Positions 1 through 33,433 of a DNA stretch of 33,433 bases are shown piece by piece (the stretch's first letter is position 1; every line of letters starts with the position of its first letter). Under the pieces are notes generated by a model. The model saw only the letters and a list, made by a program, of their open reading frames with translations. It had not been told where the DNA came from and ran no database searches. The DNA lies in the IMG/VR virus record IMGVR_UViG_2917849834_000007, positions 1-33,433 of that record, one strand, 5' to 3'. The position numbers were made by a program, and so were the translations under genes. The DNA comes from a virus. Lineage: Duplodnaviria > Heunggongvirae > Uroviricota > Caudoviricetes.

Positions 1-219
1 TCACATCCACATAATTTGCTGCCCTGACGGCAACGGGTGCGGCCTTACGGCGTGGACTTCTCCCGGCTTCACGATGTATCGCTGTACCGACTCATAAGTG
101 ATGAACGTGGCGCTGCAATTCACGTTCTGACACTGGTGATAACGCTCTTTTGTCGTGTCAGTGATATAGCGGCTTGTACGCGCATGTGCGGCATGCTGGC
201 ATAAAGGACAATGAAACAT
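1..219 (-). CDS. ogr: Ogr late-gene transcriptional activator, C4 zinc finger, 72 aa
   Basis: ORF track 1..282 (-); internal ATG at 217-219 (cat on + strand) gives MFHCPLCQHAAHARTSRYITDTT..., matching P2 Ogr as recalled; CxxC...CxxC motif. The 21-codon upstream extension is taken as non-coding. Confidence 0.9.
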   Translation of the reverse strand: MFHCPLCQHAAHARTSRYITDTTKERYHQCQNVNCSATFITYESVQRYIVKPGEVHAVRPHPLPSGQQIMWM

Positions 220-300
220 CGCGAGCACCTCTTCCGGTTTTTTTAATGGTGCCATTTTAGTTAATTTATCCTTATAAAACAAACAGATAAAAACAAAACA

Positions 301-1464
301 TCACTCATCATCTTCTGTTTCATACTCCACATCAGAAAGCCTGACCTCAAGCTCTAAGGACGTCGTGAAGCCGCTATTATTCAGAAAATGTGTCACCTTA
401 GTGATTGTCCAGTCCTGCTCGTCTATGACGCGCTTAAAGCCTGACACTTTGACCGGTGTTTCCGTGTAAATATCTGCCCGACCGGTAGCCAGGCTGATGG
501 AGAACTCCGCAACGCCCCGTTGCAGTTTATCCCACTTCGCCTGAGCGGCACGCATGGCCTGCGCTTTTGTGGCATATACCGTGGTCAGGGCAAAAACGTT
601 GTCAGCCTCACCGGCCATGTATTCACCTTCGCGCGCTTCCGGTACTTTTGGCGCTTTCTTCTGCGTGACCGGTTTCGCTTTCGGGTGCTCCAGTGCGCGC
701 AGGTGTTTCTCTTTCTTTTTGCGTTTCAGTTTTACCTTCTGCTTTTGCGGCTTCGGGTCTTTGGTATGTAACCACTTTGCCGTTACGCCGGTGTAAGCTC
801 CACGGTCAGCAATCGCAAAATGATGACGGTCGCCGTCGCTGCGGGTGAGGGTAATCTGCGGGATTTTTTTACCGCTGGCCGTCACCCCCTGCCCCGCTTT
901 GAGAAACAGCAGTTTTCCCATTTTTACCGACACCTCACCGCCGTTGCGTTCAGCAAGGCGGGTCAGGAATTTCGCATCAGACTCCTGCGACTGGTCGATG
1001 TGCGGAATTTTAATTCCGGCCAGTGACGGAGCGACACTGGCTTCCAGCCTGTTACGGGAGGCTATCGCTTCAACAATCGCACCGAGCGTGGTGTCATGCC
1101 AGGAGCCTTCCCGGCGGGTATTGAGCGTCCCGCGAAAATCTGCACTCCGGGCGCGGATGGTGACCACATCCGGCGCGCCCCGGTGTTCTATCTCATCAAC
1201 GGTGAATTTCCCTTTGCATACCAGGGCAAAACCTTTCCAGCCGATATACACCGTCAGGACAGCGCCACGAACCGGCAGCCCGACCTGCCCGTCGGCATCG
1301 TTCAGTTCAATATCAAGCTGGTCAGCCTCAAAGCCCCGGTTATCCGTCAGGGTCATGCTCATCAGACGGTCGCTGATATTACCGGTAATATCCCTGCTGT
1401 CGAGCATCAGCATGTAATCCGGCGTCAGCGTACTGCCTGCATCAAATGTCAGCGCATCCAGCAT
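301..1464 (-). CDS. D: Tail protein D (late control gene D family), 387 aa
   Basis: ORF track; size and position upstream of ogr match P2 gpD; lysine-rich central linker (KQKVKLKRKKKEK) typical of this family. Confidence 0.9.
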   Translation of the reverse strand: MLDALTFDAGSTLTPDYMLMLDSRDITGNISDRLMSMTLTDNRGFEADQLDIELNDADGQVGLPVRGAVLTVYIGWKGFALVCKGKFTVDEIEHRGAPDVVTIRARSADFRGTLNTRREGSWHDTTLGAIVEAIASRNRLEASVAPSLAGIKIPHIDQSQESDAKFLTRLAERNGGEVSVKMGKLLFLKAGQGVTASGKKIPQITLTRSDGDRHHFAIADRGAYTGVTAKWLHTKDPKPQKQKVKLKRKKKEKHLRALEHPKAKPVTQKKAPKVPEAREGEYMAGEADNVFALTTVYATKAQAMRAAQAKWDKLQRGVAEFSISLATGRADIYTETPVKVSGFKRVIDEQDWTITKVTHFLNNSGFTTSLELEVRLSDVEYETEDDE

Positions 1465-1943
1465 TATCCCGCCCCCGTCATACCCGTGAATCTGGTCGCC
1501 ATACTGCCAGCCTTACCGATGAGCGATTCCGCCTGTTTACCGATATCGCCATAAAGCGCGGCCAGTGATTCATCAACGCGGGTGAGCGACAGCGTAAAAT
1601 CAATTTTCCGGGGTGTGCCGTCTGCAAAGAAAATACTCCCTGTTTCACTCACCTTGCTGATGACATACATGCCGTAAATCATGCCGGTGCCATCCAGCAA
1701 CGGCCACGCCCGACCTTCCTCTGCCATCAGCCTGAGCGTGGTCATCGTCAGCTTTCCGCCGGTCAGTTCGGGATAAAGCACACCGGCCAGCGTCATGTTT
1801 TCCTCACCAACACCGAGAAACTGGTAGGCATCCCGTTTACCGATACGGGAATTTGACGGCCAGCGATAATCTGATTCACGCTGCATGGTCTGGTGTGGCA
1901 ACGTCTGGCGCATAAAAACAAGCATACCTAACGCGAGCATCAT
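1464..1943 (-). CDS. U: Tail protein U, 159 aa
   Basis: ORF track; position between T and D; start/stop overlap with D at 1464. Confidence 0.85.
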   Translation of the reverse strand: MMLALGMLVFMRQTLPHQTMQRESDYRWPSNSRIGKRDAYQFLGVGEENMTLAGVLYPELTGGKLTMTTLRLMAEEGRAWPLLDGTGMIYGMYVISKVSETGSIFFADGTPRKIDFTLSLTRVDESLAALYGDIGKQAESLIGKAGSMATRFTGMTGAG

Positions 1944-1957
1944 TTTTCGTCACCTCC

Positions 1958-4405
1958 TTAACCGTCATACATCATGCTGGCACGGGCGCGCGCACGTTTA
2001 TCCCGCTCGTATTTTTCGAGCGCATCCTGTAACTGGCGGTCAAGCTGTGTCCCCGGCGCAGTACCCCCCGTCAGGCTGATGTGATATTCGTTTTTACTCT
2101 GGTCTACATAAGAGCGGCCAGCCGGTGCCGTGACCGGCTGATAAGCCTGATAACCTGCATAAGAGCTGGTCGCCGGAATATAACCACCGCTGCCATACGT
2201 GGCGGCTTGAGTTCTGGCGGCGGTCTGGTCAAGTGTGTCTGACTCTTTGTTGATGACACCGAGTTTTTCCAGTACCCAGTCAATACCGCTGCGCAGTTTG
2301 TTGAACGCATTAAGCGGCAGCATCAGCGCGTCAGCCAGTGCCTGCCCGAACATGACGCCCGTGTCACGGCAACGGTTCAGCGCGTCCTGAGTGGCTTTGA
2401 CCGGGGCAATCAGGTTTTTAAACCACTGCCACGCGGCCTGTAACTTTTCGCCCAGCCAGTCAAACACCGGCTTCAGTGGCGTGAACAGTTCCCCCACCGG
2501 CGCAAATGCCGCTTTCAGCCCTTCCACCACACCGCCAAAGAATGCGCTGACAGGCTCCCAGTATTTACGGATAAGTAACGCCCCGGCGACAATGGCGGCC
2601 ACCACGGCCACAACCGGCCAGCTAATCGCCCCGATGGCCGTCATAACAGCACTGCCAACCGTCGTGAAGATTGCACCCATTGCGCCTGCTGCCGCGATGA
2701 TGGCATTGATGCCGGTGATAACCGGCCAGGCTACGAGGCCAATGGCACCGATGACACCAATCAGTGCCAGTGCACCACCGACAATGATGCCGATGGTTGA
2801 CGCCAGTGATTTGTTTTTCTGGATCCAGCCGTCGAGTTTTAACACATACTTTGTGGCCGTCTGCGTGAGCTTACGCAGTGCGCCTTCCTGCTGGTCAAAC
2901 AGGTCAGTCCCCACAGACTCATAAGCGGACTGAAACTCCTTAAAGTCACCGCCGAGGTTGTCCTGCATGATTTTAACCAGCTCTGCGGTCTTTCCGTCTG
3001 AGGCTTTAAACGCAGCGGTCAGTTTGTCCAGCTTTCCGGTTGAGGCGGCAGTCATCAGCACGGCGGCGGCTGAACTGGCCTCCTCCCCGAAAATGGTTTT
3101 CATATATTCAGCCTGCTGGGCAGTACCGAGCCGGTTTTTCTCAAAACTGGCCTGCATTTCTTTCAGAATGGTAAATATTGGTCGGGTGTTTCCCTTGCTG
3201 TCTGAAGTTTTCACTCCAAGCTCTTTCAGTGCATCCCATGCTTTTCCCGTCGGTGCCTGCAGGCGGCTTAACACGGCACGACTTCCCGTCCCCGCCATTG
3301 AGCCTGTGATTTTTGCATCATGCAGCGCCCCGACCATTGCGGCGGTTTCTTCAATGCTGACACCGGCATTTTTTGCCACAGGTGCGGCATAGGTCAGCGC
3401 ATCGCTCATACCGTCAAAATCGGCGGCGGTTTTGTTCATCGTCATGGAGAGAACATCCCCGATATGAGCGACCTTATCGTTTGAAAGCTGAAAGGCAGAT
3501 TTCATCCCCATCAGCAGGGCGGCGTTTTCTTCCATCGTGCGGCGGTTCGCCAGCGCCATATTCAGCGTGACCGGAGTTGCCGCCTGAATGGCATCAACAT
3601 CCCCACCGGCTTTCGCAATAATAATCTGCGCACCGGCTGCATCATCCGCCGAGGCGGCGGTATTATCGCCGAGCTGGCGCGCCTGCTTGCGGAGCGCGGC
3701 CATTTCGGCGGAGTCTTTTGCCACACCCAGCACGGCCTGCAATTCTGAGTTTTTCTGCGCAAACTCATAACCGGGCATCAGCAGCTTAACTCCGGCCATC
3801 GTTCCCGCAGCCGCAATCCCCACACCGGCAGCGCCCACTGAGGCCATATTTCCAGCCAGTTCCTTTCCGGCCTGATAACGCTGTTTGACTGCGTTAAGTT
3901 TTGCCTGTTGTGCACTGACACGCGCCAGCGCGTCACGCTGACGGTTAAGCTGTGCGGTGGTCTCACTGATACGGTTTTTCAGTCCCTGCTCATCATGTGC
4001 AAGATTGCGGGTATTAATTCCCACAGCGGCCAGTTCCCGCTGCTGGCGCTTAACGGAATCCGTCAGGCGGTTATATTTCGCCTGTAAGTCCTCCGCCGCA
4101 CGCTTTGCGGATTCCAGCACTTTCGCCTGAGCACGGGTCGGACGTTCGGTGTTTTTAAACTGTGTGGCAAGGGCTTCGGCTTCCTGCCGAGCCTTTTCAA
4201 GTGCATGACCAGTCACGGCGAGCTGTGCACTGGTCTTGCGGAATCCCTCAATACGGGATGCGTGACCGTTCAGCTCGCGCAGTGATTTTTGTGTTTCCCG
4301 GATATCCCCCGACAGCGACTTGCTCGCTGTGCGGATGGATTTAAACGGGCGGGATGCCTGGTCAACAGCCCTGAGCAATACCTGTAATTTTACATTGTTA
4401 CTCAT
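1958..4405 (-). CDS. T: Tail tape measure protein, 815 aa
   Basis: ORF track; long Ala/Gln-rich helical protein with hydrophobic segment; ATG at 4403-4405; position after E/E' as in P2. Confidence 0.9.
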   Translation of the reverse strand: MSNNVKLQVLLRAVDQASRPFKSIRTASKSLSGDIRETQKSLRELNGHASRIEGFRKTSAQLAVTGHALEKARQEAEALATQFKNTERPTRAQAKVLESAKRAAEDLQAKYNRLTDSVKRQQRELAAVGINTRNLAHDEQGLKNRISETTAQLNRQRDALARVSAQQAKLNAVKQRYQAGKELAGNMASVGAAGVGIAAAGTMAGVKLLMPGYEFAQKNSELQAVLGVAKDSAEMAALRKQARQLGDNTAASADDAAGAQIIIAKAGGDVDAIQAATPVTLNMALANRRTMEENAALLMGMKSAFQLSNDKVAHIGDVLSMTMNKTAADFDGMSDALTYAAPVAKNAGVSIEETAAMVGALHDAKITGSMAGTGSRAVLSRLQAPTGKAWDALKELGVKTSDSKGNTRPIFTILKEMQASFEKNRLGTAQQAEYMKTIFGEEASSAAAVLMTAASTGKLDKLTAAFKASDGKTAELVKIMQDNLGGDFKEFQSAYESVGTDLFDQQEGALRKLTQTATKYVLKLDGWIQKNKSLASTIGIIVGGALALIGVIGAIGLVAWPVITGINAIIAAAGAMGAIFTTVGSAVMTAIGAISWPVVAVVAAIVAGALLIRKYWEPVSAFFGGVVEGLKAAFAPVGELFTPLKPVFDWLGEKLQAAWQWFKNLIAPVKATQDALNRCRDTGVMFGQALADALMLPLNAFNKLRSGIDWVLEKLGVINKESDTLDQTAARTQAATYGSGGYIPATSSYAGYQAYQPVTAPAGRSYVDQSKNEYHISLTGGTAPGTQLDRQLQDALEKYERDKRARARASMMYDG

Positions 4406-4825
4406 TCGTGTTTCCGCTTCGCCGGAGCGCCTTTTCGCGCCATGTGATGAGTTCGGTCAGGCTCATGGGATACAGTTCTGATGGCGGCCAGTGAAATATC
4501 ACTGCCACATCCGCCATCAGGTCATCGACCGACAGATTTTTCGGGAACGTCACTGCACCGAGTTCGGCGACAAAAAACCGACCACCTTACCGGCCAGCGC
4601 CACAAGGTCAGGCAGTTCCAGCGCGGCGACTTCCTGCTCGGTCAGCATCGGTGCCGTCATGCGCGGCAGCACCTTAATCAGTGCATCGACTTCGGAGTTT
4701 GCGACCGCTGCCAGACTGACACCGCGCAGCGTCCCGGCATTAGGTTTCATCAGCGTGACCTGTTCGATAACCTGCTCACCACGCTTGACCGGATTGTCCA
4801 GGGTAATCACATTTTCTTTGTTCAT
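4398..4825 (-). CDS. E+E': E+E' tail assembly chaperone, about 142 aa, made by programmed -1 ribosomal frameshift
   Basis: Slippery T TTT TTG on the minus strand (+ coords 4571-4577) inside E. Hand translation of the -1 frame continues ...VAELGAVTFPKNLSVDDLMADVAVIFHWPPSELYPMSLTELITWREKALRRSGNTNE to TAA at 4398-4400, overlapping the T start codon. Matches the known P2 E/E' arrangement. Confidence 0.7.
4550..4825 (-). CDS. E: Tail assembly chaperone E, 91 aa (zero-frame product)
   Basis: ORF track; I re-translated the start (MNKENVIT) and end (GFLSPNSVQ, TGA at 4550-4552) from the sequence. Confidence 0.85.
   Translation of the reverse strand: MNKENVITLDNPVKRGEQVIEQVTLMKPNAGTLRGVSLAAVANSEVDALIKVLPRMTAPMLTEQEVAALELPDLVALAGKVVGFLSPNSVQ
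4571..4577 (-). other. -1 frameshift slippery heptamer T TTT TTG
   Basis: Read directly: + strand caaaaaa at 4571-4577; decodes G-F-L in the E frame. Confidence 0.7.
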
Positions 4826-4881
4826 GGTTTTCTCACTTCTGAATCAGGGTTAACCGGTCAGCCAGGCTGACCGGATGAAAA

Positions 4882-5400
4882 TCACAGGCCGATATTGCGG
4901 CGGTGTTGCTCCAGCCGGTCGACGCCGTTCACCTTCTCAATCATGTTGATGGTGTCAATTTCGACCAGCTCCTTACCGTCCATCGTCAGCCGGAAATAGG
5001 TGCAGACCACGGAGATTTTCGACTCGGTGTCTTCTCCCTGTTTACCCTCGCCGGTGTCGATTTCTTTCTGACGGCCACGCATGACCACTTCGACGGCCAC
5101 CGTTTCGCCGGTATCGTCACGCTGGTAAGAGCCTGCAAAACGAATCGGCACGGCATCCACACCGGTTGCGGCGTAAAGTTCCCAGATAACCGAATCCGGG
5201 AAGCCCCCGAGCGACCACTCCATTGACAGCGCATCGTCATCAAGGCCGAGGTCTACCGGTGCGCTGCCGTTCATCCCCGCACCGCGATAGTTTTCGAGCT
5301 TACGGGTCAGTTTTGGCAGCGTGACGGACTTCGCGACGCCCTGATAGCTGTAGCCGTTCAGAAAGACGTTCATTAACTTGAGTTTGCGCGGCATTGCCAT
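4882..5400 (-). CDS. FII: Tail tube protein FII, 172 aa
   Basis: ORF track; position and size as P2 gpFII. Confidence 0.9.
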   Translation of the reverse strand: MAMPRKLKLMNVFLNGYSYQGVAKSVTLPKLTRKLENYRGAGMNGSAPVDLGLDDDALSMEWSLGGFPDSVIWELYAATGVDAVPIRFAGSYQRDDTGETVAVEVVMRGRQKEIDTGEGKQGEDTESKISVVCTYFRLTMDGKELVEIDTINMIEKVNGVDRLEQHRRNIGL

Positions 5401-5412
5401 CGGTCAGGCTCC

Positions 5413-6603
5413 TTAATTGCTGTTAACCGAGGTGACCAGATTTGCCAGGTATTTATCGGTAATACGCTGGCGCAGGGTCAGGTTTTCAAGAGGAGGCACC
5501 GGGGTATAGTCGTAGTCGATATACAGTTTTCCGGCCTTGAGGGTTTCCGCATCGTTGGATTCTTCGCTGAACCAGCAGGTCGCATCCACGATATAGCCGT
5601 TTGTTTTCAGCTCACGGAATTTGGCATTGATACCGTCAACGATGTCGCGAATCAGCGTTGCGGTGATGGGCTTGTCCACCGCCCACATGTGCGCCTCAGC
5701 CATCGTGTCGGCCAGCACCTGCGCGGTGCGGGTGTAGTTTTCAAAGAGGAACAGCGGGTCATCAGAGCAGGTACGGTTACCCCAGAATCGGAAACCGTCG
5801 CGGCGAATCAGCGTAGTGACGCCTGACTCGTTAAGCAGGTCAGCATCAGTGCCGGACTCCTGCAAATCCCAGAATACAGATGCGCTGATGCCGGTAACAC
5901 CGTTTACCCCGACGTTGGACAGCGTTTTATGCCAGCCCTGCTCCTGGTCGATTTTAGCGCGCAGACCCAGCGCACGGGCGGTGGCATACGCGGTGGCGGT
6001 GGTGCTGGTGACCGTATCCCATGCGAGGAAATCCGGCCAGATGACCATCAGCTCACGCTGGCTGAAATTCTGGCGGTAGGCTTTCACCTCGGAAATGGTT
6101 TTACAGCCCCATGCGCTGATATACCCGAAAGCGCGCAGCTTCTGACAGACAGATGCCAGTGCAACAGCCACCTCTTTGGTGTCCAGTCCCGGTACGCCGA
6201 GAATACGCGGTTTAACACCGGTTACCGACTCCGCCGCCAGCAGGGCTTTCAGTCCGGTGTACTGACCGTTTTCGTCGGTGGTGCCGATGATATTGGAAAC
6301 GGTCTGCGCGAGTTTCGTTTCTTCGTCTTCGCCGGTGCCGTCTTCCACGCGCACGACAACGGTGACTGGTTTTGACTGGTCAGCGATGGCCTGCAATGAC
6401 GCCGCCAGCGTGCCTTTTTTACCTGCCTTTGCAATTGCGCTCTGCACATTGGTAATCAGCACCGGTTTATTGAGGGGGAAGGTTTCCGCATCCGCATCGC
6501 TGGCCGTACAGACCATGCCGACAATGGCAGTGGATACGGTGGAAATGACGCGGGTGCCGTCGTTAATCTCCAGCACCTGCACGCCGTGATGATAATCACT
6601 CAT
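5413..6603 (-). CDS. FI: Contractile tail sheath protein FI, 396 aa
   Basis: ORF track; ATG at 6601-6603 with GGAG ribosome-binding site upstream; position and size as P2 gpFI. Confidence 0.9.
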   Translation of the reverse strand: MSDYHHGVQVLEINDGTRVISTVSTAIVGMVCTASDADAETFPLNKPVLITNVQSAIAKAGKKGTLAASLQAIADQSKPVTVVVRVEDGTGEDEETKLAQTVSNIIGTTDENGQYTGLKALLAAESVTGVKPRILGVPGLDTKEVAVALASVCQKLRAFGYISAWGCKTISEVKAYRQNFSQRELMVIWPDFLAWDTVTSTTATAYATARALGLRAKIDQEQGWHKTLSNVGVNGVTGISASVFWDLQESGTDADLLNESGVTTLIRRDGFRFWGNRTCSDDPLFLFENYTRTAQVLADTMAEAHMWAVDKPITATLIRDIVDGINAKFRELKTNGYIVDATCWFSEESNDAETLKAGKLYIDYDYTPVPPLENLTLRQRITDKYLANLVTSVNSN

Positions 6604-6969
6604 CCGTTTAACTCCGTGGTTAATGGGTGAGTGGTATTTTCAGTTGTGCAGGGCAAGAGACGCTATTTGACCTGGCTGGTCAGTGGATGAAACAACAGAT
6701 AAAGAAAAGAGTGGCAATCAGCCCACCTGTCTTTATCTGTACTTACTCAGTTTCCAACTGAAAATTTATATAGCCAGAACACTAGACTATGAATCACTCG
6801 CAGAGCGTTTTAACCAGTGTTACGTCCACAGGCTGAACTCACAGTGAAAAGCAAATAGGGGATATTTTCCTCGTTTAAATGTTCAGTCAGGTCATTGCAA
6901 AAATCATGCACCACTGGAGTTAACCAGAGCCAAGATATAATCTCTTAGCTCTATTTACATTTAGGTACA

Positions 6970-7674
6970 TTATTTTTGTTTTTTTGGTGGCCTTGAGTGT
7001 TTTTCCGGTAATTTTTCTACGATTTTAAAAATGTTATTATCTTTTAGTACTGTTCGCATTACAAAGCTTTCTATAACAGCCAAAAGCGATTTAAATTCAT
7101 CTTCGTTCGGTGCCCATGCCCTATGTGCAGCTGAGTTGCCAGCTTCAGTTACAATTTTAAGTTGCTCTTTTTCTTTTTCCCCGATAAAACCTTCATCTTT
7201 GAGAATATCAACTTTCTGGCTTAATGTATATCCAGGGTGAATATCCAGAACCTCAACGGTTCTGTCAAAAATAGTTCTAAGCCCAATTGCCGCCAAAATG
7301 AATGATTTATTTTGAAATGCGATATACATTTCGTTCATTATTACATATAGCTGATAATCTTTGCTTAGCACCTCACCAAACCAATCAGGTCTAATTTCTT
7401 CCTGCTCTTGAGTAGGATATATTGATATATGTTCGTTATATATCATAAAATCATGCCCCGACCCATCTCTTTCTATGTCGTAATCTTCACTGTGACGGGA
7501 CTTTATATATGTAAATACTCCATCACACCCCATACACTCTAATAAATTATATTCACTCTCAGCCCAAAAGTAGTCATCCCCATCATTTTTACTCCACTCT
7601 CTTTTTGTATGACCTATTGTGAGACAATTTTTTTCACCTTTACAGTATGGGCAAGGCGCTTTAATTTTTTCCAT
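6970..7674 (-). CDS. AT-rich cargo protein, 234 aa, N-terminal CxxC...CxxC zinc ribbon, at the Z/fun position
   Basis: ORF track; ATG at 7672-7674; CPYC (aa 7-10) and CMGC (aa 47-50); sits between G and FI, flanked by non-coding AT-rich DNA (6604-6969 and 7675-7933); composition clearly lower in GC than the flanking tail genes. Confidence 0.75.
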   Translation of the reverse strand: MEKIKAPCPYCKGEKNCLTIGHTKREWSKNDGDDYFWAESEYNLLECMGCDGVFTYIKSRHSEDYDIERDGSGHDFMIYNEHISIYPTQEQEEIRPDWFGEVLSKDYQLYVIMNEMYIAFQNKSFILAAIGLRTIFDRTVEVLDIHPGYTLSQKVDILKDEGFIGEKEKEQLKIVTEAGNSAAHRAWAPNEDEFKSLLAVIESFVMRTVLKDNNIFKIVEKLPEKHSRPPKKQK

Positions 7675-7933
7675 GATAATTATTTTCCGCTTGAGTTAAC
7701 ATCGATACAGCATACATGCAAATAGGTTACAAATGATAACTTGACTGTATGTTTTACCACAATAATGTTTATGTGAAGTAGTTACAAGCATCCCTTTTTC
7801 TTTTACCGTAGATTATTTGCATTTATTAACACTGAGTTGGGGCATAATTTCCGCATTTGGCACAGGGCAGACCGCCAGATTGGGTTCTACACTGTGCTAT
7901 AGATGCGTAACCCCACACCAGATCTAATACGAT

Positions 7934-8512
7934 TTATTGTGGCATTTCCGGCCATTCTATATCCGGAGCATTTTCCGGCTGAACGCGATTCAGTAGCACA
8001 CGGTATTTTTTCCAGTGTGTCAGGCTTAACTTTTCTTCCTCGGTAGCCATATCTAAATCGACAGCATCCTGCAGCGTGGCAATAATTTCACCTGCATATG
8101 CAATCAGCTCTTTCTTCTGAGAGTCAGCCGCTCTGACAAGCGCATCACGCTCTGCATTCTCATCATTCACCCACGCATTTCCGTCCCATTTCTGATAATC
8201 CCCATCCGGGGAAATGGCTGTCACGTCTGGAGGTAATGCGCCAAGTTCAGAAATATAAATGGCTGCTCCCGTTTTCGTTTCGTAGACAGTCTTTCCGCGA
8301 TGATCTTCCATCAACTCCCATTTCATTTCATCTGCATTGAAAACGGCTGCATAACCAGCCGGTATATCAGGCGGCGCAATATCTGTACTGTTTGCAGGCA
8401 GACCTGTATACGGTGGAATATACGCGTCACTTTCCCCAATAAATTCATTGGTTCCATCAAGTAAATTAAATACGCGGATAGTTTGTGCTTCTGCACTCAT
8501 TCTGAAAGCCAT
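7934..8512 (-). CDS. G: Tail fibre assembly chaperone, 192 aa
   Basis: ORF track; ATG at 8510-8512 overlaps the H stop (TAA 8512-8514); position downstream of H as in P2. Confidence 0.8.
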
Positions 8513-11136
8513 TATGCAAGCCTCACAATATAGTTAAATGCGATGTTTTTGACGGTGTTTTCTGTATTACCTGTAGCATTAACGGTAATAGAGTGCCCGT
8601 GTGAGCCAATAGCAACCGTGTGTGAATGTGCACCAATACCAACCGTATGATTATGTGCACCAATATCTACCGTGTGGGCATGATTCCCGGCAGCTCCTGA
8701 TGTGCCATTAAACGATGGGTTGTCAAAGCCTGTTTTACCGGTTTCACCATTAGTATTGGCATTCCCTCTGTAAATGGTATGTGTATGGTTACCAGTGGTA
8801 TTAGTGGTTTTTGTTCCGTAGTTAAACGTACTGACTGTCTTCGTCCCGTAATCAAACGAACTGGTTGTTTTCGTTCCCAAATCCGTATTTGACGCACTGG
8901 CACTGTGAGTATGCGATTTAATCCCGTCCTGTTCCTGTGACAATACGGCACGCCCACTGGCGGGTTTGCCCTTGATTGTCCAGCCGCGCATATCAGGAAT
9001 AACACCAGAAGGATAGGCTATAGCCAGTTTCGGATATGCTGCCTTATCAAACGTCTGCCCCTGCATGATTGCATAGCCTGCAGGTGGTGTATCTGATGGC
9101 CACGGCAGCGGAACACCAGGCGGAAACGCTTCAATATTTGCCGAGCCGTCAAATTTTACGCCGTTAATTGTCCTTGCCGTTTTCAGCTTTGTTGCTGTAG
9201 CCGCATTGCCGGACAGTTCACCAGAAAGGCCTGCACTGAATGTCTGTTTTGCCTCCCATGTCTGGGCTTCGTCGATAATTGGTAGCCGACGAATATTGAA
9301 GCTACGCTCCCCAGGATTGCCATATAAGCGGACTGTAAAAAAACGATAGTTGGTTTTGTTTGAAGTGCTGCGCCATACCTGCATTGAACGGGCGACACCT
9401 CCGCCTTCACTGGGGCCAACAGTGATATTTATCAGGTTAGTATCAATGACGCCCCATTCCATCCCATCGGGAATATTGGTCATATCTGAAAGCCTGACAG
9501 TTATCATGCTGCCCGGTATAAAGTCGTAGGTCTGCCAGTCCAGACTGGATAACCTGTCGGTAACACCGCCGACACCTAATTTAGTGAGTAATGATTTTGA
9601 GTTGTATACTTCCGCCCATTCCCCCCAGTCAGTTTCACCGCTGGCGCGGGTTCGCTGAAATGTCCGGTTTTTATAGGCATCCGTTGCTGAAACAGTCGTA
9701 TATGTCTGGATATACGATTCAATATCACAACGTTTTTTCACCTCAACTATTGAGCCAACAGCAAGATCTTTAGAGTCGGTGACAGGTGCATTTGTGGCCT
9801 GTTTCGTGACGCTATAAATACCAGGCTTTAAAAGGTCATCAAGATCCCCTGAATAAGTCCATCCCGTGGACTGATACCCAACAGCAATCCAGTCCTCCCA
9901 TTGTGGATTTTCTGCATCCCATGAGGCTGTCAGTCCGCGAATGTACATAGTCCCACTACGGGTGGTATAACGTTGCATCCTCCCATACAGACCGCCTTCA
10001 AAGACTTCCAGAATACCCTGTCCAAAACTCCCTTCCTCCGGGAAATGACGGTCAAATGAGGCTATTGATGTACTACTATTGCGCCATATTCCCAGGTGTT
10101 CCGCACCACCTAAAGAATTCAGGTCAATTGACGTGCTTAATGGGCGAGTCCCGCTTGTAATAACTCTCCATGCACTCCATACAGGACTGACAGGGTTCCA
10201 TTCTGCATCAAGCATCCGAATGTAAATATTACCGGTTCGGGTGGTGTAGCGTTGTGTGCAGTGAAAGCGACCAGCATTGAATACTTCCAGAACCCCATTG
10301 CCTTTATCTTCAGGGTAACCAGACTCTGGTTTTGCAGTGGATTGTGACGGACATGACCACGTTCCAAGATATTTTTCTTCTGGGCCATAGGAATCAAGAT
10401 TGTCAGTGGTTGGAATCATTCCATTGTGTTTCATAAACGTCAGGCTGGTAACGCCAATATTGTCCAGAAAAGCGCCCTTATCTGGAATATCGCCACCGTT
10501 CTGGTCTTTCTGCAGACGTTTCTCAGCATTGTCATAGGCTGCTTTTACTGCCTTTGGCGTTGCTGCCAGCTTTTCACTGGTGCTGTTTGTTGCACTGCTT
10601 AACTGAGTAAAACCTTTTTCTGTCAGCGTGGCGTCAGGATGGCGGCGGGACTGCTCATGCTCTGCGATTTTGTCATCGACGTAATCCTGCGTCGCCATCA
10701 CTGTGCTGGCATCAATACTCAGCTCAACAGACGCCACGTTACTGACAATAATGACCATGCGGCAGGTCTGCGCACGCCCGGAGCCTTCAGCCAGTTCAGG
10801 CTTATAGCTTTCTGCCATGTTAGCGACCGCAATCAGTGTTCCGGCATCATCATACAGACCAAGTTCACGCATCCAGAAGCCGCCCACTTCTGGCGGTACA
10901 ACCAGTTCAGCCACGATATAGTTTTTATTCTTGTTATCCACGCTGACTTTATTCAGAGCGTGACGCCAGACCTCATGCACCAGTTTCGTCTGACCGGCAT
11001 CCGGCACCGGCAATTTGCCATTACCGTCACCCACGGCCATTGCAGACAGGTTTACTTTTTTCCCGCCGGGGACAGTGGCGGCTGCCAGCTTTGCGGCTCC
11101 GGCAGTAGTGATAACGGTTTTAAATTTCGTGCTCAT
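8512..11136 (-). CDS. H: Tail fibre protein, 874 aa
   Basis: ORF track; N-terminus resembles P2 gpH as recalled; C-terminal His-x-His repeats ([24 protein letters not shown]). Confidence 0.85.
8600..8681 (-). repeat. Three imperfect ~27-bp tandem coding repeats inside H (HxH motif repeats)
   Basis: Read directly: ccaatagcaaccgtgtgtgaatg / tgcaccaataccaaccgtatgattatg / tgcaccaatatctaccgtgtgggcatg. Confidence 0.6.
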
Positions 11137-11146
11137 TGTTTCTCAC

Positions 11147-11677
11147 TTATCCGGGATAAACAGTAATAACATCACCATCACAGACCACACCGCCTGTATA
11201 CAGATAGCCGGGAATGTCCTGGATAATGTTCAGACCGATAAGGTGGCGACTTGCGGGTTTGGCATCGGCAATCAGCCGTTCCATTTCCAGATACATCTCC
11301 TCCGTGATGCCGCTTTCCAGTACGCCGATATCAAGGCGGAAGGTTCCGGGCGGGTCGTTTGTCTCCCACCATTCCTTTACGTTAATGAGATAGCCGAGCG
11401 GCTCCACCACACGCCGGATTGCGCCGACAGTGCCTTTATGACAATGAATGAAATAGGCATCGCGGATAACGGCGCGTTTTGTCGCTTCCGGCCACTTTTC
11501 ATCCCAGCGGTCAACCGAAAATGACCACGCCAGCCACGGCAGTAGATTTGCCGGGCAGGTGTCCGGGTTCCACAGCTCACGAATACTGACCGGCGTTTTT
11601 TCAATTTCCGCACAGGCTTTTGCGGCGGCGACTTCAAGCGGTGATGAGCCAGTCGGCAGCAGTCGCGAATCACTCAT
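11147..11677 (-). CDS. I: Baseplate protein I, 176 aa
   Basis: ORF track; position and size as P2 gpI. Confidence 0.85.
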   Translation of the reverse strand: MSDSRLLPTGSSPLEVAAAKACAEIEKTPVSIRELWNPDTCPANLLPWLAWSFSVDRWDEKWPEATKRAVIRDAYFIHCHKGTVGAIRRVVEPLGYLINVKEWWETNDPPGTFRLDIGVLESGITEEMYLEMERLIADAKPASRHLIGLNIIQDIPGYLYTGGVVCDGDVITVYPG

Positions 11678-12578
11678 CCGAGCCTCCGGTCACGACGCTG
11701 TATTCGGTGCAGAAAGACGCCTGCGTACTGTTGAGCACAATGTCGGCCAGTGGTGCGGCCAGCTCGACACGCTGCACGCCTTCCACATGCAAAGCGGCAT
11801 AAATGGCAGACAGACGGATGTCGCGCCCCAGCCGGTGCTGTGCCGTGATGTACGCTTCCAGTTTTTTCACGGCAGCAGCGCGGATGGGTTCGCTTTCGGG
11901 ACCAGGGTAAAGGTAAAGCGTGGCGTTTATCTGGTATTCAACAATGGCGGCAGACTGCACGGTCACGCGGTCGGCCACCGGCCTGACGTCCTCGCCATTA
12001 AGGGCGTTACGCACCACCGCCAGCAGGTCTTCGGATGCCACACCGTTATTTTCACGTGACAGCACAGAGATGGTGACGCAGGCCGGAGACGGACTGGTGA
12101 CAGAGATATCCGCGACACGCCCATCGGCACTGCGACCATGATACTGATAGGCTCCCACCGACCCGGCGACGCTTAAACCTTCAAACGCCTGCTGAATACG
12201 CAGACGATAATCGGTGTCAGACTCCATCACTGCCGGTGTCGGCGGGATGGTCGAATCATCTGCCGGGGTGATAGTCAGGCGCGTGGTGTTGTAATTGGCA
12301 CCAATCACATCAAGGTCATTACCGGCTGCACAGGCCAGCATCACCGCCCGTGCAGCCTCATTCACACGCTGACGCCAGATAAGCTCACGATAAGCATTTT
12401 CCTCCAGCAGTTTGACGAGAGGCTCAGATTCCAGCGCCAGGGTACGGGCGACCGCCTCCTGCTGGTCTTCCGGGTAAAGGGAAATCAGTGTCGCCTTGCG
12501 TTCAGCGAGAATGGTTTCAAAGTCCAGCTCCTCGACCACATCCGGTGCGGGTAGCTGGTTCAGGTCGATAATCGGCAT
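11670..12578 (-). CDS. J: Baseplate assembly protein J, 302 aa
   Basis: ORF track; overlaps the I start by 8 nt. Confidence 0.85.
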   Translation of the reverse strand: MPIIDLNQLPAPDVVEELDFETILAERKATLISLYPEDQQEAVARTLALESEPLVKLLEENAYRELIWRQRVNEAARAVMLACAAGNDLDVIGANYNTTRLTITPADDSTIPPTPAVMESDTDYRLRIQQAFEGLSVAGSVGAYQYHGRSADGRVADISVTSPSPACVTISVLSRENNGVASEDLLAVVRNALNGEDVRPVADRVTVQSAAIVEYQINATLYLYPGPESEPIRAAAVKKLEAYITAQHRLGRDIRLSAIYAALHVEGVQRVELAAPLADIVLNSTQASFCTEYSVVTGGSDE

Positions 12579-12582
12579 GGTT

Positions 12583-12930
12583 TCAACTCACAGGGATGGT
12601 TAACGAAAGTGGCTGGCCGGTGTCGTTGTGCTGGCCGGTTAACGTGACCGTCATTCGACCGTCAAAACTGCGCGCCGTAGTGACGGATGACAGGGTGACG
12701 CGGGGTTCCCATTTCAGCACGGCCATGTAACAGGCGACCTTAATCTGCAACTCAAGCGCCGGGGTCTGCGGCTGGTCAATCATTGACGCCAGCAACGAGC
12801 CGTAATCACGACGCATCACCCGTGAGCCGACCGGTGTGCGCAGGATATCGCCGATACTCTGGCTGATATGCTCAAGGTCAGTGACAGTCAGGCCATCACT
12901 GCGATTCATTCCGAGATAACGCGCTGTCAT
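12583..12930 (-). CDS. W: Baseplate assembly protein W (gp25-like), 115 aa
   Basis: ORF track; position and size as P2 gpW. Confidence 0.85.
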   Translation of the reverse strand: MTARYLGMNRSDGLTVTDLEHISQSIGDILRTPVGSRVMRRDYGSLLASMIDQPQTPALELQIKVACYMAVLKWEPRVTLSSVTTARSFDGRMTVTLTGQHNDTGQPLSLTIPVS

Positions 12931-13562
12931 AGAGGACTCCCGGTTGTGCCGCCGCTGTCGCCGGGGTGTTTATGGGTATGCAGTACCTTACCGTTTGATG
13001 AGAGTTCACCGCCGGTGTGTTCAATGTTGCCGCGCATCGTCCCGCCCTTCTGCACTTTCAGCGTGCCGGTAATCAGCCTGTTGGTGCAGACCACCTCCGG
13101 TGTGTCCAGGGTGATGCGGGTTGATGCTTTCACCATGACCACCGGCACCGTGGCAGTAACAGAATCAGAAGCCGTCACGCTGGCCGTTTTAATTCCGCTT
13201 ACCGTGAGTGCACTGGTTTCGGGTTCATACTCAATCACCGCCCCGTCAGGGAAACGGATATGCAGGGCATCAGCCGACGCAGACGGCGCGGGGTTATCGC
13301 CGGAATAAATCCCCGGCAGAACAAACGCCGTGTCAAGTTCACCACCCACGGCCAGAATCAGCACCTGTTCCCCCACGGAAGGTGCCCACCATGTGCGCGA
13401 ACGTCCTGCGCGATGGGTCAGCCACTGAAGCCAGTCGGTGCACATGCCGCCGGTCTGCACACGGCAGCGACCGGCGTTAAGGTCGGTTTCGACGATAATG
13501 CCGGTGCGGATCATGTTGCGCAGTGCGCGCGCGAGTTCCTGAATATTTGCGAGAGTGTTCAT
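12927..13562 (-). CDS. V: Baseplate spike protein V, 211 aa
   Basis: ORF track; 4-nt overlap with the W start. Confidence 0.85.
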   Translation of the reverse strand: MNTLANIQELARALRNMIRTGIIVETDLNAGRCRVQTGGMCTDWLQWLTHRAGRSRTWWAPSVGEQVLILAVGGELDTAFVLPGIYSGDNPAPSASADALHIRFPDGAVIEYEPETSALTVSGIKTASVTASDSVTATVPVVMVKASTRITLDTPEVVCTNRLITGTLKVQKGGTMRGNIEHTGGELSSNGKVLHTHKHPGDSGGTTGSPL

Positions 13563-13628
13563 AACGGGAAGGATGCCGCCGGGTCATACCGGCGGCAATG
13601 TGACGATGAGGTGTCGGGAATGGCACAA

Positions 13629-14081
13629 CTAACGGTCGAGGTGAGCCAGAATAATCTCTTCAATCATCTGCACATCCTCACCGGTAAAGCCGAGCAGAGG
13701 ACGCGCCGGATAATCAATTTTCTTACCGTCTTTCCGGGTTTCTTCCGACAGACCGAACTGATGCACACTGGCGATTTTCGGTGACTTCCCGCCGTAAAAT
13801 TCCATTGATGCCTGTTCCGGGCTGGCGCGGATATGCAAAAAACGGCTGGTGATAAGTTTCGCAAACATTTTTCGCTTAACGCGACCGGTCTTTTTTCTGG
13901 CGCTCTGCTGCTGGCGTGGCGCATAGGGTGTGCCGTCCGGGGCTTTCTGTGCCATCACCCGACGCTGCTGACTCTGCCGCAGACGTTTCGCCAGTTCGGC
14001 ACTCAGTCGCCGACGCCCTGACGGTGACAGCGATTCAATCAGTCCGGTCAGCCGGTCTTCAAAACGCTTAAACTCATTCAT
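13629..14081 (-). CDS. S: Tail completion protein S, 150 aa
   Basis: ORF track; position and size as P2 gpS. Confidence 0.8.
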   Translation of the reverse strand: MNEFKRFEDRLTGLIESLSPSGRRRLSAELAKRLRQSQQRRVMAQKAPDGTPYAPRQQQSARKKTGRVKRKMFAKLITSRFLHIRASPEQASMEFYGGKSPKIASVHQFGLSEETRKDGKKIDYPARPLLGFTGEDVQMIEEIILAHLDR

Positions 14082-14544
14082 CCCACTTGCTCACCAGTTC
14101 GCCATTGATATACAGCTCCATCGGGCGGGTAACCGGCTCCGGCGGCGGGGGTTCCGGGATATTCTTCACATGCAGTGCGCCGTCCACCTCACTGACCAGT
14201 GTGCGCTCGGTCAGCATCAGGCTGATGCTGATATCAAAACTGCTGTCATTGTTGATGTCTGCATAAAACGTGAAGCCCTTTTTCTGGCCTGCGTCGGTGG
14301 TCATGATGTCGGGCTGATTTTCCCGCAGCCACGCCAGCACCGGCACGATGAGCAGGTCAAAATCACCGGTAAAGTCGGTCACAATGACATTGAGCGTGTA
14401 ACGCTTTTCGAATGACAGCGACGTCGCCAGTGTGGAGGCAATACTCCCGTTATCCACGAATATCCGCAGCATATCGGGGTTAGTTTTCAGCACCGTGACG
14501 GCATCAGTCAGCGCCCTGCGCAGGCTGTCGGGTTTGAGCATCAT
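14074..14544 (-). CDS. R: Tail completion protein R, 156 aa
   Basis: ORF track; position and size as P2 gpR. Confidence 0.8.
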   Translation of the reverse strand: MMLKPDSLRRALTDAVTVLKTNPDMLRIFVDNGSIASTLATSLSFEKRYTLNVIVTDFTGDFDLLIVPVLAWLRENQPDIMTTDAGQKKGFTFYADINNDSSFDISISLMLTERTLVSEVDGALHVKNIPEPPPPEPVTRPMELYINGELVSKWDE

Positions 14545-14794
14545 TTTCGTCCTGACAGTGTTTAATCATTTTTATCTGGCTGGCACACCGTGCCAGCGCG
14601 TTCTCAAGCTGCCGGATATCGGCACTTAAATCGCCGTTCGTCTGCGGGTCACTGCCCGGCATCGGGCAAAGGCTCACTTTCGGGCAGGCGTTGGGGACAA
14701 TCACTGGCGTCAGTGCAGGCGGGGCGCTGGTGCAACCGGCGCACAGCATCAGGCAGGTCAGCACCGTACCAGTGGCGAAAATCTTCGTTTTCAT
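14504..14794 (-). CDS. lysC: Outer-membrane spanin lipoprotein LysC (Rz1-like), 96 aa
   Basis: Internal ATG at 14792-14794 in ORF 14504..14911 gives MKTKIFATGTVLTCLMLCAGC... (signal peptide with lipobox Cys); lies in the +1 frame overlapping the 3' end of lysB. Confidence 0.75.
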   Translation of the reverse strand: MKTKIFATGTVLTCLMLCAGCTSAPPALTPVIVPNACPKVSLCPMPGSDPQTNGDLSADIRQLENALARCASQIKMIKHCQDENDAQTRQPAQGAD

Positions 14795-15074
14795 TGAGTA
14801 ACCTCGTAATGGTTTTCTCGCGCTGTGCTTCACGCTTCGCGGCGTTCTCCAGCTCCTGACGCAGTGCAACCTGCGCCAGCTCGTTTTTGTCTGCCCTGGT
14901 GAGCGCAACATGAAGCTGGTTTTTCAGCATGGTGATGGTCGTCTGCTGCCCGCTGGCGACATTGTTTGCCCTGTCCAGTGAGGTGCGCAGGCTGGCGTTT
15001 TTATGCTTCGCCAGAAACAGACCCGCCACCGCCAGCGATAACAACACAACCATCACAATCATCAGCTTTGACAT
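14649..15074 (-). CDS. lysB: Inner-membrane spanin LysB (Rz-like), 141 aa
   Basis: ORF track; N-terminal transmembrane helix then helical periplasmic domain; position after lysA. Confidence 0.8.
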   Translation of the reverse strand: MSKLMIVMVVLLSLAVAGLFLAKHKNASLRTSLDRANNVASGQQTTITMLKNQLHVALTRADKNELAQVALRQELENAAKREAQREKTITRLLNENEDFRHWYGADLPDAVRRLHQRPACTDASDCPQRLPESEPLPDAGQ

Positions 15075-15487
15075 GGTTCCCGCCCCTCAAAACGCTGACG
15101 GCAGGCCGTACGTATCAGCCGGAAGAACACCGATACCACGAGATAAATCAGCGCGGTAAAAATCCACCCGGCAGCGACCAGCGAGATAAACGTCGCCACC
15201 ATCACTACCAGAGCCACCGCCCGTCTGCGCCACGGCACCGGCTGCAAAAACAGCGACGTGACAATCTTCACGGCCAGCGATTCCGGCGGCAGCCCCCGCC
15301 CGTAGCGTTCCAGTACATACTCTGTGGCATACACGCCGACACCGCCGGCAACCACACAGATAACCGTCGCCAGAATCGCCCAGGCGGCGACAAAATTGAC
15401 GGCCACGCTCTGCGGGTAAATCAGGGACAGTGCCAGCATCAGCGCCAGCGACACGTTCAGCATCAGTGAAAGGGATAATTTCTTCAT
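15062..15487 (-). CDS. lysA: Lysis-timing membrane protein LysA, 141 aa
   Basis: ORF track; multi-pass hydrophobic protein between K and lysB. Confidence 0.75.
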   Translation of the reverse strand: MKKLSLSLMLNVSLALMLALSLIYPQSVAVNFVAAWAILATVICVVAGGVGVYATEYVLERYGRGLPPESLAVKIVTSLFLQPVPWRRRAVALVVMVATFISLVAAGWIFTALIYLVVSVFFRLIRTACRQRFEGREPCQS

Positions 15488-15501
15488 GGTGTTTACTCCG
15501 T

Positions 15502-15999
15502 TTAAGCCGGTACGCCGCCAGCGGTACGCCAGACGGTGACCAGTTTTTCCAGTGAATGCTCACGCTGACCGTAACCGGCACCCGGCAGGGACGCCCAGAT
15601 ATTGCGACAGCGTGAAATGGCGCGCTCAATGCGTCCCGCCCGGATGTCATCCAGTGCACCGCGTTCGCGGATCAACTGAATGGCGAGTCTGTCCTGTGAC
15701 AACGGACTGAAATCCGGCAGGGCAAGCTGTTTGCGGTAGTGCGGCCAGAACAGATAAAGCTGCTGATAGCGACCGGAGGCCGTGGATTTTTCACCGCGAC
15801 GGTTAAACACCTTCGCCGGTCGGCCATGTGCGAACGGGTGGTCACTGTAGTCGGTGAAAATTTCCGGCTTTCCGTCCAGTCCGGTGACTATCACGTCATA
15901 GCCCCGGTTTTTCGTCAGCGGATGGTTCGCCGTCCCTTCGGACACGGCCAGCATGTCGAGAAAGGCGGCGATATTCTGATGCGTGTTAATTACCGGCAT
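15502..15999 (-). CDS. K: Endolysin (lysozyme/transglycosylase family), 165 aa
   Basis: ORF track; position after the holin; resembles P2 gpK as recalled. Confidence 0.85.
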   Translation of the reverse strand: MPVINTHQNIAAFLDMLAVSEGTANHPLTKNRGYDVIVTGLDGKPEIFTDYSDHPFAHGRPAKVFNRRGEKSTASGRYQQLYLFWPHYRKQLALPDFSPLSQDRLAIQLIRERGALDDIRAGRIERAISRCRNIWASLPGAGYGQREHSLEKLVTVWRTAGGVPA

Positions 16000-16280
16000 T
16001 ACTGTTTCCCCCTGCCCTTAAAGCGGCGCTGAATGGCAATCTCAATCACCTGATAACCGGCGATACCCAGCATGGAGCCGATGCCGCACACCGCAGGCAG
16101 TGACAGGTCAGGAAACTGCACCAGAACAACACCGGCAACCATCGAGACAAAACCACCGAGCAACATGCGCCCGATAAACAGACGCGGGGTGATGGGTTCA
16201 CCACCGGCAAGCACCTTGCCGACAACAATCAGCACCCCAATCATGAAAAGCGACAGGACGCTTTTTTCTTCTGCTGTCAT
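15999..16280 (-). CDS. Y: Holin, 93 aa
   Basis: ORF track; hydrophobic transmembrane segments with charged C-terminus (RRFKGRGKQ). Confidence 0.8.
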   Translation of the reverse strand: MTAEEKSVLSLFMIGVLIVVGKVLAGGEPITPRLFIGRMLLGGFVSMVAGVVLVQFPDLSLPAVCGIGSMLGIAGYQVIEIAIQRRFKGRGKQ

Positions 16281-16283
16281 GCG

Positions 16284-16487
16284 TTACTCCCACAGATTGA
16301 CAGTTTCAGCCACGGGCGCGGTCTGAACGTCGGGCAGTTCGACGGCGGTGCCGTGTGGCAGCACCGCACCCAGTTCAGCCAGTCCCGGATTTGCGGCGAG
16401 CACGGCTTCAACCACGCCCTCAGTGCGCCCGTAATACCGGACACAAATGGCGTCGAGCGTGTCGCCCTGTAGCGCAAAGGTCTTCAT
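16284..16487 (-). CDS. X: Tail protein X, 67 aa
   Basis: Internal ATG at 16485-16487 of ORF 16284..16556 gives MKTFALQGDTLDAICVRYYGRTEG...; this ATG overlaps the L stop codon (TGA 16487-16489). Confidence 0.8.
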   Translation of the reverse strand: MKTFALQGDTLDAICVRYYGRTEGVVEAVLAANPGLAELGAVLPHGTAVELPDVQTAPVAETVNLWE

Positions 16488-16996
16488 CAGATTTGACTCA
16501 CGATGCAGCGCGGCTTGTCCTGGATACGCGCCACCGCCCAGCGCATATCCCGCCACAGTTCATCAATGGTGCTGTCAATGCTGTCGGCCTTCTTGTCGCC
16601 TTTCGCACTGGCATCCACGCCGCGATAACGCTCATAAAGCGACGCGGTCGCCATCGCACACACGGCGCGCTCGTAGTAAAAAACTTTGATGCTTTCACCG
16701 TCGATGTCGTCCGCCGGGACGTCCGCCAGACGCGTAAAACCGGCAGCAATTTTCTGTTCGCGGTACTCGTACAGCTCCGCATTCGTTTCAGCCATGCCTG
16801 ACTTGATGGCCTCACGCAGACGGGCGGGGGCGACGGTCTGCTCAAGGCGCATACGTTCCCGGACGCGCTTCGGGTCGATATCGGGAAAAAAGAACGTGTT
16901 TTTAATCACCGGCTCGTCGCCTGCCGGTTGCGGGATGACCACCGTACCCTCACCGGATACAGGAGCCTCCTTTCGCGGAATAATCAGCGTCATCAT
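16487..16996 (-). CDS. L: Head completion protein L, 169 aa
   Basis: Internal ATG pair at 16991-16996 of ORF 16487..17056 gives MMTLIIPRKEAPVSGEG..., matching P2 gpL as recalled. Confidence 0.85.
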   Translation of the reverse strand: MMTLIIPRKEAPVSGEGTVVIPQPAGDEPVIKNTFFFPDIDPKRVRERMRLEQTVAPARLREAIKSGMAETNAELYEYREQKIAAGFTRLADVPADDIDGESIKVFYYERAVCAMATASLYERYRGVDASAKGDKKADSIDSTIDELWRDMRWAVARIQDKPRCIVSQI

Positions 16997-17095
16997 GACT
17001 ACCTCTGAAAAGTCGGGCGGTGGACGCCGGTGCAGTGTCAGGTGATTCACCGTCACTGACCGGCGTGCCGCCCTGGCGCGGGGCGCATTCGGTTG

Positions 17096-17839
17096 TTAAC
17101 TGGCTTTCTTTTTCGGGCGTCCACGTTTTGCCGGGGTCACGCTCCGGGTCTTACGCCGGGCGCGGGTGACCGCTTTTGGCTGCGGCTCCGGCTTCGGTTT
17201 CAGCTCCCGCTCCAGTCGTTCAATCTCTTTTTTGACGCCTGCCTGACAGTCGAGCTGTGTCGCACGTTGCAGGTGCGCCAGCGCACCTCCGGCATCACCA
17301 GCGTCACGCAGAAACAGACCGGTGATTTTGTGCAGCTTTGCGCGCACTTCATCAGGCATGTCAGCCGTGGCGGTCAGTTCGAGGGTGTCCGTCAGCAGGC
17401 GGGTGTCCACAGACTCACCGGCAGCGTGAGCGCGCATGGCCGCAAGCGCCACTTCCTCGGTGAACATGTACGGCGGGGTGCGGCGGTGTTTACCCGGCAT
17501 GGTCAGACCGTACTTCAGGGCATAACGGGCAATCTCCAGCGCACCGGCAATATCGCCGGTATCCAGACGCCACAGCATGACCGTCATCAGAATGTCATCC
17601 TGTGCACCTTTGCCCTGCTCCAGCACGCCGTTCACCCACGGCAACCAGAACGGCAGCAGTTCGCGCTTTTTCGCGGCCTTAAGCTCTTTTGAATAAATCG
17701 CTTTCAGTGTGCGCTGGTCTGCGGCCAGCTTGACCAGCATCTGCTCATAGACAGTTGCATGTCGCAGCGGGGCGGCTTCCCGCTGCGCGGTCATCGCTGC
17801 CGAGACCCGCATCATGTGGCGCTGTGCGGGACTCGTCAT
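17096..17839 (-). CDS. M: Terminase small (endonuclease) subunit M, 247 aa
   Basis: ORF track; basic C-terminal tail; position between N and L. Confidence 0.85.
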   Translation of the reverse strand: MTSPAQRHMMRVSAAMTAQREAAPLRHATVYEQMLVKLAADQRTLKAIYSKELKAAKKRELLPFWLPWVNGVLEQGKGAQDDILMTVMLWRLDTGDIAGALEIARYALKYGLTMPGKHRRTPPYMFTEEVALAAMRAHAAGESVDTRLLTDTLELTATADMPDEVRAKLHKITGLFLRDAGDAGGALAHLQRATQLDCQAGVKKEIERLERELKPKPEPQPKAVTRARRKTRSVTPAKRGRPKKKAS

Positions 17840-17842
17840 CGG

Positions 17843-18916
17843 TTACGCTCCCGGCTCTGCGGTCGCCTTAGCCGGTGTGGAAAAATCACCGACCTTAATT
17901 TTTTCCACCAGACAACCGGCGGCGTAGTCTTCCACCACGTAATCAATGTTCATTGACTCGTAGTTCTCCACGCGGTCGAGTTTCGGGTTTTCCACAATCA
18001 CGCGGCGATGGCTGTCATCCATGTAGTAGATGGACAGGTTTTCCAGCTTCGTGATGAGCATCGCATCCGCCGGGAAGTACGGAACACGTACCGCGGGCAG
18101 ATTACCGATGCGTTTCTGGCTGATGATGACGTCAGCGGCCAGCATTTCGCTGTTGTCCTGCTCCTTGTTGACGATGGGAAAATACTTGTCCGCCAGTAGC
18201 TGACGTCCCACAATCACCACAAGGTCAGGGTCTTCCTGATACCACGGCTCAATCAGGTTGTTGGTCGCATCCATCACCAGTGCATCAAGGCTGGCATAAT
18301 CACCGCCCTTACCCACGCGGATGACCTCAGAGGTGGTGTGACCTTCCTCGTCAGTGACCTTGCTCATCACGCGCGCCGGGGCTTCATTGCGGTATTTCTG
18401 CAGCCAGCCGACCGCCACATCCTGCAGCATCGGATTGCTGCTGCGGTCAGAGGTTTCGGCACGCTTCACGCCGTTAAAACCGGCCATGATGAAATCAAGG
18501 GACTGGCGTTTGATAATGGCGTTACGGATACGGAGCTGGAAATCCTGATAACGCGCCCACAGGTCCAGCGTTTTGTAGCGGATATAAAAATCGAAGTTAA
18601 TCTGGTCGCATTCGTACTTGTTTGACGCCAGCTTCGAGAAGTCCTTCGGCTGACGCTCGGTGCCACCGGCGGTGTCGGTGGTGCTGGCGATGGAGCCGGT
18701 GACACCAATACCAATTTTTTCCCCTTTCATTTCGCTGACCGGCACAATGTTGATGCGGGTCAGAAAATCAGAGGACTCCTGCATGGTGTTCATCAGGGTC
18801 TGGGTGACCGACGGTTCAACGGTGAATTTTTTCGACACATCACCGGCGTCGATGCCGTTCAGTTCGGCAACACGGGACAGGTAGGCATTAAATTTAAAGC
18901 GGGTTTCCTGGCGCAT
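17843..18916 (-). CDS. N: Major capsid protein N, 357 aa
   Basis: ORF track; position and size as P2 gpN. Confidence 0.9.
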   Translation of the reverse strand: MRQETRFKFNAYLSRVAELNGIDAGDVSKKFTVEPSVTQTLMNTMQESSDFLTRINIVPVSEMKGEKIGIGVTGSIASTTDTAGGTERQPKDFSKLASNKYECDQINFDFYIRYKTLDLWARYQDFQLRIRNAIIKRQSLDFIMAGFNGVKRAETSDRSSNPMLQDVAVGWLQKYRNEAPARVMSKVTDEEGHTTSEVIRVGKGGDYASLDALVMDATNNLIEPWYQEDPDLVVIVGRQLLADKYFPIVNKEQDNSEMLAADVIISQKRIGNLPAVRVPYFPADAMLITKLENLSIYYMDDSHRRVIVENPKLDRVENYESMNIDYVVEDYAAGCLVEKIKVGDFSTPAKATAEPGA

Positions 18917-18974
18917 ATTTGTTCCTGAAATTAAGGGTTAATCGTGAAGGTTTTCCCGGACTGACTGACGACGG

Positions 18975-19829
18975 TCAGCAGTTCGTCATCAGGGCGTCAC
19001 CGCCACCGCCGGTGGCCTTGCTGCGGCGCTGCTGGGTCAGACTTTCGGTGTGGTCGAGACTGTTTTTCAGGCGGGTGAATGCCTGGCTGGTTTCATCCGC
19101 CCTGTCAGTCACATCCTGCTTAAGTGCGGAAAAGGCGTTTTCCATCTCAGCGAGGCGCTGCTCAGTGGCGCTCAGTTTTTCCTGCACATGTTCAGCAACA
19201 GCGGTCACCGCTTCATGCACGTCATTCAGACGGGCGTCATCGCTGGCCTGTTTGCGGCCAAAAATGGATTTCACCTTTTCGGTCAGGGCGGTGAACACGG
19301 TTTCAGGCAGGTCTTCAAATTCCAGCTCAACGGGCGTTGCCACTGAAATCAGGTTTTCAGGGCTTAATTTGAAGCGGTTCAGAGGGTTGTGTTTTGCCGT
19401 GCGGCAGAATTCCAGGTATTCCGTGCCGAGGCTTGCCGGGTCATCGGTGACGGCCAGACCCACCAGATAACATTTGCCGGTGTTGGCAAAGTTCGGCTGA
19501 ATTTCCATTGAGGTGTAGACCTTCTGCGCGGCCTTGTTCATCGCGATAAGGTCATCGGTCGGGGTGATTTTTGCAAACAGCGCCCATTTGCCTTTCAGCG
19601 CCGAATCATCGTCAATCTTTTCGGCCTTCAGTTCGACCACATCGCCATAACGTTTAAAAATACCGTCAGGCAGGATGCCGCGCAGATGTTCCAGGTTAAT
19701 ACGGCAACCATAGACACGCGGGTCAAAGGTTTCGGCCATTTCCTGAATATCCTGCGCACTGATGACACGCCCGTCACAGGTGTCACCCTCAACGCCGATA
19801 CGAAAGAATTTTGAGACTTTTTTTGCCAT
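18975..19829 (-). CDS. O: Capsid scaffolding protein O, 284 aa
   Basis: Internal ATG at 19827-19829 of ORF 18975..19895 gives MAKKVSKFFRIGVEGDT...; AGGA ribosome-binding site upstream. Confidence 0.85.
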   Translation of the reverse strand: MAKKVSKFFRIGVEGDTCDGRVISAQDIQEMAETFDPRVYGCRINLEHLRGILPDGIFKRYGDVVELKAEKIDDDSALKGKWALFAKITPTDDLIAMNKAAQKVYTSMEIQPNFANTGKCYLVGLAVTDDPASLGTEYLEFCRTAKHNPLNRFKLSPENLISVATPVELEFEDLPETVFTALTEKVKSIFGRKQASDDARLNDVHEAVTAVAEHVQEKLSATEQRLAEMENAFSALKQDVTDRADETSQAFTRLKNSLDHTESLTQQRRSKATGGGGDALMTNC

Positions 19830-20002
19830 TGTCAGGAGTCCTGAATAGTGATTAGAGGAGTCACATGTCGGCATCAGTTTCCCGACGATGCGCATCCTCC
19901 GCCATCAGTCCCGGATGGCTTATCACTGACACAACAGCACCTTAGCGAATCGCGGGGCGCGACTAAGTAGCCTTGCCGTGTATTCATCACGGCGAGGTAT
20001 TC
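19830..20002. promoter_or_regulatory. Divergent O/P intergenic region, expected to hold the Ogr-dependent late promoters for the P-Q and O-N-M-L-X-Y... operons
   Basis: Position only, by analogy to P2; I could not find an exact TGT-N12-ACA element by eye. Confidence 0.4.
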
Positions 20003-21775
20003 ATGACCATCACCACAGACACCACTCTTTTACACGACCCGCGTCGTCAGGCGGCGCTGCTGTACTGGCAGGGATTTTCCGTGCCGCAGATTGCCGCCAT
20101 GTTGCAGATGAAACGCCCGACAGTGCAGAGCTGGAAACAGCGCGACGGCTGGGACAACGTTGCCCCCATCAGCCGTGTCGAAATGAGCCTGGAAGCGCGG
20201 CTGACCCAGCTCATCATCAAACCGCAGAAAACCGGCGGTGACTTCAAGGAAATTGACCTGCTGGGACGCCAGATTGAACGACTGGCACGGGTAAATCGCT
20301 ACAGCCAGACCGGCAACGAGGCAGACCTTAATCCGAACGTCGCTAACCGCAACAAAGGCGGGCGGCGCAAACCGAAAAAGAATTTTTTCAGTGACGAGGC
20401 CATCGAAAAGCTGGAGCAGATTTTCTTTGAGCAGTCTTTCGAATATCAGTTGCACTGGTATCGTGCCGGGCTTGAGCACCGCATCCGCGATATCCTGAAA
20501 TCCCGCCAGATTGGCGCGACGTTTTATTTTTCCCGCGAGGCGCTGCTGCGCGCCCTGAAAACCGGTCATAACCAGATTTTTCTGTCGGCCAGTAAAACGC
20601 AGGCGTATGTGTTCCGTGAATACATCATCGCCTTTGCCCGTCTGGTTGACGTTGACCTGACCGGTGACCCGATTGTCCTGGGCAATAACGGCGCAAAACT
20701 GATTTTTCTCGGCACCAACTCCAACACCGCACAGAGCCATAACGGCGACCTGTACGTCGATGAGATTTTCTGGATCCCGAATTTTCAGGTACTGCGTAAA
20801 GTGGCATCAGGTATGGCCTCACAGAGTCACCTGCGCTCGACCTATTTCTCCACCCCGTCCACGCTGGCGCACGACGCCTACCCGTTCTGGTCGGGTGAAC
20901 TGTTTAACCGGGGACGCGCCAGCGCCGCCGAACGCGTGGAAATCGACGTCAGTCATAACGCCCTTGCCGGTGGGCTTCTCTGTGCGGACGGCCAGTGGCG
21001 GCAGATTGTCACCATTGAGGACGCCCTGAAAGGTGGCTGCACGCTGTTCGACATTGAGCAGCTCAAACGCGAAAACAGCGCCGACGATTTTAAAAACCTG
21101 TTCATGTGTGAATTTGTTGACGACAAGGCGTCGGTGTTCCCGTTCGAGGAGCTGCAACGCTGCATGGTCGACACGCTGGAAGAATGGGAAGACTACGCGC
21201 CGTTTGCCGCAAATCCGTTCGGCTCCCGCCCGGTATGGATTGGTTACGACCCGTCACACCGTGGCGACAGCGCCGGATGCGTGGTGCTGGCACCGCCGGT
21301 GGTGGCCGGTGGCAAATTCAGGATACTTGAGCGTCACCAGTGGAAAGGCATGGACTTTGCCACCCAGGCTGAATCCATCCGCAAACTCACCGAAAAATAT
21401 AACGTCGAATACATCGGTATTGATGCCACCGGCCTCGGTGTCGGCGTGTTCCAGCTCGTGCGCTCGTTCTATCCCGCCGCGCGCGATATCCGCTACACAC
21501 CGGAAATGAAAACCGCAATGGTGCTCAAGGCAAAAGACGTTATCCGTCGTGGCTGTCTGGAATATGACGTCAGCGCCACCGACATCACCAGCTCGTTTAT
21601 GGCTATCCGCAAGACCATGACCAGCAGCGGACGCAGCGCCACCTATGAGGCCAGCCGCAGCGAGGAAGCCAGCCACGCCGACCTCGCCTGGGCGACCATG
21701 CACGCCCTGTTAAATGAGCCACTCACCGCCGGTATCAGCACCCCGCTGACATCCACCATTCTGGAGTTTTACTGA
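20003..21775 (+). CDS. P: Terminase large (ATPase) subunit P, 590 aa
   Basis: ATG at 20003 inside ORF 19973..21775 gives MTITTDTTLLHDPRRQAALLYWQGF...; stop TGA overlaps the Q start (TGATG at 21773-21777). Confidence 0.9.
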   Translation: MTITTDTTLLHDPRRQAALLYWQGFSVPQIAAMLQMKRPTVQSWKQRDGWDNVAPISRVEMSLEARLTQLIIKPQKTGGDFKEIDLLGRQIERLARVNRYSQTGNEADLNPNVANRNKGGRRKPKKNFFSDEAIEKLEQIFFEQSFEYQLHWYRAGLEHRIRDILKSRQIGATFYFSREALLRALKTGHNQIFLSASKTQAYVFREYIIAFARLVDVDLTGDPIVLGNNGAKLIFLGTNSNTAQSHNGDLYVDEIFWIPNFQVLRKVASGMASQSHLRSTYFSTPSTLAHDAYPFWSGELFNRGRASAAERVEIDVSHNALAGGLLCADGQWRQIVTIEDALKGGCTLFDIEQLKRENSADDFKNLFMCEFVDDKASVFPFEELQRCMVDTLEEWEDYAPFAANPFGSRPVWIGYDPSHRGDSAGCVVLAPPVVAGGKFRILERHQWKGMDFATQAESIRKLTEKYNVEYIGIDATGLGVGVFQLVRSFYPAARDIRYTPEMKTAMVLKAKDVIRRGCLEYDVSATDITSSFMAIRKTMTSSGRSATYEASRSEEASHADLAWATMHALLNEPLTAGISTPLTSTILEFY

Positions 21776-22809
21776 TGAGCAAGAAAAAAGGGAAAACACC
21801 GCAACCTGCGGCAAAAACAATGACCGCCAGCGCCCCGAAAATGGAGGCATTCACCTTCGGTGAGCCGGTACCGGTACTCGACCGGCGTGACATTCTGGAT
21901 TACGTCGAATGCATCAGTAACGGCAGATGGTATGAGCCACCGGTCAGCTTTACCGGTCTGGCAAAAAGCCTGCGTGCTGCCGTACATCACAGCTCACCGA
22001 TTTACGTTAAACGCAATATTCTGGCCTCGACATTTATCCCGCATCCGTGGCTTTCCCAGCAGGATTTCAGCCGCTTTGTGCTGGATTTTCTGGTGTTCGG
22101 TAATGCGTTTCTGGAAAAGCGTTACAGCACCACCGGTAAGGTCATCAGACTGGAAACCTCACCGGCAAAATATACCCGCCGTGGTGTGGAAGAGGATGTT
22201 TACTGGTGGGTGCCGTCCTTCAACGAGCCGACACCTTTCACGCCCGGCTCCGTGTTTCACCTGCTGGAGCCGGATATTAATCAGGAGCTGTACGGCCTGC
22301 CGGAATATCTCAGCGCCCTTAACTCTGCCTGGCTGAATGAGTCGGCCACGCTGTTCCGCCGCAAGTATTACGAAAACGGCGCACATGCCGGATACATCAT
22401 GTACGTCACCGATGCCGTGCAGGATCGCAACGATATCGAAATGCTTCGCGAAAACATGGTTAAGTCGAAAGGCCGCAATAACTTTAAAAACCTGTTTCTC
22501 TATGCCCCACAGGGGAAAGCCGACGGCATTAAAATTATCCCGCTCAGTGAAGTGGCAACGAAAGACGATTTTTTTAATATCAAAAAAGCCAGCGCCGCAG
22601 ACCTGCTGGACGCGCACCGCATCCCCTTTCAGTTGATGGGTGGCAAGCCGGAGAACGTCGGGTCACTGGGAGATATTGAGAAAGTGGCAAAGGTCTTTGT
22701 CCGCAATGAGCTTATCCCGCTACAGGACAGGATTCGGGAAATAAACGGCTGGCTCGGTCAGGAGGTCATCCGCTTTAAAAACTACTCACTGGACACTGAC
22801 AACGGCTGA
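21775..22809 (+). CDS. Q: Portal protein Q, 344 aa
   Basis: ORF track; last gene before cos, as in P2. Confidence 0.9.
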   Translation: MSKKKGKTPQPAAKTMTASAPKMEAFTFGEPVPVLDRRDILDYVECISNGRWYEPPVSFTGLAKSLRAAVHHSSPIYVKRNILASTFIPHPWLSQQDFSRFVLDFLVFGNAFLEKRYSTTGKVIRLETSPAKYTRRGVEEDVYWWVPSFNEPTPFTPGSVFHLLEPDINQELYGLPEYLSALNSAWLNESATLFRRKYYENGAHAGYIMYVTDAVQDRNDIEMLRENMVKSKGRNNFKNLFLYAPQGKADGIKIIPLSEVATKDDFFNIKKASAADLLDAHRIPFQLMGGKPENVGSLGDIEKVAKVFVRNELIPLQDRIREINGWLGQEVIRFKNYSLDTDNG

Positions 22810-22814
22810 ACATC

Positions 22815-22836
22815 GCCGCCTGCGGGCGGCTTTTTT
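22815..22836 (+). terminator. Rho-independent terminator after Q
   Basis: Read directly: gccgcc-tgcg-ggcggc followed by tttttt. Confidence 0.7.
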
Positions 22837-22978
22837 ACACCCCGTCATCACGCCCTCACACGCTCACCACCGCACAAAACATCCCGCAGACCCACCAACG
22901 CCCCGGCGCACAATCCAAACGCCGTCACGACGCGCTCAGACGCTGAAAAAATAAAATCAGCACCACCGCCAGCGCGCA

Positions 22979-22997
22979 GTGCTTTCCCCGCCTCGCC
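22979..22997 (-). other. cos: cos cohesive-end site (19 nt)
   Basis: + strand gtgctttccccgcctcgcc; its reverse complement GGCGAGGCGGGGAAAGCAC is the P2 cohesive end as I recall it; located just beyond Q as in P2. Confidence 0.7.
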
Positions 22998-23120
22998 CGC
23001 CCGCTTCATGGGTCGGTTTTAATGCAGGTGCATGACATGATTTCTCCGCGCCGACACTGGCACGGAGCACTCTTAACAGATAAACAATAATCATGCATTC
23101 TAATGCAGCAACATAAAAGT

Positions 23121-25142
23121 TTATAATTTCCTCAACAATTTCCCATTGTTCTTATCAAAGGATATCATTGTATAGTCATACCCTTCTAATGCCTCTTTTA
23201 AGACATTTTCATCTTCTGATGTAGCAAAAATGATCTGCCCTTGTCCTTTTGTTGTTTCTGCAGCATCTTTAAGTAACTCGGCAAAACTTACTTTATTTGC
23301 TTCTTGTTGACGAGGCTCATCAAACACAATCAATCCAGGGTGATTTGTTTGAAATTTAGAACCAACAACAAATAAACTTATTAAATAACCCCAAATGATT
23401 CTTATTCCATCACTAGCTGATGTGTCAAAACCTATATCATATCCTTCCCTAGTAGGTAAGTAATTATCTTCTGATATTGACACAAGTTTAGAATCAAAAC
23501 TTGTAAAATTATATTTTTCTAATCGTGCAACGACTTCTTTATTAAGAAATTTTAACTTATCGGCATCATTACGCGACAAGAAATTATCTGGCAATCCTTT
23601 TCTTTTCGCGATAAGCTTTTTATATCTACGGTGTAATGAATCCAACTCCAGTCTAATGTCCAATATACTTTTAATGCCATCGTTAATGGCATTAATTTTA
23701 TTCTCAATGTTTATTTTACGTCTCAGAAACTCCTCCTGAACAACCATTGAGGGATATTTTGACTCCCTTAATGCATTAATATCAACTCTAATCTTGGCTA
23801 TTTCCCCCTCTAAATCACTCCTCTCAACATCTTTAAGCTTTAATTGCTTTTCACTATCCGACAGAACAAACTCAAATGCTTTTACTTGCTCTTTAATAAA
23901 GTTCAAACTATCTTCATATGTCATCAGATTTTCTTGCGATGAAAAACTTAGCAAATTATCATTATAACTTGCACCACAAGTCGGACAAATATTTGACATT
24001 AAATCTGTTGACTTATACGCATCCGAAGATGATATTTTCTTTAAATCTTCATACTTCCTTTTATCTTCCAACAGATTATACAATCTGTTTTTGGTCGCCT
24101 GAATTTGATATTGAATATAACTTCTATGCTCACAAATCTCTTTAATCTTTAATTCCAGAGAGTTAATTTCATCATTTTTTTGACCTAATAACTTAACCAC
24201 TGATAATTGTAAAGTTTGTTCTTCTTGCTCACCAAGAGTGTCAAACTTAATTTCTTGCAACTCTTTTTCCAGTTCATTACGAACATCAACAATAGATCTA
24301 ACGACACTACCATTTTTAATAATCAAATCTATCTTATAATGATCAAATTTTGCCACTGGTTGTTCAGGAATCCCTGTGACAACTGACGACAATTTAGAAG
24401 CAATAACTTCTGCATTGTGTTTAATTAACTTCCAATCATGATAAATAATATCAAGCTCATTTCTTAACGAACTACGCAATAAAATATTATCATTAACATC
24501 AAGAGACATTAAAAATTCTAGAGCTCTTTTCTTTGGCTCTTTAATTCCAAATTGTGTTGGTACAGTCGCCATAATTGACGACCATCCTTTTTTTTGCTCA
24601 ACATACCATGCAGGGAAAAGTACGGATGGATAAAGAATAGTGTCCTTCCCATTATGGTTTGGAACATTTGGCAAACTCCAACCTATAAAATCAGCTAACC
24701 ACTTATAGAAACCACGTTCCCTTTCAGTATCGCCCTCTCTATGTAAAAAATAAGTACCACTCTTACTTTTTACATTATTCTTCTCATCTATATAAATAAC
24801 ATTATTATTATCGTGACCGATAATATTCCTTTTCAAAGATGCTTCTATTCCCTTATGATTCTTTATTTTTAGCAAAACATAAGATGATATTACACTAACT
24901 TCAACATTATCTTTTGTCGTTAGTGCTCTAGTCAAAGATGGAGGGAATGGGATTTTTCCAGAACCGACACCTAATGCCTTTTCCATCCCAAGTGCATATG
25001 CAATCCCATTCATGCAAGTTGATTTACCATGAGAATTCTCAACTCTTAATAAAAACAAGCCATTTGAAAAAGGTATACTAACACCATAACGCCCATCCGA
25101 AGTATTTGCTACTAACTCCAATGAAATAATTTCCAACGACAT
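23121..25142 (-). CDS. Rad50/SbcC-like coiled-coil ABC ATPase with CPxC zinc hook, 673 aa; third gene of cargo operon
   Basis: Hand-checked motifs: Walker A ENSHGKST near 25013-25036; central coiled coil with CPTCG near 23971-23988; Walker B GLIVFDEP near 23310-23340; signature-like SASDG. ATG at 25140-25142 with AGGTGGG ribosome-binding site. Low GC. Confidence 0.8.
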   Translation of the reverse strand: MSLEIISLELVANTSDGRYGVSIPFSNGLFLLRVENSHGKSTCMNGIAYALGMEKALGVGSGKIPFPPSLTRALTTKDNVEVSVISSYVLLKIKNHKGIEASLKRNIIGHDNNNVIYIDEKNNVKSKSGTYFLHREGDTERERGFYKWLADFIGWSLPNVPNHNGKDTILYPSVLFPAWYVEQKKGWSSIMATVPTQFGIKEPKKRALEFLMSLDVNDNILLRSSLRNELDIIYHDWKLIKHNAEVIASKLSSVVTGIPEQPVAKFDHYKIDLIIKNGSVVRSIVDVRNELEKELQEIKFDTLGEQEEQTLQLSVVKLLGQKNDEINSLELKIKEICEHRSYIQYQIQATKNRLYNLLEDKRKYEDLKKISSSDAYKSTDLMSNICPTCGASYNDNLLSFSSQENLMTYEDSLNFIKEQVKAFEFVLSDSEKQLKLKDVERSDLEGEIAKIRVDINALRESKYPSMVVQEEFLRRKINIENKINAINDGIKSILDIRLELDSLHRRYKKLIAKRKGLPDNFLSRNDADKLKFLNKEVVARLEKYNFTSFDSKLVSISEDNYLPTREGYDIGFDTSASDGIRIIWGYLISLFVVGSKFQTNHPGLIVFDEPRQQEANKVSFAELLKDAAETTKGQGQIIFATSEDENVLKEALEGYDYTMISFDKNNGKLLRKL

Positions 25143-25143
25143 A

Positions 25144-25620
25144 TTAACCCACCTGAAATATTTTATTAATGTTAGTTTCGGACAGTCCAGCCTTATGTTT
25201 ATTTAGCACCAACCTTTCTTCTTTGAACACATCAAGAGAAAGCAATTTCTCAGCGACCTTAAGCCCCTTTTCATTTATTTTGAACGCTCGTTCATTTCTC
25301 AAAATAAAATCCTCTGCTAATAATAGCTGTATTGCTCTATCTAAAGTTGGATCCAATCTTACTTCAGGCTTTAAACCTTCTTTGTTTAAAAGCCAGAATT
25401 CAAACATTGCTTCATTATTCTCTGACTTTAACATCCAATTAATTAAATGAAGTTTTTTTAAAGAACAGCAACCAGCTCTCCCTGTGACAAGGAATATTAT
25501 CAGCAACAAACTGCAACGCCACAATGGTCTCATATCACATGGCAAATGTTCAGGTCGTTTATTAAACGTAAACGGCCTTCCTATTATTTCATCTATCGTT
25601 ATATGCATTTGCTTTTCCAT
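25144..25620 (-). CDS. Small protein of unknown function, 158 aa; possible middle component
   Basis: ORF track; ATG at 25618-25620; stop TAA 25144-25146 is 1 nt from the ATPase start; start is 1 nt from the stop of the upstream gene. Low GC. Confidence 0.7.
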   Translation of the reverse strand: MEKQMHITIDEIIGRPFTFNKRPEHLPCDMRPLWRCSLLLIIFLVTGRAGCCSLKKLHLINWMLKSENNEAMFEFWLLNKEGLKPEVRLDPTLDRAIQLLLAEDFILRNERAFKINEKGLKVAEKLLSLDVFKEERLVLNKHKAGLSETNINKIFQVG

Positions 25621-25621
25621 T

Positions 25622-26542
25622 CTAAAAATCTAAAGGGCATCTTATAAGCCAATCAGAAATAACTCCCCATGTTATCTTATCCAAGTCAGCCTGTTTAAGC
25701 GTACTAACTTCCTCTTCAATACATTTCTTTAACAAAGCGATTTCATCTTTCATTATATCTGATGGTTTCGCATCTGATGAAGTAAGAAGAAAGAGACCTA
25801 CCAAATTACGTTCTCTATGTTGAACACAGTTATAGATAATTTCATAGATATCAACCCAGTCTCTCTTCAAAGCATCCAGCAAGTTTTGATAATCAAGATA
25901 TTTTTGTATTAAAAACTCTCTATATAAACCCTGCCTAGATACATCATCATTTATCTTAGGTAATTTTAAATTTAGCTTATCTAAAAAAGATGTATTTTCA
26001 CTAATAAAGTTAGCAGCATTCTCAGCCGTCGCATCATTTATATTAAAGCTTAATTGATAGTTATTTTTGCGAAGAAAGAACGCTTCTTCTATATAATTTC
26101 GATCTGTTTGCACTACTATTTGAAAATCATCAGCAACGTAAGAAATCCCTAACTCTCTTACTTTTAATGATTTTTTTGTGCAATATTGACTTAATTTCGC
26201 CGATTTATTATATGGTGTAGCTAATATCCAGCGGCTAATTTTTAATGTGCCAAAAAGCTCCTCTAATTCTTTAATGTTATCCTGAGAAAACTTTTTTATA
26301 TCAGTATAAATCTTTTTTTGTTGCGCTTTATAAAGCTTATCAATATCACTCGACTGCTCAGGCAAGTAACACTGAAAAACATGACCACTCAGAGTGTAAC
26401 ACTCCAGCCCAAAGTCGCCTCCATGCTCATCTGGCAAGTCACAACAGTTAGCAGGCTTATAATGTAGCCAAACAATATTTTTGAAATATGATTCCCACGC
26501 TTTTGGGTCACTATAAGGATCGTTATACATCGCCAAGCCCAT
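25622..26542 (-). CDS. Protein of unknown function, 306 aa; candidate effector, first gene of cargo operon
   Basis: ORF track; ATG at 26540-26542; N-terminal Cys/His/acidic cluster (NCCDLPDEHGGDFGLECY) that I cannot assign to a fold. Low GC. Confidence 0.7.
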   Translation of the reverse strand: MGLAMYNDPYSDPKAWESYFKNIVWLHYKPANCCDLPDEHGGDFGLECYTLSGHVFQCYLPEQSSDIDKLYKAQQKKIYTDIKKFSQDNIKELEELFGTLKISRWILATPYNKSAKLSQYCTKKSLKVRELGISYVADDFQIVVQTDRNYIEEAFFLRKNNYQLSFNINDATAENAANFISENTSFLDKLNLKLPKINDDVSRQGLYREFLIQKYLDYQNLLDALKRDWVDIYEIIYNCVQHRERNLVGLFLLTSSDAKPSDIMKDEIALLKKCIEEEVSTLKQADLDKITWGVISDWLIRCPLDF

Positions 26543-26652
26543 AAATCAATTTTTTGTAGTATAACTTCTTACACATCAAAGAGTAAATCCACCTAGTTTG
26601 CAAATTATCAACCTACAAGAGTGTTTCGGTGTGCAGATTTTTCATATTTAGA
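26543..26652 (-). promoter_or_regulatory. Intergenic region between A stop and the cargo operon; candidate sigma70 promoter
   Basis: Minus strand reads ...TTTACT-(18 nt)-TATACT-(about 19 nt)-ATG; -10-like hexamer at + coords 26558-26563. Read by eye only. Confidence 0.3.
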
Positions 26653-28926
26653 TTACCACCTCGAAAATGCTTCCCACGCCTTCTGAACATGGTAATGAAA
26701 TTCTTTTGCGCCATAGTTCACAATTGCACCACGCGCCAGCGCCTCAAGCTCCCATCGCTGCGGCCTGATACCGTTCTGAGCAAGGTCTACACGGATACGG
26801 GTAATTTGCAATCGTTCCGACCGGGTCAGCCTGGCTGATGGCGCTATTTCATGCGGTTTTAACGGGCTTCCGTTTCTTTGCTGACGATTTGGTGTTCTCA
26901 GTCCGTGTTTTAATGCACCTCTGAGCGCCCTCACGACCTCCGGGTCATTCCATTCGATAACACCGTCATCAACCAGATTAAGCACTGCTGCGGCGTGCTC
27001 AGAAGGTGTGGGAGCCGGTAACGAAGTATCACCACCGGTGACCTTTCCACAGTTATTGACAGGACTCCGAGGCGCGGCGATGCCGCTTTTTAAAGTCAAA
27101 GGCTCAACGACCGGCACTTTCGGAACAATGCGCCAGTCCGTCGTTCTGGTGATATGAATATGACGCGCGCCGAGATGCGGCGCGTAAATGCCGACCACTC
27201 TCTCGACTTCTTCCTCGTACTCGTTAACTTCATCCGACGGACTACGGGCGACCCTGACAGTCTGACAATCGCGCGGGACATTTGCCCCACCCTGCGCGCT
27301 GATATACAGCGCAAAATCACCACTGTCTGCGGCGGCGCGTGCAGCCTCGACACGCTCGTCAAACTCATCAGCAATGCTGACGCCGCGAGGCAATTTGCGT
27401 AGTTCACGGTAAGCCCCCATTGTCGGCAGGCCAACCGTTTTAAATTGCGGAATGCGCCACGTTGACGCCCATGTGGTAACAGCCGCAGCAGTATCTTTCA
27501 GCGGCCTGCCGGTGTCGTTATCGAGCTGCCCATCCAGTGCATAGCCGTCGATATTTTTTGAGATGTATTTCGCGATATACCCCGCAGCACCGCCCCGGTT
27601 AAGGTGTTTTGCCTGAAAACGGTTTCGCGCGGCTCCTCTTTCGTCGCCATCCTCTTTGAGCGCATAGCGACGCATGATTTCGATAATCTGGTTACGCTGG
27701 CGTGGATTACAAAAAAGCATCATATGCCAGTGCGGCGTTCCGTCGTGGTGTGGCTCGACGACACGCAAACCGTAGACCTGTAAATCATTATCCTTGAATG
27801 CCGTGCGCATCAGGCTCCAGATACGGCAGAGATAACGCTGCGCATCCTTTGGATTAAATGCCTCATCGTTCCAGCCGTGATTAAGCTGAACGGTTTTACT
27901 TTCGCCTTTTCCGACCTGACGTGTCGGGTGATACTTTGACGGCGCGGTCAGCGTGATAAACATCCCCACATCACCCTCTGCGGCGGCGTAACGCTCAATA
28001 CCGGCAATGGTGTTCATCAGCTCCATCCGGCGAATTTCTGGATTAGAAATACTGCCCATCACCTTACTGATAAGGTCGATGCGCTCGCCGGTTTCCCTGT
28101 TTTCGAGGTCGCACGATTTAAGAAATTCCAGATTTGCCTGGCGGCGTGCACGCACATCACGAATGGCATGTTTACTGGCATAAGGAGAACGGTCTTTATT
28201 GACCTCCCCGACAGCAATCAGTAACGCCTCATGCCAGCGCATACGCTGGCCTTTAAGCTGACTAATCCACCACTCATCGTTAAACAGACGGGCAATGGCA
28301 GAATATGCCTGCCTCGTGGTCATCTGTCCTTTACGGTATTTTTTCCAGTAGAGAGGGGAAATATTGAAAGCACGTGCAGCGCCAGCAACATGACCATACA
28401 GGTGAGCCTGCGCCTCATCCGTAAACAGTGATTCTTTTTCGCCATGCGCATCCACCCAGGCATCGCTGAGTTCCTCATACATCATGAAAAGCTGCGATGA
28501 GATACGGGCAGCAAACTTTTTCAGCTCCTTGTCATTCATTCCCGGCAGGCGCGCATAGTGGTCACGCTCTGCCAGAAACAGCAACGACGCGTCGGTGTTC
28601 ATTTCATGGCGCTGATTCACACGCTCAATGCGCGGCCATAAACGACGCTGAAAAGTGGATGTGAGGAAATAAAACCCGTGCACCGGGCTTTTATTGCGCC
28701 GGATGTAGTCATAGCGTGAAGTAAACAGCGAACGCAAAAAGTAAGGCAGGCGGTTAATCGTGGATAAAACACCTTGCACCTGACGCATCTCGTCACGTGT
28801 AAGGGGTCTTTCGCGCCCGACAGCCTCGCGTGGCGCGTTCCATGCATAAGCACCGGAAAACGTCTTACCGGTGCCTGCGGTAAATGCTGACGGAGGGACA
28901 AAACGCCCGGAGGCTTTAACGGCCAT
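26653..28926 (-). CDS. A: Replication initiation endonuclease A (rolling-circle initiator), about 757 aa
   Basis: ATG at 28924-28926 inside ORF 26653..28968 gives MAVKASGRFVPPSAF..., matching P2 gpA as recalled; the start at 28968 is an alternative. Confidence 0.85.
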   Translation of the reverse strand: MAVKASGRFVPPSAFTAGTGKTFSGAYAWNAPREAVGRERPLTRDEMRQVQGVLSTINRLPYFLRSLFTSRYDYIRRNKSPVHGFYFLTSTFQRRLWPRIERVNQRHEMNTDASLLFLAERDHYARLPGMNDKELKKFAARISSQLFMMYEELSDAWVDAHGEKESLFTDEAQAHLYGHVAGAARAFNISPLYWKKYRKGQMTTRQAYSAIARLFNDEWWISQLKGQRMRWHEALLIAVGEVNKDRSPYASKHAIRDVRARRQANLEFLKSCDLENRETGERIDLISKVMGSISNPEIRRMELMNTIAGIERYAAAEGDVGMFITLTAPSKYHPTRQVGKGESKTVQLNHGWNDEAFNPKDAQRYLCRIWSLMRTAFKDNDLQVYGLRVVEPHHDGTPHWHMMLFCNPRQRNQIIEIMRRYALKEDGDERGAARNRFQAKHLNRGGAAGYIAKYISKNIDGYALDGQLDNDTGRPLKDTAAAVTTWASTWRIPQFKTVGLPTMGAYRELRKLPRGVSIADEFDERVEAARAAADSGDFALYISAQGGANVPRDCQTVRVARSPSDEVNEYEEEVERVVGIYAPHLGARHIHITRTTDWRIVPKVPVVEPLTLKSGIAAPRSPVNNCGKVTGGDTSLPAPTPSEHAAAVLNLVDDGVIEWNDPEVVRALRGALKHGLRTPNRQQRNGSPLKPHEIAPSARLTRSERLQITRIRVDLAQNGIRPQRWELEALARGAIVNYGAKEFHYHVQKAWEAFSRW

Positions 28927-29191
28927 ATGAGCCAAAAGCCTCTGAACAACGCCTGCTGAGTTGCTCAACCTGCGCGTTTAAATCAGCAAAAGACTTTGCG
29001 CTTCCGGTCAGAATATCGTGATGCATCAGGCCGGAAACGAGCTGGCTTAATTTCGGGTAATAACCAACCACCGCCAGCCATTCCTGACCGGCGTTTTTAC
29101 CGCTTTCAGCTCTCTTTTTCTCGTGGAGAATAAACTGAAAGCTGTCACTGGTAACGACATAACGTTCGCCAATTTCAATACGAATACTCAT
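28916..29191 (-). CDS. Early-operon protein, P2 orf83-like, 91 aa
   Basis: ORF track; position immediately upstream of A. Confidence 0.7.
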   Translation of the reverse strand: MSIRIEIGERYVVTSDSFQFILHEKKRAESGKNAGQEWLAVVGYYPKLSQLVSGLMHHDILTGSAKSFADLNAQVEQLSRRCSEAFGSYGR

Positions 29192-29412
29192 GCCATTCTC
29201 CGGTAATGCTTGTTTTTTGCTTCAAAGACTGACTGGCAGGAAACACAACGCGTGGCTGACGGATAAGCTGCACGACGGGCAGCAGGTATTGGCGCGTCAC
29301 ACTCTTCGCAAACCAGCGCAGAAGCACCGCAATGTTTTACCCTTGCCGCGTTAATCTGGCGCTCCAGTAATTCAGCCTGTTGTTCCTGAATAAAATCTAC
29401 GTTGTCCGGCAT
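29188..29412 (-). CDS. TraR/DksA-type C4 zinc-finger protein, P2 orf82-like, 74 aa
   Basis: ORF track; CEECDAPIP...CVSC four-cysteine motif. Confidence 0.75.
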   Translation of the reverse strand: MPDNVDFIQEQQAELLERQINAARVKHCGASALVCEECDAPIPAARRAAYPSATRCVSCQSVFEAKNKHYRRMA

Positions 29413-29717
29413 TACCAGTTCCTTTTGTCGTTAAGGTTTTTAAATTCATCAGCGCAATAGCTGGCGATTTCTGTCGTTAATTTCGTCAGTTCATCCACGG
29501 AGGAGATTTGCTTGTGAAACACAGCGCGTTTAACAAGTAAATTGACCACATCAGACAGGAGGTTTAATTCGTTCTGATAAATCGCGATAACAGACTCAGT
29601 TATTTCGCGTTTTTCTTTATCAAGACCAAGTTGAATAAGAGACAAATCGCCATTTTTCATAACGGCGATTTTTAAGGCGTTATTCAGTAATACAACTGAA
29701 CGAGAACAGGACATCAA
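29412..29717 (-). CDS. Early-operon protein, P2 orf81-like, 101 aa
   Basis: ORF track; position. Confidence 0.65.
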
Positions 29718-29938
29718 AGCACCTCCCCGCGAGACAATCCGATATTGTGAAATTTTTCCGACTCCTGACTGAGCAGCTCGACTATCTCCACGCGGGATAA
29801 CTCCGCCTTTGTGATGTGGCGAATCATGGCATCAAGATGAGAAGAAAAGCGCGTCGCAGCGTCGGCCTGTGCTTCGGTTCTGGCCTGTTGCAGCAGTAAT
29901 GCGTATTTACCGCACTGATTTTCAGAAACTGTATGCAT
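29714..29938 (-). CDS. Early-operon protein, P2 orf80-like, 74 aa
   Basis: ORF track; position. Confidence 0.65.
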
Positions 29939-30001
29939 AACTTTCTCCAGGCAAAAAGAAGCCCCGCACGATTAAGTGCGTTAAAAACTCTGGTTAATTA
30001 C

Positions 30002-30508
30002 TTAATGCAGATATTGCTCTGGTTTTACCGACGTCAGAATTGTCGGTGCATACTCAAACAGACTGAATAATTCACGTAATGCACGGAATAAAGCATCACG
30101 CCAGTAACATGACTCTTCATTAATTCGCCAGTATGGCTGGTTGAATTCTTTTTCAGTCAATCCGGCATGCATAAATAAAGTACGGCGCTGACTGACTGTT
30201 AAAAAACTAATATATGCATACTCACTTGCACCGACCTGACGACGTTTTGAGAATGCCCCACGCAATTCATCAATTGCACATACCAGTCGTTCACGTTCGA
30301 CGTCGTTCATTTCTTCAAAACGCATCGTTGCGTGACGCTGTTTTAACTGCGCATGAAAGCAAACTGTTAGCCGTTCGCGCTCCATCATCTGATTATAATA
30401 ATCACATGTATCCTGCCAGCGAGGAACGGCAAGATGCTTACCAATTATCCGGCGCATAGCTGCTGGCTGTTTTTCAACGAGATTGAGCGTCATCACTGTC
30501 ATTTCCAT
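30002..30508 (-). CDS. B: Replication protein B (helicase loader), about 166-168 aa
   Basis: ORF track; sequence matches P2 gpB as recalled (MTVMTLNLVEKQPAAMRRIIGKH...); true start may be the third codon (30502). Confidence 0.85.
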   Translation of the reverse strand: MEMTVMTLNLVEKQPAAMRRIIGKHLAVPRWQDTCDYYNQMMERERLTVCFHAQLKQRHATMRFEEMNDVERERLVCAIDELRGAFSKRRQVGASEYAYISFLTVSQRRTLFMHAGLTEKEFNQPYWRINEESCYWRDALFRALRELFSLFEYAPTILTSVKPEQYLH

Positions 30509-30714
30509 ACCCTCCGGCTTTTCAGAAAGGTCAGAGCCTTTTTTAACGGACTCTGTTTTTTGGTGCGGATAATGATTCCCTTACGCCCCTTACCGTGGGT
30601 GATGGTGAAGTCAATCGCCCTTGGGCTTTCGTTACGCAATAACTGAGCAATACAACGAGGTTCCGGCATAACTCCTCCTGAAACAGAGCCGGTTTTTAGC
30701 CATGTCCGGCACAT
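30499..30714 (-). CDS. Small early-operon protein, P2 orf78-like, 71 aa
   Basis: The ORF track entry 30499..30747 begins at a TTG; the first ATG is at 30712-30714 (MCRTWLKTG...). Start choice is uncertain. Confidence 0.5.
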   Translation of the reverse strand: MCRTWLKTGSVSGGVMPEPRCIAQLLRNESPRAIDFTITHGKGRKGIIIRTKKQSPLKKALTFLKSRRVWK

Positions 30715-30768
30715 GGTCTTGTGGTAAGATCGAATCGCCAAAAACAACCAACCACAAAAGGTGTAAAA

Positions 30769-30975
30769 ATGGACAAAAAAACTGTTACTGTATTTCCAGA
30801 CAAAATCACTATCGATGGTATTGTCAGTGAGGGTAAGATGAGACTACTCGCACACCTTCATACCGACTTAAACCTAAAAAGCGATAATGTTCTTGCAATT
30901 AGTATTCAACTCGAGCAATTAAAAAATCTTCATGCTACTATCGGCGAATACTTAGAGCTGAATAAAGAAAAATAA
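30769..30975 (+). CDS. Small protein of unknown function, 68 aa; AT-rich, antisense to the early operon
   Basis: ATG at 30769 preceded by AAGGTG; the ORF track entry begins at an upstream GTG (30721). Stop TAA 30973-30975 lies 2 nt from the stop of the convergent 198-aa gene. Confidence 0.55.
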   Translation: MDKKTVTVFPDKITIDGIVSEGKMRLLAHLHTDLNLKSDNVLAISIQLEQLKNLHATIGEYLELNKEK

Positions 30976-30977
30976 TT

Positions 30978-31574
30978 TCAATCTACTTTGCGCCATGAGT
31001 ATTTTTGCATTCCTGGCGCATATTTTTCTACAGCATTAATAATACTCAGCGCATCAAATTCGCTATAACCTTTTTCGTCACCCGATAACTTTGATACTCC
31101 GTAGTACACATGACCGATAAACCTGTCATTTTCATAACAAGCTCTACAGTATAGAGTCACATAGTTGCGTAATGGGGTTAGCTCGCAACCAATAATAGAA
31201 AGATCACCAAAACGCAAAATCTCAAATTTACTTGATTTGCTTCTTTTTGTTTTAGTTGGGGCATGTTGATTCTGGCTGATTAACGCAAATGACTCTTGTA
31301 AATTATTTATAATCTCATTACGTTCATCTCTTTTGTTATTTTCCAGCCTGACACATCCACATTTAATTAAATGCGTCAAAGTCTCAATTTCTGCAGCTCT
31401 TACAGGTAAAGCCAGAAAATTAACTTCTTCTTCTAATTTTTTCGCTTCAATTTCTATGTCATCAACTATGGCTGATACGTTAGATTGCCCTTCAATCGAC
31501 AAAAGTCTCGTGCGCAGCTCGATGATCAACGATTGAATTTTTTTAGCTGCCGTGTTTCCTACTATAGTGTTCAT
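30978..31574 (-). CDS. Protein of unknown function, 198 aa; AT-rich cargo between cox and orf78
   Basis: ORF track; ATG at 31572-31574; no motif I recognise. Confidence 0.7.
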   Translation of the reverse strand: MNTIVGNTAAKKIQSLIIELRTRLLSIEGQSNVSAIVDDIEIEAKKLEEEVNFLALPVRAAEIETLTHLIKCGCVRLENNKRDERNEIINNLQESFALISQNQHAPTKTKRSKSSKFEILRFGDLSIIGCELTPLRNYVTLYCRACYENDRFIGHVYYGVSKLSGDEKGYSEFDALSIINAVEKYAPGMQKYSWRKVD

Positions 31575-31583
31575 AACATGCCC

Positions 31584-31940
31584 TCACACCATACGCCCTA
31601 ATTTCGACTTGCTATAACTAATGCGGTTCTTCCAGTCATGCCATTCTGTCGGAGCTTCATCGACTAGTTGAGCTGCATATTTGTCCCACTCACGACGATT
31701 AATCCATAACTCAGCATTCCCCCCTGGCTTCAGTGGGTCTGTCATATAGAACGCAGGGAGCTTGCCTGCTCTCGCCATTTCTGCTACAGCGCGTGGTGTC
31801 TTACCTATGTAAAGAGCAAAACCCTCTTTCGACAGCAAATCTGAAGGCACAGCAGCCAATTTAACTGAATGACGTTTTGCTTTTGTAAGAACTGAGACTT
31901 CTTGTCTTGTCTCGTCAGAAATTTCAGATCCGACATTCAT
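31584..31940 (-). CDS. cox: Cox-like excisionase / early transcriptional regulator, 118 aa
   Basis: ORF track; ATG at 31938-31940; the segment FALYIGKTPRAVAEMARAGKLPAFYMTDP resembles the Cox DNA-binding region; first gene of the early operon, divergent from C. Confidence 0.7.
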   Translation of the reverse strand: MNVGSEISDETRQEVSVLTKAKRHSVKLAAVPSDLLSKEGFALYIGKTPRAVAEMARAGKLPAFYMTDPLKPGGNAELWINRREWDKYAAQLVDEAPTEWHDWKNRISYSKSKLGRMV

Positions 31941-32044
31941 TTTGCTATTCTCCTAATTGGCTCCACAAACTAAAGCTAGTTAGAGTTGGCTAGAGTTAGG
32001 TGTGGAATATCACAACGGATTAAAAATAAGAGATCTGATTCATT
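31941..32044. promoter_or_regulatory. Immunity switch region between cox and C (expected early and repressor promoters plus operator)
   Basis: Position between divergent cox and C; direct repeat tagagtt at 31981-31987 and 31991-31997. Confidence 0.55.
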
Positions 32045-32344
32045 ATGTCAATTGAGATTCGTGAGAAACTTAAACTTATTCGTGAGTCTGAACGCCTCAA
32101 GAAGAAGGAAGTAGCTGAAATGACAGGTATTAATTACGTTACCTATGTGGGGTACGAAAATGGGAAATCATCCATTTCACATGACGCGGTAGTGCGACTT
32201 CTGAAACACCCAAGATTCCGTAAATATCGTGACTGGTTCATGTTTGATGAGACAGATCCCGCTGCCGGACAAATAGCCCCGGCGCTCGCACACATTGGGC
32301 AAGACTCAACAACCTTGCACCACTCAGACCAAAAGACTGGCTGA
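32045..32344 (+). CDS. C: Immunity repressor C, 99 aa
   Basis: ORF track; ATG at 32045; the segment GQIAPALAH and the 99-aa length resemble P2-type C repressors as recalled. Confidence 0.75.
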   Translation: MSIEIREKLKLIRESERLKKKEVAEMTGINYVTYVGYENGKSSISHDAVVRLLKHPRFRKYRDWFMFDETDPAAGQIAPALAHIGQDSTTLHHSDQKTG

Positions 32345-32437
32345 CGATTTATTCAGCATATGTGTGCAGTAAATGTACGAAAGAAAATTGCATTAATTTT
32401 CAAGTAGTAGAAGTAAACAGCGTCATCGGAGGGCTTT

Positions 32438-33433
32438 ATGTCTATTAAAAAGCTCGATGATGGTCGTTATGAAGTGGACGTCAGACCGCAGGGTGCAGAT
32501 GGAAAACGTATCAGGCGGAAATTTAAAACTAAGGGTGAAGCTCAAGCATTCGAACGTCATGTCCTGGTTAACTACCACAACAAAGAGTGGTTGGAGAAGC
32601 CAGCCGACCGCCGAACTCTTACAGAGTTGTTAGGCAGATGGTGGATATATCACGGAAAATCACATGAGCGTGGAGATATTGAACGGGGGCGTTTGACGAC
32701 AATAATCGCCAAATTTGCAGAAATGGGAGTGTCCAGAGCTGACCAGCTAACAAAGAAAACGATAACTGATTATCGCGTTGTAATGATGAACGATGGTCTT
32801 AAACCAGCCAGCGTAAATCGGCATCTGGCAATAATGAGCGGGATGTTCACCAAGTTAATTGACGCCGGTGAATACCACTCTCACAACCCGTTCCGTGAGG
32901 TTAAGCGGTTACGTGAAGCTGTTACGGAAATGGCTTTTTTGTCCAGTGAAGAGATTACGCGGCTGTTATCCATGCTTGATGGTGATGAATTAAATGCAAC
33001 TCTGGTCTGCCTTTCTACTGGTGGACGCTGGAGTGAAGTGTCAAATTTAAAAGCTGAACACATCATTAACCAGATGGTTACGTTTATGAAAACTAAAAAC
33101 GGAAAGCGCAGGACAATTCCCGTGTCGCAGGACCTGATTAAACGGATCAAGACCAAAAATTCAGGCAGGCTTTTTAATGCCAGTTACTACAAAGTGCGCA
33201 ACGCTCTCAGGGAAGTAAAACCCGATTTACCTGACGGACAGGCAGTGCATGTTTTGAGGCATACATTTGCCACACATTTTATAATGAATGGAGGTAACAT
33301 AATCACATTGCAGCGCATCCTGGGTCATTCTAACATTCAGCAAACTATGACCTACGCACACTTTGCACCGGATTTCTTACAAGATGCTGTGACTCTTAAC
33401 CCGGTGTCAGGAATGTCCATAATGCGTCCATAA
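32438..33433 (+). CDS. int: Tyrosine integrase, 331 aa
   Basis: ORF track; GGAGGG ribosome-binding site before ATG 32438; C-terminal HxLRHTFAT...GHS...Y catalytic-motif region of tyrosine recombinases. Confidence 0.9.
   Translation: MSIKKLDDGRYEVDVRPQGADGKRIRRKFKTKGEAQAFERHVLVNYHNKEWLEKPADRRTLTELLGRWWIYHGKSHERGDIERGRLTTIIAKFAEMGVSRADQLTKKTITDYRVVMMNDGLKPASVNRHLAIMSGMFTKLIDAGEYHSHNPFREVKRLREAVTEMAFLSSEEITRLLSMLDGDELNATLVCLSTGGRWSEVSNLKAEHIINQMVTFMKTKNGKRRTIPVSQDLIKRIKTKNSGRLFNASYYKVRNALREVKPDLPDGQAVHVLRHTFATHFIMNGGNIITLQRILGHSNIQQTMTYAHFAPDFLQDAVTLNPVSGMSIMRP

What the first reader, a model, noticed from the sequence alone, without database searches (positions are those of the whole stretch)
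6604..7933. Second cargo locus at the Z/fun position: isolated 234-aa zinc-ribbon protein
P2 carries the accessory gene Z/fun between G and FI. Here the slot holds one AT-rich gene (6970-7674) with 366 bp and 259 bp of non-coding AT-rich DNA on either side, which looks like an independently transcribed moron. The protein has an N-terminal CPYC...CMGC zinc ribbon and a C-terminal helical region containing NSAAHRAW, which is reminiscent of the DUF4145-type helical module seen in defence-associated proteins. That last assignment is from memory and weak. I cannot tell from memory whether this is a homologue of P2 Fun itself.
Basis: partly seen in the sequence, partly recalled or inferred. Interest (0 to 1): 0.7.

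Follow-up and report, generated by a model that had tools for sequence, protein, structure and literature searches.

The report
Prophage zinc-finger HEPN defence candidate
A P2-like prophage carries, in the slot where phage P2 has its T5-exclusion gene fun, a single self-contained gene for a zinc-binding sensor-like domain fused to a HEPN (DUF4145) RNase-type domain; this is most likely a one-protein anti-phage 'suicide' defence of the same general kind as the recently solved RAZR system, but from a different, uncatalogued family.

Summary
ORF 6970-7674 (-) encodes 234 aa between tail genes G and FI, at 33-38% GC against about 57% in the backbone. It is unrelated to P2 Fun(Z).

The family is large: 572 clusters at 50% identity. 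C8, C11, C47, R133 and H184 are invariant. The gene is under purifying selection (dN/dS about 0.16).

The gene moves as a 0.93-kb single-gene cassette between mobile-element cargo sites, and its neighbours are often restriction or other defence genes. The same prophage carries Lamassu at P2 hotspot 1.

The closest known system is RAZR/PD-T7-4, a Zn-finger plus DUF4145 abortive-infection RNase. Membership fails:
- The PADLOC PD-T7-4 model does not match.
- There is no HMMER match to the RAZR chain in the PDB.
- The zinc domain differs.
- RAZR's catalytic Arg position holds T/V/I/A.

Verdict: a probable single-protein HEPN defence, and a new variant of a known kind. No phenotype has been tested. 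Interest is moderate.

The parts
6970..7674 (-). Single cargo gene: 234-aa Cys4 zinc-finger + DUF4145/HEPN protein
   Evidence: ORF. Pfam DUF4145 at E=1.4e-13. Full-length phrog_1305 match at E=9e-33. dN/dS 0.15-0.17 against the 96% and 84% identical copies. 1,683 representative relatives at E<=1e-3, nearly all full-length.
7411..7674 (-). N-terminal Cys4 all-beta domain (residues 1-88): C8/C11 and C47/C50 clasp, seven strands; putative trigger sensor
7045..7356 (-). C-terminal HEPN domain (residues 107-210; Pfam DUF4145 match on residues 115-201 = nt 7072-7332). R133 codon 7276-7278, H184 codon 7123-7125, R185 codon 7120-7122
7675..7803 (-). Upstream segment that travels with the gene (presumed own promoter and RBS region)
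   Evidence: It is co-conserved with the gene between the P2-slot copy and a lambdoid-prophage copy; similarity ends at about 7803. No strong sigma-70 consensus. No stable leader structure (z=+0.97). The small ORF 7696-7791 is not conserved.
6873..6969 (-). Downstream segment that travels with the gene (3' end of the cassette)
   Evidence: Conserved with the lambdoid-context copy to about 6873. There is only a sub-threshold Rfam hit (23 bits against a gathering score of 70).
6785..7850 (.). Whole cargo insert at the Z/fun slot (differs from P2, P2-EC46 and others)
   Evidence: Alignments to P2, P2-EC46 and the E. coli O121 prophage show backbone homology ending at about 6784 and resuming at about 7851. 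The same insert, 95.7% identical, is at the same slot in E. coli O121 strain 201805972.
6604..6784 (-). Conserved P2 backbone between the cargo and FI. It contains a GC-rich hairpin plus T-run (6700-6727, minus strand) and, by homology with P2, the region of the late promoter P_F
   Evidence: 86-89% identity to many P2-like phages. Terminator-like site at 6727-6710. The hairpin is conserved in 4 phages, but none of its pairs shows a compensatory double change. The P_F assignment rests on established P2 knowledge and was not tested here.
7851..7933 (.). Conserved P2 backbone downstream of G; includes the G-side arm (about 7851-7881) of the inverted repeat that brackets the variable Z region in P2-like phages
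   Evidence: Alignment. The P2-EC46 record annotates left and right inverted repeats. A 30-nt, 83% complementary pair was confirmed there. In the window the G-side arm is intact and the FI-side arm (about 6790-6820) is degenerate.
5413..6603 (-). Tail sheath gene FI (flank)
   Evidence: Pfam Phage_sheath_1, Phage_sheath_1C and Gp18_domIII_N.
7934..8512 (-). Tail-fibre assembly gene G (flank)
   Evidence: Pfam Caudo_TAP at E=1e-40.

Best explanation
The gene is a prophage-borne, single-protein anti-phage defence of the abortive-infection type. Its C-terminal DUF4145-class HEPN domain is a latent RNase. Its N-terminal Cys4 beta-domain is the sensor that recognises a component of an infecting phage. 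Recognition probably changes how HEPN domains pair or oligomerise, so that an active site built from invariant H184 and R133, with R185, is assembled. RNA is then cut, translation stops, and the infected lysogen fails to produce phage.

Shown here: the domain identities, the conserved residues, selection on the gene, its cassette mobility, and its location in cargo sites of mobile elements, often beside defence genes.

Inferred, not shown: RNase activity, the sensor role of the N-domain, activation by oligomerisation, and the defence phenotype itself.

For: 2. Architecture. Zn finger plus DUF4145 in one protein of about 220-235 aa is what RAZR is, and what the validated DS-38 is described as.

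3. Catalytic-type conservation. R133 and H184 are invariant, and R185, K154, W187, D137 and E202 are at >=94% in 114 sequences averaging about 30% identity.

4. Sensor-like behaviour. The N-domain is more variable than the HEPN domain in 106 of 113 comparisons, as reported for the RAZR zinc-finger domain, which sets specificity.

5. Real, selected gene. dN/dS is 0.15-0.17.

6. Location.
- It sits in the P2 fun slot, a described defence hotspot.
- The same prophage has Lamassu in hotspot 1.
- An 84% identical copy sits beside hok/gef and an anti-phage dGTPase in another prophage.
- Homologues occur on plasmids and ICEs beside integrases, a TIR protein, TA pairs and AbiTii.
- Among 150 nearest neighbours of 41 non-redundant loci there are type I, IIG and IV restriction enzymes, PbeA, mad2, a CBASS cyclase and PDC-S02/S49.

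7. Single gene. There is no conserved partner ORF or RNA in the cassette.
Against: - No phenotype, RNase assay or trigger is known for this family.
- It is not recognised by any PADLOC 2.0 model: 0 of 114 members match PD-T7-4.
- The arginine that RAZR needs (R146, eight residues before the His) has no counterpart. Position 176 is T/V/I/A and never R/K, and the canonical -5 position is Gly. Catalysis would therefore need R133 or R185 instead, which is unproven. The H184 = H154 equivalence was inferred from Pfam model coordinates, not from a direct alignment.
- PHROGs labels the family 'DNA binding protein'.
- No protein-level match exists in 50,697 deposited phage genomes, so phage carriage is seen only in prophages.
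- The neighbour-enrichment count had no matched control.
- No clear promoter was found.
Confidence: 0.6

Rival explanations
1. It is a true RAZR (PD-T7-4) family member that works exactly as RAZR does: it polymerises around about 170-angstrom rings of phage portal or Erf-like proteins into a 24-mer that activates the RNase.
For: It has the same two-domain order and similar size. It is a single gene on mobile elements. The zinc-finger half is more variable than the HEPN half.
Against: - The PADLOC PD-T7-4 model matches none of 114 members.
- The PDB copy holds 9Y6U/9Y9C (Gp77 probe E=1e-142), yet the RAZR chain is not matched at E<=10 by the protein or by two family profiles.
- The N-domain is a seven-strand, 88-residue sheet with no RPB9-like ribbon match, against RAZR's zinc finger of about 65 residues.
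- Residues equivalent to R146 are never basic.
- A portal-ring sensor inside a P2-like prophage would also have to ignore the prophage's own portal.
Confidence: 0.1
2. It is a conflict gene aimed at other mobile elements (for example conjugative plasmids, as for the DUF4145/HEPN Ishtar proteins) or an addiction or stabilisation toxin for its carrier, rather than an anti-phage system.
For: Ishtar proteins with DUF4145 HEPN domains block RP4. 68 plasmids carry homologues, 25 of them conjugative. Neighbours include TA pairs and colicin.
Against: Ishtar has its HEPN domain at the N-terminus with a different C-domain. No antitoxin-like partner is conserved in the cassette. The P2 fun slot and the lambdoid site beside dGTPase are phage-defence contexts.
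Confidence: 0.12
3. It is a non-catalytic nucleic-acid-binding or regulatory protein: a HEPN domain that has lost RNase activity, as in MtlR-type HEPN regulators.
Confidence: 0.1
4. It serves the phage's own lytic cycle, for example host RNA shut-off, and is read through from the late tail operon rather than expressed in the lysogen.
For: It has the same orientation as G and FI. No terminator was detected between G and the gene, and no clear own promoter was found. In Pseudomonas P2-like clusters it again sits co-oriented between late genes S and V.
Against: The identical cassette works outside tail operons: in a lambdoid early-region context, on plasmids and on ICEs. It is absent from all 68 P2-like phage records that share the flanks, so it is dispensable for the phage.
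Confidence: 0.06
5. It is a diverged homologue of P2 Fun(Z).
For: Same genomic slot only.
Against: BLASTP shows no similarity (best E=0.27 over 14 residues). The lengths differ (299 against 234 aa).
Confidence: 0.01

Closest known systems
RAZR (ring-activated zinc-finger RNase; formerly PD-T7-4), E. coli UMB1727, PDB 9Y6U/9Y9C (Zhang et al., Nature 2026, PMC13017515; Vassallo et al. 2022, PMC9519451)
   Same: Both are single proteins of about 220-235 aa with an N-terminal Cys4 zinc-binding domain followed by a C-terminal DUF4145-class HEPN domain. Both have a conserved catalytic-type His. Both are carried on mobile elements. In both, the zinc-domain half is the more variable half.
   Different: - There is no detectable sequence relationship: the PADLOC PD-T7-4 model matches 0 of 114 members, and HMMER finds no match to the RAZR chain in the PDB at E<=10.
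- The DUF4145 domain starts at residue 115 rather than 87, because the N-domain carries about 30 extra residues of beta-hairpins.
- The N-domain does not match RPB9/TFIIS-type ribbons.
- RAZR's essential R146 (Rx7H) corresponds to T/V/I/A here. This family instead keeps R133 (invariant) and R185 (+1 to the His).
- RAZR often overlaps an integrase gene, whereas this gene sits in prophage cargo slots.
DS-38 (DefensePredictor preprint, bioRxiv 10.1101/2025.01.08.631726)
   Same: It is described as a validated one-protein E. coli defence with HEPN and zinc-finger domains, in which only the HEPN domain superposes on PD-T7-4. That is the pattern found here.
   Different: Its sequence or accession is not in the held text, so identity with this family could be neither confirmed nor excluded.
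P2 Fun(Z), the T5-exclusion gene of phage P2
   Same: It occupies the same G-FI slot, bounded by the same conserved backbone and inverted-repeat arms. It is a lysogenic-conversion or defence cargo gene.
   Different: It is an unrelated protein (299 aa, no sequence similarity).
Other DUF4145/HEPN defence proteins: PD-T7-3, BxaP (BREX-associated), Ishtar1
   Same: They use a DUF4145-class HEPN domain as the presumed effector in validated anti-phage or anti-plasmid systems.
   Different: In those proteins the HEPN domain is N-terminal and fused to other, larger C-terminal domains. None has the Cys4 beta-domain.
HEPN toxins of HEPN/MNT toxin-antitoxin systems (e.g. 7AE2/7AE8, 5YEP)
   Different: Those are controlled by a cognate MNT antitoxin through AMPylation. 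Here no partner gene is conserved, and control is presumably through the fused zinc domain.

Membership tests
Pfam DUF4145 / HEPN superfamily | Significant match to PF13643 above the gathering score | tested here: met
   51.1 bits against a cutoff of 23.1, E=1.4e-13, residues 115-201 covering model positions 2-87 of 88. The model also matched all ten longer relatives tested.
Pfam DUF4145 / HEPN superfamily | Four-helix up-down HEPN fold | tested here: met
Pfam DUF4145 / HEPN superfamily | Rx4-6H (in DUF4145: Rx7H) catalytic motif | tested here: not met
   His184 is invariant, but positions -4 to -8 are N/S, G, A, D/E and T/V/I/A, never R or K in 114 sequences. Anantharaman et al. 2013 note the motif is kept in only about 80% of DUF4145. 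R185 (+1) and R133 are conserved instead.
RAZR / PD-T7-4 | Sequence homology to RAZR (family HMM or the solved chain) | tested here: not met
   PADLOC PD-T7-4 is not hit by the protein or by any of 114 relatives. phmmer and hmmsearch of the PDB at E<=10 miss the RAZR chain, although 9Y6U/9Y9C are in that copy.
RAZR / PD-T7-4 | N-terminal Cys4 zinc-finger domain followed by a C-terminal DUF4145 HEPN domain in one polypeptide | tested here: met
   C8, C11, C47 and C50 are conserved and DUF4145 covers residues 115-201. In PD-T7-4 the zinc ribbon is at residues 9-59 and DUF4145 at 87-175.
RAZR / PD-T7-4 | Zinc-finger domain of the small RPB9-like zinc-ribbon type | tested here: not met
RAZR / PD-T7-4 | Catalytic pair R146 / H154 | tested here: inconclusive
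   The His is conserved (H184). The position eight residues upstream is never basic. The equivalence was inferred through Pfam model coordinates, because no RAZR sequence could be obtained for a direct alignment.
RAZR / PD-T7-4 | Activation by assembling as a 24-mer around phage portal or Erf-like rings; non-specific ssRNA cleavage; abortive infection | not testable with these tools
   This needs phage challenge, escape mutants, co-expression toxicity tests and cryo-EM or mass photometry.
DS-38 (DefensePredictor) | Sequence identity or homology to the validated DS-38 protein | not testable with these tools
   Only a verbal description is available. No supplement is held.
P2 Fun(Z) | Sequence similarity to the P2 protein encoded between G and FI | tested here: not met
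   Best BLASTP E=0.27 over 14 residues.
P2 'hotspot 2' (Z/fun) cargo | Variable insert between conserved G and FI backbone, bracketed by the conserved border sequences | tested here: met
   Backbone homology to P2, P2-EC46 and the O121 prophage stops at about 6784 and resumes at about 7851. The G-side inverted-repeat arm is present. The hotspot is described in PMC9519451.

The most novel reading that the evidence does not exclude
This is the first look at a large, uncatalogued family of one-protein immune sensors, with at least 572 clusters at 50% identity spanning Proteobacteria to Cyanobacteria and Acidobacteriota. In it, a previously undescribed Cys4 beta-sheet domain replaces RAZR's small zinc ribbon. 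The HEPN active site is rewired, with the motif G-[NS]-A-A-A-H-R plus a remote invariant Arg instead of Rx7H. On this reading it senses a different class of phage trigger from RAZR and is activated by a different geometry.
Probability: 0.3. Interest if true: 0.6.

Novelty: new variant of a known kind. Interest (0 to 1): 0.45.

Why it matters
If the gene defends, it adds a widespread zinc-domain plus HEPN family to the catalogue of single-protein abortive-infection systems. The family is currently invisible to PADLOC 2.0 and is annotated only as 'DUF4145 domain-containing protein'.

Its sensor domain has no structural relative, and its HEPN motif lacks the arginine that RAZR requires. Comparing it with RAZR would therefore show which features of the RAZR mechanism are general to Zn-finger-HEPN immunity and which are specific to one lineage. 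Those features are ring templating, higher-order oligomerisation and the make-up of the active site.

The finding also gives a clean natural example of one 0.93-kb defence cassette moving between the P2 fun slot, a lambdoid prophage island, plasmids and, in Pseudomonas, another junction of P2-like tail clusters.

Practically, a prophage with both Lamassu and this gene is relevant to predicting phage-therapy host range.

Tried and rejected
1. P2 Fun homology was rejected.

2. Direct comparison with RAZR failed in several ways.
- Single-sequence and two profile searches of the PDB gave only chance hits. I then showed with the Gp77 probe that 9Y6U/9Y9C are present, so the negative is real at the HMMER level.
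- A pseudo-consensus DUF4145 probe written from memory hit only designed helical repeats and is discarded.
- No RAZR or DS-38 sequence could be obtained: supplements are not held for either paper, and Vassallo's tables give only the accession RRL46918.1.

3. PADLOC and NCBIfam gave no family. The CasR hit (E=0.014) and a single PDC-S19 hit (7e-5, 1 of 114 members) are treated as noise.

4. tblastn against deposited phage genomes gave no match.

5. The search for a partner found nothing. Small ORFs in the cassette are not conserved, no Rfam family reaches threshold, and the leader is not structured. A two-component or RNA-antitoxin reading is therefore not supported.

6. My first impression that the backbone hairpin at 6710-6727 shows compensatory changes was not borne out: 0 pairs have double changes in 4 sequences.

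7. The sigma-70 scan found no promoter-like site upstream of the gene on its strand, so the promoter remains unlocated.

8. The N-terminal extensions of longer relatives have no recognisable domain.
Full report

Yes. The only substantial ORF between the tail sheath gene FI (5413-6603, minus) and the tail-fibre assembly gene G (7934-8512, minus) is 6970-7674 on the minus strand, encoding 234 aa. The identities of the flanking genes were confirmed with Pfam. The gaps are 366 and 259 bp.

GC falls from 0.53-0.60 in the tail genes to 0.33-0.38 across the insert. The protein begins MEKIKAPCPYCKGEKNC and contains CMGC at residues 47-50 and NSAAHRAW at 180-187.

**2. Where does the cargo begin and end?**

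The finding's flanks are not all cargo. The first 181 nt (6604-6784) are 86-89% identical to P2, Wphi, fiAA91-ss, L-413C and dozens of other P2-like phages, and occur in about 1,500 of 5,426 complete E. coli genomes. Alignment with P2, P2-EC46 and an E. coli O121 prophage places the break at about 6784. On the G side, homology resumes at about 7851. The insert is therefore about 6785-7850.

The conserved FI-side block holds a GC-rich hairpin followed by a T-run on the coding strand (6727-6700). The hairpin is conserved in four phages, although none of its pairs shows a compensatory double change. By homology with P2, this block is where the late promoter P_F lies. That assignment is established P2 knowledge and was not tested here.

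The GenBank record for P2-EC46 annotates inverted repeats bracketing the 'Z-region'. I confirmed a 30-nt, 83% complementary pair there. In the window, the G-side arm (about 7851-7881) is intact and the FI-side arm is degenerate.

**3. Is it P2 Fun?**

No. P2 has a 299-aa ORF in the same slot. BLASTP against it gives nothing better than E=0.27 over 14 residues.

**4. What is the protein?**

DUF4145 is a branch of the HEPN superfamily and is recorded as fused to zinc ribbons, among other domains (Anantharaman et al. 2013, PMC3710099).

*Other libraries.* PHROGs has the whole protein as phrog_1305 (E=9e-33, labelled 'DNA binding protein'). NCBIfam has nothing. PADLOC has nothing credible.

**5. 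The family**

An exhaustive HMMER search of 1.84 billion representatives finds 1,683 relatives at E<=1e-3 and 572 at E<=1e-10. Almost all are about 210-260 aa and align end to end.

In an alignment of 114 diverse members averaging about 30% identity to the window protein:
- C8, C11, C47, R133 and H184 are invariant.
- C50, K154 and W187 are at 0.99; R185 is at 0.96; E202 is at 0.97; D137 is at 0.94.

The signature around the His is [DE]-A-G-[NS]-A-A-A-H-R-[GA]-W.

The zinc-domain half is less conserved than the HEPN half. Mean identity to the window protein is 28.7% against 40.1%, and HEPN exceeds the zinc-domain half in 106 of 113 comparisons.

Codon-level comparison with the 96% and 84% identical copies gives dN/dS of 0.15-0.17, so this is a functional gene under selection.

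A scan of one genome per species found the family in 137 species. These include Gamma-, Beta- and Alphaproteobacteria, with examples in Bacteroidota, Cyanobacteria, Acidobacteriota and Chloroflexota. Only one peptide pattern was used, so this is a lower bound.

**6. Mobility and neighbourhood**

- The same insert, 95.7% identical over the whole 1.33 kb, occupies the same G-FI slot in a P2-like prophage of E. coli O121.
- An 84% identical copy of only 6873-7803 occurs in about a dozen E. coli genomes. There it lies in a different prophage region among DUF1133, DUF1364, DUF1367 and DUF977 genes, which I read as lambdoid-type. It sits beside hok/gef, an MBL-fold hydrolase and an annotated anti-phage dGTPase.
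- The unit that moves is therefore a 0.93-kb cassette: the gene, about 130 nt upstream and about 100 nt downstream.
- The cassette contains no conserved second ORF, no Rfam family and no structured leader.
- More distant homologues sit alone on Yersinia pestis pMT plasmids between IS elements, and on Enterobacter and Yersinia conjugative plasmids next to tyrosine recombinases, a TIR-domain protein and a GNAT/DUF1778 TA pair.
- Others lie at the end of a lambdoid prophage, in a plasmid island with colicin, AbiTii, YafQ/RelB, PLD and Macro genes, and on an ICE-like element.

I also scanned the two nearest ORFs on each side of 41 non-redundant loci, 150 ORFs in all. The defence families hit were type I restriction enzymes (3 proteins), type IV methyl-directed enzymes and PbeA (3 members each; these may be the same three proteins), mad2 (2), type IIG enzymes (2), a CBASS cyclase, PDC-S02, PDC-S49, a type I specificity subunit, a type II methyltransferase and DrmMI. 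I ran no matched control, so this is suggestive only.

Pfam on the same set shows transposases, TraG and P2-type tail genes. In four Pseudomonas species the gene lies, co-oriented, between tail genes R/S and V/W of P2-like clusters.

No protein-level match exists in 50,697 deposited phage genomes.

**7. The rest of the prophage**

The other AT-rich island of the window (23.1-26.5 kb) lies between the portal gene (21775-22809; my assignment from P2 gene order, not scanned) and the replication gene, which is P2 hotspot 1. It encodes a complete Lamassu system: LmuA at 1e-30, LmuC at 2.5e-23 and LmuB at 1e-98. The prophage therefore carries a recognised defence system at one hotspot and this gene at the other. 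The second hotspot, at fun, was described by Vassallo et al. 2022 (PMC9519451).

**8. How it most likely works**

The closest mechanistic precedent is RAZR, formerly PD-T7-4 (Zhang et al., Nature 2026, PMC13017515).

RAZR is a protein of about 219 aa with an N-terminal Cys4 zinc finger and a C-terminal DUF4145/HEPN domain. It is harmless alone. During infection its zinc-finger domains bind rings formed by phage portal or Erf-like proteins. It polymerises into a 24-mer around them and cleaves RNA non-specifically, causing abortive infection. Its zinc-finger domain is the most variable part and sets specificity. R146 and H154 are essential.

By analogy, I propose that the window protein is a latent HEPN RNase whose Cys4 beta-domain senses a phage component and whose activation involves re-pairing or oligomerisation of HEPN domains.

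What is shown here is the architecture, the conserved Arg/His/Cys residues, the variable sensor half, selection, cassette mobility, and the cargo and defence context. What is inferred is RNase activity, the sensor role, the activation mode and the phenotype. I put 0.6 on 'single-protein HEPN anti-phage defence'. I put only about 0.1 on 'works exactly like RAZR'.

**9. Is it a RAZR family member?**

No, on the tests I could run.

- The PADLOC PD-T7-4 model matches neither the protein nor any of 114 relatives.
- The PDB sequence copy contains the RAZR-Gp77 entries: SECphi27 Gp77 retrieves 9Y6U/9Y9C at E=1e-142. Even so, phmmer with the protein and hmmsearch with two family profiles return only chance hits at E<=10.
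- In PD-T7-4, HHpred places the zinc ribbon at residues 9-59 and DUF4145 at 87-175 (Vassallo Table S3). Here the cysteines span 8-50 and DUF4145 starts at 115, with extra beta-hairpins in between.
- RAZR's zinc finger is reported as RPB9-like. This N-domain matches no zinc ribbon.
- Mapping through Pfam coordinates, H184 corresponds to H154. The position corresponding to R146 is T/V/I/A in all 114 sequences, and the canonical -5 position is Gly (97%).

The family therefore belongs to the minority of DUF4145 domains that lack the Rx(n)H arginine. If it is catalytic, it must use R133 and/or R185. This last point rests on an indirect alignment, because I could not obtain a RAZR sequence.

**10. 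A possible prior description**

The DefensePredictor preprint (bioRxiv 10.1101/2025.01.08.631726) reports DS-38, a validated E. coli one-protein system with HEPN and zinc-finger domains whose zinc finger does not superpose on that of PD-T7-4. That description fits this family. DS-38's sequence is not in the held text, so the two may or may not be the same. If they are the same, defence activity is already demonstrated and only the mechanism is open.

**11. Verdict**

The gene is best described as a new variant of a known kind: a zinc-domain plus DUF4145/HEPN single-protein defence candidate from a large uncatalogued family, sitting in a known P2 defence hotspot.

A specialist would not be surprised by the category. 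The unrecognised sensor fold, the rewired HEPN motif and the breadth of the family would be of interest. Interest is 0.45.

Noticed in passing
window 23121-26542 (minus strand): The larger AT-rich island (GC 0.32-0.34) lies between the gene I take to be the portal gene (assigned from P2 gene order, not scanned) and replication gene A, which is P2 hotspot 1. It encodes a complete Lamassu system: LmuA 25622-26542 (E=1e-30), LmuC 25144-25620 (E=2.5e-23) and LmuB 23121-25142 (E=1e-98) by PADLOC. Pfam finds nothing in any of the three.
   Followed up: partly
window about 7851-7881 and about 6790-6820; L002 215-244 and 3301-3330: The variable Z/fun region of P2-like phages is bracketed by a short inverted repeat (30 nt, 83% complementary in P2-EC46, annotated in AJ512680). 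The window keeps the G-side arm, but the FI-side arm is degenerate. Whether these arms act as recombination sites or terminators for cargo exchange is unknown.
   Followed up: partly
L016, L020, L022, L024 (Pseudomonas spp.), match at 8001-8700: In Pseudomonas the homologue sits co-oriented between P2-type tail genes R/S and V/W. This is a different inter-operon junction of P2-like tail clusters (prophage or R-tailocin-like) from the G-FI slot used in E. coli.
   Followed up: partly
L005 1921-2643 (Yersinia pestis pMT plasmid, NC_017266.1): A 42% identical family member is conserved on Y. pestis pMT1-type plasmids of about 100 kb (dozens of records). It lies next to IS256- and IS110-family transposases and a few kb from the phospholipase D (murine toxin) gene.
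   Followed up: no
P0010-P0012; E. coli genomes such as NZ_CP100947.1 (H26) and NZ_CP100876.1 (H33): In some E. coli genomes, homologues about 83% identical to the window protein are annotated as proteins of only 158-167 aa that lack the zinc domain (P0010 is seen on 122 contigs). They could be N-terminally truncated or frameshifted derivatives, or start-site miscalls. I did not check which.
   Followed up: no
L004 4446-4601 and 9288-10649: The non-P2 prophage site that holds the 84% identical cassette is itself a small conflict island: hok/gef, an IS421 copy, an MBL-fold hydrolase, a hypothetical protein and an annotated anti-phage dGTPase.
   Followed up: no
window 30000-32000: A third region of lower GC (0.40-0.43) holds two minus-strand ORFs (30002-30508, 168 aa; 30978-31574, 198 aa) that match no PADLOC model. 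They may belong to the immunity or integration end of the prophage or be further cargo.
   Followed up: no
window 7971-8050 (minus): A sub-threshold Rfam hit to IS009 (24 bits against a gathering score of 117, E=0.003) lies inside tail-fibre assembly gene G. It is almost certainly chance.
   Followed up: no
window 8250-11000: The distal part of the tail-fibre gene H and gene G have lower GC (0.42-0.49) than the rest of the tail module (about 0.57). This is consistent with the usual mosaic exchange of host-range determinants next to the cargo slot.
   Followed up: no

Follow-up and report, generated by a model that had tools for sequence, protein, structure and literature searches.

A probable short, zinc-hook type II Lamassu system as AT-rich cargo in the gpA–cos hotspot of a P2-like E. 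coli prophage

Lamassu-family defence requires LmuA, the LmuB ATPase and LmuC, and acts by abortive infection (10.1101/2022.05.11.491447). Solved structures cover the Cap4 type II systems LmuACB of Salmonella enterica and DdmABC of V. cholerae (PDB 9hqu, 9hqx, 9hr5, 9nxx, 9ny5, 9uxh), and for Cap4-type systems an A1:B2:C1 complex, activation by DNA ends and tetramerisation of LmuA are known (PMC12663957; 10.1101/2025.03.14.643221; see also 10.1101/2025.06.23.660979 for the family mechanism). Their effector is a nuclease of the PD-(D/E)xK superfamily, with an N-terminal Cap4/DUF4297 domain (catalytic lysine K57 or K68) followed by an oligomerisation domain. A second point of reference is the validated Lamassu-Mrr system of E. 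coli O150:H5 SE15 (Millman et al. 2022, SG108), which acts by abortive infection and encodes proteins of 379, 168 and 620 aa in the order lmuA-lmuC-lmuB; its LmuC was annotated as wHTH by Millman, and its LmuA carries a D...QCK motif together with the Pfam domain PF20282, present in all SE15-type homologs listed. Rad50–Mre11/SbcCD, whose ATPase combines an ABC head with an antiparallel coiled coil and a CxxC zinc hook, has been proposed as the evolutionary ancestor of Lamassu (PMC12663957), the former following a logic of "detect and repair" and the latter one of "detect and kill".

In the window, by which we mean the whole 33,433-nucleotide stretch that was analysed, three co-directional minus-strand open reading frames of 306, 158 and 673 aa lie next to cos (Table 1). 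We assign them, with a probability of roughly 0.85, to a type II "short" zinc-hook Lamassu system, lmuA-lmuC-lmuB, that was horizontally acquired as AT-rich cargo of the gpA–cos hotspot in a P2-like E. coli prophage. A PADLOC search of the three proteins matched Lamassu models and no other defence family: the first protein matches the LmuA model PDLC03852 over nearly the whole profile (1.1e-29), the second the LmuC model PDLC03871 over positions 1-148 of 156 (2.5e-23) and the third the LmuB model PDLC03863 over its full length (1.1e-98). The validated SE15 Lamassu-Mrr proteins (sequences from Millman 2022, supplementary file 11) have the same three best models. Pfam and NCBIfam searches assigned none of the three proteins to a family, RefSeq labels all of them "hypothetical" throughout, and a sequence-level search of the PDB found no match for LmuA, LmuC or LmuB.

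Table 1. Positions of the cassette, its flanks and its motifs, counted from the first nucleotide of the window.
Feature	Position	Strand	Details
lmuA	25622..26542	-	306 aa; effector
lmuC	25144..25620	-	158 aa; small middle component
lmuB	23121..25142	-	673 aa; Rad50/SMC-like ABC ATPase
AT-rich cargo block between gene A and cos	23050..26650	.	33% GC; 100-nt GC profile
Candidate sigma-70 promoter of the cassette	26558..26587	-	TTTACT, 18-nt spacer, TATACT; consensus scan, 9/12 matches
P2 gene A-type replication endonuclease (flank)	26653..28968	-	Pfam Phage_GPA 2e-123; RefSeq "replication endonuclease"
Portal protein gpQ (flank)	21775..22809	+	Pfam Phage_portal; RefSeq annotation
gpP-type terminase (flank)	19973-21775		Pfam Terminase_6N/6C and Terminase_5; RefSeq annotation
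P2-type cos core	22979..22997	.	exact match to reverse complement of GGCGAGGCGGGGAAAGCAC
LmuA active-site motif G42-D43-F-G45-L-E47 ... Q57-C58-Y59	26366..26419	-	aligns with Mrr-type GDxGxD...QCK
LmuA K77 codon	26312..26314	-	K77 in 140/140 divergent representatives; helix 67-88 in model
LmuB Walker A core G39-K40-S41-T42	25017..25028	-	G39, K40, S41 invariant in 41 homologs
LmuB zinc-hook motif C386-P-T-C389	23976..23987	-	C386, P387, C389 invariant in 41 homologs
LmuB Walker B L-I-V-F-D608-E609	23316..23333	-	D608, E609 invariant in 41 homologs
LmuB signature-like motif A576-S577-D578	23409-23417	-	all three invariant in 41 homologs

The layout of the genes and their base composition had been described in advance by the sequence-only reading, and in these respects that reading stands: the list of open reading frames returns the three co-directional genes at the sizes and positions it gave, the single-nucleotide spacers at 25621 and 25143 are found as TAG-A-ATG (lmuA–lmuC) and TAA-T-ATG (lmuC–lmuB), and the supposed AT-richness is borne out by a GC content of 33.1% over 23121-26542 vs 52.4% in the remainder of the window, with steps in the 100-nt profile at about 23050 and 26650. 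At this composition the odds of such open frames arising by chance are about 1e-12 for 306 codons, 1e-6 for 158 and 1e-26 for 673. The three genes form one unit, on the same strand with 1-nt gaps, that is kept in E. coli, Pseudomonas and Leptolyngbya.

The cassette occupies the position of tin and old in P2, between gene A and cos/portal Q. Of these two, Tin acts on the single-stranded DNA-binding protein of T-even phages, and Old is a nuclease of the Toprim/ATPase kind; these proteins and their mechanisms are unrelated to those encoded here. The cos core, identified by an exact match to what we take to be the P2 cos sequence, sits 123 nt beyond the lmuB stop codon. With the Phage_GPA endonuclease, cos and the portal gene as flanks, the locus is indeed the cos-proximal defence hotspot for which it had been taken: the gpA–cos slot of P2-like prophages is documented as such (Rousset et al. 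2022, PMC9122126), and the cassette shares with old and tin both the hotspot and the ecological role, prophage-encoded exclusion of other phages (PMC9122126). The flanks are common to 2,156 E. coli genomes and the cargo is found in only 32, out of 5,426 complete E. coli genomes, while P2-like phage genomes align on the cos side only up to about 23042. Cassettes whose genes have the same sizes and lie just as close together also occur in Pseudomonas and a cyanobacterium, the LmuA and LmuB families have a matching taxonomic spread with adjacent locus tags, and the neighbours of distant cassettes include NERD-UvrD and YhcG nuclease genes, one homolog lying in defence-island-like surroundings. The same cassette has been catalogued before: its accessions WP_024174129 and WP_000548273 appear in Table S5A of Rousset et al. 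2022, and in Table S5B it is system #51 ("AAA_13/DUF3732", 79 loci). The LmuC and LmuA sequences of that system are identical to ours, and LmuB matches from M44 on, over the portion given in the supplement; it was listed without a Lamassu assignment, and its LmuB representative is N-terminally truncated and has no Walker A. The cassette is absent from the tables of cloned systems in Rousset et al. 2022, and a literature search on its accessions found no paper citing them.

The ATPase component has a structural tie to solved Lamassu systems. The AlphaFold2 model of LmuB (pLDDT 84) has a split head and antiparallel coiled-coil arms at about residues 216-372 and 409-543, and in a Foldseek search of the PDB its best five matches are solved LmuB chains (9uxh_F at 4.5e-14, then 9hqx_B, 9hqx_f, 9ux7_A and 9hqu_A, down to E = 2.5e-11), followed by Rad50, SMC and MukB. 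TM-scores in the Foldseek searches do not exceed a low range (0.3-0.46), which is normal for flexible proteins with several domains or a coiled coil, but they do mean that the global superposition is poor. The GKST and CPTC motifs that had been read from the ATPase are present at residues 39-42 and 386-389 and, with Q183, belong to the invariant positions across 41 diverse homologs (Table 1). In the model, CPTC is located at the apex of the coiled coil, in the loop joining the two long helices, as a putative zinc hook. The Walker A lysine is K40 in the window, in Salmonella and in V. cholerae LmuB alike, and is the residue mutated in studies of LmuB (K40A in V. cholerae, K40I in Salmonella; PMC12663957; 10.1101/2025.03.14.643221). 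A zinc hook is likewise present and functional in Salmonella LmuB (10.1101/2025.03.14.643221), whereas V. cholerae LmuB has none (PMC12663957). The Walker B motif is a canonical D-E here and deviant in the Cap4 type II proteins; for LmuB of "short" Lamassu systems the form hhhhD[Q/S/T/E] has been reported (PMC12663957), and with 673 aa and an hhhhDE motif our LmuB fits this class of roughly 600-aa proteins. Compared with Rad50–Mre11/SbcCD, the LmuB coiled coil is much shorter, and LmuA and LmuC stand in place of an Mre11/SbcD partner. In Pseudomonas and Leptolyngbya, too, lmuA and lmuB are separated by a conserved gene of 153-161 aa; judged by its profile match and gene position, the 158-aa product is identified as LmuC, the small middle component encoded with lmuB.

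The sequence-only reading had likened the gene order to ABC-3C and Lamassu systems (effector, middle component, Rad50/SbcC-like ATPase), had suggested profile and fold searches as checks, and had considered the 306-aa protein unrecognisable, perhaps a new effector variant or part of a distinct system. The searches uphold the family: PADLOC returned Lamassu models for all three proteins, and solved Lamassu chains rank first for the models of both LmuA and LmuB. The suggestion of a new effector variant or a distinct system they do not bear out in that form. Residues 1-160 or so of the LmuA AlphaFold model adopt a PD-(D/E)xK (Mrr/FokI-like) nuclease fold with the alpha-beta-beta-beta-alpha-beta core and acidic residues at beta-2 and beta-3, followed by a helical C-terminal domain, and LmuA has the N-terminal effector domain and C-terminal domain of the family; its best PADLOC model is also that of SE15 LmuA, and the cassette is Rousset system #51. 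The three-component architecture is likewise that of the Cap4 type II systems, whose LmuB and LmuA folds are the top matches for ours and whose effector has a comparable domain order, at sequence identities of about 9-15% and with a Cap4/DUF4297 domain where LmuA of the window has an Mrr-like QxY form.

SE15 Lamassu-Mrr shares with the window its gene order, similar protein sizes, the restriction-endonuclease fold and a nuclease motif skeleton, GDxGx[D/E]...QC[x]; it differs in that no sequence similarity is detectable by pairwise or profile-profile comparison, and in that our cassette is AT-rich P2 cargo. For LmuA in particular, pairwise BLASTP, hmmsearch and hhalign found no similarity between the clade and validated SE15-type LmuA, and a Pfam scan found no domain in any of 47 clade members, neither Mrr_cat nor PF20282, the C-terminal domain of ABC-3C, nor any other. 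When the proteins were compared with the Mrr subtype as such, the motif skeleton was found and the beta-3 lysine of GDxGxD ... QxK was not, nor was direct homology, including PF20282, to SE15-type LmuA. The LmuA clade, which is also about 75 aa shorter, is related to the "Mrr" effector class but divergent, and what links it to SE15 LmuA is the PADLOC models, the fold and a short motif that both have in common.

If the solved systems of V. cholerae and Salmonella are a guide, the stoichiometry, the DNA-end trigger, the nuclease activity and abortive infection likely hold in this clade as well. A dimer of LmuB joined at the CPTC zinc hook would, together with a single LmuC, sequester the C-terminal oligomerisation domain of an LmuA monomer and so keep that LmuA inactive. 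When a phage or plasmid enters, LmuB and LmuC would detect its DNA ends or aberrant replication intermediates, and once ATP is bound and hydrolysed at K40 and D608-E609 they would let go of LmuA, which could then oligomerise through its C-terminal domain and bring its PD-(D/E)xK domains together. The nuclease so activated would cut DNA indiscriminately and abort the infection; we propose that the lysogen population, and with it the prophage, is protected in this way. The chief purpose of such a system might instead be the exclusion of plasmids, or of competing temperate phages and satellites, rather than defence against lytic phages. The Lamassu system DdmABC of V. cholerae acts on plasmids as well as phages (10.1101/2022.05.11.491447; 10.1101/2025.03.14.643221), cargo of the P2 hotspot can act on related P2-like phages (PMC9122126), and validated Cap4-type systems block P1 and lambda but give no protection from T4, T6 and T7 (10.1101/2025.03.14.643221). 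SE15 Lamassu-Mrr, on the other hand, protected against the lytic phage SECphi27 (10.1101/2022.05.11.491447), and we regard such a main role as rather unlikely; since the molecular mechanism is the same, it is also compatible with the Lamassu assignment.

Both this kind of immune system and the hotspot were already known, and to that extent the finding is correct but largely ordinary. What is unusual is the replacement, across the LmuA clade, of the canonical catalytic lysine by Tyr or Phe. Y59 stands where the Mrr-type motif has this lysine: 118 of 120 clade members read E...QCY, vs D...QCK in 118 of 120 SE15-type LmuA proteins, the residue is Tyr in all 118 close clade members, and in 147 divergent representatives it is always Tyr or Phe and never Lys. 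As Phe is tolerated, the Tyr hydroxyl is not catalytic, and nuclease activity is not assured because the canonical lysine is missing. Together with the lack of a Pfam Mrr_cat match, this raises the prospect that the architecture is that of Lamassu but that LmuA is no conventional DNase, having another substrate or chemistry (for instance nicking DNA, acting on RNA, or binding and occluding DNA without cutting it) or being catalytically attenuated. We judge this improbable. The other active-site positions are strictly conserved, D43 and Q57 in all 140 divergent representatives and E47 as Glu, mostly, or Asp, and the closest structural matches in the fold search are active nucleases. Among active PD-(D/E)xK enzymes, moreover, some have this lysine substituted or relocated: BamHI has Glu and BglII Gln at that position.

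A relocated lysine also fits the adjacent helix. Alpha-2, next to beta-3, bears the invariant motif K77-x3-D81-x2-K84, with D81 in 137 and K84 in 138 of the 140 divergent representatives, and K77 is a candidate relocated lysine that probably takes over the role of the missing one. That the entire Pfam-unannotated clade, which comprises at least 900 clusters at 50% identity, has rebuilt its PD-(D/E)xK active site in this way, with an aromatic residue in place of the beta-3 lysine and K77 (with D81 and K84) supplied from the next helix, is a tentative proposal on which we place limited confidence. If true, the clade would be a structurally distinct nuclease variant, its activity, substrate or activation threshold could differ from those of the Cap4- and Mrr-type effectors investigated to date, and the rebuilt site would account for its being missed by domain annotation.

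The missing Pfam and NCBIfam families, the RefSeq labels and the lack of sequence-level similarity to the validated SE15 proteins could also be taken to indicate a distinct defence system or effector class that resembles Lamassu or ABC-3C in layout only. This is largely refuted and very improbable: all three proteins match Lamassu models over their full length (1e-23 to 1e-98), the fold searches rank solved LmuA and LmuB structures first, and the effector fold is that of an ordinary PD-(D/E)xK nuclease. A housekeeping or prophage-maintenance module for SbcCD/Rad50-like DNA repair, without an immune role, is scarcely credible, for while LmuB has the Rad50/SbcC architecture, Rad50 and SbcC complexes occur among its fold matches and roughly one P2 hotspot in four has cargo unrelated to defence, partition systems for example (PMC9122126), the Mre11/SbcD phosphoesterase is missing and the partners match LmuA and LmuC models, LmuB chains outrank Rad50, and the cassette combines a patchy, mobile distribution with foreign composition and, in one homolog, a defence-island-like neighbourhood.

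Some details of the Lamassu cassette concern its expression. The candidate promoter ends 16 nt upstream of the first ATG; the evidence for it is weak, such sites being common in AT-rich DNA (23 found vs 14.6 expected in the region). RefSeq places the starts of lmuA and lmuC 12 nt further in, at window positions 26530 and 25608 (the latter giving an LmuC of 154 aa), and most homologs begin at the position of M5; the lmuA–lmuC gap may therefore be 13 nt, and the true start of lmuA is likely the ATG at 26530 (302 aa). Distant homologs keep a similarly tight spacing, with gaps of -1, 3, 11 and 1 nt.

A complete prophage of the P2 type makes up the window. Its features and cargo are listed in the table below, in which the cos core was located as an exact match to the sequence that we take to be P2 cos. 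The interval between gene A and cos holds exactly three open reading frames (ORFs), all on the minus strand and at precisely the positions proposed in the sequence-only reading of this DNA. This interval belongs to the gpA–gpQ region, a defence hotspot of P2-like phages whose reference cargo is old and tin (Rousset et al. 2022, PMC9122126).

Features of the prophage and of its cargo, in window coordinates
Feature	Position	Strand	Remark
234-aa ORF	6970..7674	minus	N-terminal CxxC...CxxC; Pfam DUF4145, 1.4e-13
Tail genes	left of terminase/portal
gpP-type terminase	19973-21775	plus
Portal	21775-22809	plus
53-aa ORF	22848-23009	minus	GC-rich, overlaps cos; very likely spurious
P2-type cos core	22979-22997		exact match
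lmuB (673 aa)	25142..23121	minus	Rad50-like zinc-hook ABC ATPase
lmuC (158 aa)	25620..25144	minus	small middle component
lmuA (306 aa)	26542..25622	minus	effector
Gene A	26653-28968	minus	Phage_GPA, 2e-123
198-aa ORF	30978-31574	minus	directly downstream of cox, early operon
cox	31584-31940	minus
C-type repressor	32045-32344	plus
Integrase	32438-33433	plus

As had been judged by eye, the cassette is poor in GC: 33.1% over its three genes vs 52.4% elsewhere in the window, the change being abrupt on both sides, at about 23050 and 26650. At this composition, ORFs of 306, 158, and 673 aa would arise by chance with probabilities of only about 1e-12, 1e-6, and 1e-26, respectively. The single-nucleotide spacers described earlier hold when the first in-frame ATGs are used (TAG-A-ATG and TAA-T-ATG at the two junctions); RefSeq and most homologs, however, start lmuA at 26530 (MYNDP...) and lmuC at 25608 (MHITI...), and because these starts lie four codons further in, the lmuA–lmuC gap may be 13 nt rather than 1. 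A GGAAAAG sequence 5' of 25608 seems to offer lmuC a better ribosome-binding site. Close spacing of the genes is kept in distant homologs of the cassette.

All three proteins match Lamassu models in PADLOC-DB, each over nearly the whole profile (LmuA, PDLC03852, 1.1e-29; LmuC, PDLC03871, 2.5e-23; LmuB, PDLC03863, 1.1e-98), and no other defence family was matched there. Searches of Pfam and NCBIfam, in contrast, returned nothing above threshold for any of the three, and Pfam gave only noise across all 47 LmuA clade members examined; this silence explains why RefSeq labels all three proteins "hypothetical" in every carrier genome. Nor did phmmer and hmmsearch find a meaningful match among PDB sequences to any cassette protein or to the LmuA profile.

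LmuB was identified by its motifs and fold as well. Across an alignment of 41 diverse homologs, the Walker A residues G39-K40-S41, Q183, the hook motif C386-P387-x-C389, a signature-like A576-S577-D578, and the Walker B pair D608-E609 are all invariant. In the AlphaFold model (pLDDT 84), the ATPase head is split and a pair of long helical arms run antiparallel (approximately 216-372 and 409-543), with the CPTC motif in the apical loop. When this model was compared with the PDB using Foldseek, the best five matches were all solved LmuB chains (9uxh_F at 4.5e-14, 9hqx_B, 9hqx_f, 9ux7_A, and 9hqu_A), followed by Rad50, SMC, MukB, SbcC, and JetC. By its 673-aa length and hhhhDE Walker B, LmuB belongs to the Lamassu class that Haudiquet et al. 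describe as "short" (PMC12663957). The zinc-hook ABC ATPase proposed from sequence is borne out, as is the broader reading of the locus as an anti-phage candidate of Lamassu/ABC-3C organisation in the P2 hotspot.

The putative LmuC is identified by profile, through a model common to the winged-helix (wHTH-type) LmuC of the validated system in E. coli strain SE15. Rousset et al. annotated the cassette with "1 TM in protein 2", which is LmuC (PMC9122126). This call is likely a false positive, since the pattern of the hydrophobic helix (P-L-x6-L-x-I-L) resembles the first helix of wHTH-type LmuC.

The earlier suggestion that the locus might represent a new system or a new effector class did not survive. 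The cassette is a divergent member of the known Lamassu family in a known hotspot, already catalogued by Rousset et al. and recognisable as Lamassu with standard tools. It appears by accession (WP_024174129 + ... + WP_000548273) in their Table S5A as "hypothetical + hypothetical + hypothetical", and in Table S5B as system #51, "AAA_13/DUF3732", with 79 occurrences (PMC9122126). The LmuC and LmuA sequences of system #51 are those of the window; its LmuB representative begins at M44 (MNGIAYALG..., window 23121-25013) and therefore lacks Walker A, which is probably part of the reason for a label other than SMC or Lamassu. Members of the Lamassu family are known to occur in these hotspots (Millman et al., 10.1101/2022.05.11.491447), and our literature search found no paper naming the accessions of the cassette. 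The present assignment thereby attaches the name Lamassu to system #51 of a published P2-hotspot catalogue, and a function to three proteins labelled "hypothetical" in all 32 carriers.

The closest characterised comparison is the Lamassu-Mrr system of E. coli SE15, which has been validated, acts by abortive infection, and needs its ATPase, the active site of its effector, and LmuC (Millman et al. 2022, 10.1101/2022.05.11.491447). The SE15 proteins (taken from supplementary file 11 of that study) have the same three best PADLOC models as those of the window (LmuA, LmuC, and LmuB at 1.4e-105, 4e-57, and 2.6e-105), and for this reason we keep the subtype assignment. The cassette is not the SE15 system itself: SE15 is outside the 32 E. 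coli genomes that carry the cassette at the DNA level, and BLASTP finds no similarity between the two sets of proteins. Even at the level of whole clades, hmmsearch cross-searches with HMMs and profile–profile comparison with hhalign gave no significant alignment between the LmuA of the window type and that of the SE15 type. From the shared PADLOC models, the motif skeleton described below, and this lack of alignment, we file the cassette as a divergent relative of Mrr-type Lamassu, outside the SE15 clade proper. The validated, P1-protective "three genes with no clear predicted domain" of Rousset et al. can be dismissed as a match, since none of the cassette sequences is listed among the cloned systems tabulated there.

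The two LmuA clades differ at the predicted nuclease active site. By an exhaustive profile search, the window-type clade is large, comprising 912 representatives when clustered at 50% identity, of which 469 reach E ≤ 1e-30. Where SE15-type LmuA has "GGAGDKGRD...YQCKHY", the window protein has "HGGDFGLE...FQCYLPE"; a scan for GDxGx[D/E]...QC[x] recovers 118 of 120 members in each family, always as D...QCK in the SE15 type and always as E...QCY in the window clade. Among the best and most divergent 147 representatives, the position of the Mrr lysine is Tyr or Phe, never Lys; this correspondence with Y59 is drawn from the motif pattern and predicted strand positions, because the two clades do not align. 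In 140 full-length representatives, D43, Q57, K77, and K193 are strictly invariant, and G42, G45, E47 (E/D), Y59 (134 Tyr, 6 Phe), D81, K84, W298, and C302 nearly so. Since Phe is accepted at position 59, the Y59 hydroxyl is not the catalytic group. K77 belongs to a K77-x3-D81-x2-K84 motif on the helix after beta-3 (67-88 in the LmuA model), and we infer that LmuA may retain a PD-(D/E)xK site whose lysine has been relocated, with K77 as the candidate. Active PD-(D/E)xK enzymes in which this lysine is substituted or relocated include BamHI, BglII, and the Cfr10I/NgoMIV group. The clade-wide change of Lys to Tyr/Phe, accompanied by an invariant lysine in the helix that follows, is the one point of wider interest here, and would bear on how far the "release and oligomerise" switch of Lamassu tolerates rewired nuclease chemistry.

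Two further features of LmuA stand out in the alignment. The C-terminal decapeptide DWLIRCPLDF (residues 297-306; 25625-25654) is nearly invariant clade-wide, with W298 and C302 at 99%, and SE15-type LmuA likewise ends in a conserved W-C-x-P; the decapeptide may be the part of the C-terminal domain that mediates docking or oligomerisation. K193 (25964-25966), in KLNLK193LPKI at the start of that domain, is invariant in 140/140 divergent representatives, possibly as a DNA contact or as part of the interface between domains.

Alongside the component identities, architecture, motif conservation, cassette integrity, and hotspot location observed here, a mechanism can be sketched by analogy with solved Cap4-type systems (PMC12663957; 10.1101/2025.03.14.643221; 10.1101/2025.06.23.660979). 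Monomeric LmuA would be held, via its C-terminal domain, by the LmuB dimer and LmuC; recognition of DNA ends or phage replication intermediates by LmuB and LmuC, followed by ATP hydrolysis, would free LmuA, which would then oligomerise (as a tetramer in the solved cases) to form an active nuclease pocket, and indiscriminate DNA cleavage would kill the infected cell. The invariant CPTC is probably functional, as the Salmonella Lamassu needs its own zinc hook (10.1101/2025.03.14.643221). With regard to regulation, which is speculative, there is a weak sigma-70-like site 16 nt upstream of lmuA, and H-NS is likely to target the AT-rich block (33% GC), since it silences a retron located in the same P2-type hotspot and since an hns mutation relieves repression of a Lamassu locus (10.64898/2026.09.05.749240). 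For mechanistic work, the cassette could provide a small zinc-hook Lamassu that is native to E. coli.

At the genome level, the cassette is present in 32 of 5,426 complete E. coli genomes (99.4-100% identity, chromosomal in all), including O145:H28 outbreak strains; NZ_CP007133 is among the 32. The P2 flanks of the cassette are found in 2,156 E. coli genomes. No sequenced phage in the phage-genome collection carries it, the matches there being to the backbone only. The LmuA and LmuB families occur in the same taxa with adjacent locus tags (Serratia, Pantoea, Cronobacter, Salmonella, Yersinia, Shewanella, Pseudomonas, Pseudoalteromonas, Methylophilus, and others). Pseudomonas sp. MM211 has a cassette of 300/153/676 aa in ordinary chromosomal surroundings, and Leptolyngbya one of 304/161/673 aa beside a NERD-UvrD helicase, an integrase fragment, and a YhcG-type nuclease, a defence-island-like setting. 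The cassette is a self-contained mobile module, and its practical value is modest, as a further case of P2-like prophages ferrying abortive-infection systems that is relevant to phage-therapy host-range prediction. Local variation was seen in the carriers NZ_CP069459, NZ_CM185151, and NZ_CP049967: in one, an IS5 transposase splits the match; another carries an additional feature annotated 'AAA family ATPase', which points to a split lmuB; and one has an adjoining serine/threonine kinase gene.

Two other AT-rich stretches were observed in the window. The first (6600-7930, GC 36-38%) lies between tail-sheath-like and tail-fibre-assembly-like genes, in the P2 Z/fun slot, and holds the 234-aa ORF, which has no match in PADLOC; a zinc_ribbon/DUF4145 protein is labelled 'putative nuclease' in the table of Rousset et al. 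(PMC9122126), and the ORF is possibly a second cargo or defence gene. The other is a low-GC stretch at 31001-31500 (GC 0.36), where the 198-aa ORF, which matched nothing in Pfam or PADLOC, may be another moron.

What the first reader, a model, noticed from the sequence alone, without database searches (positions are those of the whole stretch)
23121..25142. 673-aa ATPase has split ABC head motifs flanking a coiled coil with a CPTCG zinc hook
Translated by hand from the minus strand: Walker A ENSHGKST near the N-terminus; a long central region rich in heptad-like charged repeats; CPTCG at roughly residue 395, matching the Rad50/SbcC CPxC hook; then SASDG (signature-like), GLIVFDEP (Walker B) and IIFATSEDE near the C-terminus. 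There is no Mre11/SbcD-like partner gene next to it, which argues against a housekeeping SbcCD copy. The Walker A glycine is replaced (E/N-S-H-G-K-S-T), so activity may be regulatory rather than processive.
Basis: partly seen in the sequence, partly recalled or inferred. Interest (0 to 1): 0.7.

Follow-up and report, generated by a model that had tools for sequence, protein, structure and literature searches.

The report
Lamassu defence ATPase in P2 prophage

Summary
ORF 23121..25142(-) encodes 673 aa with Walker A (VENSHGKST, 34-42), a long helical insert, CPTC (386-389, not ~395), SASDG (575-579), Walker B (LIVFDEP, 604-610) and IIFATSE (637-643).

The ORF is not an orphan. It is the last gene of a tightly coupled operon lmuA (306 aa), lmuC (158 aa), lmuB. 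All three match PADLOC Lamassu models (1e-29, 2.5e-23, 1e-98). The operon lies in a 3.6-kb island of 33% GC between replication gene A and the cos site and portal gene of a P2-like prophage. That position is the published P2 defence hotspot.

The AlphaFold model (pLDDT 84) places CPTC at the apex of an antiparallel coiled coil. Its best structural matches are solved Lamassu LmuB chains, then Rad50. C386, P387 and C389 are conserved in all 217 homologues examined, down to 26% identity.

LmuA has a restriction-endonuclease-fold N-domain and a six-helix C-terminal domain.

The "Walker A glycine" point is minor: the wider family has Ala or Gly there, and Lys40 is invariant or nearly so. More notable is that this clade always keeps the Walker B glutamate, which the structurally studied Lamassu systems lack.

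Verdict: a known kind of system in a known place. Interest is low.

The parts
23121..25142 (-). lmuB: 673-aa Rad50/SMC-like ABC ATPase with a coiled coil and zinc hook. It is the sensor subunit of Lamassu.
   Evidence: It matches PADLOC LmuB model PDLC03863 at E=1.1e-98 over residues 1-669, and all 10 PADLOC hits are LmuB models. The AlphaFold2 model has pLDDT 84. The top Foldseek PDB hits are solved LmuB chains: 9uxh_F 3.5e-14, 9hqx_B 2e-13, 9ux7_A, 9hqu_A and 9nyg_B.
25017..25043 (-). Walker A / P-loop VENSHGKST (residues 34-42).
   Evidence: N36, G39, K40 and S41 are invariant in the 69-sequence alignment and conserved in 143-146 of 149 rows among more distant representatives. The first position is V or L in close relatives and A (119) or G (16) in 149 rows of more distant representatives.
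24594..24596 (-). Q183, the probable Q-loop glutamine, in the conserved segment VEQKKGW.
   Evidence: Q183 and W187 are conserved in 149/149 rows and invariant in A1 and A3. Assigning it to the Q-loop is an inference.
24222..24392 (-). An alpha/beta insertion of about 57 residues (251-307) that interrupts the ascending coiled-coil arm.
   Evidence: The model has strands at 254-256, 272-277 and 280-283 and a helix at 284-297, with block pLDDT 79-87 up to residue 300 and 58 for 301-310. G257, P262, F266 and D272 are at least 90% conserved. Its role is unknown.
23976..23987 (-). CPTC zinc-hook motif (residues 386-389) at the coiled-coil apex.
   Evidence: C386 and C389 are conserved in 149/149 rows and P387 in 148/149, and all three are invariant in A1. 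The motif lies between helix 308-372 and helix 409-460. A CPxCG hook is a described LmuB feature (PMC10586767; PMC12663957).
23406..23420 (-). Signature-motif equivalent SASDG (residues 575-579), followed by invariant R581.
   Evidence: S575 is conserved in 144, A576 in 142, S577 in 147 and D578 in 149 of 149 rows.
23313..23333 (-). Walker B LIVFDEP (residues 604-610) with the catalytic glutamate retained, followed by invariant Q612.
   Evidence: D608, E609, P610 and Q612 are each conserved in 149/149 rows. This contrasts with the E-to-Q Walker B of the structurally studied LmuB proteins. It still falls within the published short-Lamassu pattern hhhhD[Q/S/T/E].
23214..23234 (-). IIFATSE (residues 637-643), at the position where ABC ATPases carry the H-loop. 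No histidine is present.
   Evidence: T641 is conserved in 133, S642 in 140 and E643 in 117 of 149 rows. Assigning it to the H-loop is an inference from its spacing after Walker B.
25144..25620 (-). lmuC: the small middle component (158 aa as the longest ORF; mostly annotated as 154 aa starting at Met5).
   Evidence: It matches PADLOC LmuC model PDLC03871 at E=2.5e-23 over residues 17-156. A 153-154-aa ORF occupies the same position in distant loci L002 and L003, and BLASTP against the L002 copy gives 3e-15. The junctions to both neighbouring genes are stop-1 nt-ATG.
25622..26542 (-). lmuA: the effector, with a PD-(D/E)xK-fold nuclease N-domain (about residues 1-159) and a six-helix C-terminal domain (173-301). 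The true start is probably Met5 (26530).
26558..26587 (-). Promoter-like site TTTACT-18-TATACT, 15 nt upstream of the lmuA ATG.
   Evidence: It is a consensus match only, 9 of 12 positions. Function is not shown.
23040..26650 (.). Low-GC cargo island (about 0.25-0.44 GC against 0.5-0.64 in the flanks) that holds the three genes.
   Evidence: This follows from the composition profiles. P2-like phage records match only the first ~140 bases of the 22900-26700 query, on the cos side of the island. The three genes occur in 32 of 5426 complete E. coli genomes, whereas the flanking sequence occurs in 2156.
22979..22997 (-). GGCGAGGCGGGGAAAGCAC, a 19-mer that I recall as the P2 cohesive-end (cos) sequence. 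It lies next to the island.
   Evidence: There is a single exact match, with 0 expected by chance. Its identity as P2 cos is from memory. The hotspot 'near the cos site' is described in PMC13586616.
26653..28968 (-). P2 replication protein GpA, which forms one border of the hotspot.
   Evidence: It matches Pfam Phage_GPA PF05840 at 2e-123. RefSeq annotates it as 'replication endonuclease'.
21775..22809 (+). Portal protein (GpQ), which forms the other border of the hotspot.
   Evidence: It matches Pfam Phage_portal PF04860 at 5.3e-14. The neighbouring genes are terminase, scaffold and a P2-family capsid protein.

Best explanation
The ORF is lmuB, the SMC/Rad50-like sensor ATPase of a short, three-gene (type II) Lamassu anti-phage system. 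The operon is lmuA-lmuC-lmuB. It is carried as AT-rich cargo in the GpA-cos-GpQ defence hotspot of a P2-like prophage of E. coli.

The likely mechanism is inferred by homology with the solved Salmonella and Vibrio complexes.
1. Two LmuB protomers join at their heads and at the apex. There, the CPTC motifs of the two chains would together bind one zinc ion.
2. The folded coiled coils, together with one LmuC, hold a single LmuA monomer in an inactive, sequestered state.
3. The complex binds DNA ends or replication intermediates produced by an infecting phage.
4. ATP-dependent head engagement then opens the complex and releases LmuA.
5. Free LmuA oligomerises into an active nuclease, degrades DNA indiscriminately and aborts the infection.

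In this clade the effector is a restriction-endonuclease-fold (PD-(D/E)xK-type) domain rather than Cap4.

Shown here: family membership of all three proteins, the operon structure, the fold, the apex position and invariance of the hook, and the hotspot location. Inferred: zinc binding, stoichiometry, the trigger, nuclease activity and abortive infection.
For: - Family matches: the PADLOC LmuB, LmuC and LmuA models match the three adjacent genes at 1.1e-98, 2.5e-23 and 1.1e-29. No other defence family matches LmuB at E<=0.01.
- Operon: the genes are separated by single bases (TAGAATG, TAATATG).
- Conserved synteny: the same 300 / 154 / 680-aa arrangement is found at 29% LmuB identity next to an integrase in Pantoea, and in Pseudomonas cavernae.
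- LmuB structure: the model shows a split ABC head with an antiparallel coiled coil and CPTC at the turn. Foldseek ranks solved Lamassu LmuB chains first (3.5e-14 to 2e-9), ahead of Rad50, SMC, MukB and AriA.
- Hook conservation: CPxC is conserved in all 217 homologues examined.
- Published Lamassu mechanism: LmuB has an ABC head, a coiled coil and a zinc hook. Defence requires the hook, ATP binding and head engagement. LmuA is sequestered, then released, and forms tetramers (bioRxiv 10.1101/2025.03.14.643221; PMC12663957).
- Location: the main P2 defence hotspot lies between GpA and GpQ, near cos (PMC13586616). Both borders were confirmed here.
- Cargo behaviour: the island is 33% GC against about 55% in the flanks. 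It is present in 32 of 5426 E. coli genomes, while the flanking sequence is present in 2156.
Against: - No experiment exists for this clade that I could find.
- Sequence similarity to solved LmuB chains is remote: 12-14% identity in structural alignments and profile E=0.004 at best.
- The Walker B glutamate is invariant here. The studied systems have Gln, so the ATPase cycle may differ.
- The LmuA active site is non-canonical (D43, E47 and Q57-x-Y59, with K77 on the following helix; there is no (D/E)xK triad), so nuclease activity is an inference.
- No Pfam or NCBIfam model covers LmuA or LmuC.
- The zinc-hook dimer and the A1B2C1 complex could not be modelled with the tools available.
- A profile of the hook region alone does not distinguish Rad50 hooks from generic CPxC zinc knuckles.
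Confidence: 0.88

Rival explanations
1. It is a Lamassu-type module with a different working cycle or a different target. Because the Walker B glutamate is retained, LmuB might hydrolyse ATP and act as a resettable sensor rather than a one-way switch. The system might mainly serve prophage-versus-phage, prophage-versus-satellite or anti-plasmid competition rather than classical abortive infection.
For: - D608, E609 and P610 are each conserved in 149/149 rows. The structurally studied LmuB proteins carry E-to-Q and hydrolyse about 1 ATP/min.
- The H-loop position lacks histidine, and the ascending arm carries a conserved 57-residue insertion.
- V. cholerae Lamassu also acts against plasmids.
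- The module sits on a prophage.
Against: - Published surveys already list hhhhD[Q/S/T/E] as the range of short-Lamassu Walker B motifs, so Glu is within the known range.
- All Lamassu systems tested so far behave as abortive-infection systems.
- Nothing in the sequence indicates a different output.
Confidence: 0.08
2. It is a phage- or host-encoded SbcC/Rad50-type DNA repair or recombination ATPase, that is, a housekeeping-like function.
For: - Profile searches give weak hits to Rad50 heads (3aux, 1.4e-5).
- Rad50 is among the structural matches (7zr1, 5.8e-10).
- Lamassu is thought to descend from SbcCD.
Against: - No Mre11/SbcD gene is adjacent.
- The protein is 673 aa with a short coiled coil.
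- Solved LmuB chains rank above Rad50 in the fold search.
- All PADLOC hits are LmuB models.
- The cassette is dispensable cargo, absent from nearly all P2-like phages and from 99.4% of complete E. coli genomes.
- It is always linked to lmuA and lmuC.
Confidence: 0.02
3. It is another hook-bearing or ABC-type defence ATPase: RloC (anticodon nuclease), OLD, Gabija GajA, PARIS AriA or Wadjet JetC.
For: - RloC also combines a Rad50-like ABC ATPase with a CxxC hook and appears among distant LmuB homologues.
- AriA and JetC appear low in the fold-search list.
- The canonical cargo of this P2 locus is old (from memory).
Against: - No PADLOC hit to any of these families at E<=0.01.
- The protein ends with the C-terminal ABC lobe, with no fused tRNase or TOPRIM domain.
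- There is no hinge domain.
- AriA and JetC matches are 9-10 orders of magnitude weaker than the LmuB matches.
Confidence: 0.02

Closest known systems
Short (type II, three-gene) Lamassu / ABC-3C systems: Salmonella enterica LmuACB (PDB 9hqu, 9hqx) and type II LmuACB (9uxh)
   Same: - The gene order is lmuA-lmuC-lmuB.
- LmuB has a split ABC head, a short coiled coil and a CxxC zinc hook at the apex.
- LmuA has an N-terminal nuclease domain and a helical C-terminal domain.
- LmuC is a small middle component.
- These chains are the best structural matches.
- In the Salmonella system the hook, ATP binding and head engagement are required for defence.
   Different: - Structural alignments show only 12-14% identity, and there is no significant single-sequence match.
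- The Walker B motif here is D-E, not D-Q.
- The Walker A motif starts with Val.
- There is an extra alpha/beta insertion at residues 251-307.
- The effector is a different PD-(D/E)xK-fold domain with a non-canonical motif, not Cap4.
Vibrio cholerae DdmABC (Lamassu Vc-Cap4; PDB 9nxx, 9nyg)
   Different: DdmC has lost the zinc hook, whereas the hook is invariant here. DdmA carries a Cap4 nuclease. DdmC is shorter (the solved chain is 571 aa).
Rad50-Mre11 / SbcCD
   Same: Both have an ABC head, an antiparallel coiled coil and a CPxC hook. SbcCD is the proposed evolutionary ancestor of Lamassu. Profile matches to Rad50 heads are weak.
   Different: There is no Mre11/SbcD partner. The coiled coil is much shorter. 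The nuclease is a separate, releasable subunit rather than stably bound. The context is mobile cargo, not housekeeping.
P2 old/tin locus: the defence hotspot between GpA and GpQ near cos in P2-like phages
   Same: The position is identical: flanked by GpA and portal, next to cos. The cargo is AT-rich and swappable.
   Different: The cargo here is Lamassu rather than old/tin. This particular cargo occurs in only 32 of 5426 complete E. coli genomes.

Membership tests
Lamassu (LmuB) | The sequence matches an LmuB profile over its full length. | tested here: met
   PADLOC model PDLC03863 matches at E=1.1e-98 over residues 1-669 of 673. Nine further LmuB models also match, and no other family does.
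Lamassu (LmuB) | An SMC/Rad50-like ABC ATPase head is split by an antiparallel coiled coil. | tested here: met
   The AlphaFold2 model has pLDDT 84, with the head at 1-215 plus 545-673 and long paired helices between. The top Foldseek hits are solved LmuB chains.
Lamassu (LmuB) | A CxxC zinc hook sits at the coiled-coil apex. This is present in many clades but not all. | tested here: met
   CPTC at 386-389 lies at the turn between helices 308-372 and 409-460. It is conserved in all 217 homologues examined. Zinc binding and dimerisation themselves could not be tested.
Lamassu (LmuB) | The Walker A lysine and an ATP-binding site are intact. | tested here: met
   G39 is invariant. K40 and S41 are invariant in the 69-sequence alignment and conserved in 146 and 142 of 149 rows among representatives. 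Q183, D608 and E609 are invariant. The first Walker A position is Val instead of Gly or Ala.
Lamassu (LmuB) | The Walker B motif is deviant (E to Q), as in the structurally studied members. | tested here: not met
   The motif here is hhhhDE, conserved in 149/149 rows. This is not a defining feature: the published short-Lamassu consensus is hhhhD[Q/S/T/E].
Lamassu (system) | An adjacent lmuA encodes an N-terminal effector domain and a helical C-terminal docking domain. | tested here: met
Lamassu (system) | A small middle component, lmuC, lies between lmuA and lmuB (type II). | tested here: met
   PADLOC LmuC matches at 2.5e-23. The position is conserved in L002 and L003.
Lamassu (system) | The system shows anti-phage or anti-plasmid activity by abortive infection, with an LmuA1B2C1 complex and release and oligomerisation of LmuA. 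| not testable with these tools
   This needs cloning, plaque assays and biochemistry. No multimer prediction tool was available.
Rad50/SbcC (SbcCD, MR complex) | An Mre11/SbcD phosphoesterase partner is encoded next to it. | tested here: not met
   The neighbours are LmuC and LmuA. Neither has a metallophosphatase or any other Pfam match.
Rad50/SbcC (SbcCD, MR complex) | The protein has a long coiled coil (SbcC is about 1050 aa) and a housekeeping chromosomal context. | tested here: not met
   The protein is 673 aa. It sits in prophage cargo that is absent from 99.4% of complete E. coli genomes.
RloC | A C-terminal anticodon-nuclease domain is fused to the hook-bearing ABC ATPase. | tested here: not met
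   The protein ends with the C-terminal ABC lobe. There is no PADLOC hit to RloC.
P2-like phage defence hotspot | The cargo is located between GpA and GpQ, next to cos. | tested here: met
   GPA (PF05840, 2e-123) and portal (PF04860) flank the island. A cos-like 19-mer lies at 22979-22997. The hotspot is defined in PMC13586616.

The most novel reading that the evidence does not exclude
This large clade may work differently from the solved Lamassu complexes. It comprises at least 812 clusters at 50% identity with E<=1e-30. Every member examined combines an invariant zinc hook with an intact Walker B Asp-Glu pair, and it lacks the H-loop histidine. The closer relatives examined also carry a conserved alpha/beta insertion in the ascending arm. 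The effector is a nuclease with a non-canonical PD-(D/E)xK site that no Pfam model covers. The clade might, for example, be a hydrolysis-competent, resettable DNA-end sensor rather than a one-way switch.
Probability: 0.12. Interest if true: 0.45.

Novelty: already known. Interest (0 to 1): 0.15.

Why it matters
The value is mainly for annotation and context.

- **Annotation.** This exact LmuB sequence occurs on 848 public E. coli contigs and in 32 complete genomes, including O145:H28 strains isolated from ice cream and a human. It is labelled 'hypothetical', 'coiled-coil domain-containing' or 'ATP-binding'. Its LmuC partner is often mislabelled 'serine/threonine protein kinase'. Calling it a prophage-borne Lamassu system corrects that, and it is relevant to predicting phage susceptibility.
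- **Mechanism.** The clade is a natural comparison for the solved Lamassu complexes, because it keeps both the zinc hook and the catalytic Walker B glutamate.
- **Limits.** Nothing here opens a new question. The family, its hook and the hotspot are all published.

Tried and rejected
- **Pfam and NCBIfam.** Single-sequence scans of the three proteins gave nothing significant, only AAA_23 at 0.0025 for LmuB. Scanning 54 LmuA homologues against Pfam gave only noise. Of 69 LmuB homologues, 41 weakly match AAA_23.
- **Sequence searches of PDB.** Single sequences found nothing for any of the three proteins. LmuB profiles gave only weak Rad50-head hits and one LmuB hit at 0.004, among coiled-coil noise such as keratins and lamins. 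The LmuA profile gave nothing meaningful.
- **Hook-only profile.** A 74-column profile of the hook region was searched against PDB to test whether CPTC aligns specifically with the Rad50 hook. The Rad50 hooks 1l8d and 6zff appear only at E~0.35, among RING fingers and other CPxC knuckles, so the test is not informative.
- **Tested E. coli system.** I checked whether this is the experimentally tested E. coli SE15 'Lamassu-Mrr' of Millman et al.. SE15 is not among the 32 genomes that carry this cassette, even in blastn 'distant' mode. No experimental test of this cassette was found.
- **Krishnan et al. 2020.** The ABC-3C classification paper is not held in the library, so the MC and CTD subtype numbers could not be assigned.
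- **Phage records.** None of 50,697 phage records carries the island.
- **Rejected alternatives.** SbcCD, RloC, OLD/Gabija/PARIS and Wadjet were considered and rejected on architecture and profile evidence.
- **Technical.** One python alignment timed out and was rerun with faster settings.
Full report
**Observation**

The minus-strand ORF 23121..25142 is real and encodes 673 aa.
- VENSHGKST is at residues 34-42.
- CPTC is at residues 386-389.
- SASDG is at residues 575-579.
- LIVFDEP is at residues 604-610.
- IIFATSE is at residues 637-643.

The protein has only four cysteines, and two of them form CPTC.

The ORF is the last of three minus-strand genes separated by single bases, with junctions TAGAATG and TAATATG. 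The genes are a 306-aa ORF (25622..26542), a 158-aa ORF (25144..25620) and the 673-aa ORF.

All three lie in an island of about 3.6 kb with roughly 33% GC, inside sequence of about 55% GC.

On one side are a portal gene (Pfam PF04860), terminase, scaffold and a P2-family capsid gene. On the other side is replication protein GpA (PF05840, 2e-123). A 19-mer that I recall as the P2 cos sequence lies at 22979-22997, right next to the island.

A 2026 survey of thousands of P2-like phages states that most P2 defence systems sit in a hotspot between GpA and GpQ near cos (PMC13586616). The cassette is therefore hotspot cargo.

**Identity**

Against PADLOC, the three proteins match LmuB (PDLC03863, E=1.1e-98, full length), LmuC (2.5e-23) and LmuA (1.1e-29). 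All ten hits for the large protein are LmuB models. Pfam and NCBIfam are essentially silent. That explains why RefSeq calls the genes 'hypothetical', 'coiled-coil domain-containing' or 'ATP-binding'.

**Homologues and conservation**

A word-indexed search found 113 relatives of about 675 aa. Those that carry a source name come from Enterobacterales, Pseudomonas, Shewanella, Colwellia and other bacteria. An exhaustive profile search of 1.84 billion cluster representatives found 1938 clusters at E<=1e-3 and 812 at E<=1e-30.

In 69 relatives down to 28% identity, these residues are invariant: C386, P387, C389, N36, G39, K40, S41, Q183, D578, R581, D608, E609, P610 and Q612.

In an alignment of the query with 148 representatives at 26-39% identity:
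- CPxC is conserved in 149/149 rows (P387 in 148).
- D-E-P is conserved in 149/149 rows.
- K40 is conserved in 146/149 rows.
- The first Walker A position is Ala in 119 rows and Gly in 16.

The Val or Leu seen in this protein and its close relatives is therefore a local variation on a classical [AG]x4GK[ST] P-loop. It is not evidence for a dead or purely regulatory site.

**Structure of LmuB**

AlphaFold2 with the 69-sequence alignment gave pLDDT 84. The model shows:
- an ABC head made of residues 1-215 and 545-673;
- ascending helices 216-250 and 308-372, separated by a confidently modelled alpha/beta insertion at 251-307;
- a hook loop at 380-408 that contains CPTC;
- descending helices 409-460, 464-515 and 524-543.

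Foldseek against PDB ranks solved Lamassu LmuB chains first: 9uxh_F at 3.5e-14, 9hqx_B at 2e-13, then 9ux7_A, 9hqu_A and 9nyg_B. Rad50, SMC and MukB come next, and AriA and JetC are much weaker.

At the sequence level the relation to solved structures is remote. There is no single-sequence hit. Profiles give only weak Rad50-head hits and one LmuB hit. A profile of the hook region alone cannot distinguish Rad50 hooks from generic CPxC knuckles.

**The partners**

LmuA homologues are about 300 aa. Their invariant residues are D43, E47, Q57, K77, D81 and K84, plus the C-terminal segment WLIRCPLDF, in which seven of the nine residues are invariant.

The effector is thus a restriction-endonuclease-fold nuclease, but its motif is not a textbook (D/E)xK, so catalytic competence is inferred. 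The six-helix C-terminal domain matches the published description of short-Lamassu LmuA C-terminal domains.

The same 300 / 154 / 680-aa arrangement occurs at 29% LmuB identity next to an integrase in Pantoea. It also occurs in Pseudomonas cavernae a few kb downstream of a MobI-like gene. The partner proteins in the Pantoea locus are recognisably homologous. The three genes therefore travel as one module.

**What is known**

- Cryo-EM work on Salmonella LmuACB describes the ABC head, the coiled coil and the zinc hook. Defence needs the hook, ATP binding and head engagement. ATP turnover is about 1 per minute. LmuA is sequestered, then liberated, and oligomerises (bioRxiv 10.1101/2025.03.14.643221).
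- The V. cholerae study reports A1B2C1 stoichiometry, DNA-end sensing, LmuA tetramers, hook copy number of 0-2 across clades, a Walker B consensus of hhhhD[Q/S/T/E] in short Lamassu, and descent from SbcCD (PMC12663957).
- Millman et al. list PDDEXK and Mrr effectors and note Lamassu members in prophage hotspots.

**How it most likely works**

This is inferred by homology. An LmuB dimer, joined at the heads and at a shared zinc hook, folds around one LmuC and one LmuA and keeps the nuclease monomeric and inactive. Phage DNA ends or replication intermediates, together with ATP-driven head engagement, open the complex. Released LmuA oligomerises, cuts DNA and aborts the infection, which protects the lysogen population and the prophage.

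**What differs**

This clade keeps the Walker B glutamate in every member examined. It has no histidine at the H-loop position. It carries a conserved insertion in the ascending arm. Its LmuA and LmuC are covered by no Pfam model. These points leave a small chance of a different ATPase cycle. That is the most novel reading not excluded.

**Distribution**

The cassette occurs in 32 of 5426 complete E. coli genomes at >=99.3% identity, always on the chromosome. The flanking phage sequence occurs in 2156 genomes. None of 50,697 phage records carries the cassette. The exact LmuB sequence is on 848 public contigs. It is not the E. coli SE15 system tested by Millman et al..

**Verdict**

The object is a catalogued Lamassu system in a catalogued hotspot. 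Novelty: already known. Interest: 0.15.

Noticed in passing
window 6970-7674 (-): A 234-aa ORF lies in a second low-GC patch (GC 0.37) between the tail-fibre genes and the sheath gene. This is the position of the P2 Z/fun locus, the second published P2 hotspot. It matches Pfam DUF4145 at 1.4e-13 and has no PADLOC hit. It may be a single-gene defence or exclusion candidate.
   Followed up: partly
window 25144-25620 (-): Many NCBI and UniRef records name LmuC 'serine/threonine protein kinase'. It is 154-158 aa and has no kinase match in Pfam, so this looks like a propagated misannotation.
   Followed up: partly
window 24222-24392 (-), LmuB residues 251-307: A confidently modelled small alpha/beta insertion interrupts the ascending coiled-coil arm. 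G257, P262, F266 and D272 are conserved. Its role is unknown. It could be a folding point or a docking site for LmuA or LmuC.
   Followed up: no
window 30978-31574 (-): A 198-aa ORF next to the cox gene (31584-31940, PF10743 at 2.4e-29) has no Pfam or PADLOC match. The region has GC of about 0.40-0.43.
   Followed up: no
L001 (E. coli GPEC1240, NZ_CM142783.1) 5260-5910: In this strain the prophage carrying the same cassette is defective. The scaffold and portal genes are truncated pseudogenes and the large terminase gene is missing, yet the three Lamassu genes are intact. This fits published reports of defence genes being retained in decaying P2 elements.
   Followed up: no
H6, E. coli FDAARGOS_1249 (NZ_CP069459.1) 263313-268179: An IS5-family transposase lies in the flank of the island. 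The match is split into two pieces there, while the three genes themselves are uninterrupted.
   Followed up: no
window 26530-26587 (-): Only a weak promoter-like site and no obvious Shine-Dalgarno sequence precede lmuA. Most homologues start at the second Met (26530). The 33%-GC island would be a plausible H-NS target, as shown for other P2-borne cargo.
   Followed up: no

What the first reader, a model, noticed from the sequence alone, without database searches (positions are those of the whole stretch)
25144..25620. 158-aa middle gene, translationally coupled on both sides
A small protein with a Cys-containing hydrophobic N-terminal half (CDMRPLWRCSLLLIIFLVTGRAGCC) and a C-terminal helical region (LDRAIQLLLAEDFILRNERAFKINEKGLKVAEKL) that looks like a winged-helix fold. 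Small adaptor proteins of this size sit between effector and ATPase in three-component ABC ATPase systems. The 1-nt spacers on both sides suggest fixed stoichiometry with its neighbours.
Basis: inference. Interest (0 to 1): 0.55.

Follow-up and report, generated by a model that had tools for sequence, protein, structure and literature searches.

The report
LmuC subunit of prophage Lamassu defence
The 158-aa gene is LmuC, the small winged-helix middle subunit of a three-gene Lamassu (ABC-3C/DdmABC-type) anti-phage system carried in the known defence hotspot of a P2-like E. coli prophage: a divergent, untested member of a system that is already well described.

Summary
The ORF is real. It lies on the minus strand at 25144-25620, the quoted peptides are present, and it is under strong purifying selection. 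It matches the PADLOC LmuC model (E 2.5e-23). Its neighbours match LmuA (306 aa, E 1e-29) and LmuB (673 aa, E 1e-98), so this is an lmuA-lmuC-lmuB "short"/type II Lamassu cassette. The cassette is a 33% GC island between gpA and the portal gene, next to cos. That is the published P2 defence hotspot, where this exact cassette was catalogued in 2022 as three hypothetical proteins.

One correction: solved relatives assemble as A1:B2:C1, not 1:1:1. The likely role is a DNA-contacting clamp that helps the LmuB dimer hold the LmuA nuclease inactive until DNA ends are sensed. Verdict: a new member of a known kind, of modest interest.

The parts
25144..25620 (-). lmuC, the Lamassu middle component (158 aa from Met1, 154 aa from Met5). 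One wHTH domain: H1 28-46, beta 51-53, H2 54-64, inserted helix 67-78, recognition helix 91-102, wing 106-115. Three C-terminal helices follow (117-154). pI 8.9.
25622..26542 (-). lmuA, the effector (306 aa, or 302 aa by PGAP). N-terminal alpha/beta domain (~1-160) with a PD-(D/E)xK restriction-endonuclease fold, then a C-terminal helical bundle (173-301) resembling the LmuA C-terminal domain.
23121..25142 (-). lmuB, the SMC/Rad50-like ABC ATPase (673 aa, the 'short' class). P-loop VENSHGKS at 34-41 (Lys40), one CPTC zinc-hook motif at 386-389, signature-like SASDG at 575, Walker B LIVFDE at 604-609.
   Evidence: PADLOC LmuB PDLC03863, E 1.1e-98, plus nine other LmuB models. Motif scan. Weak Pfam AAA_23 match.
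25143..25160 (-). lmuC/lmuB junction: ...CAGGTGGGT TAA T ATG. One-base spacer, with the Shine-Dalgarno-like AGGTGG for lmuB embedded in the codons for the conserved C-terminal F-Q-V-G of LmuC.
   Evidence: Sequence. The same geometry is kept in orthologs with 1-3 nt spacers.
25606..25624 (-). lmuA/lmuC junction: TAG A ATG GAA AAG CAA ATG. The spacer is one base if Met1 is used and 13 nt if Met5 (the PGAP start) is used.
26558..26587 (-). Sigma-70-like promoter match (TTTACT-18-TATACT) in the 110-nt gap upstream of lmuA. It is a candidate cassette promoter, based on a consensus match only.
   Evidence: 9 of 12 positions match; such matches are common in AT-rich DNA.
23000..23043 (.). cos-proximal sequence shared with the ends of deposited P2-like phage genomes. 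It marks the cos-adjacent defence hotspot.
   Evidence: 93-100% matches to the termini of Peduovirus, L-413C and vB_EcoM-12474 records. Rousset 2022, PMC9122126.
26653..28968 (-). gpA replication endonuclease of the P2-like prophage, the left border of the hotspot.
   Evidence: PGAP annotation of the 100%-identical E. coli locus.
21775..22809 (+). P2-family portal protein (gpQ), the right border of the hotspot.

Best explanation
The gene encodes LmuC, the middle component of a short (type II) Lamassu anti-phage system, also known as ABC-3C or DdmABC-like. The system is carried as lmuA-lmuC-lmuB cargo in the cos-adjacent gpA-gpQ defence hotspot of a P2-like prophage of E. coli.

Shown here: the family assignment of all three genes, the winged-helix fold of LmuC, the nuclease-fold effector with a helical C-terminal domain, the SMC-like ATPase motifs, a conserved three-gene order with 1-3 nt junctions, and the location of the cassette on a mobile element.

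Inferred by analogy with the solved Vibrio cholerae and Salmonella complexes:
- One LmuC sits at the centre of an LmuA1:LmuB2:LmuC1 complex.
- It binds the zinc-hook-proximal coiled coils and one head of the LmuB dimer, and also the helical C-terminal domain of LmuA. This helps keep LmuA monomeric and inactive.
- Its basic winged-helix surface contacts duplex DNA next to the end captured by the LmuB head.
- When LmuB senses DNA ends or replication intermediates of an invading phage and hydrolyses ATP, LmuA is released and oligomerises. Its PD-(D/E)xK-type nuclease domain then degrades DNA and aborts the infection.

The tight stop-start junctions give co-translation of the three subunits from one mRNA.
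For: Family assignment.
- PADLOC: LmuC 2.5e-23, LmuA 1.1e-29, LmuB 1.1e-98.
- All 108 sampled members of the 566-cluster wider family hit the same LmuC model.

Structure.
- The LmuC AF2 model is confident (pLDDT 86) and is a wHTH.
- LmuB has a P-loop, one CxxC, a signature-like motif and an hhhhDE Walker B, and at 673 aa falls in the 'short' class (class features from PMC12663957).

Genomic context.
- A-C-B order with 1-3 nt C/B junctions holds in all 20 related loci. These include P2-like prophages with only 34-76% identical gpA, and islands unrelated to P2.
- The cassette is 33% GC against 55% in the flanks.
- The locus is the published P2 hotspot, and the exact proteins WP_024174129 and WP_000548273 are listed there.

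Mechanism, from papers.
- LmuC contacts LmuA-CTD, LmuB and DNA, and interface and DNA-binding mutants lose defence.
- Deleting lmuC abolishes defence in other Lamassu systems (10.1101/2022.05.11.491447).
- LmuC here has pI 8.9, and the family median is 9.4.
Against: - No sequence-level similarity to any solved Lamassu subunit. phmmer and profile searches of the PDB find nothing for LmuA, LmuB or LmuC, and Foldseek finds no significant PDB hit.
- No Pfam or NCBIfam family covers LmuC or LmuA.
- The complex, its stoichiometry, DNA-end sensing and anti-phage activity have not been tested for this clade. I could not run multimer prediction.
- The LmuA active site is atypical, with Q57-x-Y59 where (D/E)-x-K is expected, so nuclease activity is not assured.
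Confidence: 0.88

Rival explanations
1. A stand-alone winged-helix transcription factor (MarR/PadR/DtxR-like) that represses or activates the cassette or prophage genes, rather than a structural subunit of the ATPase complex.
Against: - All 108 sampled family members match the LmuC HMM.
- The gene is always wedged between lmuA and lmuB with 1-3 nt junctions, the reverse of a typical divergent or autoregulated regulator layout.
- Solved homologous-fold LmuCs are integral complex subunits, and the authors likewise report HTH regulators as the top fold hits for LmuC models.
- No MarR-type dimerisation helices are evident.
Confidence: 0.05
2. A membrane-anchored or redox/metal-binding small protein. 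The hydrophobic Cys-rich segment (residues 28-52) would be a transmembrane helix or a Cys cluster that tethers or regulates the system.
For: Kyte-Doolittle 19-residue maximum of 1.93 at residues 36-54, above the usual 1.6 threshold. There are four Cys in 25 residues.
Against: - AF2 packs residues 28-46 as helix H1 of the wHTH, with pLDDT above 90.
- In the wide family only 6% of members exceed 1.6 (median 1.23), and the helix is amphipathic with conserved Arg (R31, R48).
- The four Cys positions are A/P/G, I/V, K/R and A/S elsewhere in the family.
- There is no signal peptide or second hydrophobic segment.
Confidence: 0.03
3. A kleisin-like subunit that bridges the two ATPase heads of the SMC-like dimer, as in canonical SMC and Wadjet complexes, rather than a coiled-coil/hook-proximal clamp.
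Against: At 158 aa with a single wHTH, the protein is too small to span two heads. The solved short Lamassu complexes show LmuC at the coiled-coil apex, contacting one head only, unlike kleisins.
Confidence: 0.04
4. A serine/threonine protein kinase, as NCBI names many orthologs.
For: Only the database name.
Confidence: 0

Closest known systems
LmuC (DdmB) of the Vibrio cholerae DdmABC / Lamassu Vc-Cap4 system (PDB 9ny5; PMC12663957)
   Same: - Small (~160-170 aa) globular HTH-type protein encoded between lmuA and lmuB of a short Lamassu.
- Basic protein.
- Its partner LmuA has a nuclease-fold N-domain and a helical C-terminal domain.
   Different: - No detectable sequence similarity.
- The Vc LmuB has no zinc hook, whereas this LmuB has one CPTC.
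- The Vc effector is Cap4 with a canonical catalytic Lys (K57), whereas this effector has Q57-x-Y59.
- This system is carried on a P2-like prophage.
LmuC of the Salmonella enterica LmuACB system (PDB 9hqx; bioRxiv 10.1101/2025.03.14.643221)
   Different: Sequence identity is about 11% in the structural alignment. This clade has not been tested experimentally.
ABC-3C systems 'middle component' (MC1-MC8) of Krishnan, Burroughs and Aravind 2020
   Same: Same concept and gene position: effector, then MC, then ABC ATPase.
   Different: I could not assign an MC type. The paper is not held, and no Pfam family matched this LmuC or 108 of its relatives.
MarR/PadR/DtxR-type winged-helix transcription factors
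   Different: There are no regulator-type dimerisation or ligand domains, the protein occurs only inside Lamassu operons, and it has extra N- and C-terminal elements.
P2 old/tin and other cargo of the P2 cos-adjacent hotspot (Rousset et al. 2022, PMC9122126)
   Same: Same insertion site between gpA and gpQ next to cos, with low-GC swappable defence cargo. This cassette is listed in their Table S5.
   Different: Unrelated proteins and mechanism. It was listed there only as three hypothetical proteins and was not among the systems they describe testing.

Membership tests
Lamassu type II / short Lamassu (LmuA-LmuC-LmuB; ABC-3C; DdmABC) | The middle gene matches an LmuC family model. | tested here: met
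   PADLOC PDLC03871, E 2.5e-23, covering 17-156 of 158 residues. 108 of 108 relatives match the same model.
Lamassu type II / short Lamassu (LmuA-LmuC-LmuB; ABC-3C; DdmABC) | An adjacent SMC/Rad50-like ABC ATPase (LmuB) of about 600-700 aa with a P-loop, Walker B hhhhD[Q/S/T/E], a long coiled coil and optionally a CxxC hook. | tested here: met
   PADLOC LmuB, E 1.1e-98. GKS at 39-41, LIVFDE at 604-609, CPTC at 386-389, SASDG at 575. The coiled coil itself was not modelled.
Lamassu type II / short Lamassu (LmuA-LmuC-LmuB; ABC-3C; DdmABC) | An LmuA with an N-terminal effector domain and a helical C-terminal domain (a bundle of 5-6 helices in short systems). | tested here: met
Lamassu type II / short Lamassu (LmuA-LmuC-LmuB; ABC-3C; DdmABC) | Conserved operon order lmuA-lmuC-lmuB, inherited as a unit. 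| tested here: met
   The order holds in all 20 related loci, in P2-like prophages and in unrelated islands.
Lamassu type II / short Lamassu (LmuA-LmuC-LmuB; ABC-3C; DdmABC) | The LmuC fold resembles solved LmuC. | tested here: inconclusive
Lamassu type II / short Lamassu (LmuA-LmuC-LmuB; ABC-3C; DdmABC) | Assembly as LmuA1:LmuB2:LmuC1, with LmuC contacting the LmuA C-terminal domain, LmuB and DNA. | not testable with these tools
   No multimer prediction or experiment was available. Known only for the Vc and SalEnt systems.
Lamassu type II / short Lamassu (LmuA-LmuC-LmuB; ABC-3C; DdmABC) | Anti-phage or anti-plasmid protection that requires all three genes. | not testable with these tools
   Shown for other Lamassu systems. 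I found no report for this cassette. It differs from the tested E. coli SE15 Lamassu-Mrr at the DNA level: only 32 genomes carry it, and strain SE15 is not among the 32 listed.
Pfam/NCBIfam-defined ABC-3C middle-component or other curated family | A match above threshold to a curated family model. | tested here: not met
   No Pfam or NCBIfam hit for the protein. Among 108 relatives there were only 4 weak HTH_45 hits.
Winged helix-turn-helix fold | H1-beta-H2-H3-beta-hairpin topology with a recognition helix and a wing. | tested here: met
PD-(D/E)xK nuclease (for the partner LmuA) | Catalytic D...(D/E)-x-K motif on beta2/beta3. | tested here: inconclusive
   The fold matches FokI, Mrr-like and CdiA-CT nucleases. 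The invariant residues are D43, E47 and Q57-C58-Y59, with K77, D81 and K84 on the next helix. There is no Lys at the canonical position.

The most novel reading that the evidence does not exclude
This prophage-borne Lamassu clade, which is invisible to Pfam and unrelated in sequence to the solved systems, may use its LmuC winged helix as a specificity factor. That would let a DNA-end-sensing immune complex attack competing phages while tolerating P2's own cos ends and rolling-circle intermediates. It may also be paired with a non-canonical (Q-x-Y) PD-(D/E)xK-fold effector whose chemistry differs from Cap4 and Mrr nucleases.
Probability: 0.12. Interest if true: 0.6.

Novelty: new member of a known kind. 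Interest (0 to 1): 0.25.

Why it matters
The result gives a correct name and a likely role to a gene that RefSeq calls "hypothetical" and that NCBI mislabels "serine/threonine protein kinase" in many Enterobacterales. The same cassette was listed as three hypothetical proteins in the original P2-hotspot catalogue. It adds a divergent, phage-borne Lamassu clade, found in 32 of 5,426 complete E. coli genomes including O145:H28 outbreak strains, with relatives in other Enterobacterales genera such as Serratia, Pantoea, Cronobacter, Salmonella, Proteus and Xenorhabdus. This clade could be used to test how general the LmuA-sequestration and DNA-end-sensing model is. It also raises the question of how a temperate phage that itself makes DNA ends avoids self-triggering. 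It does not reveal a new kind of system.

Tried and rejected
- phmmer of LmuC, LmuA and LmuB against PDB sequences found nothing relevant, even at E 10.
- A profile of 108 LmuC relatives against the PDB gave only weak wHTH signals (Sso10a at E 0.047, DtxR at about 1) and no solved LmuC.
- Pfam and NCBIfam gave no family for any of the three proteins, nor for 108 LmuC and 47 LmuA relatives.
- I could not assign an ABC-3C MC type or LmuA CTD type. The Krishnan 2020 paper is not held.
- The search for related loci failed with the wide alignment because there was no conserved stretch. The GTDB genome scan returned only 3 loci.
- No deposited phage genome carries the cassette, by DNA or tblastn search.
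- I tested whether this is the experimentally validated E. coli SE15 'Lamassu-Mrr'. SE15 is not among the 32 E. coli genomes with the cassette, even in distant blastn mode, so there is no direct experimental support.
- The transmembrane and Cys-cluster idea was rejected.
- The kinase annotation was rejected.
- Rfam and tRNA scans of the whole window found nothing.

Full report
OBSERVATION

On the minus strand, 25144-25620 is a 158-codon ORF. It is flanked by a 306-aa ORF upstream (25622-26542) and a 673-aa ORF downstream (23121-25142), both on the same strand.

The junctions read TAG-A-ATG for the 306-aa gene into the 158-aa gene, and TAA-T-ATG for the 158-aa gene into the 673-aa gene. The downstream junction carries an AGGTGG Shine-Dalgarno sequence 6 nt before the ATG, embedded in the last codons (F-Q-V-G) of the middle gene.

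The upstream 1-nt spacer depends on the start codon. PGAP starts the protein at Met5, giving 154 aa and a 13-nt spacer. Orthologs use either position: L003, L005 and L009 have an ATG at position 1, 1-2 nt after the lmuA stop, and lack Met5. L002 and L004 start at the Met5 position, 11 nt downstream of the stop and preceded by GGTGA. Residues 1-5 are disordered in the model. Either way the genes are tightly packed.

The ORF is a real gene. There are about 31 clusters of close homologs, and 566 cluster representatives at 50% identity match its profile. Against orthologs, nonsynonymous divergence is 0.21-0.30 while synonymous sites are saturated at 0.74-0.84.

WHAT IT IS

PADLOC models identify all three genes. 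The middle gene is LmuC (E 2.5e-23), the upstream gene is LmuA (1.1e-29) and the downstream gene is LmuB (1.1e-98, plus nine further LmuB models). This is the lmuA-lmuC-lmuB layout of type II Lamassu. All 108 sampled members of the wider family hit the same LmuC model.

LmuB is 673 aa. It has a P-loop (VENSHGKS 34-41, Lys40), one CPTC zinc-hook motif (386-389), a signature-like SASDG (575) and a Walker B LIVFDE (604-609). These fit the "short Lamassu" class described in PMC12663957.

STRUCTURE OF THE MIDDLE PROTEIN

The AlphaFold2 model was built on 24 homologs and is confident (pLDDT 86, pTM 0.82). It shows a single winged helix-turn-helix:
- H1 at 28-46
- a short strand at 51-53
- H2 at 54-64
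- an inserted helix at 67-78
- the recognition helix at 91-102
- a beta-hairpin wing at 106-115
- three more helices up to residue 154

It is not a separate module. Its hydropathy (Kyte-Doolittle 1.93) exceeds the transmembrane threshold in this protein, but in only 6% of the wide family (median 1.23). The four cysteines are replaced by A/P/G, I/V, K/R and A/S in relatives. The best-conserved positions family-wide are R31, P91, A96, G119, E135, W62 and F19. The protein is basic, with pI 8.9 against a family median of 9.4.

CONTEXT

The cassette is a 33% GC island in 52-58% GC DNA. It lies between the P2-type replication endonuclease gpA (26653-28968) and the portal gene (21775-22809). It sits directly next to sequence shared with the termini (cos) of deposited P2-like phages. 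Rousset et al. 2022 described this site as the cos-adjacent defence hotspot that holds old/tin in P2 (PMC9122126). Their supplementary table lists exactly these proteins (WP_024174129 + WP_106121066 + WP_000548273) as "hypothetical + hypothetical + hypothetical".

The cassette is at least 99.4% identical in 32 of 5,426 complete E. coli genomes, including O145:H28 RM12761 and RM13516. No diverged copies are detectable at the DNA level. No deposited phage genome carries it.

Orthologous cassettes (LmuA 63-78%, LmuC 51-68%, LmuB 57-69% identical) occupy the same gpA-portal slot in P2-like prophages whose gpA is only 34-76% identical. They also occur in unrelated, integrase-associated islands of Salmonella arizonae, Proteus, Citrobacter and Xenorhabdus. 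The order is always A-C-B and the C/B spacers are 1-3 nt.

MECHANISM (INFERRED)

The solved V. cholerae and Salmonella complexes are LmuA1:LmuB2:LmuC1. In them LmuC sits centrally. It contacts the hook-proximal coiled coils and one head of LmuB, the C-terminal domain of LmuA, and duplex DNA beside the DNA end held by the LmuB head. Interface and DNA-binding mutants of LmuC abolish defence. Activation releases LmuA, which oligomerises into an active nuclease. Deleting lmuC abolishes defence in other Lamassu systems.

By analogy, the window's LmuC most likely acts as a DNA-contacting clamp and co-sensor. It would help sequester LmuA until LmuB senses foreign DNA ends or replication intermediates. 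The tight junctions support co-translation from one mRNA. None of this has been tested for this clade, and I could not run multimer prediction.

RIVALS

Four alternatives were considered:
- An autonomous wHTH regulator. This fits the fold but not the invariant operon position.
- A membrane or Cys-cluster protein. This is contradicted by the model and by family conservation.
- A kleisin-like head bridge. The protein is too small, and this does not match the solved short Lamassu complexes.

NOVELTY AND VERDICT

This is a divergent, experimentally untested, prophage-borne member of a well-known defence family. Current defence-annotation HMMs detect it, but Pfam and NCBIfam do not, and RefSeq mislabels it. 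I rate it a new member of a known kind, with interest 0.25.

The most interesting loose ends are the atypical LmuA active site (invariant D43, E47 and Q57-x-Y59, with K77, D81 and K84 on the next helix) and the question of how a DNA-end sensor carried by a cos-packaging phage avoids self-activation.

Noticed in passing
window 25622-26542 (-), LmuA residues 42-84: The LmuA effector has a PD-(D/E)xK-type fold. However, the invariant motif across 47 homologs is G42-D43-x-G45-x-E47 ... Q57-C58-Y59, with K77, D81 and K84 on the following helix. There is no lysine at the canonical (D/E)-x-K position, where Vc LmuA has the catalytic K57. Either the Lys has migrated or the chemistry differs.
   Followed up: partly
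window 25144-25620 (-) and its orthologs: NCBI and UniRef name many orthologs of this 154-158-aa wHTH protein 'serine/threonine protein kinase', including in one E. coli RefSeq genome. This is a propagated misannotation. PGAP calls the rest 'hypothetical'.
   Followed up: yes
window 25143-25160 (-): The Shine-Dalgarno sequence of lmuB (AGGTGG) is encoded within the conserved C-terminal F-Q-V-G/K/R codons of lmuC. Part of the apparent protein conservation at the C-terminus may be a translation-initiation constraint.
   Followed up: partly
window 6970-7674 (-): A second low-GC island (36-39% GC, about 6800-8000) holds a 234-aa ORF with a DUF4145 domain (Pfam E 1.4e-13). It lies between the ORFs at 7934-11136 and 5413-6603, which are probably tail-fibre and tail-sheath genes by analogy with the P2 gene order (not annotated here). 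From memory, this is the position of the Z/fun variable locus of P2. There is no PADLOC hit. It is possibly another accessory or defence cargo gene.
   Followed up: partly
window 30721-31574: A third low-GC patch (about 37% GC) holds a 198-aa ORF (30978-31574, -) and an 84-aa ORF (30721-30975, +). It lies downstream of the early-gene block, about 860 nt before the integrase ORF (32438-33433, +). Neither ORF has a Pfam or PADLOC match.
   Followed up: partly
L007 2226-3335 (Logan SRR10093215 contig): In one related assembly, lmuA is split into two called genes (129 aa and 140 aa) and tblastn returns two frames, while lmuC and lmuB stay intact. The effector gene may be pseudogenised, or there may be an assembly error.
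   Followed up: no
E. coli FDAARGOS_1249, NZ_CP069459.1 263313-268079: In this genome the match to window 23000-26700 is broken into two pieces by an IS5-family transposase. The 3,422-bp three-gene core is contiguous, so the IS lies in the cassette flank.
   Followed up: no
L001 14493-15701 (E. coli RM12761): In the O145:H28 RM12761 copy of this prophage, the integrase is annotated as a partial pseudogene followed by an ISEc8 (IS66-family) transposase. The window itself has a 331-aa integrase ORF that reaches the window end. The prophage ends differ between carriers.
   Followed up: no

Follow-up and report, generated by a model that had tools for sequence, protein, structure and literature searches.

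The closest known relatives of the locus studied here are the Cap4-type short Lamassu systems, DdmABC of V. cholerae (PDB 9nxx, 9ny1, 9ny5) and LmuACB of Salmonella enterica (PDB 9hr5, 9hqx), whose structures have been solved and for which a mechanism has been worked out (PMC12663957; bioRxiv 10.1101/2025.03.14.643221; 10.1101/2025.06.23.660979). In the solved systems, the C-terminal domain of the LmuA effector provides both the docking surface for LmuB and LmuC and the means of tetramerisation. The Lamassu-Mrr system of E. coli O150:H5 SE15, which has been validated experimentally (Millman et al., 2022), is likewise made up of a short LmuA/LmuC/LmuB set. The interval between the gpA and Q genes of P2 has been described as a defence hotspot (Rousset et al., 2022; PMC9122126).

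Our analysis shows that the sequence window (the whole stretch of DNA analysed, 33,433 nt) is a P2-like prophage of E. coli and that the cargo of its gpA-Q hotspot is a type II Lamassu operon of the short kind, with three genes in the order lmuA-lmuC-lmuB. The system is thus a member of an established defence family rather than a novel type. Its LmuA effector is nevertheless distinct from the Cap4 and Mrr types, and most of what follows concerns the N-terminal domain of this protein.

Results

The prophage cargo is a three-gene Lamassu operon

The composition profile of the window has a low-GC island at 23000-26650 (GC 0.31-0.34) between flanks of 0.52-0.57. The three genes of the operon lie on the minus strand, with neighbouring genes 1 nt apart.

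21775-22809, plus strand: portal gene Q (Pfam Phage_portal, 5e-14)
23000-26650, no strand: low-GC cargo island, the cos-proximal P2 hotspot between portal gene Q and replication gene A
23121-25142, minus strand: lmuB, SMC/Rad50-like ABC ATPase of 673 aa, PADLOC LmuB
25144-25620, minus strand: lmuC, middle component of 158 aa (RefSeq start at Met5, 154 aa), PADLOC LmuC
25622-26542, minus strand: lmuA, the LmuA effector subunit of Lamassu, an ORF of 306 codons
26558-26587, minus strand: sigma-70-like promoter candidate in the 110-nt gap between gpA and lmuA, TTTACT-18-TATACT, 9/12 matches, from a consensus scan only
26653-28968, minus strand: replication gene A (gpA; Pfam Phage_GPA, 2e-123)

All three proteins are members of the Lamassu family. 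PADLOC assigned the first to LmuA (PDLC03852, E-value 1.1e-29, spanning residues 12-299), the second to LmuC (PDLC03871, 2.5e-23) and the third to LmuB (PDLC03863, 1.1e-98, together with nine other LmuB models), the same families that it assigns to the three proteins of the Cap4-type systems. The gene order, with the effector followed by a small middle protein and an SMC/Rad50-like ATPase, is also that of the Cap4-type systems. LmuB contains a Walker A motif (VENSHGKS, residues 34-41) and a Walker B motif (LIVFDE, 604-609), as do its Cap4-type counterparts, as well as a signature-like SASDG at residue 577 and a central zinc hook (C386-P-T-C389); of the two Cap4-type systems, that of Salmonella has an LmuB with such a hook and that of V. 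cholerae an LmuB without one. Among LmuB homologues, GK[ST] is found in 69/70, a single central CxxC in 70/70 and a Walker B of the form hhhhD[E/S/D] in 68/70, the last residue being E in 61, S in six and D in one; the hhhhDE of the prophage protein differs in this respect from the Gln variant in the LmuB proteins of Li et al. With its 673 aa, LmuB fits the 'short' class of Haudiquet et al. (PMC12663957). The operon thus combines an LmuB with Walker A, Walker B and CxxC motifs, a small accessory protein encoded between its two partners and an LmuA composed of a variable N-terminal effector domain and a helical C-terminal domain, the three components expected of a short, three-gene type II Lamassu. 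LmuC matched no Pfam family, and a phmmer search of LmuB against the PDB returned noise only and no LmuB.

The exact three proteins are listed in Table S5B of Rousset et al. (2022; PMC9122126) as P2 system #51, 'AAA_13/DUF3732', with 79 occurrences. In that table LmuB begins at Met44 (MNGIAYALG...); the RefSeq annotation of strain PSUO2 gives the full 673 aa. A start at Met44 would drop the Walker A loop, and annotation-dependent calls such as 'AAA_13/DUF3732' may therefore miss the P-loop. We rejected the idea that the cassette is the system of 'three hypothetical proteins' that Rousset et al. validated against P1, since its sequences occur in the S5B catalogue only and have no entry in the table of tested systems. 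The cassette is present in 32 of 5,426 complete E. coli genomes, at least 99.7% identical and chromosomal every time. Its carriers include O145:H28 outbreak strains, and all three genes bear the RefSeq label 'hypothetical protein'.

Two further ORFs of the prophage deserve mention in their own right. One, at 6970-7674 on the minus strand, encodes 234 aa with a Pfam DUF4145 match (E-value 1.4e-13) and no PADLOC match. Flanked by the tail sheath gene (5413-6603) and the tail-fibre assembly gene (7934-8512), it falls in another island of low GC (0.37-0.42, about 6500-8500) and probably represents cargo that the prophage carries at a further variable site. The other, at 30978-31574 on the minus strand (198 aa, about 39% GC, no Pfam or PADLOC match), lies immediately downstream of cox (31584-31940) and has no counterpart in the prophage of E. 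coli PSUO2, which carries the same Lamassu cassette and is similar in other respects.

lmuA is a genuine gene with a probable start at Met5

An earlier, sequence-only reading of this DNA had singled out the 306-aa ORF at 25622-26542 as the first gene of an ATPase-containing operon, in the position usually held by the effector. Both points stand: the ORF is on the minus strand, the plus-strand translation of the same interval being full of stops, and its product is the LmuA of a Lamassu system according to PADLOC. The peptide quoted in that reading, HYKPANCCDLPDEHGGDFGLECYTLSGHVFQCY, is found verbatim at residues 27-59 of the 306-codon ORF. A chance ORF can be discounted, because this is DNA of 33% GC, a word-indexed search recovered 147 homologues at E<=1e-3, and a profile of the N-terminal domain matched 754 clusters (50% identity) at E<=1e-3, of which 335 at E<=1e-30, nearly all of about 300 aa. 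Most homologues, and RefSeq, begin at Met5 (MYNDPY...), so the true start of lmuA is probably at position 26530, giving a protein of 302 aa. RefSeq calls this 302-aa product a 'hypothetical protein' and it matches PHROG 25540, labelled unknown function; PHROGs, Pfam and NCBIfam assign no function to the products of the operon.

Two domains of LmuA, of which the C-terminal one resembles solved LmuA

We modelled full-length LmuA with AlphaFold2 from 59 homologues (mean pLDDT 90.5). The predicted structure has two domains, an alpha/beta domain at about residues 10-160 and an all-helical domain at residues 165-301. The overall plan, a PD-(D/E)xK-fold domain (predicted here) at the N-terminus and a helical domain at the C-terminus, is that of the Cap4-type effectors.

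26063-26542, minus strand: LmuA N-terminal effector domain, residues 1-160, predicted restriction-endonuclease-like (PD-(D/E)xK) fold
26291-26314, minus strand: K77-x3-D81-x2-K84, on one face of helix α2 (i, i+4, i+7), which spans residues 67-88 in the AlphaFold2 models
26366-26434, minus strand: conserved motif block, residues 37-59, P37-D38 ... G42-D43-x-G45-x-E47 ... Q57-C58-Y59
25625-26050, minus strand: LmuA C-terminal all-helical domain, residues 165-306, with the conserved tail DWLIRCPLDF

The part of the protein beyond the N-terminal cluster is rich in Lys, Asp and Glu (28 Lys, 27 Asp, 19 Glu), in keeping with its initial description as Lys/Glu-rich and helical. Its conserved positions include K193 (143/151), W298 (130/151) and C302 (131/151). 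A Foldseek search of the full model against the PDB gave 9nxx_B as top match (E-value 8.7e-4, probability 0.99), followed by 9hr5_C and 9ny1_D, all of them LmuA chains. These chains were absent from the matches once the N-terminal domain was searched on its own, and the resemblance to solved LmuA therefore resides in the C-terminal domain. By analogy with the solved systems, we infer that this domain would serve for docking to LmuB and LmuC and for oligomerisation. DdmA and DdmB match the Pfam ABC-3C CTD and MC families, whereas neither the LmuA nor the LmuC of the prophage matches them (CTD PF20282/PF20283; MC PF20131), and none of the ABC-3C families was found at E<=1 among the 59 LmuA relatives. 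At 302 aa, the prophage protein is also some 70-90 aa shorter than the solved chains, which are about 352-391 aa in length.

The N-terminal domain has a predicted endonuclease-like fold

Modelled alone, the N-terminal domain was predicted by AlphaFold2 with a pLDDT of 88.7. Its elements are helix α1 (13-28), short strands at 33-35, 48-50 and 54-58, helix α2 (67-88), a helix at 90-97, a strand at 102-108, a helix at 115-130, a strand at 136-145 and a helix at 147-160, and they contain the α-β-β-β-α-β core of the PD-(D/E)xK superfamily, with whose nucleases the predicted fold groups. The closest structural neighbours, with their listed values, are N.BspD6I (9.2), FokI (8.8), CdiA-CT of EC869 (8.7), CdiA-CT of Y. 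pseudotuberculosis (8.6), AF1548 (8.4) and LlaBIII (8.2); Can2, Avs4, NucS, NgoMIV, McrC, Card1 and HamA are among those ranked lower. Foldseek with the isolated domain pointed the same way, returning CdiA-CT, Can2, EcoO109I, Cdn1 and Card1, with weak scores (best E-value 6.9e-3, TM 0.34-0.41). Compared with FokI, N.BspD6I and the two CdiA-CT domains, identity is 8-14% and Foldseek TM below 0.45, with no homology detectable from sequence. The assignment to the endonuclease-like fold is thus consistent across these predictions, and we consider it to be of moderate strength.

Sequence searches had nothing to say on this point. No meaningful Pfam family was found in the three proteins or in 59 LmuA relatives, nor any NCBIfam model, and hence no SMEK-domain model, in the three proteins or in 120 LmuA relatives. 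Searches of the PDB with LmuA, whether as a single protein, as a close-family profile or as a broad profile of 120 sequences, returned nothing. Pfam, NCBIfam, PDB profiles and hhalign against the Mrr-type LmuA thus yielded no sequence-level link of the N-terminal domain to any nuclease family.

Conserved residues outline a putative active site

Conservation was examined in 151 representatives less than 50% identical to each other. Three residues, D43, Q57 and K77, are invariant (151/151 each), and several more are nearly so: G42, G45 and K84 (150/151 each), D81 (148/151), P37 (146/151), E47 (Glu in 139, Asp in 12) and Y59 (Tyr in 147, Phe in four). W16, W105, P110, K124 and F140 are also nearly invariant, and position 17 in helix α1 is either E or Q. 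What the alignment conserves is thus a nuclease-like set of groups: carboxylates, lysines and an amide.

In the predicted secondary structure, E47 is at the start of β2, where the 'PD' position of the superfamily falls, and Q57-C-Y59 at the end of β3, where the '(D/E)xK' position falls. The canonical motif of PD-(D/E)xK enzymes is D...(D/E)xK. The prophage protein has D...E...QxY and a helix lysine instead: the acidic residues (D43, E/D47) are present, and the Lys position on β3 is occupied by Tyr or Phe in 151/151 representatives. Any activity would therefore need a non-canonical arrangement. We propose that block 37-59 is a putative metal-binding and catalytic core with Tyr in place of the canonical Lys, in which D43 and E47 at the start of β2 would bind metal together with Q57 on β3, and that the invariant K77, from the helix that follows, may supply the lysine lost at Y59, making it a candidate for a relocated catalytic lysine.

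The cysteines and histidines of the same region behave differently. C33 is replaced by Y, F or L, C34 by Q or V and C48 by G or A among the 151 representatives; H27 alternates among R, H and K, H40 between H and D, and H54 also varies. C58 alone is partly conserved, being mostly Cys and replaceable by A or S. The sequence-only reading had proposed that the cluster of Cys, His and acidic residues could be a metal-binding or nuclease-like site, and had seen by eye no match to the canonical PD-(D/E)xK signature. The nuclease-like part of the first proposal is upheld by the fold and by the conservation of D43 and E47, and the Cys/His part is contradicted by their variability; the second is correct for the linear motif, in which Q57-C-Y59 replaces (D/E)xK, and incorrect for the fold. 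The same reading had named a confident structural match to a non-enzymatic scaffold as the result that would speak against it, and the structure searches found nuclease neighbours instead.

A separate effector family, distinct from Cap4 and Mrr

Unlike that of the Cap4-type systems, the N-terminal domain of the prophage LmuA is not a Cap4/DUF4297 nuclease: it matches no Pfam family, and the solved LmuA chains dropped out of the structural matches when it was searched alone. The catalytic Lys of the Cap4-type effectors (K57, K68) has no counterpart in it, Y59 being found at the canonical position. By eye, the motifs of the SE15 Lamassu-Mrr and prophage LmuA proteins can be paired, with FE/WE in the helix, GG-x-GD-x-G-x-D against GGD-x-G-x-E, and YQCK against FQCY, the Lys having been replaced by Tyr. 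In hhalign comparisons, however, alignments A2 and A3 of the prophage LmuA family showed no significant similarity to the SE15 family A4 in either domain (probability 0.15-1%). Pfam finds PF20282 in the SE15 family, together with PF04471 in one member, and neither of them in the prophage LmuA. We consider the resemblance to SE15 to be a lead rather than a demonstrated relationship, and rejected the identification of the prophage system as Lamassu-Mrr (Mrr_cat, PF04471) because of the lack of a Pfam match and the hhalign probabilities of about 1% or less. Since no member matches Mrr_cat, DUF4297/Cap4, any other nuclease Pfam family or NCBIfam, we file it under neither type: the prophage LmuA belongs to a separate REase-fold effector family, already covered by PADLOC PDLC03852.

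This family is widespread. A scan for related loci with a narrow alignment of the N-terminal domain, using one genome per GTDB species, gave 80 loci from Proteobacteria, Cyanobacteria, Actinobacteria, Firmicutes, Bacteroidota, Chloroflexota, Acidobacteriota, Verrucomicrobiota, Planctomycetota and Methanosarcina, with more than 10 phyla represented in total. The order LmuA-LmuC-LmuB on one strand, with a middle protein of about 150-165 aa between A and B, is found in 74/85 related loci, the exceptions being mostly contig ends or fusion proteins. LmuA homologues also occur on 29 plasmids, and none was found among deposited phage genomes. In Leptolyngbya (L001/L002, 1393-11034), the A-C-B operon is in a defence-island-like neighbourhood comprising a NERD-UvrD helicase, a NucS_C-like protein, an integrase fragment and a DUF1016/YhcG nuclease. 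A 379-aa homologue in a Chloroflexia MAG (L040, 3962-5101) has no LmuB or LmuC detectable within 4 kb, and in a Paenibacillus MAG (L020, 3968-7021) a truncated LmuA of 242 aa lies 1.8 kb from LmuC; these deviant loci could be decayed or rearranged systems.

The N-terminal domain is reused outside Lamassu

The N-terminal domain is also found at the N-terminus of larger proteins at loci outside Lamassu (L004/L053, 202-3453; L005, 5001-8615). P0243, a single-gene product of 1083 aa from a Methanosarcinales MAG, carries it ahead of an nSTAND5 NTPase and TPR, and P0199 and P0242, of about 1200 aa, ahead of iHD-CE/HD-CE domains; the latter proteins also have a weak HATPase_c_3 match. All three retain D43, E47, Q57, Y59, K77, D81 and K84. 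The effector domains of NLR-like defence proteins occupy the N-terminal position. The reuse of the domain at this position of STAND and HD-CE proteins thus supports the original designation of the prophage protein as an effector, speaks against a purely scaffolding role and marks the domain as a mobile effector module. Nearly all members of the family (74/85 loci) are of the Lamassu type. Unlike the STAND/NLR-like proteins (Avs-type, with N-terminal nuclease effectors), the prophage domain is joined to the C-terminal domain of a Lamassu effector and would be controlled by an SMC-like ATPase rather than by a STAND NTPase.

Discussion

Taken as a whole, our data are probably best explained by LmuA acting as the effector of a prophage-borne Lamassu system, through a nuclease mechanism of release and oligomerisation and with an active site rewired around K77. 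The mechanism that we infer is modelled on that of the solved Cap4-type systems. In the uninfected cell, an LmuB dimer and LmuC would hold one LmuA as an inactive monomer via its C-terminal domain. The signal sensed by LmuB would be the DNA ends or replication intermediates of an incoming phage or plasmid, and the binding and hydrolysis of ATP would lead to the release of LmuA, which could then oligomerise through its C-terminal domain. Two N-terminal domains would come together into a composite nuclease site and cut DNA without sequence specificity, and the resulting DNA degradation would kill or arrest the cell in a form of abortive infection. The cleavage domains of FokI and N.BspD6I are dimerisation-dependent modules; that they are the nearest folds to the N-terminal domain would fit the scheme of LmuA oligomerisation.

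It is possible, though we hold it to be doubtful, that the N-terminal domain founds a large family of endonuclease-fold effectors, shared by Lamassu, STAND/NLR-like and HD-CE proteins and defined by the replacement of the β3 Lys by Tyr and by the invariant K77 on the next helix, and that these effectors may depart in chemistry or substrate (for example RNA, a nucleotide or a modified base) from those of the Cap4 and Mrr types, which cleave DNA.

A degenerate pseudo-nuclease with a DNA-binding, regulatory or scaffold role, toxic, if at all, by another route, for instance by titrating a host factor or recruiting a host nuclease, appears unlikely. The loss of the canonical (D/E)xK Lys, with Y59 as Tyr or Phe throughout, would be compatible with such a protein, as would the lack of nuclease HMM matches and the weak Foldseek significance, and Haudiquet et al. 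described a Lamassu clade that has 'seemingly lost the effector domain' (PMC12663957), so effector-poor Lamassu variants do exist. Inactive domains, however, usually lose their acidic residues. Here D43, E/D47, Q57, K77, D81 and K84 show little or no variation in clusters less than 50% identical from more than 10 phyla, and the STAND and HD-CE proteins that carry the domain in the effector position keep all six. We think it similarly improbable that the domain is an active PD-(D/E)xK-fold enzyme directed against RNA, for example tRNA, aborting infection by arresting translation, although the tRNase CdiA-CT toxins have the same fold. Finally, the reading of the cluster at residues 27-59, where four Cys and three His occur in the E. 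coli sequence, as a zinc or other metal site forming a new, non-nuclease catalytic or structural centre can practically be dismissed, since these residues, C58 apart, vary across the 151 representatives.

Under the preferred reading of LmuA as the nuclease effector of a prophage Lamassu, the general significance of the finding is modest, because its mechanism would be one that studies of other Lamassu systems have established. It nonetheless assigns a function to three genes called 'hypothetical protein' in the 32 of 5,426 complete E. coli genomes that carry them, and adds a Lamassu subtype to the P2-prophage hotspot, which shapes competition between phages. It also draws attention to a widespread effector domain with a non-canonical QxY motif that has neither an entry in curated libraries nor a solved structure. 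Should the N-terminal domain prove to be a working nuclease whose lysine has moved, PD-(D/E)xK active sites would be more plastic than is known at present, and the prophage LmuA would provide a compact effector of 302 aa with which to test release and oligomerisation as a general rule of activation.
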